The notes below the pieces were generated by a model. The model did no database searches. It saw only the letters and a program-made list of their open reading frames with translations, and was not told where the DNA came from. Position numbers and translations under genes: made by a program. From positions 124,001 through 188,000 of the forward strand of contig JALMLS010000015.1 in assembly GCA_038496445.1 (NCBI GenBank): DNA of 64,000 bases, in the 5' to 3' direction. This document shows positions 1 through 64,000 of this stretch, piece by piece (positions within the stretch are counted from its first letter, which is position 1; each line of letters starts with the position of its first letter). The DNA comes from Trichosphaerium sp. ATCC 40318 (lineage: Eukaryota > Protista > Tubulinea).

Positions 1-712
1 GTTTGTAGAAAGACCAAGAAAGAGAATACCAAAAAGAATAAAACCTAAAAAGGTAAACAAACATTAAGTAGAGAACAAAAAATACTAATTATAAAGGCTG
101 CTACAAAAAAAAATCCACCTGAAAACAACACAAAGAAACACGACATAGTAGTACAACATGAAAATGATAAATCTTCTTCTTCTGACGACTTGTCAGACTT
201 TGATGAAATGGAATACTTGACAAATTATCGGTATGACAACTACTTACAGTGTTTGCTAACTGCTCAAGGCAATTATGGGATGACAGTGCTGTATGTGAAT
301 CTTCCTCTTCTAATGAGTTGTCAGACTTTGATGAAATGGAATACTTGACAAATTATCGGTATGACAAATACCTACAGTGTTTGCTAACTGCTCAAGGCAA
401 TTATGGGATACTGACTCTGTCTCAAAGGGAATCAATTACCAGATAAATACGTACTTTAAAGAGAGAAATACATACCTTGACACTAGAAATAGTCAGTTGG
501 AAGAAAGAAATGCATACTTAGAAAAAAGAAATACTGACTTAGAAACAAGAAATAGAGTGCTAAAAGAACAAAATAAACATCTAAAAGAAAGTAATACCAA
601 GCTTCAGGAAGACAAAAGCCAAACTCACTTACAAGAAAGCATCTTTACATTGAAGGAGAAGATTGCTATGTTACAGATAAAACTATCTAGGCTCGAAAAT
701 ACAAAAAAATAA
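1..712 (+). CDS. 3' part of a hypothetical coiled-coil protein (5' end outside the window)
   Basis: Removing GT-AG introns 231-268 and 359-396 gives a continuous frame into the heptad-like last exon (ERNTYLDTRNSQLEERNAYLEKRNTDLETRN), ending TAA at 712. Confidence 0.6.
172..409 (+). repeat. 128-bp tandem duplication of a 90-bp exon plus a 38-bp intron
   Basis: ttgtcagactttgatgaaatggaatacttgacaaattatcggtatgacaa...gtttgctaactgctcaaggcaattatggga occurs at about 190 and 318 (period 128). Confidence 0.9.
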
Positions 713-908
713 CAAATAAGTTCTTTGCCAATAAACACATCTGACAAAACGTGTACTTCAGTATCCGCTATTTTCATGTGCATGACCTGCACTTGTTTTT
801 ATTTGTGATCACAGGACTTTATCTGTAAGAATAGGAAAACAATATGAAAGTGGTTTTTTTCTAGTCAAAAACAAACACTGAGTAAGATTACTAAAAGAAC
901 ACTCCTTT

Positions 909-1140
909 TTTGAGACAGTTTCAAAAAAGTTTGTTTGCTTTGCCTGCGGTACTTTTCCTCGGCACAATGCCAACGAATCGCAAAATGGTTTTTAACCCTA
1001 TAAGTATAGAATACTGGCTACATGTTAAATAGCAATTGAAATTTAAGACGGTTCTGAGGTGAGTAAAAATGTCGCAAAGATTCTCGAAATCCCGTAATAT
1101 CAACAATCAAAAATTTTGGTATTTTCGAAACTGTCTCAAA
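909..1140. repeat. Inverted-repeat-bounded segment, MITE-like candidate
   Basis: tttgagacagtttc (909-922) is the exact reverse complement of gaaactgtctcaaa (1127-1140). Interior has no convincing gene. No clear target-site duplication. Confidence 0.4.
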
Positions 1141-1200
1141 GCAATGCTGCCCTTAATACTCATGAAACCTTTTTAAACGTAAATGATGATTTTATTCATT

Positions 1201-1752
1201 TTACGCCCAACCGACCTGCTTAGCAGTGTTGTGATCGTTCCACACTTTTGTCATACGATTGATTTTACCTTCTTTGTTGGTGTACATGACGTAGACATAG
1301 TTGGATACACACGACTTGTTTGTAGCAGGAGAAGGGCCTCCAGGTCCTTTATGGGTACCATGGAACTTGGCGTATCCCATGTAAATACCATCAGATCCAG
1401 AAAAAGATACTGGCTCATATCTGCACCCAGGCATAATCTCGGCGCATAGTCCTACAAGAGGTTTAGAATAATCGCTAAGAAAGAATAACAAAAAAAGGTA
1501 AAATACTCTGTAACAGCTTGAAAGGCGTTACACTCGCGCTTTCAAGCACACAGCACCATTTTCAAAACGCTTTAGCGCTTATCAACAGTTTTTCGTACCT
1601 TTCATCCACTCAGCGTAAGCTGATAGCGTCTTGATGTCTTTTAACATATCTGCTTGGCAATCAAACGTAGCATCGGCTGTAATGTATTGTTTGATACCTT
1701 CAGCGCCTTTACCAGTTTCAATAGCGTCAAAAAAAGCTTTGATAGTATCCAT
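1201..1752 (-). CDS. SnoaL-like / ester-cyclase (NTF2-fold) protein, copy 1
   Basis: Two exons, intron 1452-1598: MDTIKAFFDAIETGKG...AYAEWMKG|LCAEIMPG...FHGTHKGPGGPSPATNKS...YVYVM...KINRMTKVWND...GWA. The GTH-x-G...P-x-T-x-K pattern is typical of SnoaL-like polyketide/ester cyclases. Confidence 0.8.
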
Positions 1753-2556
1753 TTGATCTCTTGTTGTGATGACTGTGCTTTGTTGCAACTATGATTATAA
1801 ATAGAAAGTGAGACTTCTGCTTTTTCCGGAAAGAGGATATAACTCGTGCTGTAGAAAACATACTATTTCGATCAGTGCACAGTCTTTTTTTAACTTTCTG
1901 TTTTCTGTAACAAGTTCTTTAATGTTCTTGTATTATTCAAGTGGTTTTATGCGAGATTATGCCTTTATTGGCAAGCGAAGCGTAACCAAGGCCACAAGTG
2001 CGTTAATAGTAGTTAATGGCCTTATTTTATTGCATAAAACTTTCACTTTCGAAAATCTTGCCTCATAGACATGTACATGTAATTTTAAGCGCTTAGAAAT
2101 ACACGGTTTTACAGTAGGAGCTATGTGTGGACAAAACAGACATTGAAGCTCCTTTTTTGCTCACAAAACTGTACTTTTTAAGCACAAAACTCAAACTCGC
2201 GCAGTGTAGTTGCCTTACATGTACAGACAGTTTAATGCTCTTTTTACAAAAAGGCAAAATTTCCTTTTGTAGAGACTTTGAACCACGAACTTGGAATATG
2301 GGTGCAGCACTATTGATAGTTGTTGTTACTTTCGTTTAAAAGTTTGCTAAATTTGTAAGCTACGCAGAACCTGGAGACTTTTACAGCTAGCGTTGCTTTG
2401 TGCGTATCAGTAGTGTACTGTTACTGTAATTAATGGCGTTTTAACTACTTGGTAAGCAAAAGGAATCAGTTTAATTGGATAAACATTGAGTAACGAAGAA
2501 AACGGTTATCTATTTTACGGTTTGTTAATTTACATTCCCTTTTCGCTGGTGGTTTT

Positions 2557-3015
2557 TTATGACCATCCTAGCTGTTTAGAAGAGAAATGATCGTTCCACA
2601 CTTTTGTCATACGATTGATTTTACCTTCTTTGTTGGTGTACATAATATAAACATAATCAGCTACACAAGACTTGTTCGTAGCAGGAGAAGGGCCTCCAGG
2701 TCCTTTATGGGTACCATGGAACTTGGCGTATCCCATGTAAATACCATCAGATCCAGAAAAAGATACTGGCTCATATCTACACCCAGGCATTATCTCAGCG
2801 CAGCACACTATGTAAATAAGTAATTGTTTGAACTTTTTATGCTAAAAGGTGTTGTTCGTACCTTTCATCCACTCAGCGTAAGCTGATAGCGTCTTGATGT
2901 CTTTTAAGATCTCTGTTTGGCTATCAAACACAGCGTCAGCTGTAATGTATTGTTTGATACCTTCAGCGCCTTTACCAGTTTCGATAGCGTCAAAAAAAGC
3001 TTTGATAGTATCCAT
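2557..3015 (-). CDS. SnoaL-like / ester-cyclase protein, copy 2 (tandem paralog)
   Basis: Near-identical exons to copy 1; intron 2808-2861 at the same codon position; ends ...VWNDHFSSKQLGWS. Confidence 0.8.
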
Positions 3016-3330
3016 TTGATCTTTTGTTGTGATGACGTGCTTTGTCGTGGGTAAATGTCTTGTCGTTACGATTTTTGAAGGAAAATCACGTGAATAAATA
3101 AATGACTTAACAATTATTCTCAGAAGTATTCACGTGACTTTTGCTAACCTTCAATTAACAACAAGAGGTTGCAAAAACCTCCAAAGTAAATAACACCCAA
3201 AAACATTTGAGCTGTCAAAAAAAAAAGAAAAGACAAGGCTAGTAAAACGTTGTGTATTAGGATTTCTCTACATTCCACCCAAGTAATAATTGGGTGATGA
3301 AGCAAGAAAATCAGTTGGTTTGCGCTTGTA

Positions 3331-4126
3331 TTAATCCCATTTCAACCAATCCATAAACTCGTTAAAGTCTAAAAGAAGAATACCGTTAAAAAAAATTTTG
3401 TACTGGTCTGATTTGTGTACCGATTTGTCCATCTCCATTCTTATCTAGTGCCTTCAAACCATCCTTATAGAACTGCTCGGACTTGAAAGTCTGACCTAGA
3501 GAGAAACAAAGCTTCTTGTACTCTTCAATGCCGAGTTTTCCTTTATTTTTATTAAATTAGCCTTAAACTAGCTCCAGTATTTTTATAAAAGAGTAAAAAC
3601 GCACCTGTTCTGTCTGTATCGTATTGTTGAAAGTATTCGATTGCTTTGAGAATTTGTGGGTTGGCTTCAAAGTCAAGCATTTTGAATTTATCCGTAGTCT
3701 GCCACCACTTCAAAAACTCGTCAAATCTAGCGATGTTAGAGCGATTTGGTGCATTTCGGTTTTATTAAACGTTCGTTCGTTTTCATTCAATTTGGAGTAG
3801 TGTATAGCCCAAACCTAGCACAAATATTGCATTAGCACGTACTGAACCGATGAGTTGTGATCTTTATCCATAGTCCGCATTATAGCTTGCGCTTGTACTT
3901 CGTTAACGTACATGCCAAGGTCATAGCACTGTTATGAGTAAGATAAACAAAAAATGCAACGGTTGCGCATCATACCAACGAACAAAACTCCTTCCATGAT
4001 ATTTCGTTACTGCCATCCTACCGTAAGGTTATTTTCGCTATTTTACAAAGATCAAAGTACAGTGTCGTATTTTTTAAAATGACTCTTAATAACGACTTTG
4101 TTCTGCGTAGTGAATGCTCCTGCCAT
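3331..4126 (-). CDS. Calmodulin-like protein with four EF-hands
   Basis: Spliced translation gives loops DTDGSNEISWKE, DKDHNSSVQFDE, DTDRTGKLGIEE and DKNGDGQIDFNE; not present in the ORF track because of its introns. Confidence 0.8.
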
Positions 4127-4554
4127 GATGTACACTTCTAAAACAAGGAAAGTGGGAAGCTCACTTAAGATTGGCTTTAAGAATCAAAGTTACCTTGATG
4201 AGGCTTGTTTGCTCAGCACTGCGCAGAAATCAACACAAAGAAAGACATCGATTTAGTATCTACCCTGTTAGCCTTTCCTTCAACGCCTAGTTCCCCTCAC
4301 GTTGCATATGTCCTCCATTCACAAAAAAGTGCCTGTAAGATCTTTTGTACAACATATTAGCTTAATTTCGGGTATTCTGTATGTGTATTCGTGTGAGTAC
4401 GCTTCTTGGGTGTCTTTATTGCTATAAAACCACTTTCGACCACGCACAAACAACACTAATTTAATTCACAAAAGAGTCAATACATTTATTGCTACACTTC
4501 CGTGTTTTGGCACACCACTTGCCTGCGTTTATCTCCTTTGAGGTGTTTTGAGGC

Positions 4555-7500
4555 ATGGCCACCAAGTATACGATAAAAGAAGATCGAGGGTAAATTTTAA
4601 CAATATCTTCTAGGGTTAGCCTCGGACAAGATCCGCCAGCGGAATTACGTATATTACGCAACTGGAATAAAAAATTACTTTCTCTACCAGTCCACAAGGT
4701 AAGCTCGTGTAAAAGCAGTGATTTTGGCTCAATTCCACTAGGATCTACCTCGTCTACTTAAACACAGTTCAATTGAAGATGTAAACGGTTATGTGGTATG
4801 TTGATCATTGTACTGCCAAAATAGCATAAAACACTGCAAACTATACTAAGCATTATTCTAATACACTACAGCTATGGGCTTACGAAGAAAAGCGCGATTT
4901 AATAGAAGACCTGTATACCTTCCTCATAACACTTGCTAACGCCGTCAATGAACCTCAGAACGCGAAAGAAATTGAAGATAACTTCCATTCCTATTTTGTA
5001 CAGCCTCAAGTACCCTTAGCTGTACGTTATACGCTACATTGACGCGAAAGTATTGATTTAATTGCTAAATCTCCTGCAGTTAAAAAAGTTTTTTTCGGAA
5101 ACACCTATTAAAGAATCAAGTAAGCTATTTGCTGTCCTTAGATGTATTCAACAAGAAATTATATGCACACCAGTACGCACAATGAGTCTCCTTTGAGAAA
5201 TTTTTTTTTTGATTTTCACACCTCACCTTATTTTCTTGTATTTCGGAGTATTTAGATACTAAAACCATGCGTATTGCGTCAAATGGTCACAAAAAAATTT
5301 TATACAAACGTGACCTGCATGTGATACAAACACAATTTTTTGAAAGAATCTTCACCAAGATTTTTTTTTGTTTTCTCTTTTCTCTCTCCTGTCGCACTGA
5401 CCATTGACACGTGATAACAACGTGATCGCGTATTTTTTTATTTATTTTTTTGTGACAAATGGTAAATAATTTCTTGTACAGGTTATGGAGTTACGTCAGA
5501 AAGTGTTGTACAGTGAATATCCGTACAAAGATCTTCCTGGTGAGATTCGAATACAGCTTCGGGTTTTTATTTTTTTTCTCGATGTTAACAGGTTGTAGGC
5601 ACTTGGAACTTCAAGATTGTTGTTGGTGACCAGATTTCCATTACTCACTTAAAAGGAGAACGCTCTCATAACTCAGAGTACGCAAGAAAAAGCAAATTAT
5701 TCGAAAAGTTCAGCCGACAAAAAACTAACCTTCTAGTCCAACGAAATACTTTGAGTTCTTTTGGGCTTTCGAGATTCGTTTCAATAAGGATTTCACTTCT
5801 ATACAACCACACCTATCTGTAACAGACTGGAAATATGGACCAAAAGTGCCTTCAGAACTAAAGAAGAAATTAGAGGAGTCTCTGTCGTACGAACACGTTT
5901 TTTAGAATTATTTTTATTTTTACCTCAACTCCGTTCTCGTTTCGCTCTTTCTCTTTTCTGACGCTCTTAGGATACTTGCTCCTGATTATGTACCTTATAT
6001 GCGTGTATGGAAGCGCAGTGTTATAGAATTAGCTATGCACGCAACAGTTATACGGCTTTTAGACAAGATTATCATTACTGGGTCAAAAGATACTCTTTAT
6101 GAACACGATTCAACAAAATCACGAGAACAAAATGTCACAGCGTTCATAAGGTTAGTATCGTTGTGACGCCTTCTATGATAATTTATTTCTCCTAAACAAG
6201 TTTATAGGACACTCACTGAGTGGTTAGAAGAACCAGATATGGCGGATGAAATAATGTCAAAGCTCGAAAAGGTAAGGCGAAGTTTTGTTTTTTTCAGTTG
6301 TCGTACTTACTGTATTTTTCTTGTTTTTTAGAGTTTGAATCAAGGTGGTGATTTATCAAATCAGATGAAGTACTTCTTTGTTCTAACAGAGAGTATTCAT
6401 CATACACGAACTTTTAGAATGATAAAAACATTACACCCTCACCTACGTTATCAGGTAAATCCAAAAACAAAACAAAAACCCGCGAAGGAGATTCTTTGTC
6501 CGTTTTTTTAATTAACTCTTTTTCTTGAATATCAATCAACTATTTGTATTTACTATCTTATAACAGGCTATTCTGACACTCAGAAACTCGTTTTTTGAGA
6601 AGTTTCCATTCGTTGATATACGTGGAGGATGGTACGACAAACAAACTCATTGGCTTTACTCCCTTTATTTCGTCTTCCATTTATTTTCTTGTTTAGGCAT
6701 GTTAATATCCGACTATCAGCTGGTTCTAAGGGCACTGTATCTGTTGTCCATTTTAATAAGGCAAAATCGCATGGTGATGAAGCGACTCAAAGCTTTGATT
6801 TTGAATGGAAACTAATAATGACATTTAACAAGTACCTTACAACACTTTCAACTGAAACTATCATTTTTGATTGGCACTGGGGAGATAAGACAGCTCATGA
6901 TACTCGATGTAAGATAAAGGCTGCATTTAGTCCTTTTATTACTAGAGATACGAGGTTTTATCGCATGTGGAATAGGTAAGCATGAAGTTCTTTCAGTTGG
7001 TTTTTTTTTTGTGATTTTTTTGATTGTTCTATTGTGCTTTTGTGTTTGGTTTAGTGTATTTATAGTTTGATTATAGGGATTCAGCAAGTATTTCTGAAGA
7101 TCTGTCGTTATCTTTGGGTCGAAATATATCGTCCTTGGAGATAAAGAGAGGGAAGAAAGTCATGTTCGCATCAAAGCCAACACAAAAAAATAGTGTAGCT
7201 TTATTGGTACTCGCTGAGTTATCAAGGTGCCCAGAAGCTGTTGAATATCTTGAAGAAAAGAAGAAGAAGCTTTCAGCTGGTTCTTCTATTACGCCCATAA
7301 TTGGTCACCTCATGGAAATGAATGGAACGAAACATCTTATGGGTGTTTTAAAATGTCTTCAAAGAGCAATCCTTGTTCCAGCTGCCATCGAGTTCAGAGA
7401 AGATATACACAAAGAGTTCCCTTTTAAAGAGACTAGAAAACATTGGGTTGCTAGGGTTAGTTACCTTCCAGATGGACGCGTTAATGTAGTACATAGAAGG

Positions 7501-9603
7501 TGAGAAGAAAGAACAATTGAACCAAATCTTTCTGTTTTCGGTTGCTTTTTTATGTTGACGTTTCTTTTTTAGGAAAGAGCAATCACGTGATATTGCACCT
7601 GAAACTTTTTTCGAATTTGATTGGGAACTGAAGGTTACATATAATCCTGAGCATGATAATGTTAGCGCAACATTTAAAATTTTTGATTGGTATGCTACCT
7701 ATGTTCACTACTCTAGAGTCGGTGTTTTTTACCAACTATTTGAACTTTTTTATTTGAATAGACACAAACATGTCATCAAATCACGTGATAATGCTTTTTT
7801 TTTTGTTTTGGTGTTAAGAAAGGTTTAGGTCATTTAGTAATCTTTGTCCTAAATCAAGACAAATGGCTATTGAGAAGGCTTTGATGCCTTATGCTGCCAG
7901 AGAAGCATTATATAACCGCGTTGCTAAGGTACAAGACTAATTTGCTTGTAGTAACCTTAATATTCATATTACTGTTTTAGAGACCTCTTGATAAGTTCAC
8001 TATGGCTACAGCTCTAACAGGACTCGTTTCCAGGGTTGAAATATTAGATGAGAATGACCAACGTGTATGTGAACTCTCAACACTTTTTTAATTTTACAAA
8101 AGTTTTCACTTTTGTTTGTTTTCTCAAGACTTATGTTGGCTTCGCCTTTAATGATATTGTATCTATAGATTTTCAAACACTCTCCTACAGCAACTGTTGC
8201 TTCTGGCCTACGCTCTTTCTTAACAACATTGGCTGTACGTTTGGAAGAAAGAGAAGTAAGCGATAAAATAGATAGTGTATTAGACAAATACTTGAAGTCA
8301 ACAATAGATGCAACCAAAGGTATGTACATGTATTTTATACTACCGAAAGTCTTCATTACTACAAGTGTATACTACTTCTATAAATATTCCACTCGTGTGA
8401 TAATAGTTGTCGTTGTACTAACCAAGGCACAAAATAGGAATCGATGATTTTTTCAGACGTGGAGGTTTGATAGAGTGTGGTCTTCATAGTGATAGCAGAA
8501 TGATTGTTATGCTTAAATTTTGTACCACAGATATGCTTATACCTTGTATTCTGTTTCTGCGTAAGAAATACTACACAAAATGTCCATACGTTGTACGTAC
8601 ACTAAAGTCACACTTCACTTCTTACTGTAAAAGCCAACTTTTTTTTTTGGTCTTCTGTTTCTGCTTCGTTTATGAACTCAGGCTTTTATTAAACTTTGTT
8701 ATTAGGAGACTAAAGGAAGTTGGCGTGTTCGTATAAAGTTTGGAAAACGTCATTTTAAAGTAGAGCATATAAGACAGGAGCACTCAAAGAGTGATCAACT
8801 TGATGAGTATTTTAAGTTCAACTGGGACTTGACATTTACATTTTATCATAAAGCACTCCAAGATTTTAAAGCAAGTTTCCGTATAACTGGCATGGCTTTC
8901 CATGAGAGTATAGATCCTTCTATAAAAGCATATCTACAGTTCGTTTTCCACGTACGTCATCAATGAAGAAATTAATCAAAAAAATCTCAAATTTTTCTTA
9001 TTGAAAATCCCTTGCGTTTTTTTTTTCATCAACTAGTCTTGCTTTGCAGCTGGTTTCAAAATTTTACTTTAAATGCGTCACAGTGTATACTTTTGTGCGT
9101 CTTTGATATCTTTGATTGCTTTTGTTTGAACGTCTCACGTGTCACGATGATGGAAAAACTGTTTTGTTGATTTTTTGTTAGGATGTAGTTGAATCTGATC
9201 GTGGGTTTGGTGAAGGAGTAGTATCATTACCATTAGGTGTTGCTATTAAATCTCTCCTCACTTCTCTAAGAGACATACCAAATTTACCTACTCCTAATCA
9301 CCCACAACTCAGTAACATGTCAATAATAAGAGTATTGGAAGCCATAGGTACAGTTTGGGTTTTTAATACAACTTTTGCATTTTGAAAACAAACTACCATG
9401 TGACAAGATTCATTTATATTCGCTATGTACTTGCCAAAACATGGCTCGTTTTTTCGAAAGGTGTTTTTTCTCCAGTTTTGGCTTTGCATTGACTTTGCTT
9501 GTTAAACTGTAGTGTTCGAATTACTTATAATATTATTTTAGATAGTACATTGCGTGCACATGTTGAAACACTACCTAATGTTATGTTATCAACAGACACC
9601 TAA
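4555..9603 (+). CDS. Large multi-exon protein made of four tandem ~230-aa alpha/beta domains (possibly GlfB-like C-terminal domain)
   Basis: Four recurring blocks with [FY]P[FY]x[DE]...W...V-x-H...F-x-F-x-W-x-L...DW pattern at about 5480-5880, 6570-6970, 7330-7690 and 8500-8950; joined by GT-AG introns. Family name is from recall only. Confidence 0.6.
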
Positions 9604-10683
9604 ACACATAACTCTGTTAACACCACAAGAAAAATTAAATCCAAAAAAAAAAGCCGAAAACATGTTTTTGTACAGTAAATAAAAACCAAAAAATGTAGTG
9701 ACAATGCTGTTGTATTTTTAAAACAAACCTTGAACCTAACAAGTTCATATCTCCTTTGAGAACTTCGACTATTAAGCTATGTACACATGCTCTTGTACTA
9801 TATTGTGTGCACGAAACACGCTGCTTGCACCCTTGCAACAAACGTACATGTGCTTTCAGGTGGCTAGCATTAGTTTAGACTAATGGTAGAAACTCACAAG
9901 TGTAATATGTTGTTTTTAGGGGAAGTGGAGAGTGGGTAAATTGCCAGGAGTAATTACAAGGACAAAAAACAAAAGCGCTTAAACCAATTTCATATTAGTC
10001 CTTGTACACAGAAAAATGTAACACCGATGCGTCAAAACGCAATAACTCTTTAAGGCAACAGTTCAGTAATAGTATTATTGCTCATTTTTCTGTTTGAGGA
10101 TTTAGTGTTTAAGTCCAAATGGTTTAAACTAGTGTATGCTACTATATGGTGTCTTATAAGGGGATAATGTAGGTTGCTTGGTTCCCGTTTTATTATTATA
10201 GTGACTGACTTTTGGAGTTGGCTGCAATATCAACGACGGAGTCTATTTGCAAAGTACCAAGAATGTAGAAATGTACGACTCATGGAAAGATCATAATGAC
10301 AACAAAGTGGAAGAGATCCTGTTTTAAGGTATATGTGAGTTAAGCAAAATAACCTTGTTAACACATGTACCAAACCCAGGCAGTTAGCTTTATTCTCATG
10401 GAAGAAATAAAGAAAAAAAAAAGCACCAAAAAAAAAACGCAGAAGAAACATAAAAAGCTGCAATAAATATATTGCTCCTACGCAGAGATATACAAAAAAA
10501 TTAAAGAAAAACTCCTTGAAATGTTTGGAAAAGCATCAAAAAAATACAAAGAAAAGCAACTCAAAAAAACTGCGGAATTTAGTCATGAAGTACTTGCATA
10601 ATTTTTTTGAAATTTCCTTTCGTGTTCTCAATGGTACAAAGTCCAAAAAAAAAATCAGCGTACAAATAACATGGTTTAGGGAC

Positions 10684-10983
10684 TCAGACATCTGCCATCA
10701 GTGTCGCCTCAAATTGTTTTCTTGACATTATCTCAGATGGGTATTGGCGGTTTTCCCATAGATATTCTTGATAAGCGTCCATGGGCGTGATGTTGAGGAT
10801 GTAATCAGAATGTACAAGCGCTCCCAACGTGTACGTTTCACCATCTCTAAAAAAAAAAGCCTCAAAGTATTTGAATACCTCAGATTGCTGAAAGATGTGG
10901 TTATCAAGCTCAACCAACGCGTTATATAGTTCCCCAAAGGCCACATTTATCTTGTACAATACCAATGGACCAATAGCACACAT
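10684..10983 (-). CDS. Hypothetical protein, probable last exon of an unresolved gene or a remnant
   Basis: 99-aa open frame with protein-like composition; upstream exons near 11170-11445 could not be joined cleanly. Confidence 0.3.
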   Translation of the reverse strand: MCAIGPLVLYKINVAFGELYNALVELDNHIFQQSEVFKYFEAFFFRDGETYTLGALVHSDYILNITPMDAYQEYLWENRQYPSEIMSRKQFEATLMADV

Positions 10984-11888
10984 GTCCCTTACGTAGGTTA
11001 CTAAAATTGCGAAATTTCTATTTGGTTTTGATTAACAAAGGTACAGAGTGAAAAAAACCCCTAGGCTTATCTATCGACTTATTGAATAGATTGTACGATA
11101 AAAAAAGGAGACAATGTATTTTTTTGAAAGAAAAAAACTTAGAGTTGTGGGCGTAATTAGTAGTACCTCACTGTAGCGCGGGTAAGATGCACAACCACAT
11201 CTCTTTAGCGCTTGAAAGTTTGAAACAAGAATCCTATGATGTCTAGAAAAGCTATGATTGCCAGTAGTCCACTGGCAGTGTTGAAAGGGTGTACAATGTA
11301 CTTTGACATCCGTAGGAAGTAAAACCCACAAACAATAAACAATACGTACCTTGCTATGTACTTGTTCGTATGTATTCTCTAATGACTTGATGCGCTGGTT
11401 GTATATTGGATAGAATTCTAAAACTACAGGACTTGCACGCTTCACGTTAATTTCCTTTCCCAGACACCTACGCGCTTCACGTTAAATTCCTTTTTCAGAC
11501 GAAAAAAGAAAGTGACAGAATTCATTGGATAGTCCCACTGACGAAATGGCCTGTTTCCTATGTCGAAAAGAGCATATATATTACACGTTAATTTAACTGT
11601 GTAGTTGATGAAATATTGTAAATGTTATTATTGATGAAACAACAGGCAAAGGACAGGTACCTAAAGCTGTTACTTTTATCAATTTGAAATAAAGGTTGTT
11701 TGTGATTCACTCCAAAGTTCCTCCCATATCCTACTCTACAGTGACTCCTTGGAGTAGACGCTTACAGTTTGGCGTCTACATATATCATCAATTTAACTTG
11801 CGTTAATGCCCAATACCAGTGTTAAGCATGTAATTTATTGCAGTGTACAGAACTAAAATAATGTGGCGCTACAAAAGGAAGAATTCTT

Positions 11889-13336
11889 TTACAAACGTGC
11901 TTCTGGTAACTTAAATACCCTGAATGCATTCTTCCACATGAAGCACTCACGTGCTTCTTTATCCCAGTCACGTGTTAGTTCCCTCACTCCTTTGGATGTA
12001 GTATCAAAACCAAGCATAGGAAAGTTTGTCCCAAACATTACTTTCTCCCTTCCGTATGTCTTTGCAAAATGCAAGAGCTCCTTTGGGTAGTACCTTGGGT
12101 CATACGCAGAAGTGTCTAATATACAGTGAGTATTTACTAACAACAAAGAACAACAAAGAAAGAAAAATTAAAGAAAACACATGTTTCCGTTCACAATATT
12201 GAAGAGTTTGGCTGTGCAGCCCACAACCTTCTCTTACCAATGTAAACATTCTTATGTTTCCATGCTACAGCAATCATCTCGTTTGTCCAAGGATATCCGA
12301 CATGTCCACAAACAATTTTTAAATCAGGAAAGGTCAACGCTATCTCATCAATATAAGGAATAGGACGGCCAGTATCTGATGGCATCAGAGGTCCTAACAA
12401 ACTATATCTTAGTAAAGCAAGTCTACTTTATTATTATAGTACAGTACCTGTATGACCAACTTGAGTGCAGAACGGTACATCAAGCTGCAAGTTTAAAGTC
12501 AGTTTTGAAAGGATGTAATGAAGACAAGAAGAATTAAATTAGAAGGATGTACTTCAATGCACTTTACGAATAACGGATAGTATAACTTGTGATTTGGAGG
12601 TAGCTTCCATAACCAAGGAACAACTCTTATTGCTTTAAAATTAAGCTCTCTTATACATCTCTCAGCTTCCTTTACAGCAGAAACAGGGTCAGCTAAATTA
12701 ACGCTTCCACAGCCTTAAAAAAAGAAACATTAGCTGACTTGACAAGAGCTCTTTCAAAAAGTTTGAACGTTAGCCACTGAAAGCATGGCTGGTAACTTTC
12801 TTTGCTTGTGAAAAAAAATAATCACGTGAGTTTTTTGAAAGAAAAATGTTCATGTTGCAACTAAATTTACCTATAAACTTTGCTGGGTTATACCTAACGA
12901 ACTCTGCAATCCTTTCATTTGTGACCACCCACTTTCCTTAATCAAGGAATAAGTTGTCAAAATACAATGTCGTTTTTAACGAATAACCTACCTGGTCGGC
13001 ACCAAGCACTTAGGATTGTTTTATCAACATTTCCTTCATCTAATTTCTTTTCTAGAGATTGTGGCGTCCATTCAAATGATTCCTTGCCTGTAAACCATAC
13101 GTGAGATGTTACACGCAATATTCAGGCGTATTTACGCCATACTATGATTGTTCAAGGAACCACAGACAATAATACGTTAAAATAATCGTTATTTGCTCTC
13201 TCCAGCCACCGTGACAGTGTGCTATGATTAGACACGTACCTAGCAAACCAGAAAAGCCAGAAACACGTTTGCTTTCTGGTAATAGCTCCAAAAAAGTTGT
13301 GCCAGCAGGCTGCGCCCAAACGTCTACCAATTTCAT
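11889..13336 (-). CDS. Amidohydrolase-2 family (TIM-barrel) protein with C-terminal PTS1-like -ARL
   Basis: Spliced motifs: YYPLFVKCIELDVPFCTQVGHTGPLMPSDTGRPIPYIDEIALTFPDLKIVCGHVGYPW, VYIDTSAY, KVMFGTNFP; ends ...LPEARL. Confidence 0.85.
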
Positions 13337-13555
13337 TTGCTACAATTTCAACAGGTAAAAATTATAATACCCACTTAACTTGTTGACGATCTATCGCTTA
13401 ACCCTCACTAAAAATCTTTAGCCTAAGACTCTCACCTATGCACTAACATATAATGAACGTATTACGAGTTCTATAACCATATTTATTATCGGTACATGAT
13501 TGTACGGTTGTTACAAAAAAGAAAAAAAAGACTAAAGTACTTTTTTTTTCTCTGC

Positions 13556-15923
13556 TTACTTTCCCCACTTCATACGCATCTTCCTTTTACGTTCAAGCTC
13601 TGCTTGCTTGAAAGGATTCAACTTTACCTTACCTTGTTCAATATCTTCATCTGGTTTTGCAGGTCCCTTTGTGTGCTAGAAAATATTATCAGAAACTTAC
13701 GGTTCTAGTTAAGAGAAATGATCTTACCTTCACTAAATCAGGGACTTGTGTTGCTGCAGCTGGTGTGGCTGTTTTAGGTTCTTGCACAGGTGCAGATATG
13801 TTCTCCTGTGCTACAGGAGTAGGTTCTGCTTTGATAGGTTCAGGCTCAGGTTCAGGTTCTTGAGCTACTTGCACTTCAATAACTGGCTCTGGTTCTTGCG
13901 TCTGAACAGGTTCTGATTCAGGTTGAGCTACAGGTTCCTTAATAGGCTCAGGCTCTGGTTCAGGTTGAGCTACAGGAGCTACTACTTCTTTTTCTGGTTC
14001 AGGTTCTCGCACTGGTGTAGGTGCTGGCTCTTCTACGGGAGCTGGTGTAGACGCAGCTTCAGCAGCTACAATATTGTTAGGTAACAATACTAATGAAAAA
14101 GAAAAGCCCTTACCAGCTGCTTCTCTGGCTGCCTTATCTTTAGCTTCCTGTCTTTTCTTCCTTCTTTGTTCAAGGCGTGCTTGACGTCTTTGTTCTCTTT
14201 TACGTTCTTCGTCATCTTCATCGTCTTATCAAATATTTTAATTTAAAAGCACGTGTAGTTCGTCGACGTACTATCTGCAGGTGCTGTAGTAGTTGCAGCT
14301 TTAGCTTCTGCTGCTTTGCGCTCTTCCTCTTGTTTAGCTTTAGCAGCGGCAGCTTGCTTCTCTTCCTCCTCTTTAGCTCTAGCAGCCTCATCTTGTCTCG
14401 TCTTCTCTTCTTGAGCCTTGACAGCCTCTTGACGGGCTTTTTCTACCGCTGCTTTGCGGTCTTGTTCCTCTTTTGCTCTAACAGCAGCAGCTTGTCTTTC
14501 CTTCTCTGCTTGAGCCTCAGCTTCTCGCTGATCTTTCTCTTGTTGTGCCTTTATAGCGTCGTCCATAGCTTTCATTGAAGGCTCTGACGGCTTGTTAGCA
14601 CTTCCGCTTCTCTCGTTTTCGCGTTTCTATACAAGCTAAATAAGCACAGCTGGAATTTTTTGTTTACAAGGATTCATACCTTTCTTGCATCCATTGCTTC
14701 CTTCATCTTTCTTTTGCGTTCAGCTTCTTGTTTTTGGAAAGGACTAAGCAGCTTAGAAGGTGTTCTCGTCGGAGCACCAGGTTCTTTTGGTTTCTCTGGT
14801 TCCTTTTCTTCCTGACAGAAAAAATATGAGTTTCCATTTAGCTCAAAAAATTACCAAGACTTTACTCTGTTACGTACAGGCTCATCATCATCCTTCTCTT
14901 CCCATGCTCTCATCTTCGCCAAGCGCTCTTGGAGGGATGGCTTCTTACCAGGAGGTCTCTCACCTAGAGTACGAGATTAATGTGTAAAGGCGACGATAAA
15001 AAAAACTAACCTCTTTTAAATGCTTCAAATCCAGCTCTCCACTCTTCCTGTTTCTTGCGTTTAACTTCAGCATGTTCTTCTTCCGTCATTATACCGCCTA
15101 AATGCTTGGCATCCAAGTCATCGAGCACTTTAGGGTACCTAGAGAAGAGTTATAAATAAATAGAAATAAAATCGCTTGGATGGCGTTATTACAGCACTTG
15201 GTGCCTTAAGAATAACCTCATACTGTTCTTTCGAATATTTTTTACCTCTGAATAACAGCTTGGTGGCATTTCAAGCGAAAGAAAGGAAGATTTTGCTAAT
15301 TTTTGATTCAAAAAATACGCACCCAGATAAGTACGTTGCCATGCATTTAAAGTCAGGAGATCCATAGTCTATCATATCTGGTGGGTCTATTATGGCCGGT
15401 ACGCCGTGTTTTTCAGCAACTAGAGCGCAAAATAAGAAAAATAGAGTGACGAAGCGCAATTTTTAGAAACGTGCCATCAAAAGCCAATCGAAGGTTAAAT
15501 AGCTTATCTTCGCGTGTTTCAGTTTTTAGACGCCTGAAATCGCCTGATACGTGTTAGTACGTTTGTTTTTAAACTAAGCGCACAGCAAAAGCAACTCTTC
15601 TAAGGGTTGCAACCTGTACATTGGTAAAAACGCTGTTTTACTAAAAGCGTACCTATTTCGTCTGGGAAAAAGCTGAATTTACTGTTAATAGATTATTTAC
15701 ACTATTGAGCGTACTTATGTAGTATAGCGCAGAAAGCTAAACCGTCTTGAAAGGAATCTGTTATATCTGTTACTTCTACTCCTGGGTACCCCTATTTCGC
15801 GCTAATTAGTAGAGTTTTTCGCGTTAAACCGTACATAGGTGAACGTTTTCGACCAATCTATTTCTGTATTAGTGGTTGTAGTCGGGTAATGGTATACGTA
15901 CTTGATAGACCAAAGTCAGCCAT
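13556..15923 (-). CDS. Calponin-homology (MICAL/EHBP1/actinin-type) domain protein with coiled coil and Pro/Glu-rich repeats
   Basis: N-terminal exons [24 protein letters not shown]...LAFD...[15 protein letters not shown]...[11 protein letters not shown]; then E/K/A-rich helix (14243-14575) and VAQPEPEP repeats (13740-14070). Confidence 0.75.
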
Positions 15924-15997
15924 GCGAGTCTCGTGTTTGTATTTTTGAACTCGTAAGCGAGCTATGACGTTAAGTAAGTTTACATGATTTTAACGCA

Positions 15998-17798
15998 ATG
16001 CAAACAGCTCTTTTGGTGCTCCTGACGCTCCTTTCTAGCACATGTGAGTTTATTATGACTCTCACATACACTAATACGCTACAGGTGCATACTTCCCTAC
16101 AAACTGTATTTTGAATACATTAAACACAACCACCACGCAGAGCATAACTAGTTCATTTGGTACTTGTCTGTTATTGTGCATGTTGTTAACCTCTTTAGGT
16201 ATTGATGTGGCAAGTCTTGGCATTTTATCCGAGCACACTCTACTAGCGGTGGTACGGAATTCTAGAATACTCGTGTGAGACTAACCACAACCAAGAGTTC
16301 TAAAACAATAACAACATGGGCATAGTGCATACTTACGCTAGATTCTATTTCTCGTTGTACTGCAACCATTCGGAACAGTATAAGCAGCGAATCACTTCTA
16401 CTACCTACATTAGTTCAAGGGAGCGACTTTGGGGCGTCTATCACTAATATGGGTAAATGCCACAAAAGGAACGTGATTATGAACCATACTTTTCTCAGAA
16501 AATGTGTCAGTGTTGATTGGTGCTGGTAGAACTATTATGGACCCTGCTTTGCAAGTGAATATTAAACTAGCCACTATGAAAATTTTAAGTGTTAAGGCTA
16601 TGGCCTTACCCTTGGCTTCCCAGTTGCCTAGTATAAGCCACATCATGGAAGTAGTGACACATTCAAATCACTCAAATGGTAACATACACTTGCTGTCACC
16701 AAAACTTACTTGTTTTTTGCAAAGGTTTTGTGGCAGGGATATCATCAACGTCAAGTGATAAAAGAAGAGCAAATGGTACTCTCGTTATGGGACATTTATC
16801 GGGTGGTAGCGTTAGCACCAAGACATCACAGTACTGCAAGGTTCGTTAGAGTTCACATCTTGAACAGTTACTAACTGCCGTTTGTTCTCAGGAAATATAT
16901 TCCCTGTAGCTATAGCTCAAGTACCCGATTTAAGCGGCTATGGCCTTCACGAAATGGTCCTTAGTGACACAAAAGGGAATGTAAGACTCTTACTTTCGAG
17001 TAAGAGAACACAAGGGAATACTTGTGAAAATGATCCTGCACCTGAATTTTGCGTTGACGGAAATTGGTTTGTCCCAAAAGGGAAGACTCTAGAATTACCG
17101 TCAGTAGCACATTTTCAAGGCAATATAACAGTCGAAGGTACTTCTATTATTATTAAGCCTACTAGCTCGTAACAAGAACTTCATTCTTTGAAGTCTATGC
17201 TTTTCCTTCCAACATGTGTTTGCTATTTCTTTCCATTACGTTAGTTGATTTTGTTTTCAGGTACTTTACGTGTTGGCCAAGATAGTTTGGTTGTAGTTTC
17301 TGGTGTTGTTAATGGACTCAACGGAACACTTGAGTTGATTATTACACAAACAAAAAACAATTCTCCATTTGCGAATGTTATTGCAAAGTATCACTCGTGT
17401 GAACTCGTTACTGCAGGTATGATACACGTGCCCTTACCTAATTTATTGCTTCACTCATATGCGTCTAACATGAGCATCATCTAGAGCTTGAATTTGCAGG
17501 TTCTGATCTACGAGCTATGGTAACTTTTGATGAAGCACCTTGTAGCTCGAATAATCAGTACGGTATTCTTGGTATTGTATCTGGTATTTTAGCATGTATA
17601 GTTATAGTTAGATGTATTTTCTTTTTTAGACGAAAAGATAAACATTCAGTTGAGAAAAAGTGGCGTAGAAAAGAAATCAAAAACTTAGAACATCATACAC
17701 ATGATGACTCTTTGGATGGCTATAAAATAAATAGTATTAATTCTGATGATACTATTGAGCCTTCAAATGGTCCCTTTAGGCTTGGTCCTCCTTTATAA
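15998..17798 (+). CDS. Type I membrane protein with weak FG-GAP-like motifs
   Basis: Signal peptide MQTALLVLLTLLSST; FGASITNMG and VPDLSGYGLHEMVLS resemble FG-GAP elements; TM GILGIVSGILACIVIVRCIFFF followed by RRKDK. Confidence 0.55.
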
Positions 17799-18071
17799 TC
17801 CTTTGTAGCAATAATAATTTATTCGTATAAATTTGTATAATCACCTTTAGCGACAACTTTTTTTTATGTTAACTTCGCTAAGAAATGATGACTTCGTAAT
17901 GTCAATGTCATGCTAATTTTTTGCTCCAAAAGAGTGATATTACTATTAAGTTTCCTTAATAATGGTATCATGAAGTGTTGACGGTCAAGAATTCAAGGTG
18001 TCATAATACGATGTCACTAAGTACAATGAGCAACTTAAGTAACCCAAAAAGTAAATTGAATCTTGAAAAGA

Positions 18072-19480
18072 ATGTCAGCGGATGTATCAAGTGCTGTCTT
18101 GCATTCCATTGATACGCTATACATGGTTTGTTATGCTTGCGATAGTTTCAAGTCATTATTGTGGCTATCAAGCACAAACAAGTCCTTAGCTGCATTATTA
18201 CGCAACCATAAAGCTATTTTATACCTTTTAAAACAAAAATGGCCAATACGTCACTGGGGCCCTAAAAATTGTTGGCCAGTTGACGTACTTGCCTCTTCTT
18301 CATGGCAAGATGTTTTTTACCTCGCTTCATACATAGAGCATCAACAACACGTGCGTCTTAAAAAGTGGAACTTCACCGAAATTATTGACTTTTAGTTAAC
18401 AGGCGCCTCTCACGTTTGATAATCAAAAATTCAACATTGCAACAGGCAAGCTCGCAAGCAAGCCTTCAAGCAATGAACATATGTATTGGCAACTTCGACC
18501 TAGTGTACTTTCAATCGATCATTCTGGACGTAATGACGAGCTAGACGGTATATTGACACTCGTTTCAGAGAACAGCACCAACTTGTGGACAGCTGGAAAG
18601 CCAGAGTTCTCAGGACATAATTTCCACTTAGTCGCGAAGGATCACGTTATAGTGTCAACTGTCAAGATGATGATAGGCGTCGACATAAACAACGGAGAGA
18701 TCAAATGGAAAAGAGATTTAAATCTGTTTCGGCCTGTTCTGGCCTGTGCGAAGGACCTTCTGTTTTGCGTTGATAATTTTTTTTCAAGTAAAGCTTCTGA
18801 GAGAATGCTCTTGTGCTTAAGTTTATCTACAGGTACGACAGTGAAATAAATATTAAAATGACTAACGCAGCTTGTTTGAACAAGGTAAGACTTTGTGGAA
18901 GAGAGATGTCATTTCTACTTGTCCGGGATACAGCGCTCTATCTTTGTTAGCTAATGACAATCTCGTCGCTATCGGAAGCACTACTATACTTAATACGGGC
19001 GCCAATTGCGTTACAACTGTATTCTATGATGGTAACTCAGGTGAGCCAATTACATCATTACCTTTTCGAGCTACTTGCTTCGAGCGTTTTCATAACAAAG
19101 TGATGATTTGTTCACGTGGGCATTTATATCGTTACTCACTCGAAGAAAATAACTTGTGTCTTGATTGGAAAGTAGACTTTATTGCAACACACTTTCCTAA
19201 AATTAAAGTATTCGGAGATGGAACAATACTACTGTATGATTATTCTCCTGTTGGTGATAGTGGAGTTGATTTGAGTTTGTTTGATATTGATGGAAATTTG
19301 GTATGGGATCATCAAGTTAAGTGTGTTGGTGTTACTAGGTCAAGGTTTCGTCAAGAAGTCACAGTTACTGTTCGTTCGTGTCACGGTTTTTGTGTGGTTT
19401 CTAAAAGTAAGTTCGCCAAATTTGTAGCAATGGTGAGTTGGACTGGTGACACCATTTGGCGTAGAGATATAATTGACTAA
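18072..19480 (+). CDS. Protein with possible F-box-like N-terminus and PQQ-like beta-propeller repeats
   Basis: Repeated G-x-x-x-W blade ends (NGEIKWKR, GKTLWKR, GNLVWDH, GDTIWRR); N-terminal LLWLSSTNKSL segment weakly F-box-like. Confidence 0.55.
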
Positions 19481-19805
19481 ATACCATCACCTTATGCCTT
19501 GCGGTACACTAATCTCCGATTTCAAAGCATCAACATATCAAACGTATTGTCCAATTGATAAAAAAAGTAAAACAATCACCTTAATACCTCGCTCTAAGTT
19601 TCTTGATAAACAAGCTTTTCTGTCACTTTTCTACGGGATATAGGAAGACCCCTGTGGTGTGTGGGCCACCTTATCGGTTCATAAAGACTACCAAGGTATT
19701 CTTCCTGACATTAGTACAATCAATGCCACGTACTACTATGTCATAACTCACCTTACTTTTTCACTGATTTGCGTATTTCCTTTTTAGTAGATTTCCATAC
19801 TAATA

Positions 19806-22800
19806 ATGCAACGAGTGAGTTTTTTTTTGGTGTAGATCTACTTTAATTATCATATTTACTCAGTGTTTAGTTGTGTTTGAGCATTGTTTTGGCAATTTGT
19901 GTTTTCTTGGCGGTATCTGACGCACAAGGCGTGTGCTCTTCTTCGTATACATGCTCTTCGTACGACGATTGCAAATATAGTGTACGTACTGATGAATACA
20001 GAAATTATGGTACACTTTAGAAGTCCTCGGACGCTGTAGACAGTACCATAGTTGTTTCTATGCTTGTTGTACTTAAATCCTCAACTAGGATACGGAAGAG
20101 CGCTTCCGATGCGTAAATGGTTCCTGCGTCGCTCCAGAGTGCGGTGTATGCAATGAAACTGCAACTTGTATCGAGGGTACTTGTGTACCATTAGTTACAG
20201 TAGCTGCTAATCAAACATGCGATGCAAAGTAAGTGCTAGCGCGAATCATCCATTTTCGGACGATGTTACGAACCAAAACGGATATATCCGGTTATTGTTA
20301 CAACCGTACGTCCTAAACTCTCATTAGGTATCAAGTGTGCAAAAAAGATCATACCTGTGTTTGTAATGAGACAATTACAACAGGTTGTACTTGCATTGCA
20401 CCTGTTGGTTTCGAGAAAAACTGCTCTTCTGGAGGGTACTTTTTTTTTCTTACTTTCGGGAGACATACTTATCAATGTCGGCTTGTTAACTAACCTACTG
20501 TTAGTTTAAATGTAAACCAACTTGTTTGTGAGGACGGCATGACATGCAACTCAAAGCTACTATGCGCCAAGTATGTTATACAAGCATCTATAGACGCTAT
20601 TTGTACTGAGAGTTCCAAACTTGAAACAGAAACTGTACGCACATTTCAGTGAATTGTAAAGATTAATGGGTTGTAATTTCTAGCAAGTTCTCTTGTGTCA
20701 TCCAGCAGCTTACTACTGTTCAAACAAGAAGTGTAAAAGAAAGCTTCCTTGTGATGAACAAGGTTGTAGTTCCAACAGGACTTGTTTGAGTGGCACTTGT
20801 GTAGAGAATAGATGCGTTTCAGGTAGTCTTTGAGTTCTGCTACAAAATTAGCTAAAGATCTTTTATAGGTGGTAGAATACTAGGTCAGAAATGCAGGGTC
20901 GATGAACAATGTCTATCTAGTATGTCACAGTATGTTGTTATGTACGGTCGCACTAACTCTTGGTTTCAGAGAATTGTACTGACGACAAATGTGCTGGTGT
21001 TGTATGCTTGTTTGTTTAATAGATACTGTATGTCGTTAACATTAATTTCTAGGATTGTTCCACTCTTGATTACTGCCCAAAAGACGATGAACAATGCTAT
21101 ACTTTAGACAGTATGGAAGTTAAGTGTGGACCAACACAGGAAAAGTGTGAAAGTAATAATCAACTGCTCGATGATAATACATACACGTGTGTCGACAAAA
21201 AACAAAACGTACTGTGCTCTATCCAGTACTTGTCAACCTTGTTTTCCCCCTGTCTGTATTTAAAACTCGAAATACTAACAACCTAAGATAGTTTGAAGAG
21301 TGTGAAGATGGTAAGGAGTGCGTGTCTGGTGCTTGTAAGTTTGTCGGAACAGAAAATGTTTGCTTCGAAGAAGCCAAGAGTGTACGAACAACAAACCATT
21401 TTTACATTGTTAATATACTAGGTTTTTTGTTAAACTTAGTTCTAGGGAGAAACATGTGCTATTCCAAATGATGTTAAAATAGCTGCTTGCGAAGAAAGTA
21501 CGTGAACAAATATCATCCAACAATGTTGGGTTTTGCTTCGTCTAAGAAACGTACTAGGCTATGTTTGTGTAAAAGCAAACTCTACAGATATGACAGGTGT
21601 TTGCCAAGTCGCTAAAACATTGGTATGACATGATACTATACTAATCACGTGTTTTGAGAAAGCTAAATCCGAGAATTAGGGAGAAAACTGCAGTGTAGTC
21701 GATTGTGGTGTTGCTTATGTTTGCAATGTTACAGGAAACTCATCAACATGTGAAGCAAGACCTGGATATGTGCGTCATTTGATACATGTGTTGTTTGTTC
21801 TAATACGTAATTAGGGCATACCGTGCAACGATTCTCTTGAAGCTTTGAATTCAAAAACTACTGGATGTGAGGCATTTGGATTTTCATGTGTTTGCAATAG
21901 CACAAATGGTACTATTTGTTTGGAGTACACAAGCTGACTTGCAGACAATTATTTAACTACTAGCACCTTCTTGTACAAAATCATTTGTTATTCGAATTGC
22001 TACAGAAAGATTCGAACAATTAGATAGTTTTTAAACAGCATCCAAATATCATTGTTTGAAAACACTACTTTAAGATGATGCTTATTTTTTTAGGTGCTGT
22101 ATGCTTGCCTTCTTCATTTACCGCAACCATCACTGGTGGTGACACCACAAATCCAGGTATAGAAGAAGCTCAAGTAATTGCTGGAAAATGCTTTCCAGAC
22201 GTAGAAGCAGTACGTTGGATTTTTTTTGTCCAGCATTTGGTTTTTTTTGCTAATTTGTTGGTAGTTCCTCAGTGGAAAATGTAAACGTTATGGTCATTTT
22301 ATTTTGTTTGGATTCGATGAGTTTGATATACTTTACTCTGCTTATAATAGCCCTGCAACTTTTGATGAATCAGGAGAGAGTATTAAAAACCTACCACAAG
22401 AATGCCAGGATGCAATTGCAGAAATTTCATGTTGTCTCATTTGTGGATACAAAGGTGACGTACTTATTCGAATATATCTCTTTTGACAGTTTTCGTAGGA
22501 TTATCTAGTGACAATATTCTTTATAACGGGGATTTTGGGCGTACTCTAGATACAGGATTTTTGTTCAGGCAATCACTTGCACTTGGAAAACTTCCTGGTA
22601 CTAGACCGGATGTATCCCTTTTTTTTTGCTTTCTCGTTTCTTTATTCGCTAGGATAGTGCCCTTGACTACTTAGATTGGTTTGAATTGTGCTGCTAATGG
22701 TGGTAAAGGAGCTTTAGTCTTACAAGGACAGTTCTGTATTCCTAACTTGGACGTAAGTTCACTTTAGGAACAATTCATAAATACACGTTTGTTTCACTCA

Positions 22801-23062
22801 CTATTTTTCTTTTACAGATATGGACTCAAGATGTAGCAGGAGTGCATTCACAAGTTTCTTGCGATAGCTATATTGCTCCTCCACCAGTAGTTGCGGCACC
22901 TTTCGGATCTCCACTACCAGCCGAGGTAGTAGTAGAAGCAAGCACAAGTTCACGCAAGGGTAAGTACTTTGTTTGCCTATTTTTCTAACCTTTTACTCTC
23001 AAGCTCTTTCGTTTGTCGCCATGTTTGCTGCCATCATTTTAGTTGCGTGTCATTCTATGTAG
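19806..23062 (+). CDS. Cysteine-rich, probably GPI-anchored surface protein
   Basis: Signal peptide MQRLCLSIVLAICVFLAVSDA, many short Cys-rich exons (C-x-x-G-x-C modules), Pro-rich linker and hydrophobic C-terminus LSFVAMFAAIILVACHSM. Confidence 0.7.
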
Positions 23063-23211
23063 CTATGTCTAGCAAGCCAGAATAAGTAGACAATAAACTG
23101 TTTACAAGCCTGTTTTGCTGAAACCTCTGCAGTTTATTTACAAGTTTGTTTGACTTCTGTTGGTTCCACCACGTCCCCCTCACCCTCCATGTGAGGTGTT
23201 TATTTACAGTA

Positions 23212-26200
23212 TTACTCCAGTGCTTCTTGAACCTTAGAGTTATCTCCAGGCGTAAAGCTGCGTTTAGACTCTCTAAATCGGAAAAAAGGCAGCACACGCA
23301 GCCGTAGAGGCTTAACAGTGAACACCAGTATTATAAATAACACAGCAAGAAAGACAACTATCAATACCACTGATATAGAAGCAACAGTAGCTGGTGTTAA
23401 ACCACAAGCCTTTCTTTGAAACTCCACTAAAGAGAACAGTCAAAACGAGTCGAGTCAATGTTGTAGAAAAGTACGAAAAAAAGGAGAAAACGTAGTTACC
23501 GACTAGTGCTGTTTTTGATGTTACTACTGAAGCTTCTGAACAATCGTCTGTTTCACCAAATACAACAACTGGATCTCCAAGACAAGATTCATCTCTGTCA
23601 CCGAACTGTAGTATCGGAACATTACCATCTTCATCCGCGCCAAAAATTTCATCAAAGTTGATAATAAAAGTTACATTGTTCAGACACAAAGTACCTATCT
23701 CTTACACTTAGCTTCTAATCATTAGATTAAATGGTAAACAACGGACCCTCTACTATAATGCCTGCATCTTTTCCAGTTATTTCAATGGTATGTTCATCAA
23801 GTGTAAGATTTCCGTTGATAATTACTGGCAGTTGTAGAACAAATTCTTCTTGTTCTGGTGATGGACTTCCCTTCAAGTTACAACTCACTTCAAAAACGCT
23901 TTGATTATTGCAAAATACGCCCTAAATTACATAGAATAGTTAGTGATGTTAGAAGTGTAAAACATGAAAAGAGGTTCTGTACCTCAAACGGAGGAAGCGG
24001 AGCAATACATTTACAATTGTGACCAAAAAACTTTGTTGCATTTTCACCACGGCAAGCTATGTTATACATATTAGACTAGAGTGTATACAATAAAGAACAC
24101 TTACGATTACACATATCAGGTAGCTGGACGTTATTCGAAAAATTTCTTGAATTCACAGGACAACAAACACCAGTTTCTCTCAAAAATCTATACAAAACAC
24201 TTAGTTTTTTGTCTTGTTGCTCATAAAAAAAAATAGATATTTACATTAGCCCAGCTGTGAAGTTTCGTAGAAAACCTATATTATAATCATGTTAGAACAT
24301 GCTTAGTGAAAGTTATTATTAGAAAGGTGGACACATAGGAAAAAAATAAGAAAAGCATTTGGTTTTTTGTCTTTACGAAAGTTCAAAAGGAATTACGAAA
24401 CCCTCTTTGCAACTTTCAATGGTTTCCACGAAGCAAAAAATAGGTTCAAAGTAATGTTTGTTTTTTGTGACATTTGGTACGTGCCTATTGACCCTGTGAT
24501 GTTTATATTTTCACTTAAGTCTACTACAGAATTATCTCTATTACTTGTAATGATGGCATCAATCTCCATATTAATTTTTCCTTCGAAATTATTGTTCCCA
24601 AGAAGCAGCATGTATAGACCTGCATCCAAAAGTGGTTCTGGAATGAGTCCAGTAAAGTTATTATCCTCCAAACTTAATAGACTTATTGAAGCATTTGTTG
24701 CTTTTAAAACTGCCCAATTGCGGTCTAAATCGCCGCTGAATTCATTTCGACCCAAGTCACTATAATCACATGTCAACAAAGTTGTTTCAGAGGTGGTTTT
24801 TTACACCGAAAAAAATAGTCTTACAAGTTCATAAGGTTAGGCATTTGTGATAATCCTTCCGCAAAATCAGCGGGTAGTGTACCTGTAAACCGGTTTTTTC
24901 TAACTCCGCTGAAGCATTAAGGAATGAATTAACAATAAATCAACACGTGGTTCGTAAATGCAAAAAGGATACAAATCAAGAAGTGAAGGATGTCCAAGAA
25001 TAGAGGAAAACGGCAAGGTTCCTGTGAATTCATTGTGACTAAGACGACTAATAGGAAGTTATATCAAGCTTTATAAAAACTTCGTACAATACTTCCAGAT
25101 TACTGTATCTCTTAAAATCAAATAGCGGATCAAAACCAGATAACTTATTATCGTTGAACAACCTGATTTTTTTTTTTGAGTTAGTTTCACGTGCAACTTT
25201 TTTTTTGGTTTTTCGAAAAGAGTTCGTACATTTGAGAGATATTGGTTGAAGCGAAGACAGGGATATTTCCTGTGAAATTATTATTGTGCAGATGAATAAA
25301 CTCAAGCGATGGAAGATCTTTAAGGATATCAAAACTACCAGTGAAATTATTGATTACAAGACTCCTTAAAAAAACAGTCAATACAGCAAAAAAAAAACCA
25401 AGTATTCTTTAACGGCCTTACAAGGAAGATAAGTTTGTCATAAGTTCGAAACCTGAAGGTAAGTCTCCCTTTAGCTTATTAGAGTTCAAAGTTCTATTTC
25501 ATATTGTCAAGGAAAAGCTATGTAAGACTATGAAAAAGAAGTAGTTTGAGGATACAAAGCAACTAGGTTTGACAAACTGCTCATATCAGGTAGTGTTTCT
25601 TGAAGCAAACATTCCCTCATGGTCCTATTAATATTAGTGTCACTGCCAAAATTAAGTTTCGTTATGTTCCATACAATACTTGTAATTTGGTTAGCCTCAG
25701 AATCTCTTGTGGAAATACAGTGTTGAGAGGATTTGAGGATAAATCCAGAACCTAAATCTATAAATAAAAAACCGTTGAAAAAAAAGATTGCAACAAACCT
25801 CGAGCGATGGAAAACTTATGTTCGAAGGTACGTTTGTTATGCCATTACTATTCAAGTCCCTATTGGGTAACGGGTCATTAGTTCCTCCATTTAAATTACA
25901 ATCTCAAGAATACAAGACTCAAAAATCGCGTTGCCGTACAAATGTGTAAGTTTTTCTGCTTGTTGTAATGGAAAATATCTAATATTAGTGCTCTGGGCGA
26001 TTGTGCTAAATGAATGTCATCACTTTGCTTGTGACAATAGTTTATGAAAGCGATCCAAAACCCAAAAACCGTACATCTCAGTTATATTACCAGGATTGTT
26101 CAAATCAACATTACCATCAAAGTAGCAACCTTTGAGTGTTCTATAAAAAAACCAGAGCGTAAATATACTAATACGCTCAGTAACGGTACGTACAGTTTTG

Positions 26201-26814
26201 TTAGCTGAGGCATCAGCGTTGGTATCAAGTCTACACTCGGTCCATCAATGGCCATGTTCGCAAAATATCTTTAAAATGTAAGAAAAACACGTGTTTTGTA
26301 TTTTCGCTCTTTTTAGGGGTTTTTTTTTGACCACGTGATGTTAATAACCGCAACAAAAGCGCACGTGGGAGAATTTTTTTGTTCAAGTAATTAAATACGA
26401 AAAAGTGAAAAGTGACGCACAGGGATTGCAAGCTTGTAAAACTCTTTAAATCAGAGTCGAAAGTAAATGTACCACATGATATTGCTCGTCGTATGTAAAT
26501 ACTATGTCAAAAATTATGTGAGATTATTATCGCTATTGTTCATCTATTATTCTCTATTTAAACGCCGTACATGCTTTCTACTTGGTCCATTGCGTTACAT
26601 TGAACCTTTGTCGCGTAAATTAGCGGTTCTTAGAACGTAAGAGAAGAAACAAACTTCTCGGGAGACATACCGTTTCATTAGCACATGTTAAGGGTGTATC
26701 TAAACATAGTTTGGTTGACAACATGTCCAGGCTCGTTTGTTGGCCTTGTATGTACGTAAGGCATACATAGAAGAGTATAAAAACTCTCAGAAAGAGGACA
26801 AGGTGCGTAGTCAT
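23212..26814 (-). CDS. Leucine-rich-repeat single-pass membrane protein (receptor-like, no kinase)
   Basis: Signal peptide; plant-type LRRs (LxxLxLxxNxFTGxIP), many on separate short exons; TM VASISVVLIVVFLAVLFIILVF; short cytosolic tail. Confidence 0.85.
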
Positions 26815-27375
26815 TCTGAACTTTTTTTTGAAAAGTATTAATGAGAAATCAAAGGTGAATTTTCACACATTACTTTCAGTTAAGTGGATGCACGTATACG
26901 TGTTTTCTTGGTACTATTTGTGCTTCTTCTTGAACTGTATCAGTATAGCGTATTACGTATGACGAGGTAGGGATGACAAAAAATGCGTGGAAATCAGCAT
27001 TTCTCGGAACCCCAACACGACATGAAGATCACACGTGATTTTTAGAACGGCTTGTCTCGCGTGCGCCTCCACAATGGCACATAGTGGATAGCTACTATAA
27101 AACCAATTAAAACTCGTATTCGCTTTACATTTCGCCACAGTATCACTTGGCACAGCAGTCGACATGAAACGTCAAACCCATTGTAAAAACATGGACAACA
27201 ATTATTTGAACAAACGAAAAGAGCATGAAATTTCTGTCCCGCCGAAAACCCCACGCGCTAGTAAATAAACTACCTAGACCACGGTACGTCTTAGGGTAAC
27301 CCTGTTTTTGATTATTGCGCTACACAGTTCGCAAATTTTGTTTATTTTTCTCAAAAATACAGTAGCAACTCCTAT

Positions 27376-28480
27376 TTATTGTCCACCAGCAATGCTCTTC
27401 TGTAACTTAGTTATTTCAGAAGACATATTATCTCTGGATATTTTATCAAAGAGATTTATGAATGTATCCGTGAAAAACAAGTCTCCTTTCATGAGCTTTT
27501 GTAGAACGCTTATTCGTCCCTTTCTATACGAATCATCGCTGTAATGAATGTATTCTTTACGTATGTTATCTGCATATACATTATAATCATCTTGGGGCTT
27601 ACCAAGGACAGCCAAGTCAAAATCTGTTTTGATACATCAGGTTTTTTTCGGTAATTACACGCGCAAAAAAATGATCACTTTACCGTGATTTTATCAAAAA
27701 CACGTGCCTAAAAATAATTTTAGATCATTGTCTGCATCTTGGCCTACTTTATGACTCTTCGTTGCTATAATCCAGTCAAAAACCTAGGTGAGTAAGCAAT
27801 TGTACAATAAACAAATGTCATGCATGGATAGAACAGTCTCGCAGTTCAAGCTTAGACACTAGACCCTCAGAAAAAACCCTTCGGGTCTGAAAGAGCGCAA
27901 CACTTTTCCTGTTTTACTTCTCCTATTTTATGTACTACCCATTCGTTTCCAAAGGGTAATGTAACGCACCCAAAGATTTACGAATGACAACGTCATCCGA
28001 CATTTTCAAGTGGAATTCAAAAAAAAATGTTTGAAGCCGTACTTTTTCTTCTAGTGACCCACTGATGCTCGCTTCCTTACAAAACACCTTCCACAGAGCA
28101 GCGCTTTCCTCTTCGTTGTTATTTAGCCGTGGATTGTAGATAGCGCTGGTTTTTAGTGTGAAGGAGTATAATAGTGTAAGAGAGATTTTGGGGCTCTGTG
28201 GATACTCATGGAACCAAATAGAAGCTAACATTGCCACTTGATCGGTTATTCGTTCTTTGAACTTGTCATAGTACTCTAGAAGCTCTTTAATGTGTTGTAG
28301 AGTATGATAGAAGCGCCATTCTTCTTCAAATAAATCTCCAAGCTTAGAACGCCACTAAACTCTTCGATTAGTATTTCCTTGCGTAGAGATGACATTATTA
28401 GGGCGTACTTTTGAAGATAGCGCCTGTGTAAGTTCTAAAACGCTACTAAACTCTTCCCATCTCTTTAAAACCTCTGCCAT
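27376..28480 (-). CDS. HD-superfamily metal-dependent phosphohydrolase (COG4339-like)
   Basis: Spliced motifs RFYHTLQHI, IWFHDAIYNP...NEEESA, IIATKSH, LDFDLAVLG...Y..Y...IRKEY...GRISVL. Confidence 0.85.
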
Positions 28481-28590
28481 CACGATTGAGACGTCGAAGC
28501 TTATTCGAACTTTAAGCTGTACCAAACAGCGCTGACTTAGGTCAACTGTAAACTGAACCAGTACCTCCACTGTCGCAACTCTTTAAAACA

Positions 28591-29243
28591 ATGGCCAGTA
28601 CAGTACGTTACAAACGTTTGACAAGCACTGTTATTTCCAAGTTTGTAGCCACTGCCAACACCGCGAAATACCCTACAACGGCGTGCTTGGCTAGTGGTCT
28701 TTACAGCAAAGCACACGAGGCACCTTTTCTTTTGTTCAGTTGAAAGTAAATTGAAAAAGTTGTAACTTTTCCTTTTTTTTCAAAAAGAACATCTTTATCA
28801 CGTGGTGTATTTTCGTCAGACACAAACTATTAACAACAACCTTTGTAACAAGTTGAGATTTTTCATTGACACGTCTATGATCACTAAATCAAACTTTGAT
28901 TTCTTACTGATTGTTCTAGAAAATTAATAGCGTAGAACGTAACACCACTTCGAACCTCACTTTTGAGAATCATGTAGTATTCAACAGCGGTGATAATTGT
29001 ATTTTTAATGGCACATGTGATACCAACAAAGGTGACAAATGCACGTTTAATGATACATGCACAACCAACAGTGGTGACTCATGCACTTTCAATGGTCTTT
29101 GTGAAACAAACAGTGGAGATGATTGCTCATTCAAAGGTCATTGTAGAAACAACAGAGGCGATGATTGCGAATTCCTTGGTACTGTAGAAAACAGCACTGG
29201 TGATAGGTGCACTATTAATGAGAATAAAACTGTAAAAGAGTAG
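28591..29243 (+). CDS. Small protein with six 14-residue Cys/Gly/Asn repeats
   Basis: ATG GCC AGT ACA|gtacgt at 28591, acceptor ttctag at 28919, then an open frame with GDNCIFNGTCDTNK / GDKCTFNDTCTTNS / GDSCTFNGLCETNS / GDDCSFKGHCRNNR / GDDCEFLGTVENST / GDRCTINENKTVKE-stop. First exon assignment is tentative. Confidence 0.7.
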
Positions 29244-29467
29244 ATAGAACCAGTAGCAATAACTTAACAGATTTGTTCCCTTGTCCAACGAATATTGAAG
29301 TTAACGCTCAGTTTTCTTTAAATTGGTGAGGTGTTATGCAAATCAAGGTTTATCAATGCAATAGCAAACTCTGTAGCTATGATAAAAATACAAATTTACG
29401 GTTATGGCCAAATGTAGTAAATAGAAATGAAACGTGCAAGTTGTAGTTTAGGAAAATATTGAATTTT

Positions 29468-32400
29468 TTACTCTTTTTCTTCAACTACAAATGATAGAGC
29501 AAGATCATCTGCTGCAATATTATCATCCTTTGAAAAGAAAACAGCTTCAACAATACCATCCGTAGGAGAACAAATATTGTGCTATGAAAAATAAGAAAAA
29601 AGTTACAAAGAGGTGAAAAAAAAAACAACTTCAAAAGTTCACAGCAATTAACACTTACGCTTTGTTTCATTGATACTAGTTGCATTACAACATCACCTTT
29701 CTTGACCTAAAATCATAATATTAGAAAACTTTTTGTAAAACAACAATAAACAAAGAGCGAATAGGAAGAACATATTTGAGAAGTAGAATACAAATAAAAA
29801 AACGAACAAAAACTACAACACGTACTGCATCACCAGCTTTGACAAATACATTACTTACAACACCAGGAAGTGGTGCGAGCAGAGATCCAGCTCCTTCAGG
29901 TACACTAAACAAACCAAATCATGAGATCAATGTACCAGAAATATCAACAAAAAAAAAACGTACACATATGAAGGAGTAGGAAGCTCAAGTGTAAACTCTT
30001 CACCTTCTTTAAAAATAGAGAATGTGTCTCCCTTTCTATGAATAACACTTGTCATTCTATTACCTAAAAAATACAATAAATAAAGGCACTCAAAACAACT
30101 TGTTTCCAATCTAATATCCTCTTATACTGTTTAATATACGTACCAGTATGGAAAACCTCAATACCATTCTCTGTAAGTTTAGCACGACCTTCAATCTCAT
30201 GTTCTTTGCCTTCACGATCAAATGTGCGTACACGGTACTTATTATTTGGTTTATACGTCACAAAAACGCTCTATTGTGGAAGAAAAAAAATAAGCTTCAG
30301 AAAAAAGAAACAAAGAAAGAAATCAAGTGTTTGCAGTTTCTTGAAAAAAAACTCGCGTACATGTTCAACTTCATCCTCATCTATCCATTTAATCTCACGT
30401 TCATGTTCAGTACCAAAGCGCCTACCATTAAGTTGTTGCCAAGGTGTTGGTTTGCTTGCAGTGGCTTTATTTTCACCAAGAACTAAAAAGAGCGAAGTCA
30501 TAGCCAATATATCAGTTGAAACAAGAGCCTTAGCACGTAAAAGAACTTCTGCGTGCTCCTATATTACCATTAACATAAGATATAGATATCACAACGAGAT
30601 AAAAAATAACACCGTCCAACAATAAAAAAGTAACTTACAGGAATAAAATGTGTTTGAACATTTCCTTTCTCGAACTCAGGGTGTGTAGCACAACGTCTTA
30701 GGAATGATATATTTGTGTGTGGTCCAGCAATATAGTATTGTTCTAGAGCACGTGCTAATCTATCTAATGCTGTTTGTCTTGTAGTATCCCATACTACCAG
30801 TTTCGCAATCATTGAGTCGTAGTACACGGATACCTAAAAAGTGAAGAATGTTAAATCTGAGTGAAGTCTCAGGGCTGCGTTTATAGTACCTCATCTCCTT
30901 GTAGTACACCTGTATCTACTCTCATTTTACTATCAAGTATCTTTGGTGGTTGTAACAAGTGCATTTTGCCAACACTTGGAGCAAAATCACTAACATACGG
31001 TTAACTTCAATTGCAACGGTAAAATTCCTTGTTAAACCCATACTTGTATGGGTTTTCTGCACAAATACGCGCTTCAAAAGCATGTCCATTTATCTTCAAC
31101 TCTTCTTGTTTCTTTGGTAGGGTAAAACCAGATGCAACCTATACCTGTCAGACTGGCGAGAAAACCCGAAAAGTTGGTGAAAAAAAAAAGTTTACCAGTA
31201 GTTGCCAATGAACCAAATCTGTTCCTGTGATCATCTCTGTGATTGGATGTTCTACTTGAAGCCTAGTATTCATTTCCATAAAATAAAAGGTTCCAAAGTT
31301 AGGTGATTCCTCATCAGCCTCCATGATAAATTCAACAGTACCTACAACCCATAAATACAAATAAAAACAAAAAAAAGGTAAAAAAAATGACAGATTCTTC
31401 ATACCAGCGCCTCTATAATTAACAGCACGTGCAGCATCAACAGCTGCTTTTCCCATTTTATGACGTTGTTCCTCTGATAAATGTGGCTAGTAATAAACAA
31501 TAAGCTTATCTTATAGGCACAAAAACAAGAATAGAAGCAATTAAATGATCGTACAGCTGGGGCTTCTTCTATGACTTTTTGATGTCTTCTTTGTAATGAG
31601 CAATCTCTCTCAAACAAATAGACAACGTTACCAAAGTTATCAGCAAACACTTGGATTTCCACGTGACGTGATTTTTTAATATATTTTTCAATAAGACAAC
31701 TAGAATCACCAAAAGAACTCAAAGCTTCTTCTTGACACTCTTTCAACAATCGTGGTAAATCTATTTAAAAAAAAAATTAAAGAAATGTTCAACGCCGGCC
31801 ATCTAGACACTATGTAGATAAATCGTCATTTCGTACCTTCTTCTTTGTGTACAATACGCATACCCTTTCCGCCACCACCTTTATTAGCCTTTAAGAGCCA
31901 AGGGTAGCGAGAAACTTCTTTTCCATCTATTACATCTTTTTTACCAGCAATTTTCAAAAAGTGCTCCAAGGATTGCTCTGGTCCATGATAACCAGGTACG
32001 CAAGGCACACCAGCTTTTTCCATAATTACTTTAGATTCACTACATATATTATTAGACTAATTACACTCCAAGAAAGTCAGAGAAACCGCTTTAAGCTCAA
32101 AAAACATTCTTGAAAAAAGAAAAAAAAAAAGAAAAAGAAAGTCTTACTCTTTAGAACCCATAGAATTTATAGCTGATGCAGGAGGTCCAATAAAAGTGAC
32201 ACCATTACTTGCACACTCATTTGCAAAACCAGCATTTTCTGATAAAAAGCCGTATCCAGGATGAATAGCCTTTAAGAAATTTGCGCTTTAGAGACGGAGA
32301 AATATAAAATCATAGCAAAATAGTAAACCAAACGGAAAATTATATACCTCAGCGCCCGTTTCGCGTGCTACTTCTAGTATTTTATCAACACGCAGGTAAC

Positions 32401-32846
32401 TTTCAAGCACTGGAGCTGGTCCAAGGCAAAACGCTTCATCAGCCTTTAATATGTTAGAATATGCGATTTACGCGGTTTTTTAACGTTAAGAGCGCGTTTG
32501 AACGCAAAGCCGTTGAGAAAGTGGGTCGAATAAAACAAAATAAAATGTTTTTCCAACACTTACCAATTTAACGTGTAGCGCGTTTTCATCAGCTTCTGAG
32601 TAAACTGCGACTGTCTTTACGCCTAATTTTTTTGCTGTAGAAATAACACGGCAAGCGATTTCTCCTCTGTTAGCGACTAGTATCTTTTTAAACAGCCCTG
32701 GAATATATTTTAGCGCCGTTGGCCATTTTTTAGTTGTTAGTTGAGGTGCCTTCTCTCTTTTCTGTTGCTGCCTCTGTACTGGCGTATCGCCGCGTTTGGG
32801 CCGCACGGGCACTCCGTAGTGTTGATGCTCTTAGAATCGGTAACAT
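29468..32846 (-). CDS. MCCC1: Mitochondrial biotin-dependent carboxylase alpha subunit, most likely 3-methylcrotonyl-CoA carboxylase
   Basis: Arg/Ser/Ala-rich transit peptide, [77 protein letters not shown]-terminal biotinyl domain (SMKQ). Confidence 0.8.
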
Positions 32847-33046
32847 GCGATGTCAATTCACCTTTATATGCTATAAAATCTCTCCGCACACAACTTTAGC
32901 TATGTTTTAGCTAAAAAGGAATGATTTGTAGCAAGTACTTAGCAGCAAGAATTTTATTGACGTACTTGTGGGGTTTTTTGATTTGTTTCTGCAATGGTTG
33001 CAAAAAAAAAACACTACACACAACATACAAGTAATAATAAGATAAT

Positions 33047-35002
33047 TTATTCAGAAGCAATTCTCGTGTCAACACGAATAGACTTTCCATCAGTATTAGT
33101 CTTGGTATTAGAAGTTCCACCGCTTGATGACGCCGCAAGAGAAGGAAATGCAATGTCTGGGAATACAAAACTAGCCAGACTACTCGCAGCGACAACAACA
33201 ATAGCTGTAGCAACAATATGGCGTACACTAAAGTCAGTGTCACCGAAAATGAGAAGCAACATGCCAGCGATTGCGAGCGCCATTACGCAATTATAAAGAT
33301 GCATTAAAAGCCATCGTGATGATATTACACGACTCTTGACAGACCAAGTAGAATATACAACAAAAGCACCCCATCCAAGAAGCCCAAGTAAATAAATAAG
33401 TTCAAGGACAAGCCAAATCTCGTAGTACTTAGAAGTACATGTGTGGTTAACGTCTAAAGAGAGTACATCTACTTGTTCGAAGCCACTTTCATACGTGTCA
33501 ACTATGTCCCATATAACAATAAGAACGAATTGAATTGCTAACACGATGCAAAGAGATACAAGGAAAATCAATAAACCACGGATTTGTTTCTTGAATTTGT
33601 TCCTCCTTACTACAACCGTAAAGACTCTCATAATAATAGAAGCACGTCCAATAGATGCACCAAGGAACAAAGACACAGAAGCCGAAGTAAGCCATAACCG
33701 TAATTGGCATAGAACCGTTGAGCTAGGAACAAGTACCCAAATAATAGCTGCGACAAAAGCCATAATAACACCAGCGAGTAAGACGTATCCGTAAACTACC
33801 ACTTGAAGCCTTGGATGCGGTCTAAAGACCCAAATTCCAAGGACACCAATAGAGATAATAAAGAATATTACTATAATCACAACTAGCGCTATAGAGCCCG
33901 CTCCAAAATCGGTAGTTAGAATCCTTTGACCGACTAGAGATTCCCCTTGACAAGTTGCTTCGCGCATCTTGTCAACCACTGTGTCAGCAAGAGCTCGCGG
34001 AAGTGGAATATATCCCCGAGAAGAAGCAGTACTGGAGCCTTCGTCGCTTGTCAATGCCCATGTTAAGAAACGCAAAACTGTTCTTTGTTCTTGACATTGT
34101 TGATTCCAATCTGTATCTAATATTGCGTACGTAAAAGCTGCAATAGGAAATGCTCCAGGAGCATCAATATCTATGACTTCTGAAGCGAAAAAGTTTGGTT
34201 TAAAGACAGCAGAAGAAAAAGCACTCTGAGCAGATTGAGTACTATATATTACCTCTTCGCCAAGTTTGTTTACTAGTGTAGCCAATATGACCTCAGGGGT
34301 TTGCGCAAACTCCAAAAAAACGTTGTGACTGACATATCCAATAGAATAAGGTGTAACATTGATTGTTGACATTACTCCCGTATTTCCCCGAGCGAGTATC
34401 AAATTTGGATTTGTTGTTGTATTTACAGCGAAATCGCCTGATGGAGGACCATAGTTGGTTGCGAACGTTGGGTCCATACTCACAATAGCAAGTTGAAAAA
34501 TAAATGATGTTCCTGAGCCTTCTGAGCGAGCAACTGAAGTAATTGTCTGATTGATTGAAGCTAACGTTGGATTTCTCGCTACCAGACGAGCGTCGTTCCA
34601 GTGCGTTATTACTCCGCCAAAAATATCTGAAAGCTCCTTGCGGGGTATTACTACTGTAGATACTCCCGGAATATGAGTTACAACTACAACACCACCTCCC
34701 ATAATAGGATACATTTGAAGGCCTGAATTTTCAGCAACTTGTGCGTCTGTAATTTCGGAGTCTGAACCCGCCCATACAACTTCGTTAGCTGTTATAAGAG
34801 CGCGTGCAGTAGTGCTCCCAGTAGCATTATAGGTCATTGTTTCGGTATTTGAGTCGAATAGTTGAAACGAAGGTATCCAAGAGCGAATTATAGGCTCTGC
34901 AAAAGTACCGCCTGCAGCGGTGACTTGAGCGTTTGTTGACGAAAAAAATGAAATAGAAAGGAAAACCGCTAAAAACAGCATGGGGCCGTAGAAGGTCGTC
35001 AT
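33047..35002 (-). CDS. PstS-type phosphate-binding domain fused to a family-3 (class C) 7TM GPCR domain; intronless
   Basis: Signal peptide; AAGGTFAEP, YNATGS, WAGSD, IFGGVITHWND, RSEGSGTSFIF, SIGYV, FPIAAFTY (PstS); then seven hydrophobic segments with CQLRLWL, loop Cys HTCTS and Y..GLL.WG...Y.TW.V...LYN (7tm_3-like). Confidence 0.85.
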   Translation of the reverse strand: MTTFYGPMLFLAVFLSISFFSSTNAQVTAAGGTFAEPIIRSWIPSFQLFDSNTETMTYNATGSTTARALITANEVVWAGSDSEITDAQVAENSGLQMYPIMGGGVVVVTHIPGVSTVVIPRKELSDIFGGVITHWNDARLVARNPTLASINQTITSVARSEGSGTSFIFQLAIVSMDPTFATNYGPPSGDFAVNTTTNPNLILARGNTGVMSTINVTPYSIGYVSHNVFLEFAQTPEVILATLVNKLGEEVIYSTQSAQSAFSSAVFKPNFFASEVIDIDAPGAFPIAAFTYAILDTDWNQQCQEQRTVLRFLTWALTSDEGSSTASSRGYIPLPRALADTVVDKMREATCQGESLVGQRILTTDFGAGSIALVVIIVIFFIISIGVLGIWVFRPHPRLQVVVYGYVLLAGVIMAFVAAIIWVLVPSSTVLCQLRLWLTSASVSLFLGASIGRASIIMRVFTVVVRRNKFKKQIRGLLIFLVSLCIVLAIQFVLIVIWDIVDTYESGFEQVDVLSLDVNHTCTSKYYEIWLVLELIYLLGLLGWGAFVVYSTWSVKSRVISSRWLLMHLYNCVMALAIAGMLLLIFGDTDFSVRHIVATAIVVVAASSLASFVFPDIAFPSLAASSSGGTSNTKTNTDGKSIRVDTRIASE

Positions 35003-35391
35003 TTTTAGCTAATCTAAAACGGTTTTAGTTTGAGTAAGCGATTTATGCTTTTCATACTTGTATGTATTAAAATAACTCCTTGAGATATTCCAAAATGTAT
35101 CCAAGTATCGCCTTGTGAGTTTTCCGGTTGGTAATTTTTTAATTAAATGGAGCTCAGAAAAATGTGTTACTTAATATGGCATTTTACGAACACTAAGCGC
35201 CTAACTCAGATATTTCACAACATGTTAAAGGTGTGCAAGTGGTAGCACCAAGTAGCGTACCACAGTATTAGGGCATTGCCCCAAGTGGCAAGTTTTTTTG
35301 TGTCACAAAAGTGTCTTTTCTGTAAACTGCAATGCTTTTTTACCTGTGAAGCGAAAATCAGTTAAGCTTTTCTTATTCTTTGGCAGGCAAC

Positions 35392-36966
35392 ATGGCCTCA
35401 AAGAAATCGAAAGTTAGTACGTACAGAAGTAATGTTTAACCACAAACATGAGAATAATTATTATTTTAGAGATATATCGCGCTGGTAAGGCGCCAGATTA
35501 CGCAAAAGATGGGGAAAGCAAGAAAAACCAACGTAGAGACAAAAGTACGTCTAATAGGCTTATAATATACATCAAGTTGTAATACTAGTATAGAACGCAG
35601 CTCGCGTAAACAGAGACACAGTGAAGAGCCAAAGTACGTAATTAATAATATTTACTAGCAAAACGCACTCGCACGCCTGCATAGTGCTATTATACCAACT
35701 AAATACGCCATAAATGTCAAAACTAAAATGTTTGCAGGATAGATAAGCGCTTGGCTCGCCTACAAAGAGCCCAGGCCAATGAAGATGGTGGGGGCGGTAG
35801 ATCTAGGCGACATGTGGAGGCCGAAGTAATTGTTGAAGAAGATCTCAACGAGGAGCAGCCAAAACCACAACAAACAGAAGACTTAATACAAGAAAACCAA
35901 GCAACAGAAGCGTGGGACGCAGGATCAGACAGAGCAGCCATACGAGCTAGATTGCTTGCTGAAGCCGAAAAAGAAGAGATACCTCAACAGCAAGAAGAAG
36001 GTGTCACCACAACGCTACACGTAGATGATGATGAAGACGAATCTGAAGGCGAAGAATCAAGCTCAGAGTACGTACTAAATGCTCAACTTCAAAGTAACTG
36101 TAAACTTATTAAAAACAAAGGTACACAAGCGATTCAGACGAAGACGACTTTATTTCAGAAAACACATTAATAATGCCAAAGTTTGTGCCTAAAGATAAGC
36201 GTCATACACTTGTTGAACGTGATGAAGAGATAGAGAAGCAGGAGCAATTAAAAGAATTACAAGTACAGCGTGACCAAGAAAAACGCGCAAGAACTCTTAA
36301 TTTTGTACGTTGAAGTAGTTTACTGTTACGTGAATTCTCTCTTACGCTACTACTTAGGTAAAAGATCAACTAGAGATAGAGCATGCTGCTGAAGCAGCTG
36401 CACTTGAAGAGAACGATTTGGATGATATAGATGATGCAGTGGATGATGAAGAAGCTGATCCAGAGAGGGAATACGAGTTATGGAAGATTCGTGAGTTAAA
36501 GCGTATTAAACGTGATAGAGAAGAGAGACTCGCTTGGGAGAGAGAACGCGCAGATATTGAGCGTAGACGTAAGATGACTGATGAAGAAGTAATGAGGGAA
36601 AACAAGAAAGATCCAACTAAAAACAAAAAAGCAACTGAAATGAAGTTCCTTCAAAAATACTACCACAAGGGAGCATTTTTTGGAGATGAGCTTAAGGTTA
36701 TAGAAAAAACACATGATTGGACAGCACCTACTGGTGAGGATAAGAGTCTTGATAGACGTATTCTTCCAAATGTTATGCAAGTCAAAAATTTTGGACGTGC
36801 TAGTAGAAGTAAGTATACTCATCTTACAGATCAAGATACCACATTCAAGGAGGGTGATTCTGCTTGGAATCAACGTAGCGAGTTTAGTAATAGCTATGCT
36901 TCTAAAATGGGTGGTATGAAGAAAAATTTCGATAGACCATCGAAGCGCCCTAGGTATCGTCGTTGA
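35392..36966 (+). CDS. MFAP1: Microfibrillar-associated protein 1 (spliceosome B-complex factor)
   Basis: RYIAGKAPDYA-like N-terminus; EYELWKIRELKRIKRDREER, KFLQKYYHKGAFF, LPNVMQVKNFGRASRSKYTHLTDQDTT. Confidence 0.92.
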
Positions 36967-37095
36967 ATGTAATGTAAATAAAAGAAAAAACAAAATAGTG
37001 TTGTTTGCTTTTGAGTAAAAATTGGGTGTGCTAAGTCTTGATTTTTGACGTTACTTAAAGCCGCGACAAAAGTTTAATCACCTCAATTTAATCCG

Positions 37096-38419
<1,324 letters not shown>

Positions 38420-38746
38420 GTGATTTAAATAATAAATTCAAATCAAAAAAATACACTTGTTCAGTCTTCCCAATATACCACTTTGCGGATATGTTCACAA
38501 CCGCGTTGGTATGGTTGCATCTACATTTACAAGTGGAAATGAAGTTTAGATGGTGCCAGCCATGTGCTTGCCACTTGCTGCTTCATCCGACTAAGAATGA
38601 TGTGATAAAGTACAAAAGCATAGGTTGTATCGTTGTAAAAATGAGTGCGTTGGCAATGTCAAAAAATGACAACCAAAAGACTTTTCAATGAAAAATAAAC
38701 GTCAGTTACCAACTGAATATCTTAGCTGAGAACCTGTCTCGTCATC

Positions 38747-40852
38747 ATGGGTAATGCACAGGGCACTGGAGCTAAGGGGACAACTGGATTTGTTGTACAG
38801 GTTGACAAAGGAGTACTACCTCCACCTTCAAGTTAAACATGGTTTAATTTTAATGTTACTAACCTCTGTCTAGGTATTACATATGAGGGGATGTTCTACA
38901 ATCATTACTTCGACATTGGCCCATCAGAGAAGGAGAAACACTTTAATCCACGCTTTTTCAAAAGCCAGTCACGGAATCCGATATCTGGTACCTAGTTAAT
39001 GACGTTTGGCGCGCTATTTCGCTTTTCAAATAAAAACATGATAAAGATCGTCAAGTGGCATACTAAGGACATATCTAGGTGAAATAGAGCGCCACATATG
39101 CGTAGGACTTAGTGGTAAACTAGATGGACAAGGATTGTACGAATTGAACGAACGTTGGCCTATAAATGTCGTTATCGCTTTGGATGTTTCAAATTCAATG
39201 AACAGCCTCATGTGTGCTAACGGAACGAAGACAGCTGTAAGTTTAAACATAATTATTCTGAAAAAAAAGAGAAAAAGTTTAGAGGTTGTTGGTTCTGATG
39301 TACTTAGATTGCTGTAGCCAAAGACAGTCTTGTTGGATTATTACCCAATTTGAAAGACAACGATAAGCTTGGTATCATCCTATTTGATAGATCAACAGAA
39401 GTATTACTACCTTTGACAACATGGTCAGATGTTAACACCGAAATGTTGAAGTTTAAGATATCAAAAATTACAACAAGATATGGAACTAACTTACAAAGAG
39501 GTGCTCTATTTCTTGTAATTATTCACTTACTTGGCATGTGTGCCTCCTGTAAATGTCTATTGTAGGATTTGCTGCAAGTAAAAAGATGCTTGAGGATGCA
39601 CTTACAACCGAGAAAAGGGAACAACGTATTATTTTCTTCACAGATATGAAAATCACAAGGGTATTTTTTTATTGGTTACACTACTTTTCTTTGTGGTTTA
39701 CGATGAACTTAGGGCCGTTTCGCTTATAGATTACAGTCTCATTTTATATCTGCTGCTAAGAAGGATGTATATACTACGTTTGTTGGTATAGGAGATGATT
39801 TTGATACAGGTGCTGTTGAGATTATATCAAAAACACGTGGAAGTAATTATTTCACTGTTCGTACACCTAAGGAATTCAATGCTTTGTTACAAACGGAGTT
39901 TGACTATATTACAACATGTAATTGCCATGATATCGAGATAGGTTTTGAAAGTAAAAAGGTGTGGGCACGTCGAATATATGGATCTCCTGGTACACTAAAA
40001 GAAAATTATCCGACTAACTTGTACGATTGTGTTGACATTATCAAGGCTTTGAGAAACCTCAATCAGGGATTTTATGTAAAATGGCTAGTTCTTGTCCCTC
40101 TAGAAGTGACGATTTAGGGAGAATGAGGGGTTCTGTTGTACTTGTTGAGATAAGAAACCACGGACAAGACTTAGATGAGACACTTTGTTTTAAGTACGTG
40201 ATCTCTACTAGCAGTCATTTGTACGTAATCACTTTACCTCTAGCACATCGTATACCACAAGAACCGGTGACCATGTACAGATAGATTCGAATATATCATT
40301 TACATCTACCAATAGCGTACGCTCTGATTTTTACGCACATTCCTCTATTTTTTTTTGCCTTGCTCAGCAACTCGCTTGCATAATGATTGAGGACATCACT
40401 TTTACTTCATTATTTTTTTAATGGTTTATCTAGGAAGAGGAATATTTTGAGAATAATTGTATACGAAAGACAGTGCTCTTAGCACGATATGTTAATCTTA
40501 TCAAGAGTTTCTTGCAAAGACCAAGGTTTCCAAGTACAAAACCTTTTTTTCATTGTTTCTCAACAAAAAATTCACCACTCACTATCAGAGTGGGATGGAC
40601 CTCTCACATGATATCATTAACCTCATCTTTTAATGCAACACTCATAGGAGATTGGCTTACTACGTTTGACACCTTTAAAAAGTACATGGAAAAAGAGGTA
40701 AAGTTCTTCAGATCAACAACTATATTTTTCTTTGTAACTTAGCTATATAGATGGAAATACTATCAAGTGATGATGAAGAAGCACTGACAAAAGAACTCGA
40801 ACTGTTCGAGACAATACACCAGATTATCAAAGAAAAGCAAAGAAAAAGATAA
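38747..40852 (+). CDS. von Willebrand factor A domain protein
   Basis: ITYEGMFYNHYFD, VVIALDVSNSM (MIDAS DxSxS), GTNLQRG, RIIFFTD, TTFVGIGDDFD; N-terminal MGNAQG may be myristoylated. Confidence 0.8.
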
Positions 40853-42178
40853 AAGTTGATTTTGTTTAACTGTTGTACAATGAGCAAAGAACCAACATGC
40901 CCAATTGGTTCTTGGCACCTCACAATCTGAAAAATAGTTTACATACTTCTCTAGTCACTAGCCAGCGATTACCTGTATTTTAGTCCCACCACACTGATTT
41001 GAATGCTATAATAACTTGGTATTGCAACGAGATATAAATGGTTGCTACCCTGTCGAACGTAGAATTGCATCATAACGAACTTTGTTTCAAAACAAAGTCT
41101 TTAGGATTAAATAAAAAAGCACTATTTAAAAAGAAACTCTCGCTTGTAAGAGGCAGTTTGTTCATATTACGTTTTAAACTGATTGTGACACTATGTAGAA
41201 TGACGGAACTAGCACACCTTTTTCAAACTTCAGTTTAAAGGCACTTGTTAAATGAAGAAGAAAAGGCTGAATTCGTTTTTGTCCCACCACTACTGAATTC
41301 GTATTGTTACAAATTCTTGATTCACATAAGTACGAAAAGACTTGTGTTTGATTTCATAACAGAGCCACGTGACAGTTGTTTTAGATTTGAAAGTTTTTTT
41401 GCTTGCCGGAACAACATTTGCCCCAAATGCTTTTATCTTATCGTTCCACTCTGTTCCCGGTATTTTGACTTTCATACAACCACAACATGCTATCTAACTA
41501 ACAAGATTCAATTTTTGGAATCTGTATCATTCACCAAAATTATAAAAATAAAAAACGAATTCGCGAAAACTTTAAAACTACGCGCTCTAGTTACAGAAAA
41601 TATCACGTGGTTTTCAATATTTGTCACGTTTTAGTATACTAACCATGCTAAGGCTCTTGTAGCCATGGTTTAATTCGTTATCTATACACTATACTATTCC
41701 ATTTCCCAGCGTTTGACCAAACTCACATTCTCGAAAAACTTTTTAGTTCTGCGTTCCACGTTCCACATGGGTTTCACGCGTTCAAACCCGACTTGACATA
41801 TAAAGCCTTTATAGGAGCATTCCATAGCGTAGTGTAAGGGTCCGTCTCACTCCGGTACCGCGTGTACCGTATACACTTTTGGACTAGTAGTATATAGACA
41901 CGACACTAGTGTTAGCATCAAAATACAGAACTTCAAGTTGATCGGAGCGTCAATTACTAAAACGACCTAATCTTTTTAGTGTTCCCAACTTGGTTTTCGC
42001 ACCTTTCGTTTACACTCATATCAACCTTACTATTAAAGAGCTATTAATTAATGAACATTTATTTGTTAGGCGAACCAACAATTAGGGTTTACTTTGCTGT
42101 GATTCAGCCAGATTTGGGTGTCACATTTAATACACTTCACAACTAGTCCATTTTTCCAACAACCAAACATCATACACC

Positions 42179-43122
42179 ATGAGTCCTCTTACTCTTCTCG
42201 CTTTTCTTTCTCTCCTATCCGTATCCCTTTCAAGTCTAACTGTACACGTGCGTAATTTTTTCAACAATGTCGAAGCGATAGCTCGTACCTACAACATTCT
42301 GGGGCCCATTAGAGTCGCTTGCTGGCTCTAATGCACCTTTCAGATACTGAGCCTTGACAATAACTCAATAAGACTAACAATACGCATTCAGGTTAAGATA
42401 ATCAGTGGTAGCAACATAAAACGGAACGACCCTTTTAATGGCCAAAGTGATCCCAAAGTTGTTATGTACACCGAATTCAAAACATTATGTGGTACGGTCT
42501 CACGCTACCAAGCGAGTCTATACTCTTAGTTTTAAATGTCAAAATGTAGAAACAAAAAAAGTGGATAACACTCAAACACCTGTTTGGAATCATGACTGCA
42601 CACCAAAAACAATAAAATCAGGTTAGTCTCAGTTACCATAATCCTTCAATACTTAATTTTCTTTCATAGGAGACAAACTTTTCTTCGCTCTAGAAGATGT
42701 AGACGCAGTTGTTAATGATGAGCTGGGCATATCATCTATCACCCTACCAAAAGGTACAGTCTAGTAGTACCATGTTACATATCGAAACATTCCTCACTGT
42801 TTCTTTAGATACTGATGTTGATCCGTCTAAGTGGGGCTCTAAGAGTATATTCCTACCAAAGACTGTTGGGTTTTCAAGTGCCGGATCGATTAAAATAGAG
42901 ATTAAAGTTCTTTCTGATTTGCCACCAACGTCTGTACCACCAACAGTGGGACCTAGTACTATTGCACCAATGGGTTTACAAACCACAACTCCACCACCAT
43001 CACCAGGAATAACTACATCCCCACCAACACGTGGAACTGATAATGGTGTACAATCTTCAGCAAACAACTTTTCATTCATCTTAGTGTTGATGATTGCTTG
43101 TATTGCATCAGTTCTTTGTTAG
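42179..43122 (+). CDS. Predicted secreted, GPI-anchored C2-domain protein
   Basis: Signal peptide MSPLTLLAFLSLLSVSLS; C2 motifs VKIISGSNIKRNDPFNGQSDPKV, TKKVDNTQTPVWN, LEDVDAVVNDELG; Thr/Pro stalk; hydrophobic C-terminus with no cytosolic tail. Confidence 0.75.
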
Positions 43123-44136
43123 TGAATAAAACTTCCCCACTTCAACAAATATTGTTCCTATCATTCAAACCAAGTGCATTAACTTCTACCAATATGCTAC
43201 AACTAGAAATATCACCTCGCCCTCCGCTTTCAAACTTTGAATAATCACTGACTTTATTTGCTAGTACTACAATTCGTGAGAATGATTCGGTATTCTTTGC
43301 ACGTCTGTAACTGTTTACCACACTTTGGGCAAGGTGTGGAGGTTTCCTTAGAAAGTAGATGTATAAACGATGACGAGAAGCAAAATTACTTGAAGCACTT
43401 TTCTTCATCAGCGGCCATCTAGAGCAAGCAAAAACTCTACATCTTAAAAGTACAAAATCATTTGCTGGTTTATACCTGGTAATCCTTTTATCAAAATTAC
43501 ACATCTATCGATATACCTTGTACTAGATATTCGGGCCTAGTTCCAACAGGTGAATACATCTTCTTGTTGTACATTTGAAATTGAGATTGTAAATATCATA
43601 ATATTATCCTTACCAAACAGAGTCGGTACCTCGCAACATACATAACAGGGTACCAAAGTAAATAGTTTTTGTTGAGGCTTCTTTCATTGATCCTAGCATA
43701 GACTCAAATACTGGCTTGCATAATGAGTATGAGGCTATGAGCGTATATCTTCAATTACAAGTGCTACCATACCGTCTGGATGATCAAAATAGCTGGGAAG
43801 GCTGTTATTATCACAAAACGATTCATTGCTTCCTTTGTATTTATTTAAGGGCTAAATTAGTTATTCTATGAAAAGTCTCTCAGAGATGAATACAAAACAA
43901 CACCTCAAAAAAAGTTTGGAAGTAATAATTTGCGACTATCGAGTGACACTATAATAGTAAACTACTCACTGTTTTTTTACAATGAGGTTCCGTAAATAGC
44001 AACTGCTCATACTAACGTTATGCTATCGACCAAAACCGCTTGCTGTTTTGATATCAGTTATACTTGGAGCAACAAAAACCAGTTTCATACTATATTTAGT
44101 GTTGATAGGTTTTTTGACATAAACCTTTAATTGACC

Positions 44137-44342
44137 CGGCTAAACCAAGTCCCGTAGCACGTGCGAAATTATTTCGCTGTTATGAATTAAGATCATTTTA
44201 ACGTATTGTTCTGATATCGGTCGCCTGCACGCGAAAGGAATAAAAAGAGCAGTTCTCGGTGAATGATATTTTCCGTTGGGCGGCTTTCATTGAAATCGGC
44301 TAAATCAAGTCCCGTAGGACGTGTGAAATTGTGTCACTGCTA
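44137..44342 (+). repeat. Two ~46-bp imperfect direct repeats, period 160 bp
   Basis: cggctaaaccaagtcccgtagcacgtgcgaaatt (44137) and cggctaaatcaagtcccgtaggacgtgtgaaatt (44297). Confidence 0.75.
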
Positions 44343-44632
44343 CAAATAGATTGTTTGCGTGTAAACTATAACCCTTTACATAAAACACTACTGACTCCAT
44401 CAGTGCCACATCTAAAAGAAAATGAACAACAGTTTTTCAAGAAAGTTGACAAAGGTGTCATTTTTTGTCGTCACACGTGTCCAAACCTACTTCTATGGTA
44501 AAAAGGCATCGTACATCAAACTCGGTTTTAGATTCAGTGCATAGCTATCCGCTGGTTTTTCCGCCGTTTTGTGCACTGATCGATCAAGTCAAAAACAACT
44601 TAACGTTTTTGAACCATACTTCCAAAATCACA

Positions 44633-45668
44633 ATGTCCAAACCAACGCTTTATTTTGCAAAAATATCTAACCACGCACTTCTCCCTTGTTGGGTACGTTA
44701 TTTCTAATGCTCTACAATCTTAGTTTTTGTCAAATCTCGTAACAATATTTTGTTTTAGGTCCTCAATGCTGCAGGAGTAGACTTTGATATTTCGCTCGTA
44801 AATCTTGCCAAAGGAGAACACAAAGTACAAAACACGTGGCTAAAAAAAAAACTTGACTTTAGCTTTTTCTCAAACTCCTTCCTAACTCTTTCTCTTCTAG
44901 AAACCTGAGTTCTTGGCTGTAAACCCTTCTGGTCAAGTTCCTGCTTTTAAAGATGGAGACGTCATAGTGTACGAAAGTTCTTGTACGTCTTTTGTTCCAA
45001 ACAAATGATAACAAGTTGATGTTCTTTTTAGGTATTTGTCGCTACGTTGGTCTTAAGTACAAGAGTAGTGTATACCCCATTCATGACATCAAAGTACGTT
45101 CACAAATGAAACCACTAGATCAATTAAAAAGTCATATTCTAATAATTTGTGTTAGTCTTTCGTTGGTGTTGATATAGCGTATGAACATGTTAGACAAAAA
45201 GTGTGGGACCATCACTCTGGTATTCTCTTCAACGTCTTTATCAAGCCACTTCTCGGCATGAGCCCTGATAATGATCGTGTAAAGGTATCAAGTTTATTCT
45301 TTATGGAAACGCAAAGGCACTAACTGCTTATTTAAGGAAGCGGCTGAAAAATATGGAAAGTCTCTTGAACACATTGAAAAGACCTTCTTCAAGACTTCCC
45401 CAAACTTTATTGTTGGTGATAGCTTTACTGCTGCCGATGCTGCGCTTGGTACCACGCTTTATTTAGTAAGTAGGGTAGGTGGAAAGTCAGCTGAAGTCAT
45501 TCCAGAGAAGGTACAGGAATTTACAATATTGTTGCGGTGCTTGTTTTAACTTTGTTGTTGTAGTTCAAGGCATATTTGTCTAATCTCAAAACTTTGGAGC
45601 ATACGAAAAAGACCTTTGCGCATTTTGAAGAAGCTTACGCTGCTATTTTAGCAACAAAGAAAGAGTAG
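44633..45668 (+). CDS. Glutathione S-transferase (theta/phi-like)
   Basis: [51 protein letters not shown]. Confidence 0.9.
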
Positions 45669-45842
45669 AAACAAAAATCCTCCTGAAACTCAATAAATCA
45701 ACATCAAATTGCACTTACTTTATTTGCTTCTTTTTTTTTTGCAGTTGTATTGACTGCCTACCTTTTTTAATTGTAGTCACCGTGTTGTCGTCTACAATCA
45801 CTATATACTATAGGAGAGGGAAATGAATTAATTTTATTTACA

Positions 45843-47532
45843 CTACAATTCATCATATTCATTATGTGGGTCAAAAAAGTTAGCGTCCAAAAGAGCTTCA
45901 GTACAGTCTATAATAGTATGCTAAGCAAGAAAATAAATCAAAAAAAGTACATACCTTTAGGCACAACAGTCCATAATTTCGCCATTCTACCTTTCTGACG
46001 TCTCAACAATGCATCATAAATCTTCTCCTTATCTATTTTGAAAAAAAAGTAAGAAAATAAACAGAAAACAAAAAAACCAAAAAATCCAGATGAATGGTAA
46101 CTTACCATCATTTAATAATATTTCTGTATCCTCGTTTAATGTTAATACTGACCATACGTGACATTCACAATCTTCTAAAAGCTCACTAGTATCTGTTTTG
46201 ATCAAGTTAGCAAAAACGCTAATACACTTGACAACGTACTCCAAACGTAAGTCCCATAGTATGCTTGATATGATGAATCCTCATTAGACGCCACAGCTCT
46301 ATTTTTCCATCAAAAGCTATTCCTCAACTGGTGAAGAAGGCGAATAAAAGAGTTTTCTTTACTCGTTTTTTTTTTCATTCTTGAGAAAAAGTAGGCTATT
46401 TAAAGACGTACGCATAATCTTTACTGGATAGAGTGGTACAAAACACATTTTTTAATAGCGCTGGAGATTTTGGATCAACCTTGGGATCATTATGAACGAG
46501 ATTTAAGGCGCCTAGTAAACAGTTAAAAAAATCCAATATCATCTTATAAAAGTCATTACCAAACATGCTACCACCTGTACGTAATCCTACTTTTAAACCT
46601 ATAGTGTATTCTTAGTATACAATTTTAATAAAGTGGAGGTACCTGTTTTATCTGGAATGAGTGTTGAAAGTGATACAGTTGATTCTTCTGCATCATTCAA
46701 TAAAATTCCTTCAACATTATCTTCATTGACCTCTCTGAGAAGTATGACCTTACGCTTGACTAAATGTAAGTATTGACAAGTATTAATTATTCTATCATAC
46801 TCCATCTTCTGATAACAATGGATTACCGAGCAATATTTGTCCAACACTAAGCGCTGAGAGGAAAAAACAATTAACAACTTGATTCACTCAAAAAAAACCT
46901 TCATACTTGCAGTGGTTGGAGGTTCAATGTCCTTTTCGGACATATACTTTCTAGCTGTGCCCCAACACTCATCAGCCTGTAATATTTCAGCAATGAGCTC
47001 AAAGCACACAGCCAATTCCTGCACGTACATAGTTGAGGTAAATAGATTTATGTTTCTTTAGATAACGCATAAAAGTAAATCCCATGTCCAAGGTCTTGTC
47101 AAAAGCTTTGCCCTTCTAACAAGTCAAAGTTAGAAGTACGGTTATTAGGCTATAAACCAAGTTGTGTTCGGATTTGGAGGAAGGTTGTGGAGACGCGGAA
47201 TTCGCTTATTACCTCGATGGGTCTTCTAAATTTTGCTCTGGTGGCTCGTAAGGCACTACCTTCATCTAGTATTGATTCTCCTTTGTTTAGAATGCTTGTA
47301 TCTTCCATTAACGCTGGTAATAGACAAACCTGTTATTTGGCGACGTTTAGCTTATGAATGGGTTTAAAGTAGCATATAGACGCGTGTGGGCACCTTTAAA
47401 AAAGGATTGTTGTCGTATTCTACAATAAATTGTTAAGCTATCGCTTTTTACGCTCCAAACGCATTACAAGCGCATACCCTTGGCAATTTTGACACATTCT
47501 TTGTACAATGATCGTACAACAACAGAACTCAT
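45843..47532 (-). CDS. Hypothetical protein: LYR-like N-terminus plus divergent DUF179 (AlgH/YqgE)-like C-terminus
   Basis: Starts MSSVVVRSLYKECVKIAK; later KRKVILLREVNEDNVEGILLN...LRTGGSMFGALNLVHND, similar in pattern to DUF179; multi-exon. Confidence 0.45.
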
Positions 47533-48053
47533 TCCTTTGTCAACTAAGCGCAACACCGAGTAGCTATATGAATAAACGTGTGTAATGTAAGGCCATGAAG
47601 CAATAAATGAGTTCAGTTTGACAGTATTGACCATCACGTTAGTCTGCTTTTTTTTTTTTTTGGAATTGGCGCTCACGTTTACTCTCCATTTCGCTTAGAA
47701 CAACCAAATGTACCACATGCAATCATTCGCAAGCATTTGAATCACGTTTACATGATAACAACAAAAAATGCGTACAAATTATTGTCAGTGCGTATGTCTC
47801 AACCAAGTCAGTGATGACGCGAGTGCATACACCAAGTTAAGTTTTCCGGGGAAAGTTACAGTGCGTTGACAAAAAATTGCTCGCTGTTTTGATCTTTTAT
47901 TCAGTAGTAGCACGCACATACTTTAAACACTTGATCGGATAATTTCGGACGTTAAAATTGTTCCTATTAAGGCAGCCAGTTAAGTGACGTCCATTTTGTT
48001 AAAGCAGTGCGGACAAAGTTGCGGATACAAACTAACACCAAATTCACCTAAAA

Positions 48054-51000
48054 ATGAGTGACAGGTGCCTTTACACAATTTTTGTACAACACTTACAGAA
48101 AACAGGCCAAAGAAGCGTCGTTTAGTATCAAAAGCGTGTGATTATTGTAGAAAAAGGCATAGAAAGTGAGTACAATGAAAAAAAGCCTGTTTGGTAAACC
48201 TTTTCGTAGGTGTGATGGTACAACGCCTTGCGCGCTATGTAAATCGAAGGGCATCGATTGTACTTATAGGTAACACTGCACATACAATTGAAACCTAAAA
48301 CCTCAAAGCCCTTCTAAAAAACGCGGTCCAAAGTACATTGTAATGCCTGTATACACAAATGATGGCAAGAGCTCTTTATTGCCACCGGAGAGAACAAAAG
48401 CAACCCCAAGTGCATTAGTTGCTGCGCGTCATGGTCACTCAGTGGTATGTTACTCCAAAACGATCAAATTACACCAATTCGAGACATAGTTTTTATTCTC
48501 TTTTTGTATTTGGCTGTTAATAAATCCTTCTTAGGTCCCTGTTTCAGTAGTTGAAGCGTTACATGACGAATTACAAAAACAAAAGAAAAACGTGAGGACT
48601 TGGAAGGATAAATACGTAAACCTACTACAACAAAAAACAACCGTAAGTGAATGTTTTACAACGTAAAAATATTGTAAACCGCTTCAAGAGAACTAAGAAA
48701 TCTTACCATTTTTATTTTTTCTACTTAAGTCTCTAATTGTCTTGTAGAATGTATCAGTTCCTAAACCAAGGTTTTATGTCGTGTCAGACGATGCCATGAA
48801 CAGTTATATGACCTATTTTAAACATTATATTGCTCCTCAAGTACCAAACGTAAAGTACGTCAGAAAAACTTTAAAAGCATTTTTAGTCAAAATTTCAGCC
48901 ACATGCCAAAAAAAAAGTCAACGAACTTTTAAAAAATCGACTTTACGATTTACTGACAAGACGGTTTTATCGACTAGTTGCACTTTGAGTGGTCGCTGAC
49001 AATGTATTTAGGTTCTATGAAGAAAATGCAAGTAATGTTTTCAGGTCTATGCTTCTTCCTGTTGATACATGGACGTTTCTAAATGAAGGAAAAAGTAGAG
49101 CAGAGCTTTTGCAGCAATTATCATCAAGTGTTGTTTTTGCTCATGGTGCTCTACTCTCTGGTAGAAGAGATCAAGCTTCTTCGTTTATAGAAAAATCAGA
49201 GGCTCTTAGAACGATGCTATCTACTGTACACAACATTAGTAACACGGGAGAGCCCAAAGAGGTACTTGAACGTTAACAACAAAGAAATGTTGTCAACTTT
49301 TTTATCGGAAAGTTTTTTTGGTTAACTTTTTGTTTTCTAGATTGAGCAACTTGTTGTACTCTTATTTTGTCTTGGTATGCTTTATGAATCTCAAGGACGT
49401 CCAGATAAAAAACGAAGTTGTATGTTAGAAGCATACTCAATGTTCACACGATATCAGCATCACTTTGATGCATTGACAAAAATGAGGTATGATACTGATA
49501 AAAAAAAGAATTTTAATGAATCTTCTTGTTAACACGTGATTTTATAGAATGTTCAGTGAGCTCATAGAATTATCAAAAACAGAAGAAGATAGGTTACATT
49601 GGTTTAACCTTGCAAAAGATCTTTGTACAGCACAAGTACGCTTTTTTTTTTCGTTGTCTTTTTATTGACATTTTCTTGGGGTTTTGGTTTTACTCCTTGT
49701 TTACTCTTGTACTAATTGTCTGTTACTTTAGTCTGTTCAAAATAGTATTGTAGCACAAGTTTATATGGCGCTTATGATTGTTTCAACAATGACACATCGA
49801 TTTACAATCACAGAGAAGGTCACTTGCGCTAAAGTTAAAAAAGAAAAAAAAGAAAAGAAAAAAGAACAAAAAGATGATCCTAAAACATGTATAAAGGACA
49901 TAAACGAATCACAACAAACGTACACAACCCTTTTCCAGGCCATATGAAACCAATCTACAAAAAAACTTCAAAAAAACTTAATTTTGCTTTCAAGTGCTTA
50001 CTATTCTTCCTGTAGGCTTCTATTTGATGTTATAGCACGTATAGAGTCTCTAACACGACGACAAGAAACGAATGTCTCGTCCCCTCAGGATGCCATGTGG
50101 ATTAAGTTCTTAAAGACGATCATAAACGCTCTTAAAGCAACAGTTTATCTTGCTGCTGGAGATATTGAAAACGCTCTATACTGGTCTACATTATCTGTGG
50201 AAGTATTCGAGACTATCGGTGGTAGTGCTCCGTTTGTCGTGGCTTTAGCTATGTACCTTTCTATCTACGTACGTTTATCTCATTGAGAAGTCTCATCAAG
50301 TCTTTTAATCGAACTCGCTGTTTTTTTTCTTACTAGTTTCTTTCTTTTAGGTTTTCCACTTTTGTAAGGAGTCTGAGATGCTTAAAAAGGTAACAAACCT
50401 TATGAGTAACATGGCACAGTTCCCTCATGTCCAACAGGTACGTTTATTTTACAACGAAGTAGAGAAACCTTTTGTCTTTCACTTGTTCTTTTAAATCTAC
50501 ATCTGTCAGCCACGGAACAGTATGCTCTTTGGTTGGCATGTTGTAGAGAATGAATGAGATCAATACGGGCTTTTTTGCCTTGTTTGTTCTTGAAGGTTCG
50601 TTTGAGACTGACTTTGTTCTTTTTAGTCGATGCACTTTTTCAAGAATGTGTTGAAGTTCTGCACGTTACACTTCCCTTCTCTTTCTAAAAACCAAGATAT
50701 GTCTTCACAAGCACCTCAACTCACACAACCTATGGATGTTGGTGAGATGCCTGAAGAACCTTTTATATTCTTGAGTAATGTACGTTTTTGCCGAACTTGG
50801 TTTGATAAAATTGATAAAAAACCTAAAACTGTTTTCGCTTCCCTTTGGTGGCTACACCTGCGACTATTTTTTCTTTTCGATTCGACCTTTGGTTTGTACT
50901 TGTAGTAATTGGTTTTTATAGGAGGATAGCAACGAGATTTCTTTAAATAACATGGAGCCTCCGCCAATGCTTAATGCTTACCAAAATGAACAACCTTTTG

Positions 51001-51329
51001 GTAATGAAGTATTGGGACAACAGCAACAAGCTCCTGGTTCTGTATTACCTTTTGATTCTTTTCTATCTCCTTCAGAGACTGAAGTATTTGGTAGCACACA
51101 TGGACACAGTAAGTTGAACTTTGAACTCTTTCTTTTTTTCAAGAACAAAAAAATTACAAGGTTTTGTTGCTTTTGTTTTTGTCCTTAAACCAAGTGTCTT
51201 ACGTTTTTCTTCCTTTTAGTGGATATGCCGTTCATGTCAAATATCGATATGCCACCTTTATTCGATGAGAGTGCACTTGGAGCCCAATCTAGTGAACTAG
51301 ATGAAGTTTTCAGCTCTATTCTTATGTAG
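48054..51329 (+). CDS. Zn(2)-Cys(6) binuclear cluster transcription factor
   Basis: Spliced N-terminus KRRLVSKACDYCRKRHRKCDGTTPCALCKSKGIDCTYSPSKKRGPK, a short coiled coil, a helical middle region and an acidic C-terminal tail. Confidence 0.9.
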
Positions 51330-51715
51330 ACATATTTGGTTCTTATAATCTCTTTTTTTGATTAATTCGAATATCACTCACCCACTTCCCTTGTACCATA
51401 AACTTTTGTTGTTTTTGTTCTTTACGAGAGCACTAACGTAAATAAAAAAGAAAAAAGAAAGAATTCATGTTGTTAGAGTTTTCTAGCGTCAAAGGGCTGA
51501 CGTGAAAAGTTTCAAAATAATAGAATCACTTAAGAAATGTACCACTTGGATTTCGGTGTACAAAAGTTCTACAAATAACGAGTTGCGTAGTAATTCCATG
51601 TGATTTATCACTACATTTGGCTACAGAAAAGTGCTGTTACACTAAAGCAACAACAGAGAAATGGTTGCTTATTACGAACCAAAAGCTATGTAGTTGCAAT
51701 AACTCTTGTCATAGG

Positions 51716-52723
51716 TCATACCCAGGCTAATTTATAAAGGTCAATATGTAAAGGAAGTCCCTCTGTTTCAGCATGTGCAATCATGTAATTAACTTGTGCT
51801 GTTTCTGAACCATAGCTATCTTCGTACACAGGAGTTGGTTCCAGAGCACCGTCAAGGGTTTCAAAGTTGTCTAGTAACTTCCATTTCAATCCAAACTCAT
51901 CTAAATCAGCTATAAAATGAGGACGAGCTATTTTAGAGTCACCATGTGAATTACAAACAACGTGAAGATTATTTTCTGGTCCTTTAAAAAACTCGCAATT
52001 TTCGTATCCAACTGGAAACTGTGAGCCTCCAGGGAATATTGGATTATTGTCGTATTCCTTATAAGGAGGTAGCAAAGAGTCAGTGATATTACTATCTGGA
52101 AAATAAGCGCCTTCTTGAGCATCGAGGCGACCTGAAACGCCTTTTGTAAAGTAGATTCTTTTTCCTTTAATTTTCATAATTCTACCACTATCAAGTCTTC
52201 TCGCATTCCAAGCCTGATTCCAAGATGGAGGTTTTCCTGTTGGATAAGCAACAAGACCATGGCGAGTCCAAGGCCCGTGCATTGTTGGTGATGATGCTAC
52301 AAGTTGTGCTGACTCTTGTGTTGATGAATGGTTCTTACCAGTTCCCGTATAAAACACCCAAAACCTTCCGTTATCGTAGATGAGGGATGGCGAAAGCGTT
52401 CCAGCATAGTCAAACGCGTTTTGGTCCGTACTGCGGTTGAATAATAAGCCATGATTTGTCCATTCTCCTGTAACGTTTGTTGCGGAGTAGTAATGTAAAA
52501 AAGCGTTCCATCCACCTGGTGTTCCTTGAGATAACGGGACATAGTCCGTTACATACCAATACGTTCCATCTACGAGTATAACGCTGCTTGGGTCACGCAG
52601 ATGTCCTGTTTTGTCCGCAGCTATCGTTTTAACTCTTGTAAGTGATGGCGTAAGAAAGCACAGATAGCAAGGTATTAACACGAAGAGAATAACACGTGTT
52701 ACACGTAAGAAATGATGCATCAC
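51716..52723 (-). CDS. Secreted five-bladed beta-propeller glycoside hydrolase (GH117/GH43-like); intronless
   Basis: Hydrophobic leader; LRDPSSVI, W..HG...R...AFD...SPSLI...RFWVFYTG, GPWTR, RLDSG, ENCE acidic motifs. Confidence 0.7.
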   Translation of the reverse strand: MMHHFLRVTRVILFVLIPCYLCFLTPSLTRVKTIAADKTGHLRDPSSVILVDGTYWYVTDYVPLSQGTPGGWNAFLHYYSATNVTGEWTNHGLLFNRSTDQNAFDYAGTLSPSLIYDNGRFWVFYTGTGKNHSSTQESAQLVASSPTMHGPWTRHGLVAYPTGKPPSWNQAWNARRLDSGRIMKIKGKRIYFTKGVSGRLDAQEGAYFPDSNITDSLLPPYKEYDNNPIFPGGSQFPVGYENCEFFKGPENNLHVVCNSHGDSKIARPHFIADLDEFGLKWKLLDNFETLDGALEPTPVYEDSYGSETAQVNYMIAHAETEGLPLHIDLYKLAWV

Positions 52724-53124
52724 CGAAAGTCGAAAGGTACAATGACTATTCGTTAAGGGCTAGTGCCGCCCTTAAACATCTCACGACATATTGACATATT
52801 GTGTATTAATCATGATAGCCTTGTTATGTAATTTAGGTAACCGAGACAATAGTAAGTGAAAGTTCATACGAAAAGTAAAAATAACATACCAAAATACTTT
52901 CACAGTACACGTGATTTTCAAGGTAGAATAGTTTTTTTTTGTCAATTGTTCACGTGGCATTAATAACCGTACCTGTGGAATTACCTTATCAATGGTAAAA
53001 TTGTAATAAATGCATGAACTTTCTTCCCTGATTTAGCGCAGTACTCTGCTGTGAAAAGTCCCTTTGTAGTTTTCGTGAACAATAAAAAACTAGTGGTTTC
53101 AATTTAATGAACGATAGGTTTTAT

Positions 53125-55075
53125 TTATTCCTTATAATCATATGCACCCATATCCCATCTTCCTTGATATGGTCTTGGGTTTCCATCTAGAAATAACGTC
53201 AGTATAAGACAACAACAAAAAAAAACAAAGAAACAAAAAATTACCAGCATCTGAGTCAGGTTTCAATGTTTCTTTTCCTGATCCGATTGCTGGGCTACCA
53301 CTCTTAATGTGAAAGTCTGATTTGGATCCATCCATGCCTAAACAAAAGCAATCTAAGCACCAAAAAGAAAGGTACAAAAAAATTGTTAACCTTGCATAAC
53401 GAATAAAGGGTCACGGCCTACAATTGCGTGTGGATCATTTGCATCAAATTTATTCGTATTATAATATAGATTTGTATCGTATACAACAGACGTCACGTTG
53501 TAAACGTGATTACCTAAAAATTAACACGTGTCAGAACGAAAAATACGGAACTGTTGTGCAAAGAAAAAAATCGAGAACATGAGCTTAAATGTGTTCATAA
53601 TAAAATCACCTTTTATATCACTGGATGAAGGTACAGCTATGTTATTTGATAAAACAATACCATCAGAGCTTATTGTAGACAACTCGCCACCATCTGTAGC
53701 AAGCTTGATAAAGAAAATAAGAAAAAAAGTTGGTCATGTTGCTGTTTTTACCTTTGGCGTTTGCAAGTTATGGTAGGCTACGTTATTGAAAATATCAACG
53801 TTGTCAGAAAGGTAAACATGGAAAGCTCGGCCACCGTTGTTAATAGCAATATTGTTCTCAATGAGTGTACGTCCTTAAGAAACAAAGTAAGGAGGGGTTG
53901 TGTTTTGGTTTAAGTTTACCTTTGTAAGGGCCGTAAGGACTATTTGCTTGTGTGTTTTTACTGTCATCAATAATAATTCCATTTCCATCTGTAATTTGAC
54001 CAACTTGATTATGATTATCATAAATGATGTTATTCCTGTCAACAAAGTCACTTTTTTTTTCTACAACATCGAACGAAAAACATAAACGTTAGCATAAATT
54101 GTATACCTGATTATATTGTGGTATCCCTCATTGTAGTCGTAGTTAATATTTTGCCATGTAGATATACCACTTTCAGCATTAGGGGCGTGTTTAGAAGTAT
54201 TATGCACTCTGTTTCCTAAAAATTACTTTGTTGGAACACCTGTTGTTTGAGGCGTTTGCGCACCTTCAATTGTCATGTAGTCACAATGAGCAGAACCAAT
54301 TCCACCGCCACCACAGTCATGCACATGATTGTTAATGATACGAATATGATGGCACTTTCCAGACATATTCACACAATACCCTAAAATGGAAAATCAACGT
54401 TTCGGTCACGTGATTTTTTAATAATTTAAAAGTAAACTTTTCAATTGCGTAAGCTGCTTTATCACGTGCCTGTACTTGTACCAGGTCTTGCAATTATCTC
54501 AAAACCGTTTAGTTCAATGTAATGTGCTGTATAGATATTTATGACGGCATACGAAGCTAACACAATAAGTCACCACATGCTAAGTCTTTTCTGTAGTAAT
54601 ATGTACAAGGTCCGGCAATTATTGTTGGTCTAGTCCCAGGATAAGCTTTGTAAGTCACCCACGCGTCCTACCGCATGTTAACAAGAGAATACTATTGTTG
54701 GAACAACTATAACATTAACAGCTAGTAGAAGGCCGTACACTTGTACCAGAACCCTGAGATGACGTAATACTTGGTCCAAGATCGTACGAATAAGTGCCTT
54801 CTTTAACGTAAACGGTATCTCCTGTAATAGGTATTTAATAGCGTAAATACAGCAAATGGAACAATTATTACCTGGTTTAACCATCGATATCGCTTTTGGA
54901 AGCGATTTCCATGGCGAGGATTCAGAACCCGAGTTGGAATCTTCACCATTTGTTGCGACGTAGTATGTCATCGTAGAGACTGAAAAGAAAAGCATAAGAA
55001 GGTATTAAAAAGTATTGGTAGCGTGCCTATGACGACTTGCGCTAGTAGCATAAAAACACTAATTTTACGAATCAT
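53125..55075 (-). CDS. Secreted DUF1565 / right-handed beta-helix (pectin-lyase-fold) protein
   Basis: YYVATNGEDSNSGSESSPWKSL...VKPGDTVYVKEGTY; HHIRIINNHVHDCGGGGI; ITDGNGIIID; C-terminal DFHIKSGSPAIGSG...DMGAY. Confidence 0.8.
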
Positions 55076-55254
55076 CGTGGTATTTGTGTTGTGTTAGTAG
55101 GCCAACAATATAAATGTGAGACTTGTTGAGACTGTAACGTTTTTTTATTGTTAATGATGATCTCTGAGAGCTTGTCTAATGAACAAAAGTGACTTGTTGA
55201 GCACGTACATGAGCAACTGAGAGGATGGCAAGCTGTAAAAAATACTTTGATTTA

Positions 55255-56468
55255 TCACGTTTTTTGGGGCGGTGCCAAAGAAGCACTGAATACAGTGACT
55301 GCCTTGCCAGATAATGCTACTCTGTTTTCGTCTTCACCAAGTGCAACACGTACAAAACCTCCACGGGCCGATGCCTGATATCCAATCAACTCAGTTTTAT
55401 TAAGTCGTTTTCCCCAAAAAGGTGCCTGTTGTTTGTTAAGGAATTTGCTTTATAGTGCTTTACTTACTAAACCTGTATGGGTGCTTCCTGTAACAGGATC
55501 TTCTGCATCATCACATGTGCGTGGAGAGAAGAATCTAGATACAAAATCATAGTCTAAGGAGAACATTTAACTGTTTTTAATCTAATTAATTCCGGCTTAC
55601 CCTTCTGATTCTCTTTGTCCGCTCTGGCTGTTACAACAATCCCTCTAGCTTCAATACTTTCTACCACTTTTAAGTCTGGTTCAAGGTCTCGAACGTCTGT
55701 TTCATTGGGCAACATCACGAACATGTCATCAACATTTTTTTCAACTTCCAAAAACTCAGGCCCATTAAGTGCATCTTTAAGCTACAAGAAAGTTTAAATA
55801 CTATATGACGTTCACATGATATGATAAAAGAAGCTTACATTGATTGGCGCCTCAATTGCTTTTGGTGTCTGACGTGGAAAGTCCTGAAAGCAATCAATTC
55901 GGGGTTGTTCTGAATTTTGTTTAAAACTGTTAACAGTACCATTGTTATCCAGCCATCGTCACTTTTAGTGCAAGATAGAGGACCCCGCAATCTACAGGAA
56001 GTAAACTTTAAACAAGACTCCAAGGTTTAAGCGGATAATCAATGAAATCGGATTTTTGAAAAGTTTTTTGAAAACTTGCCTTGTTTGAAAATCAATCCTG
56101 TTACTACTAACAAATCCTTCAGACCATAGAATGTGTGCTGTGGCAAGTGTTGCATGCCCACACAGTACTTCCTAACAAAAATAAACGTCTAAAACATGTC
56201 ACTGAGCTCATTACCTCAGAAACAGCCGTAAACCAGCGTATATGATATCCTCCGTCCTTATTTTCCCACACAAACGCTGTTTCTGGTTTATTCATCTCAA
56301 GCGCCACATTTTGCATCCAAGCATCTGGAACCTAGCTTACCACATAAAAAATTAATAAACAAGAGGATCTATAACCTTATTCTTTGCAATCACGACTGCG
56401 GCTGGATTGCCTTTGAAAATAGTTGTAGTAAACGAATCAACCAAGAAGAGAGGCAATCGTGAAGACAT
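55255..56468 (-). CDS. PhzF/PBLD family isomerase
   Basis: VDSFTTTIFKGNPAAV, EMNKPETAFV, IRWFT, LCGHATLATAH, DFVSRFFSP, EDPVTG, YQASARGG, VALSGKAVTV. Confidence 0.9.
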
Positions 56469-56863
56469 TGGCACAATAAGGTTACAGTAAGTACACCTTA
56501 TTCAATGAACAACAGAATACTAACTACAGTCAAGTCAGTCGATTTTCTAGCATGTACTGAGGCTTTAACTCATCGTGTATAAAGCCTTTAGCGAACAAAA
56601 TCTGTTCTGCTGTAGCATTACAATATGCTAAAACTGGGCAATTGATTACAATTGTTGTTTTTTTATTATTTTAGTACATTAGTCTCACCCTACCTGTGCA
56701 GGCGAGCATTTTTCTTTGGTTTTGCATTTTCCTTGCAAGTCAATTCTACCTGTATTAGTGGTCCATAAACCTGGTGTCTTTTATCTCTTCGTTTTCTTTT
56801 CTTTTCATTTTTCTGTTTTGTTTCTTTTTTCACGTGTTTCAAATTAATTTGTATTTTTTCTTG

Positions 56864-57211
56864 CTAGCTTCTCGTTGTTGCTCTTTGTGTTGTAATCATG
56901 GCATGAACTTGCTCGCATTGAGTTCGTGTCATGACACGGCTCATGGCTCTTTCGAATACCATGACACCATCTCCGCAATAGGCAGAGCACATTATGGCTA
57001 CTTGGACTTGATTCGCTGGGTCAGCTATTGTGCTAACTATCTTTTCGCATTGGATTGCTGGTATCCTTTCCTTTTGCTTTGTTATAGCACACCTGGCGTA
57101 GACTGCTTGGTATGTTATTGGTGCTTTTCGTATGTGGCGTATAATTGCTTTTACAGCCCTTTTACTTGCTTTACGCATGCCTTTTTTGACATACATACCG
57201 TGTGTGGTCAT
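56864..57211 (-). CDS. Hypothetical basic protein
   Basis: 115-aa ATG-initiated ORF, less AT-rich than its flanks; no recognisable motif. Confidence 0.3.
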   Translation of the reverse strand: MTTHGMYVKKGMRKASKRAVKAIIRHIRKAPITYQAVYARCAITKQKERIPAIQCEKIVSTIADPANQVQVAIMCSAYCGDGVMVFERAMSRVMTRTQCEQVHAMITTQRATTRS

Positions 57212-57808
57212 GTTTATGTTTGTTATGAGATAATGATTACCAAAGCCAAGCTTTTTATCACATAACTTCGTTACTGTAAAAAAAAATCACAAGATGCTCT
57301 GTAAGTTACTGATATGATCATACTACCCAAAGATACACTTCCCTATTGTGTAGCTATTTATATAAGGCATTGATACTTGGACAACTTGTATGAGAAGCTT
57401 CGGTGAAATGTAAAAAAAACACGTGTATTTGTTTTCCGTAAGCAAGGTACAGTTTTCTTCCGTGACTTTTCTCCGTTAGTGGCGTATGACTCCTTAGGTT
57501 TTTAACTCTACAGAGAGCCCTGAGAATTGTTTGTTTTTGATTAGGCTAATTAGTATTATGGTAATCAGTTCACCCTCCGAAAATACTGGTTTTAATCGAA
57601 ATAACGTAAGGTGGAATAAAACAAGAGTTAGATTTGAATGTATAGAACTGTACCTTCCTTCTTTAAGTTTTCTTGTTACGAGGATTCTCAACGTATGAGG
57701 GTAAGTTTGTAAAATGATAGACAGTCTTTGTATTTGTCATGACGTTTCAATTGTTTGGGCAAGTGGATAAATACAAGGATGATTTTTTTATTGCCGTTGC
57801 TCACAACT

Positions 57809-59258
57809 CTACGCGAAGAAGCTACTTGCTTTATCTGCTTTTTGTGAAGCAATCTCAGAAGCACATTGATGAGCGAATCTCAAAGATCTTTTGTCGCCAG
57901 TAAGTTTGTTACAGCTTGTGGAAGAAAATTAACATAAACATATTTATAGCGTAAAAAATGGAAACAAAAGAGCGTACTGAATAAAATGTTGTTTAGCCGC
58001 TTTATAATTTTTAAGTCCCATCCAAGCCTCTCCCAATCTACTATGTGCTTTTCCATGATCACCATCAACCTTCAAAATCTACAAATGATAAGTTATCAAA
58101 GAAGCTTTGATGTTCTCAACTAAAACCAAAAATGCCAAAGATTTAAGTCAATCGTTTTGAGCTCAATGTCCTTTACTAGCTCGTGGTGTATCTGAAATTG
58201 ATCGAATATGTTTCGTTTATATTGTAGATATAACTTACTTGCTCACAAGTTGTGACAGCTTGAGTGTATTCTTGTAACTTTAAGTGAGAAAACGCCAAGT
58301 TTGACCATAAAGGAAGTTTAAACAAACTAATACGTTTACTCTCTTCTTCCGTCAAGCCACGCATGTTAGAGAACCTAGAAAGAGCCTATATATACTGTTA
58401 GATATAAATTTTCACTATATACAAGCACAGAAGCCAGTACAAGGCGGTAAAAGTGAGTTCAAACCAAAACTCTGGTTGAAAAAAAACTATGTTGAAGGAG
58501 TACCTTGTTGTAACATTCTTTTGCTTCTTTCCATTTCTTCTCCTTTACAAAACCATTTCCACTAGCTTTATCGCTCAATGCGATACCTTCACGTTCTTCT
58601 ATTGAAAGAACTTGATTTGATTGTAGATCACTACAAGAAAGCAATTCAACCTCGAATATCAGCTCTTGATTGCCAGGTACAGCAGGCGGAAAGCCAAGTC
58701 TAGAATATGTGTTACAAGAAGAGGAGTAATAGAGCTGTCAAGCTGCGCTTGGAAGCAAAAGAAATGGCAGAAAAAACGCACTTTCCCCAAGTCAGAGAAG
58801 GATCAGCTTTAAACATTGAAACCTCTCCTGTTTGCATAGTAGCTACTCCTTTATCCAACGCTTCAACAATTGAACCTAAAAAACAAAGACGTTATTATTT
58901 TTCAGTAAACTGCTTAAAATGATGAATAGTTGTTTGATTTGTACCATCACCAAGCGTAAACGTCACAGGCTCGCCTGATTTATCGAATTCTGTGCCATTT
59001 AATAACATTCCTCTATATTTTACTACAAAATGTTTGTAAGCTTAATTTGATGCGTAGGGAGCGTCGTTATTAAATAATAAAATAAAAAATGCGTACTCTC
59101 AACTTGTTGGCCCAGAACAGCCTGTGGGGCAACTCCTTGAGTCTTCAACGCCTTTGAAAGACCATTTTGTATCTACTACGCATTAGAAAAACCCAAACAG
59201 TCCACCAATCAACCTCTGTCCAAGAAACATTCGCGTCAACTTCCATAGGGTCTTCCAT
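57809..59258 (-). CDS. FKBP-type peptidyl-prolyl isomerase with TPR domain
   Basis: YRGMLLNGTEFD, FTLGDG, ALDKGVATMQTGE, GFPPAVPGNQELIFEVELL; TPR segments KASGNGFVKEKKWKEAKECY, SNLAFSHLKL, KAHSRLGEA. Confidence 0.9.
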
Positions 59259-59349
59259 CTTGACCAACTTGGTTTCTCTCTGTAACAAACAACAATATTC
59301 AACGAAAGTCAGATAAACAACAAAGAAGGAAGTGGTTACAAAAAATTAT

Positions 59350-61605
59350 TTATTGTTGAGCAAGGGCAGAGAAATATGTCTTTACAGCATCAAGATAAGT
59401 AGTTCTGGCATGCATAGCCTTTAGTACAGTGGCATATGACCAAGTTAAATCAGTAGCACTAAATAACACATGAGAATGAAAAAATTGGAACATACTGGAC
59501 TCGTACCTAGTTGGTACTCCTGTGTTTCTATCAAGTTGTTCTGGAAGGTGGAACCCGTATTTTTCTACGTGGTATCTGATACGGTACAATACAGCATCTC
59601 CTTGGTTAGCCAAAAGAGAAGCAAACTCAAGGTGAGAGTCAATAGTGGCTTCACTATCAAGTCCAAGAACGTCACGCCAAACAGCCATGTCTTTCTCTTT
59701 TGGAATTACTTGTTCTTCGAATGCTTGAGAAGCTCCACGGTAAAATACTTGGGCCAAAGCACCAGAAGTAAGAACCCCTTAAGTCACGTGAGTAATGAAG
59801 ACTTTCAAAGAAAAAACAGTGCAAATGTGGACGTACAAGGATTGCCTCCAGCATAGTGATCACCCTCGTATCTGCCGTACATTACACCAGGAATACCATT
59901 TTGAGTATCTTGACGGTTGATGGCGAACATAGTGTTGAACAAAGTTGTAAGAGTTGAAATTGTACCGGCTACTTTAGGTCCAGTTGGTGGGAACAAATCA
60001 CCAGTGTATCTAAATTACGTTAGAAAGCGTAAAGCTATAGGAAATACAAGTACCCATCATTAAAGGCGACGATGACTGCACCATCTTTTTGACGATTAAC
60101 AGACTCAAAAACGAACTGTCCGTTCCAGTGATCGTTAAGATTGCCTTCGATGTCTTTTGCTGCAGAAGTGTATCTTGCAGCGCTTGAGGAGTCACCCATC
60201 TTAGTAGCAAGAGCAGCACCTATAAGCAAAGCACGACGTTGGTTGAATCTGTTCCAGAAGAAATCTTCACTGTGAACTTCTTCCCATAGATCACAAGTGC
60301 TCGATTGGTAGCTTGTCAACACAAAATCAAGGTCGTATTTGATAGCGCCACCATTGTACGAACTGGTTCCTGTCCACAAATACTGCTTTACGTAAGCTTG
60401 AGAAGCAGAAGATCCTTCAGCCATGAGGTTGTTGGCAAAATCAGTAAGGGTAGCAGCACGGAGTGCAGGACCATCATTCTGAGGTCTGCACCAGCCTCCA
60501 GTGTATGGACCACCATCTGGCAAGATGAATTTTGGTTCCTCACCTTGGATATCGATTAGTTGAATACTTTAGAAAGGTATGGGAAGGTATGTAAGGTACA
60601 GAAAGGTACTCCGAAAAGTTTTCTCAAATCTAAAGTTTTAACGTAAAGTGGTAACACGTCACGTGCGTGAAAAGTTATTTTTCATTGTAATGTGACATTG
60701 TTTTGGTTTTGTGCATTAAAAAAGAAGTTCCGTTGATAAAATTGGGAACTGTATGCATAAAAGTGCGGGCAAATAGTACGTACGAACATCGATGCCGTTA
60801 GGGTCATTTAGTACTTGTTTTCTAAGTACCCATTGGGTGTAATCCTTCATTTTTGGTTCGTAAGTTGTAAAATCTGTCAATATCATTAAAGCTCTCATTG
60901 TTAGAGCGCCATCACGCATCCAGTGGTAATAGTAACTACCACCTGGAGTATTGTTATCGGGGCTAGCAACTACACCTCCCTTTCCTAAAACCAAATTGAG
61001 CAAACCAGGTAAAACAATAAAAATAAGGAAAGAAGACCAACTTTGTGTATCGAAAAGTTAGCTAAGAAAAAAAAAACTACAAAGAGTTTCAAAATAAACT
61101 AGGAGGTACCTTGGATATCAATGTTAGCCAAGAAGAATCCCATCATTGTGTTTACTTCACTGGTATTGAAAGGTGGTCCGGATGGAATAGGTACAGGAGC
61201 AATTGGTGCCTGAGCTGGGTGATAACACCATGGGATGGCTGAGTTATGACTAAAAAAAAAGACTTTGTGTAAGTAAAAGAGGAAACAAGTGTGGACGAAA
61301 TTCTCAAGGCGCACAAACGATTTTAGCGAAAGCGGAGCAATTTTACGTAATAATTTCAAATGTAGAAATTTCTGCGTACCCTTCTGGTACCCAGCAGCAT
61401 CCAGACGCCAAACATTGTTGTTGTGTAGTGCCTGAGTGCCCGCAGTCAATTTTAGAGGCATTTGCCACTTGACAGTTCATTACGTCATTACTAGGCCTAG
61501 CGCTACTATAATAGGCCATTAATTAGAAAAATAACTGTAGATATGTACGTACGAAGTGCTAATCGCTAGTAACAGCACCGCCACAAGAAGAGTTGTTCTT
61601 ATCAT
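59350..61605 (-). CDS. Secreted GH15 glucoamylase with N-terminal trefoil (P-type) domain
   Basis: Signal peptide; CQVANASKIDCGHSGTTQQQCLASGCCWVPEGHNSAIPWCY; GH15 motifs VVASP, YYYHWMRDGAL, GEPKF, WCRPQNDGPALRA, DLWEE, GRYEGDHY, LPEQLDR, LTWSYA. Confidence 0.9.
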
Positions 61606-62295
61606 CGTTGTTTGGTTAGTTTGTAGTTCTCAGGGAGGACTTAACGTGAATTCGTTCAAAACCAGTCAGCACTGAGCTAAAAAGGCAGTGTTTCTAAATC
61701 TAGGTGGAAAAGTCTTCTGCAATTGCGCGTCTACAACCAACCTCAAGCACTTACTAATAACCCCCTTGCGCACGTGCTTCCTTAGAGCAAAATGCTTCCA
61801 AAATAATATGCTGTACTACGCTTGGAGTGCACTCAGGCTTTATGAATACATAGTGTAGGACCACCAAGCGAAAGCAAATGCTTCGCTTCAAAACTTTTTA
61901 TGTTACACATTTGTAATGTTTCCAACGCCACTAAACCAAGTGTAACATTACCTAAACGTCTCTTGAAGCAGTAAATGGCATAATATCGTGCAACAGAACG
62001 GTTTGGTGTTAGTCAAAGATGTAGTGCTTTTTGCAGCGCAAATATTGAATACATTACCAACTTGCGTACAAATATAGCTACAGGCGCAGTTTAGCGTTCC
62101 GTTAACAATATTCTACGCAATGCGCCTGCTGCACACTAAAAACAAACTCTGCTATACTATCTCCGCTCAAAAGGCCTTTAAAAAAACAAACGCAAAACAT
62201 GGCACTTAAGGCACAGCGAAAACTCTAAAAATTTGGAAAACGCAGGTCGCAGTCCCAGCCAAGAAAAAGACTAACATCAACTAATCTTAGGTAGC

Positions 62296-64000
<1,705 letters not shown>

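What the first reader, a model, noticed from the sequence alone, without database searches (positions are those of the whole stretch)
33047..35002. Candidate phosphate-sensing GPCR: PstS domain fused to a class C 7TM domain
Seen: one 651-aa ORF with a signal peptide, a ~325-aa PstS-like domain and a seven-helix membrane domain. Known: E. coli PstS binds phosphate through Thr10/Phe11, Ser38, Asp56 and the Arg135-x-Asp137-x-Ser139-Gly140-Thr141 loop. Here these align to GGTF, TGS, GSD and RSEGSGT, so by eye all are kept except Asp to Glu. Canonical class C GPCRs (mGluR, GABA-B, CaSR) use a type I periplasmic-binding Venus flytrap domain, whereas PstS is a type II fold normally serving an ABC transporter. 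Inference: a bacterial-type phosphate-binding module has been recruited as the ligand sensor of a GPCR, giving direct sensing of external phosphate or a phosphorylated ligand. I know of no characterised receptor with this architecture but cannot exclude uncharacterised database entries.
Basis: partly seen in the sequence, partly recalled or inferred. Interest (0 to 1): 0.92.

Follow-up and report, generated by a model that had tools for sequence, protein, structure and literature searches.

The report
Amoeba receptor with phosphate-binding head
This is a real, intact protist gene in which a bacterial-type phosphate-binding domain sits on top of a GABA-B-like G-protein-coupled receptor, probably to sense outside phosphate; the design is already listed in papers and databases, but nobody has tested it.

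Summary
Window 33047-35002 (-) is one unbroken 651-codon ORF. It encodes a likely signal peptide, a PstS-type domain (Pfam PBP_like_2, E 1e-20; PstS TIGR00975, E 2e-57) and a class C 7TM domain (7tm_3, E 2e-18).

All eight phosphate-contacting residues of E. coli PstS align unchanged; only Asp137 becomes Glu. The AlphaFold ectodomain superposes on phosphate-bound PstS (TM 0.89-0.90). The membrane half hits only class C GPCRs, GABA-B best.

At least 48 representative proteins share the fusion, in Amoebozoa and Rhizaria; papers add a chytrid and Plasmodiophora. Several come from transcriptomes, so relatives express it as one transcript.

The design is not new. Krishnan 2012 lists PBP_like_2 + 7tm_3 in Spizellomyces. 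Rolfe 2016 describes four such genes in Plasmodiophora and calls them phosphate transporters. Atlas clusters already carry the name. Ligand and signalling remain untested everywhere.

This scan's first readers noted two more PstS-class C fusions on other DNA of this genome.

Verdict: a new member of a catalogued but uncharacterised kind, and a good candidate phosphate receptor. Moderate interest.

The parts
33047..35002 (-). Whole coding sequence, 651 codons plus TAA stop, with no intron
   Evidence: ORF list. It aligns end to end with full-length homologues without unexplained inserts. An in-frame TAG lies 9 nt upstream of the ATG.
34928..35002 (-). Likely signal peptide, residues 1-25 (cleavage after TNA)
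   Evidence: Hydrophobic N-terminus read from the sequence. pLDDT is low. It aligns with the E. coli PstS leader. Not tested with a predictor.
33953..34927 (-). PstS-type (type II substrate-binding protein) ectodomain, residues 26-350
   Evidence: PF12849 E 1e-20. TIGR00975 E 2.4e-57. PDB PstS E 1e-33. Foldseek to 1a54, 1quk and 1ixi gives TM 0.89-0.90, rmsd 2.4-2.6 A.
34901..34906 (-). T33-F34, equivalents of PstS Thr10 and Phe11
   Evidence: Alignment; coordinates checked.
34814..34816 (-). S63, equivalent of PstS Ser38
   Evidence: Ser in 16 of 17 fusion homologues with a residue at this position.
34760..34762 (-). D81, equivalent of PstS Asp56, the residue that selects protonated phosphate over sulfate (established knowledge)
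   Evidence: Asp or Glu in 20 of 20 fusion homologues with a residue at this position.
34508..34528 (-). R159-S-E-G-S-G-T165 loop, equivalent of PstS Arg135-x-Asp137-x-Ser139-Gly140-Thr141, with Asp137 replaced by Glu
   Evidence: Among fusion homologues Arg is kept in 26 of 27, Ser in 21 of 29, Gly in 23 of 29 and Thr in 24 of 29.
34094..34096 (-). C303, inferred disulfide partner of C351
   Evidence: Cys in 27 of 29 fusion homologues but only 12 of 58 short solo PstS. The disulfide itself is inferred.
33902..33952 (-). Short stalk, residues 351-367, starting with the invariant C351. There is no cysteine-rich (NCD3G) domain.
   Evidence: C351 is invariant in 36 aligned sequences and in 29 of 29 fusions. 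Pfam shows no NCD3G.
33131..33901 (-). GABA-B-like class C seven-helix domain plus helix 8, residues 368-624
   Evidence: PF00003 E 1.6e-18. PDB GABA-B receptor E 9e-10, with matching CQxRxWL, ECL2 Cys and YN motifs. Domain model pLDDT 88.6, pTM 0.84. All top 50 Foldseek hits are class C GPCRs, TMq 0.56-0.73.
33707..33709 (-). C432 at the top of TM3, inferred partner of the ECL2 cysteine
   Evidence: Invariant in both alignments. Aligns with the GABA-B TM3 Cys.
33437..33439 (-). C522 in the ECL2 beta-hairpin
   Evidence: Invariant in the TMD alignment. Aligns with the GABA-B ECL2 Cys.
33050..33130 (-). Short Ser/Thr-rich cytoplasmic tail, residues 625-651
   Evidence: Sequence; low pLDDT.

Best explanation
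This is an intronless nuclear gene of an intron-rich protist, probably a discosean amoeba. It encodes a cell-surface class C (GABA-B-like) receptor whose ligand-binding head is a PstS-type phosphate-binding protein instead of the usual type I Venus flytrap.

Proposed mechanism:
1. After signal-peptide cleavage, the two-lobed PstS domain faces outward.
2. Inorganic phosphate is clamped between the lobes by T33, F34, S63, D81, R159, S163, G164 and T165.
3. A family-specific C303-C351 disulfide fixes the start of a 17-residue stalk to the binding domain.
4. Lobe closure is thereby passed to the seven-helix domain, which has the class C TM3-ECL2 cysteine pair C432/C522.
5. The seven-helix domain then switches a heterotrimeric G protein or another intracellular partner, probably as a dimer.

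The likely use is sensing external phosphate for foraging, chemotaxis or phosphate-starvation responses.

Shown: gene integrity, both domain identities, predicted folds, conservation of ligand residues and of membrane-domain motifs across a wide family, and single transcripts in relatives.

Inferred: the ligand, the disulfides, dimerisation, G-protein coupling and the physiological role.
For: - The ORF and its improbability by chance.
- Both Pfam domains score above their gathering cut-offs. The PstS equivalog model gives E 2.4e-57.
- All eight PstS phosphate ligands are kept. They are largely kept across 29 fusion homologues, at rates approaching those of bacterial PstS.
- The full-length AF2 model has pLDDT 84. 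Its ectodomain superposes on liganded PstS at TM 0.89-0.90.
- The TMD model has pLDDT 88.6, and all top 50 hits are class C GPCRs.
- GABA-B sequence motifs and the Cys pair are conserved.
- 48 representative proteins carry both domains. Of the 36 aligned, 36 match 7tm_3 and 33 match PBP_like_2.
- Transcriptome-derived members come from Amoeba proteus, Sappinia, Flabellula, Stygamoeba, Mayorella and Euglypha.
- Homologues sit in eukaryotic genomic contexts as single ORFs.
- The same PstS clade is also fused to receptor guanylate cyclases and a TRP-like channel. That argues it serves as a sensor module in eukaryotes.
- The neighbours are ordinary eukaryotic genes (MFAP1, biotin carboxylase) and GC3 is 31%, so this is not contamination.
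Against: - No binding, signalling or expression data exist for this protein or any homologue in the papers I could search.
- TIGR00975 scores 194.4, below its trusted cut-off of 205.
- Asp137 is Glu.
- The acidic TM6 residue that most family members have two positions before the conserved RW (consensus ExRW) is Ser here. This residue aligns with the Asp that precedes the conserved Arg in GABA-B1.
- An N-glycosylation sequon (N59) lies four residues from ligand residue S63.
- How closure of a type II fold would drive a class C dimer is unknown.
- pTM of the full model is only 0.65, so the relative placement of the domains is not reliable.
- Transcription in this organism is untested.
Confidence: 0.6

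Rival explanations
1. The protein is a real receptor, but its ligand is not orthophosphate. It could be another oxyanion (arsenate, sulfate, vanadate, pyrophosphate or polyphosphate) or a phosphorylated organic molecule, for example one released by prey bacteria.
For: The PstS equivalog model scores just below its cut-off. Asp137 is Glu here and varies across fusion homologues (Asp 16, Glu 5, Gly 4). Identity to bacterial PstS is only 27-36%. Dictyostelium's class C receptor fAR1 shows that amoeba class C heads can bind unexpected ligands (title and abstract of PMC5969738, seen).
Against: All eight direct ligand residues are kept, including Asp56/D81. By established PstS knowledge that residue disfavours fully ionised sulfate. 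PstS Asp137 mutants were still crystallised with phosphate (PDB titles 1quk, 1qui, 1qul). The closed PstS pocket leaves no room for large organic groups (established knowledge, not tested here).
Confidence: 0.2
2. The protein is not a signalling receptor. It is a membrane-anchored phosphate scavenger or a transporter, the reading that Rolfe et al. 2016 gave the Plasmodiophora homologues. In this view the seven helices serve as an anchor or a pore.
For: Rolfe 2016 calls the PBP_like_2-7tm3 proteins phosphate transporters. Eukaryotes also have multi-PstS surface proteins without any 7TM domain, which look like scavengers: Chromosphaera P0006 and Entosiphon P0009.
Against: The membrane domain is homologous in sequence and predicted fold to class C GPCRs only. 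I know of no class C domain that transports solutes (own knowledge). About a dozen membrane-domain residues are invariant or nearly so across the family, including GPCR-typical TM3, ECL2 and TM6 motifs. That is more than an anchor would need. The same PstS clade is fused to guanylate cyclase signalling domains.
Confidence: 0.1
3. The gene is an untranscribed, decaying or mis-joined feature: a dead retrocopy, or two genes that merely abut.
For: It is the only long intronless ORF in an intron-rich window. The exact protein is absent from the 15-billion-protein collection.
Against: The 651 codons have no stop or frameshift (P about 2e-20). Functional residues in both halves are conserved. Both domains model with high confidence. 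Homologues in other eukaryotic contigs are also single unbroken ORFs. A small 13-Mb contig set from 2015, guessed to be RNA, holds 72% of the words of a stretch that is 75% ORF. Relatives' transcripts span both domains.
Confidence: 0.05

Closest known systems
Catalogued PBP_like_2 + 7tm_3 proteins: Spizellomyces punctatus SPPG_06488 (Krishnan et al. 2012, PMC3251606) and four Plasmodiophora brassicae genes (Rolfe et al. 2016, PMC4815078)
   Same: The same two Pfam domains in the same order. Rolfe showed by RNA that they are single coding regions and inferred phosphate as the solute.
   Different: Those papers only list the architecture or call it a transporter. No residue-level, structural or functional analysis is given. 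The window protein comes from a different lineage (probably Amoebozoa), and the full-length homologues I aligned share only about 20-30% identity with it; those published proteins were not among them.
E. coli PstS, the periplasmic phosphate-binding protein of the PstSCAB ABC importer (PDB 1ixh, 2abh, 9k3s)
   Same: The fold (TM 0.89-0.90) and all eight phosphate-ligand residues.
   Different: It is covalently tethered to a 7TM receptor rather than docking on PstC/PstA. It has a eukaryote-clade Cys303/Cys351 pair and N-glycosylation sequons. Asp137 is Glu. It scores just below the equivalog cut-off.
Metabotropic GABA-B receptor (class C GPCR without a cysteine-rich domain)
   Same: Closest membrane domain by sequence (E 9e-10) and by predicted fold. 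Shares the TM3 CQxRxWL motif, the ECL2 Cys and the TM6 YN motif, and has a short stalk with no NCD3G domain.
   Different: The head is a type II PstS fold, not a type I ANF_receptor flytrap. There is no evidence for a heterodimer partner. The TM6 acidic residue that most family members have (consensus ExRW) is Ser in this copy.
Class C GPCRs of early fungi with type II substrate-binding heads (Seppala et al. 2016, PMC5168858; Krishnan 2012)
   Same: The same principle: a bacterial-type type II binding domain replaces the ANF flytrap on a class C chassis.
   Different: The gut-fungal heads resemble sugar-binding proteins. This one is a phosphate binder.
Human calcium-sensing receptor acting as a phosphate sensor (Centeno et al. 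2019, PMC6795806)
   Same: A class C GPCR whose ectodomain responds directly to extracellular phosphate (title and abstract).
   Different: CaSR uses anion sites in a type I flytrap, and phosphate is a modulator of a Ca2+ receptor. Here a dedicated high-affinity-type phosphate pocket would be the primary ligand site.

Membership tests
PstS phosphate-binding protein family (Pfam PBP_like_2; NCBIfam TIGR00975) | Profile match above the curated cut-off | tested here: inconclusive
   PF12849 scores 75 bits against a cut-off of 27, which is met. The TIGR00975 equivalog scores 194.4 against 205, E 2.4e-57, which is just missed.
PstS phosphate-binding protein family (Pfam PBP_like_2; NCBIfam TIGR00975) | Two-lobed type II substrate-binding fold superposable on PstS | tested here: met
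   Foldseek gives TM 0.89-0.90 (normalised to target) and rmsd 2.4-2.6 A to 1a54, 1quk, 1ixi and 8ods. The model's pLDDT is mostly above 85 in residues 30-350.
PstS phosphate-binding protein family (Pfam PBP_like_2; NCBIfam TIGR00975) | Phosphate-ligand residues Thr10, Phe11, Ser38, Asp56, Arg135, Ser139, Gly140, Thr141 | tested here: met
   All eight align identically. The Arg135 partner Asp137 is Glu.
PstS phosphate-binding protein family (Pfam PBP_like_2; NCBIfam TIGR00975) | Acts as a free or lipid-anchored partner of a PstCAB ABC importer | tested here: not met
   The domain is fused in one ORF to a 7TM receptor domain. So it is a PstS-family domain, not a PstS transporter subunit.
PstS phosphate-binding protein family (Pfam PBP_like_2; NCBIfam TIGR00975) | Actual binding of orthophosphate | not testable with these tools
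   Needs ITC or thermal shift on the expressed ectodomain.
Class C (glutamate/GABA-B family) GPCR | 7tm_3 profile match above the gathering score | tested here: met
   PF00003 scores 67.8 bits against 33.5 and covers 243 of 251 profile positions.
Class C (glutamate/GABA-B family) GPCR | Seven-helix bundle with the class C fold | tested here: met
   Seven helices, an ECL2 hairpin and a helix 8. All top 50 PDB matches are class C receptors, TMq 0.56-0.73.
Class C (glutamate/GABA-B family) GPCR | Conserved TM3-ECL2 cysteine pair | tested here: met
   C432 and C522 are invariant in 42 sequences and align with the GABA-B cysteines. Bond formation itself is inferred.
Class C (glutamate/GABA-B family) GPCR | Type I (ANF_receptor) Venus flytrap ectodomain | tested here: not met
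   There is no ANF_receptor hit. The ectodomain is PBP_like_2/PstS, a type II fold.
Class C (glutamate/GABA-B family) GPCR | Cysteine-rich NCD3G domain (absent in GABA-B too) | tested here: not met
   No NCD3G hit. The stalk is only 17 residues long.
Class C (glutamate/GABA-B family) GPCR | Obligate dimerisation and G-protein coupling | not testable with these tools
   No multimer prediction or assay was available. A G-alpha gene in this genome is mentioned only in an unchecked scan note.
Catalogued PBP_like_2-7tm_3 fusion receptors of protists and early fungi | Signal peptide, PBP_like_2, short stalk and 7tm_3 in one polypeptide, with homologues of the same layout | tested here: met
   48 representative proteins carry both domains. 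Of the 36 aligned, 36 match 7tm_3 and 33 match PBP_like_2. Atlas clusters are named for this pair. Literature.

The most novel reading that the evidence does not exclude
The PstS head is not a one-off graft. It may be a general, old eukaryotic module for sensing extracellular phosphate, plugged into at least three different signalling chassis:
- class C GPCRs, as here;
- receptor guanylate cyclases with a kinase-homology domain, including a multi-exon gene on a 73-Mb chromosome of a eukaryotic assembly;
- Ephrin_rec_like/TRP-like channel proteins.

Together these would form an unrecognised family of direct phosphate receptors across protists, and possibly in an animal-sized genome.
Probability: 0.3. 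Interest if true: 0.7.

Novelty: new member of a known kind. Interest (0 to 1): 0.4.

Why it matters
How eukaryotic cells detect phosphate outside the cell is still poorly understood. The best animal candidate is a side activity of the calcium-sensing receptor (PMC6795806).

A class C receptor built on a dedicated, PstS-grade phosphate pocket would be a clean, testable example of direct extracellular phosphate sensing. It could also be a ready-made scaffold for phosphate biosensors.

This copy is compact and intronless, has every ligand residue in place and models well, so it is a convenient member to express.

The value lies in characterising the family. The architecture itself has been in the literature since 2012.

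Tried and rejected
**Searches that gave little or nothing**
- The word-indexed protein search with the full protein found only four PstS-only proteins. With the membrane region it found nothing. The exhaustive representative search was needed to find the family.
Transcript structure here is therefore untested.
- The closest homologue, P0005 (48% identity, partial), had no contig on record.
- Supplements of Hall et al. 2023, which lists PBP_like_2 among the domains it abbreviates, were not held.
- Paper searches for PstS with GPCR or guanylate cyclase terms gave nothing relevant.

**Ideas rejected**
- Recent bacterial transfer or contamination. The PstS head lies in a long-protein clade (identified members eukaryotic) split from short bacterial-type PstS with 100% SH-aLRT support. 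GC3 is 31%, and the neighbours are MFAP1 and biotin carboxylase.
- Two abutting genes. This is one ORF, and homologues and transcripts span both halves.
- A tandem paralogue in the window. There is none.

**Not resolved**
- The organism. Atlas taxa and earlier scan notes point to a discosean or marine amoeba.
Full report
**1. Observation**

Window 33047-35002 (minus strand) is a single ATG-to-TAA ORF of 651 codons. It is the only ORF above 335 aa in the whole 64-kb window, which otherwise shows the short split ORFs of an intron-rich eukaryote. At the window's base composition, 651 stop-free codons have a chance of about 2e-20. An in-frame TAG lies 9 nt upstream of the ATG.

The N-terminus (residues 1-25, ending TNA) looks like a signal peptide. 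It lines up with the E. coli PstS leader, so the mature protein starts just before the GGTF motif. No signal-peptide predictor was available.

**2. Domain identity**

Pfam gives PBP_like_2 at residues 24-318 (75 bits) and 7tm_3 at 370-615 (67.8 bits). Both are well above their gathering scores. NCBIfam's PstS equivalog TIGR00975 covers residues 27-344 at 194.4 bits, E 2.4e-57, just under its cut-off of 205.

Against PDB sequences the best matches are E. coli PstS (E 1.3e-33) for the head and GABA-B receptors (E 6e-9 to 9e-10) for the membrane half. mGlu2 matches more weakly.

**3. Binding site**

The HMMER alignment pairs query T33/F34, S63, D81 and R159-S-E-G-S-G-T165 with PstS Thr10/Phe11, Ser38, Asp56 and Arg135-x-Asp137-x-Ser139-Gly140-Thr141.

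Across 29 fusion homologues these positions are largely kept:

| PstS position | Kept in fusion homologues |
|---|---|
| Arg135 | 26 of 27 |
| Ser139 | 21 of 29 |
| Gly140 | 23 of 29 |
| Thr141 | 24 of 29 |
| Asp56 (Asp or Glu) | 20 of 20 |
| Ser38 | 16 of 17 |

These rates approach, but do not reach, the near-invariance seen in 58 short solo PstS.

**4. Structure prediction**

The full-length AlphaFold2 model, built on a 36-sequence alignment, has mean pLDDT 84.3. Its head superposes on phosphate-bound PstS structures (1a54, 1quk, 1ixi, 8ods) with TM 0.89-0.90 and rmsd 2.4-2.6 A.

It has seven helices at 368-392, 399-423, 429-466, 476-501, 527-551, 560-586 and 590-612. It also has an ECL2 beta-hairpin at 505-523 and a helix 8.

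The membrane half was folded alone on a 42-sequence alignment and reaches pLDDT 88.6, pTM 0.84. All 50 best Foldseek PDB matches are class C receptors: GABA-B, mGlu, CaSR and GPR156, with TMq 0.56-0.73.

The relative orientation of head and bundle is not reliable, because the full model's pTM is 0.65.

**5. Family-specific features**

The protein has only six cysteines. Four of them are extracellular and conserved.

- C432 (top of TM3) and C522 (ECL2) are invariant and align with the GABA-B pair.
- C351 is invariant and C303 nearly so.
- The C303/C351 pair is present in 27 of 29 and 29 of 29 fusion proteins, but in only 12 of 58 short solo PstS.

I infer a disulfide that fixes the start of the 17-residue stalk to the binding domain. 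This would be functionally analogous to the lobe-to-CRD disulfide of mGlu and CaSR receptors (own knowledge, not tested).

There is no NCD3G domain, as in GABA-B. In this copy the acidic TM6 residue that most family members have (consensus ExRW) is Ser. It aligns with the Asp that precedes the conserved Arg in GABA-B1. Five N-glycosylation sequons are present, one of them (N59) close to S63.

**6. Relatives**

The exhaustive search of 1.84 billion representatives gave 4710 hits. Re-scoring the listed proteins with each half of the query showed 48 with both domains. Of the 36 I aligned, 36 match 7tm_3 and 33 match PBP_like_2 at Pfam level.

Named members are transcriptome proteins:
- Amoebozoa: Amoeba proteus, Sappinia pedata, Flabellula baltica, Stygamoeba regulata, Mayorella sp.
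- Rhizaria: Euglypha rotunda.

The ESM Atlas holds clusters automatically named for the 7tm_3/PBP_like_2 pair. One has 51 members (commonest Discosea), another 52 (commonest Chlorophyta).

Two homologues sit on long metagenomic contigs among eukaryotic genes (Ufd2/U-box, Plus-3, Ras, RabGAP). There too each is a single unbroken ORF, in one locus next to fragmented, intron-bearing neighbours.

No paralogue lies in this window. First-reader notes of this scan report two more PstS-class C fusions and a six-domain PstS array elsewhere in the same genome. These notes are unchecked.

**7. Origin of the head**

I built a quick maximum-likelihood tree of 146 PstS domains. It splits with 100% SH-aLRT support into two clades.

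- One clade has 70 domains, mostly from short solo proteins. One member I checked lies on a 622-kb bacterial contig.
- The other has 76 domains. It holds every fusion protein, the multi-PstS giants (Chromosphaera perkinsii and Entosiphon sulcatum) and long proteins.

Pfam shows that several of those long proteins are PstS + kinase-homology + guanylate cyclase, or PstS + Ephrin_rec_like + TRP. One cyclase form is a multi-exon gene on a 73-Mb chromosome.

So the head belongs to an old clade of receptor modules whose identified members are eukaryotic. GC3 of 31% and the housekeeping neighbours (MFAP1, biotin carboxylase) argue against recent transfer or contamination.

Two caveats apply. The sample is the top 150 hits only, and most rows lack taxon labels. 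A single origin of the GPCR fusion is neither shown nor excluded.

**8. What is known**

- Krishnan et al. 2012 list PBP_like_2 on a 7tm_3 receptor in Spizellomyces (SPPG_06488), among other type II heads.
- Rolfe et al. 2016 describe four PBP_like_2-7tm3 genes in Plasmodiophora. [quoted passage not shown]
- Seppala et al. [quoted passage not shown]
- Hall et al. 2023 list PBP_like_2 among the domains they abbreviate in a paper on amoebozoan GPCRs.

I found no paper with binding, structural or signalling data on a PstS-headed receptor. The nearest functional precedent is phosphate acting on the human calcium-sensing receptor (PMC6795806).

**9. Mechanism and odds**

My best reading, at confidence about 0.6, is a phosphate-gated class C receptor as set out under Best explanation.

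Rivals:
- another anion or phospho-ligand (0.2);
- a scavenger or transporter rather than a receptor (0.1);
- a silent or mis-joined gene (0.05).

**10. Limits**

I worked beside that stretch and sent none of it to any search tool afterwards.

The run search found a small 2015 contig set, guessed to be RNA, that holds 72% of the words of a stretch that is 75% ORF. This is suggestive only. The organism was not identified beyond "probably a discosean or marine amoeba".

**11. Verdict**

Novelty is that of a new member of a catalogued but uncharacterised architecture. Interest is moderate (0.4), mainly as a clean experimental entry point to direct extracellular phosphate sensing.

Noticed in passing
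P0058, P0074, P0104, P0070 (representative proteins); L006:6001-14513: PstS-type ectodomains from the same clade are fused to a kinase-homology domain plus a guanylate cyclase domain. This is the layout of natriuretic-peptide-type receptor cyclases, with PstS in place of the ANF_receptor flytrap. One is a multi-exon gene on a 73-Mb chromosome of assembly GCA_041381155.1; the organism was not resolved. I found no paper describing this.
   Followed up: partly
P0038, P0059, P0079 (representative proteins): PstS domains are also joined to Ephrin_rec_like repeats and, in P0038, to a TRP-type channel region. This is a third receptor chassis carrying the same head.
   Followed up: no
P0006 (Chromosphaera perkinsii, 2386 aa), P0009 (Entosiphon sulcatum, 1933 aa), P0014: These are giant eukaryotic proteins with four tandem PstS domains and no 7TM domain. 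They may be surface phosphate scavengers. A scan note reports a six-domain array in this genome too.
   Followed up: partly
window 33047-35002; L001:10001-11722; L003:10001-11890: The PstS-GPCR gene is intronless here and in two homologous eukaryotic loci, although neighbouring genes are fragmented by introns. A retrocopy origin or selection for intron loss was not examined.
   Followed up: partly
window 31148-32812 (-): A multi-exon biotin-carboxylase-type gene (Biotin_carb_N exon at 32486-32812) starts only about 200 bp downstream of the receptor's stop codon.
   Followed up: no
window 35751-36966 (+): A divergently oriented gene lies about 750 bp upstream of the receptor's ATG, and its exon at 36418-36963 is a clear MFAP1 spliceosome-protein domain (E 1e-49). 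This points to a shared bidirectional promoter region.
   Followed up: partly
window 51719-52723 (-) and 60038-60523 (-): A 335-aa ORF has weak GH43/GH32-like matches and a hydrophobic N-terminus. A separate exon encodes part of a GH15 glucoamylase.
   Followed up: no
L004:5001-8757: On a 622-kb bacterial contig, the short PstS closest to the query (P0048) lies directly upstream of a CHASE4-PAS histidine kinase and a response regulator, not next to pstCAB. It may be a bacterial phosphate-binding protein working with a two-component sensor.
   Followed up: no
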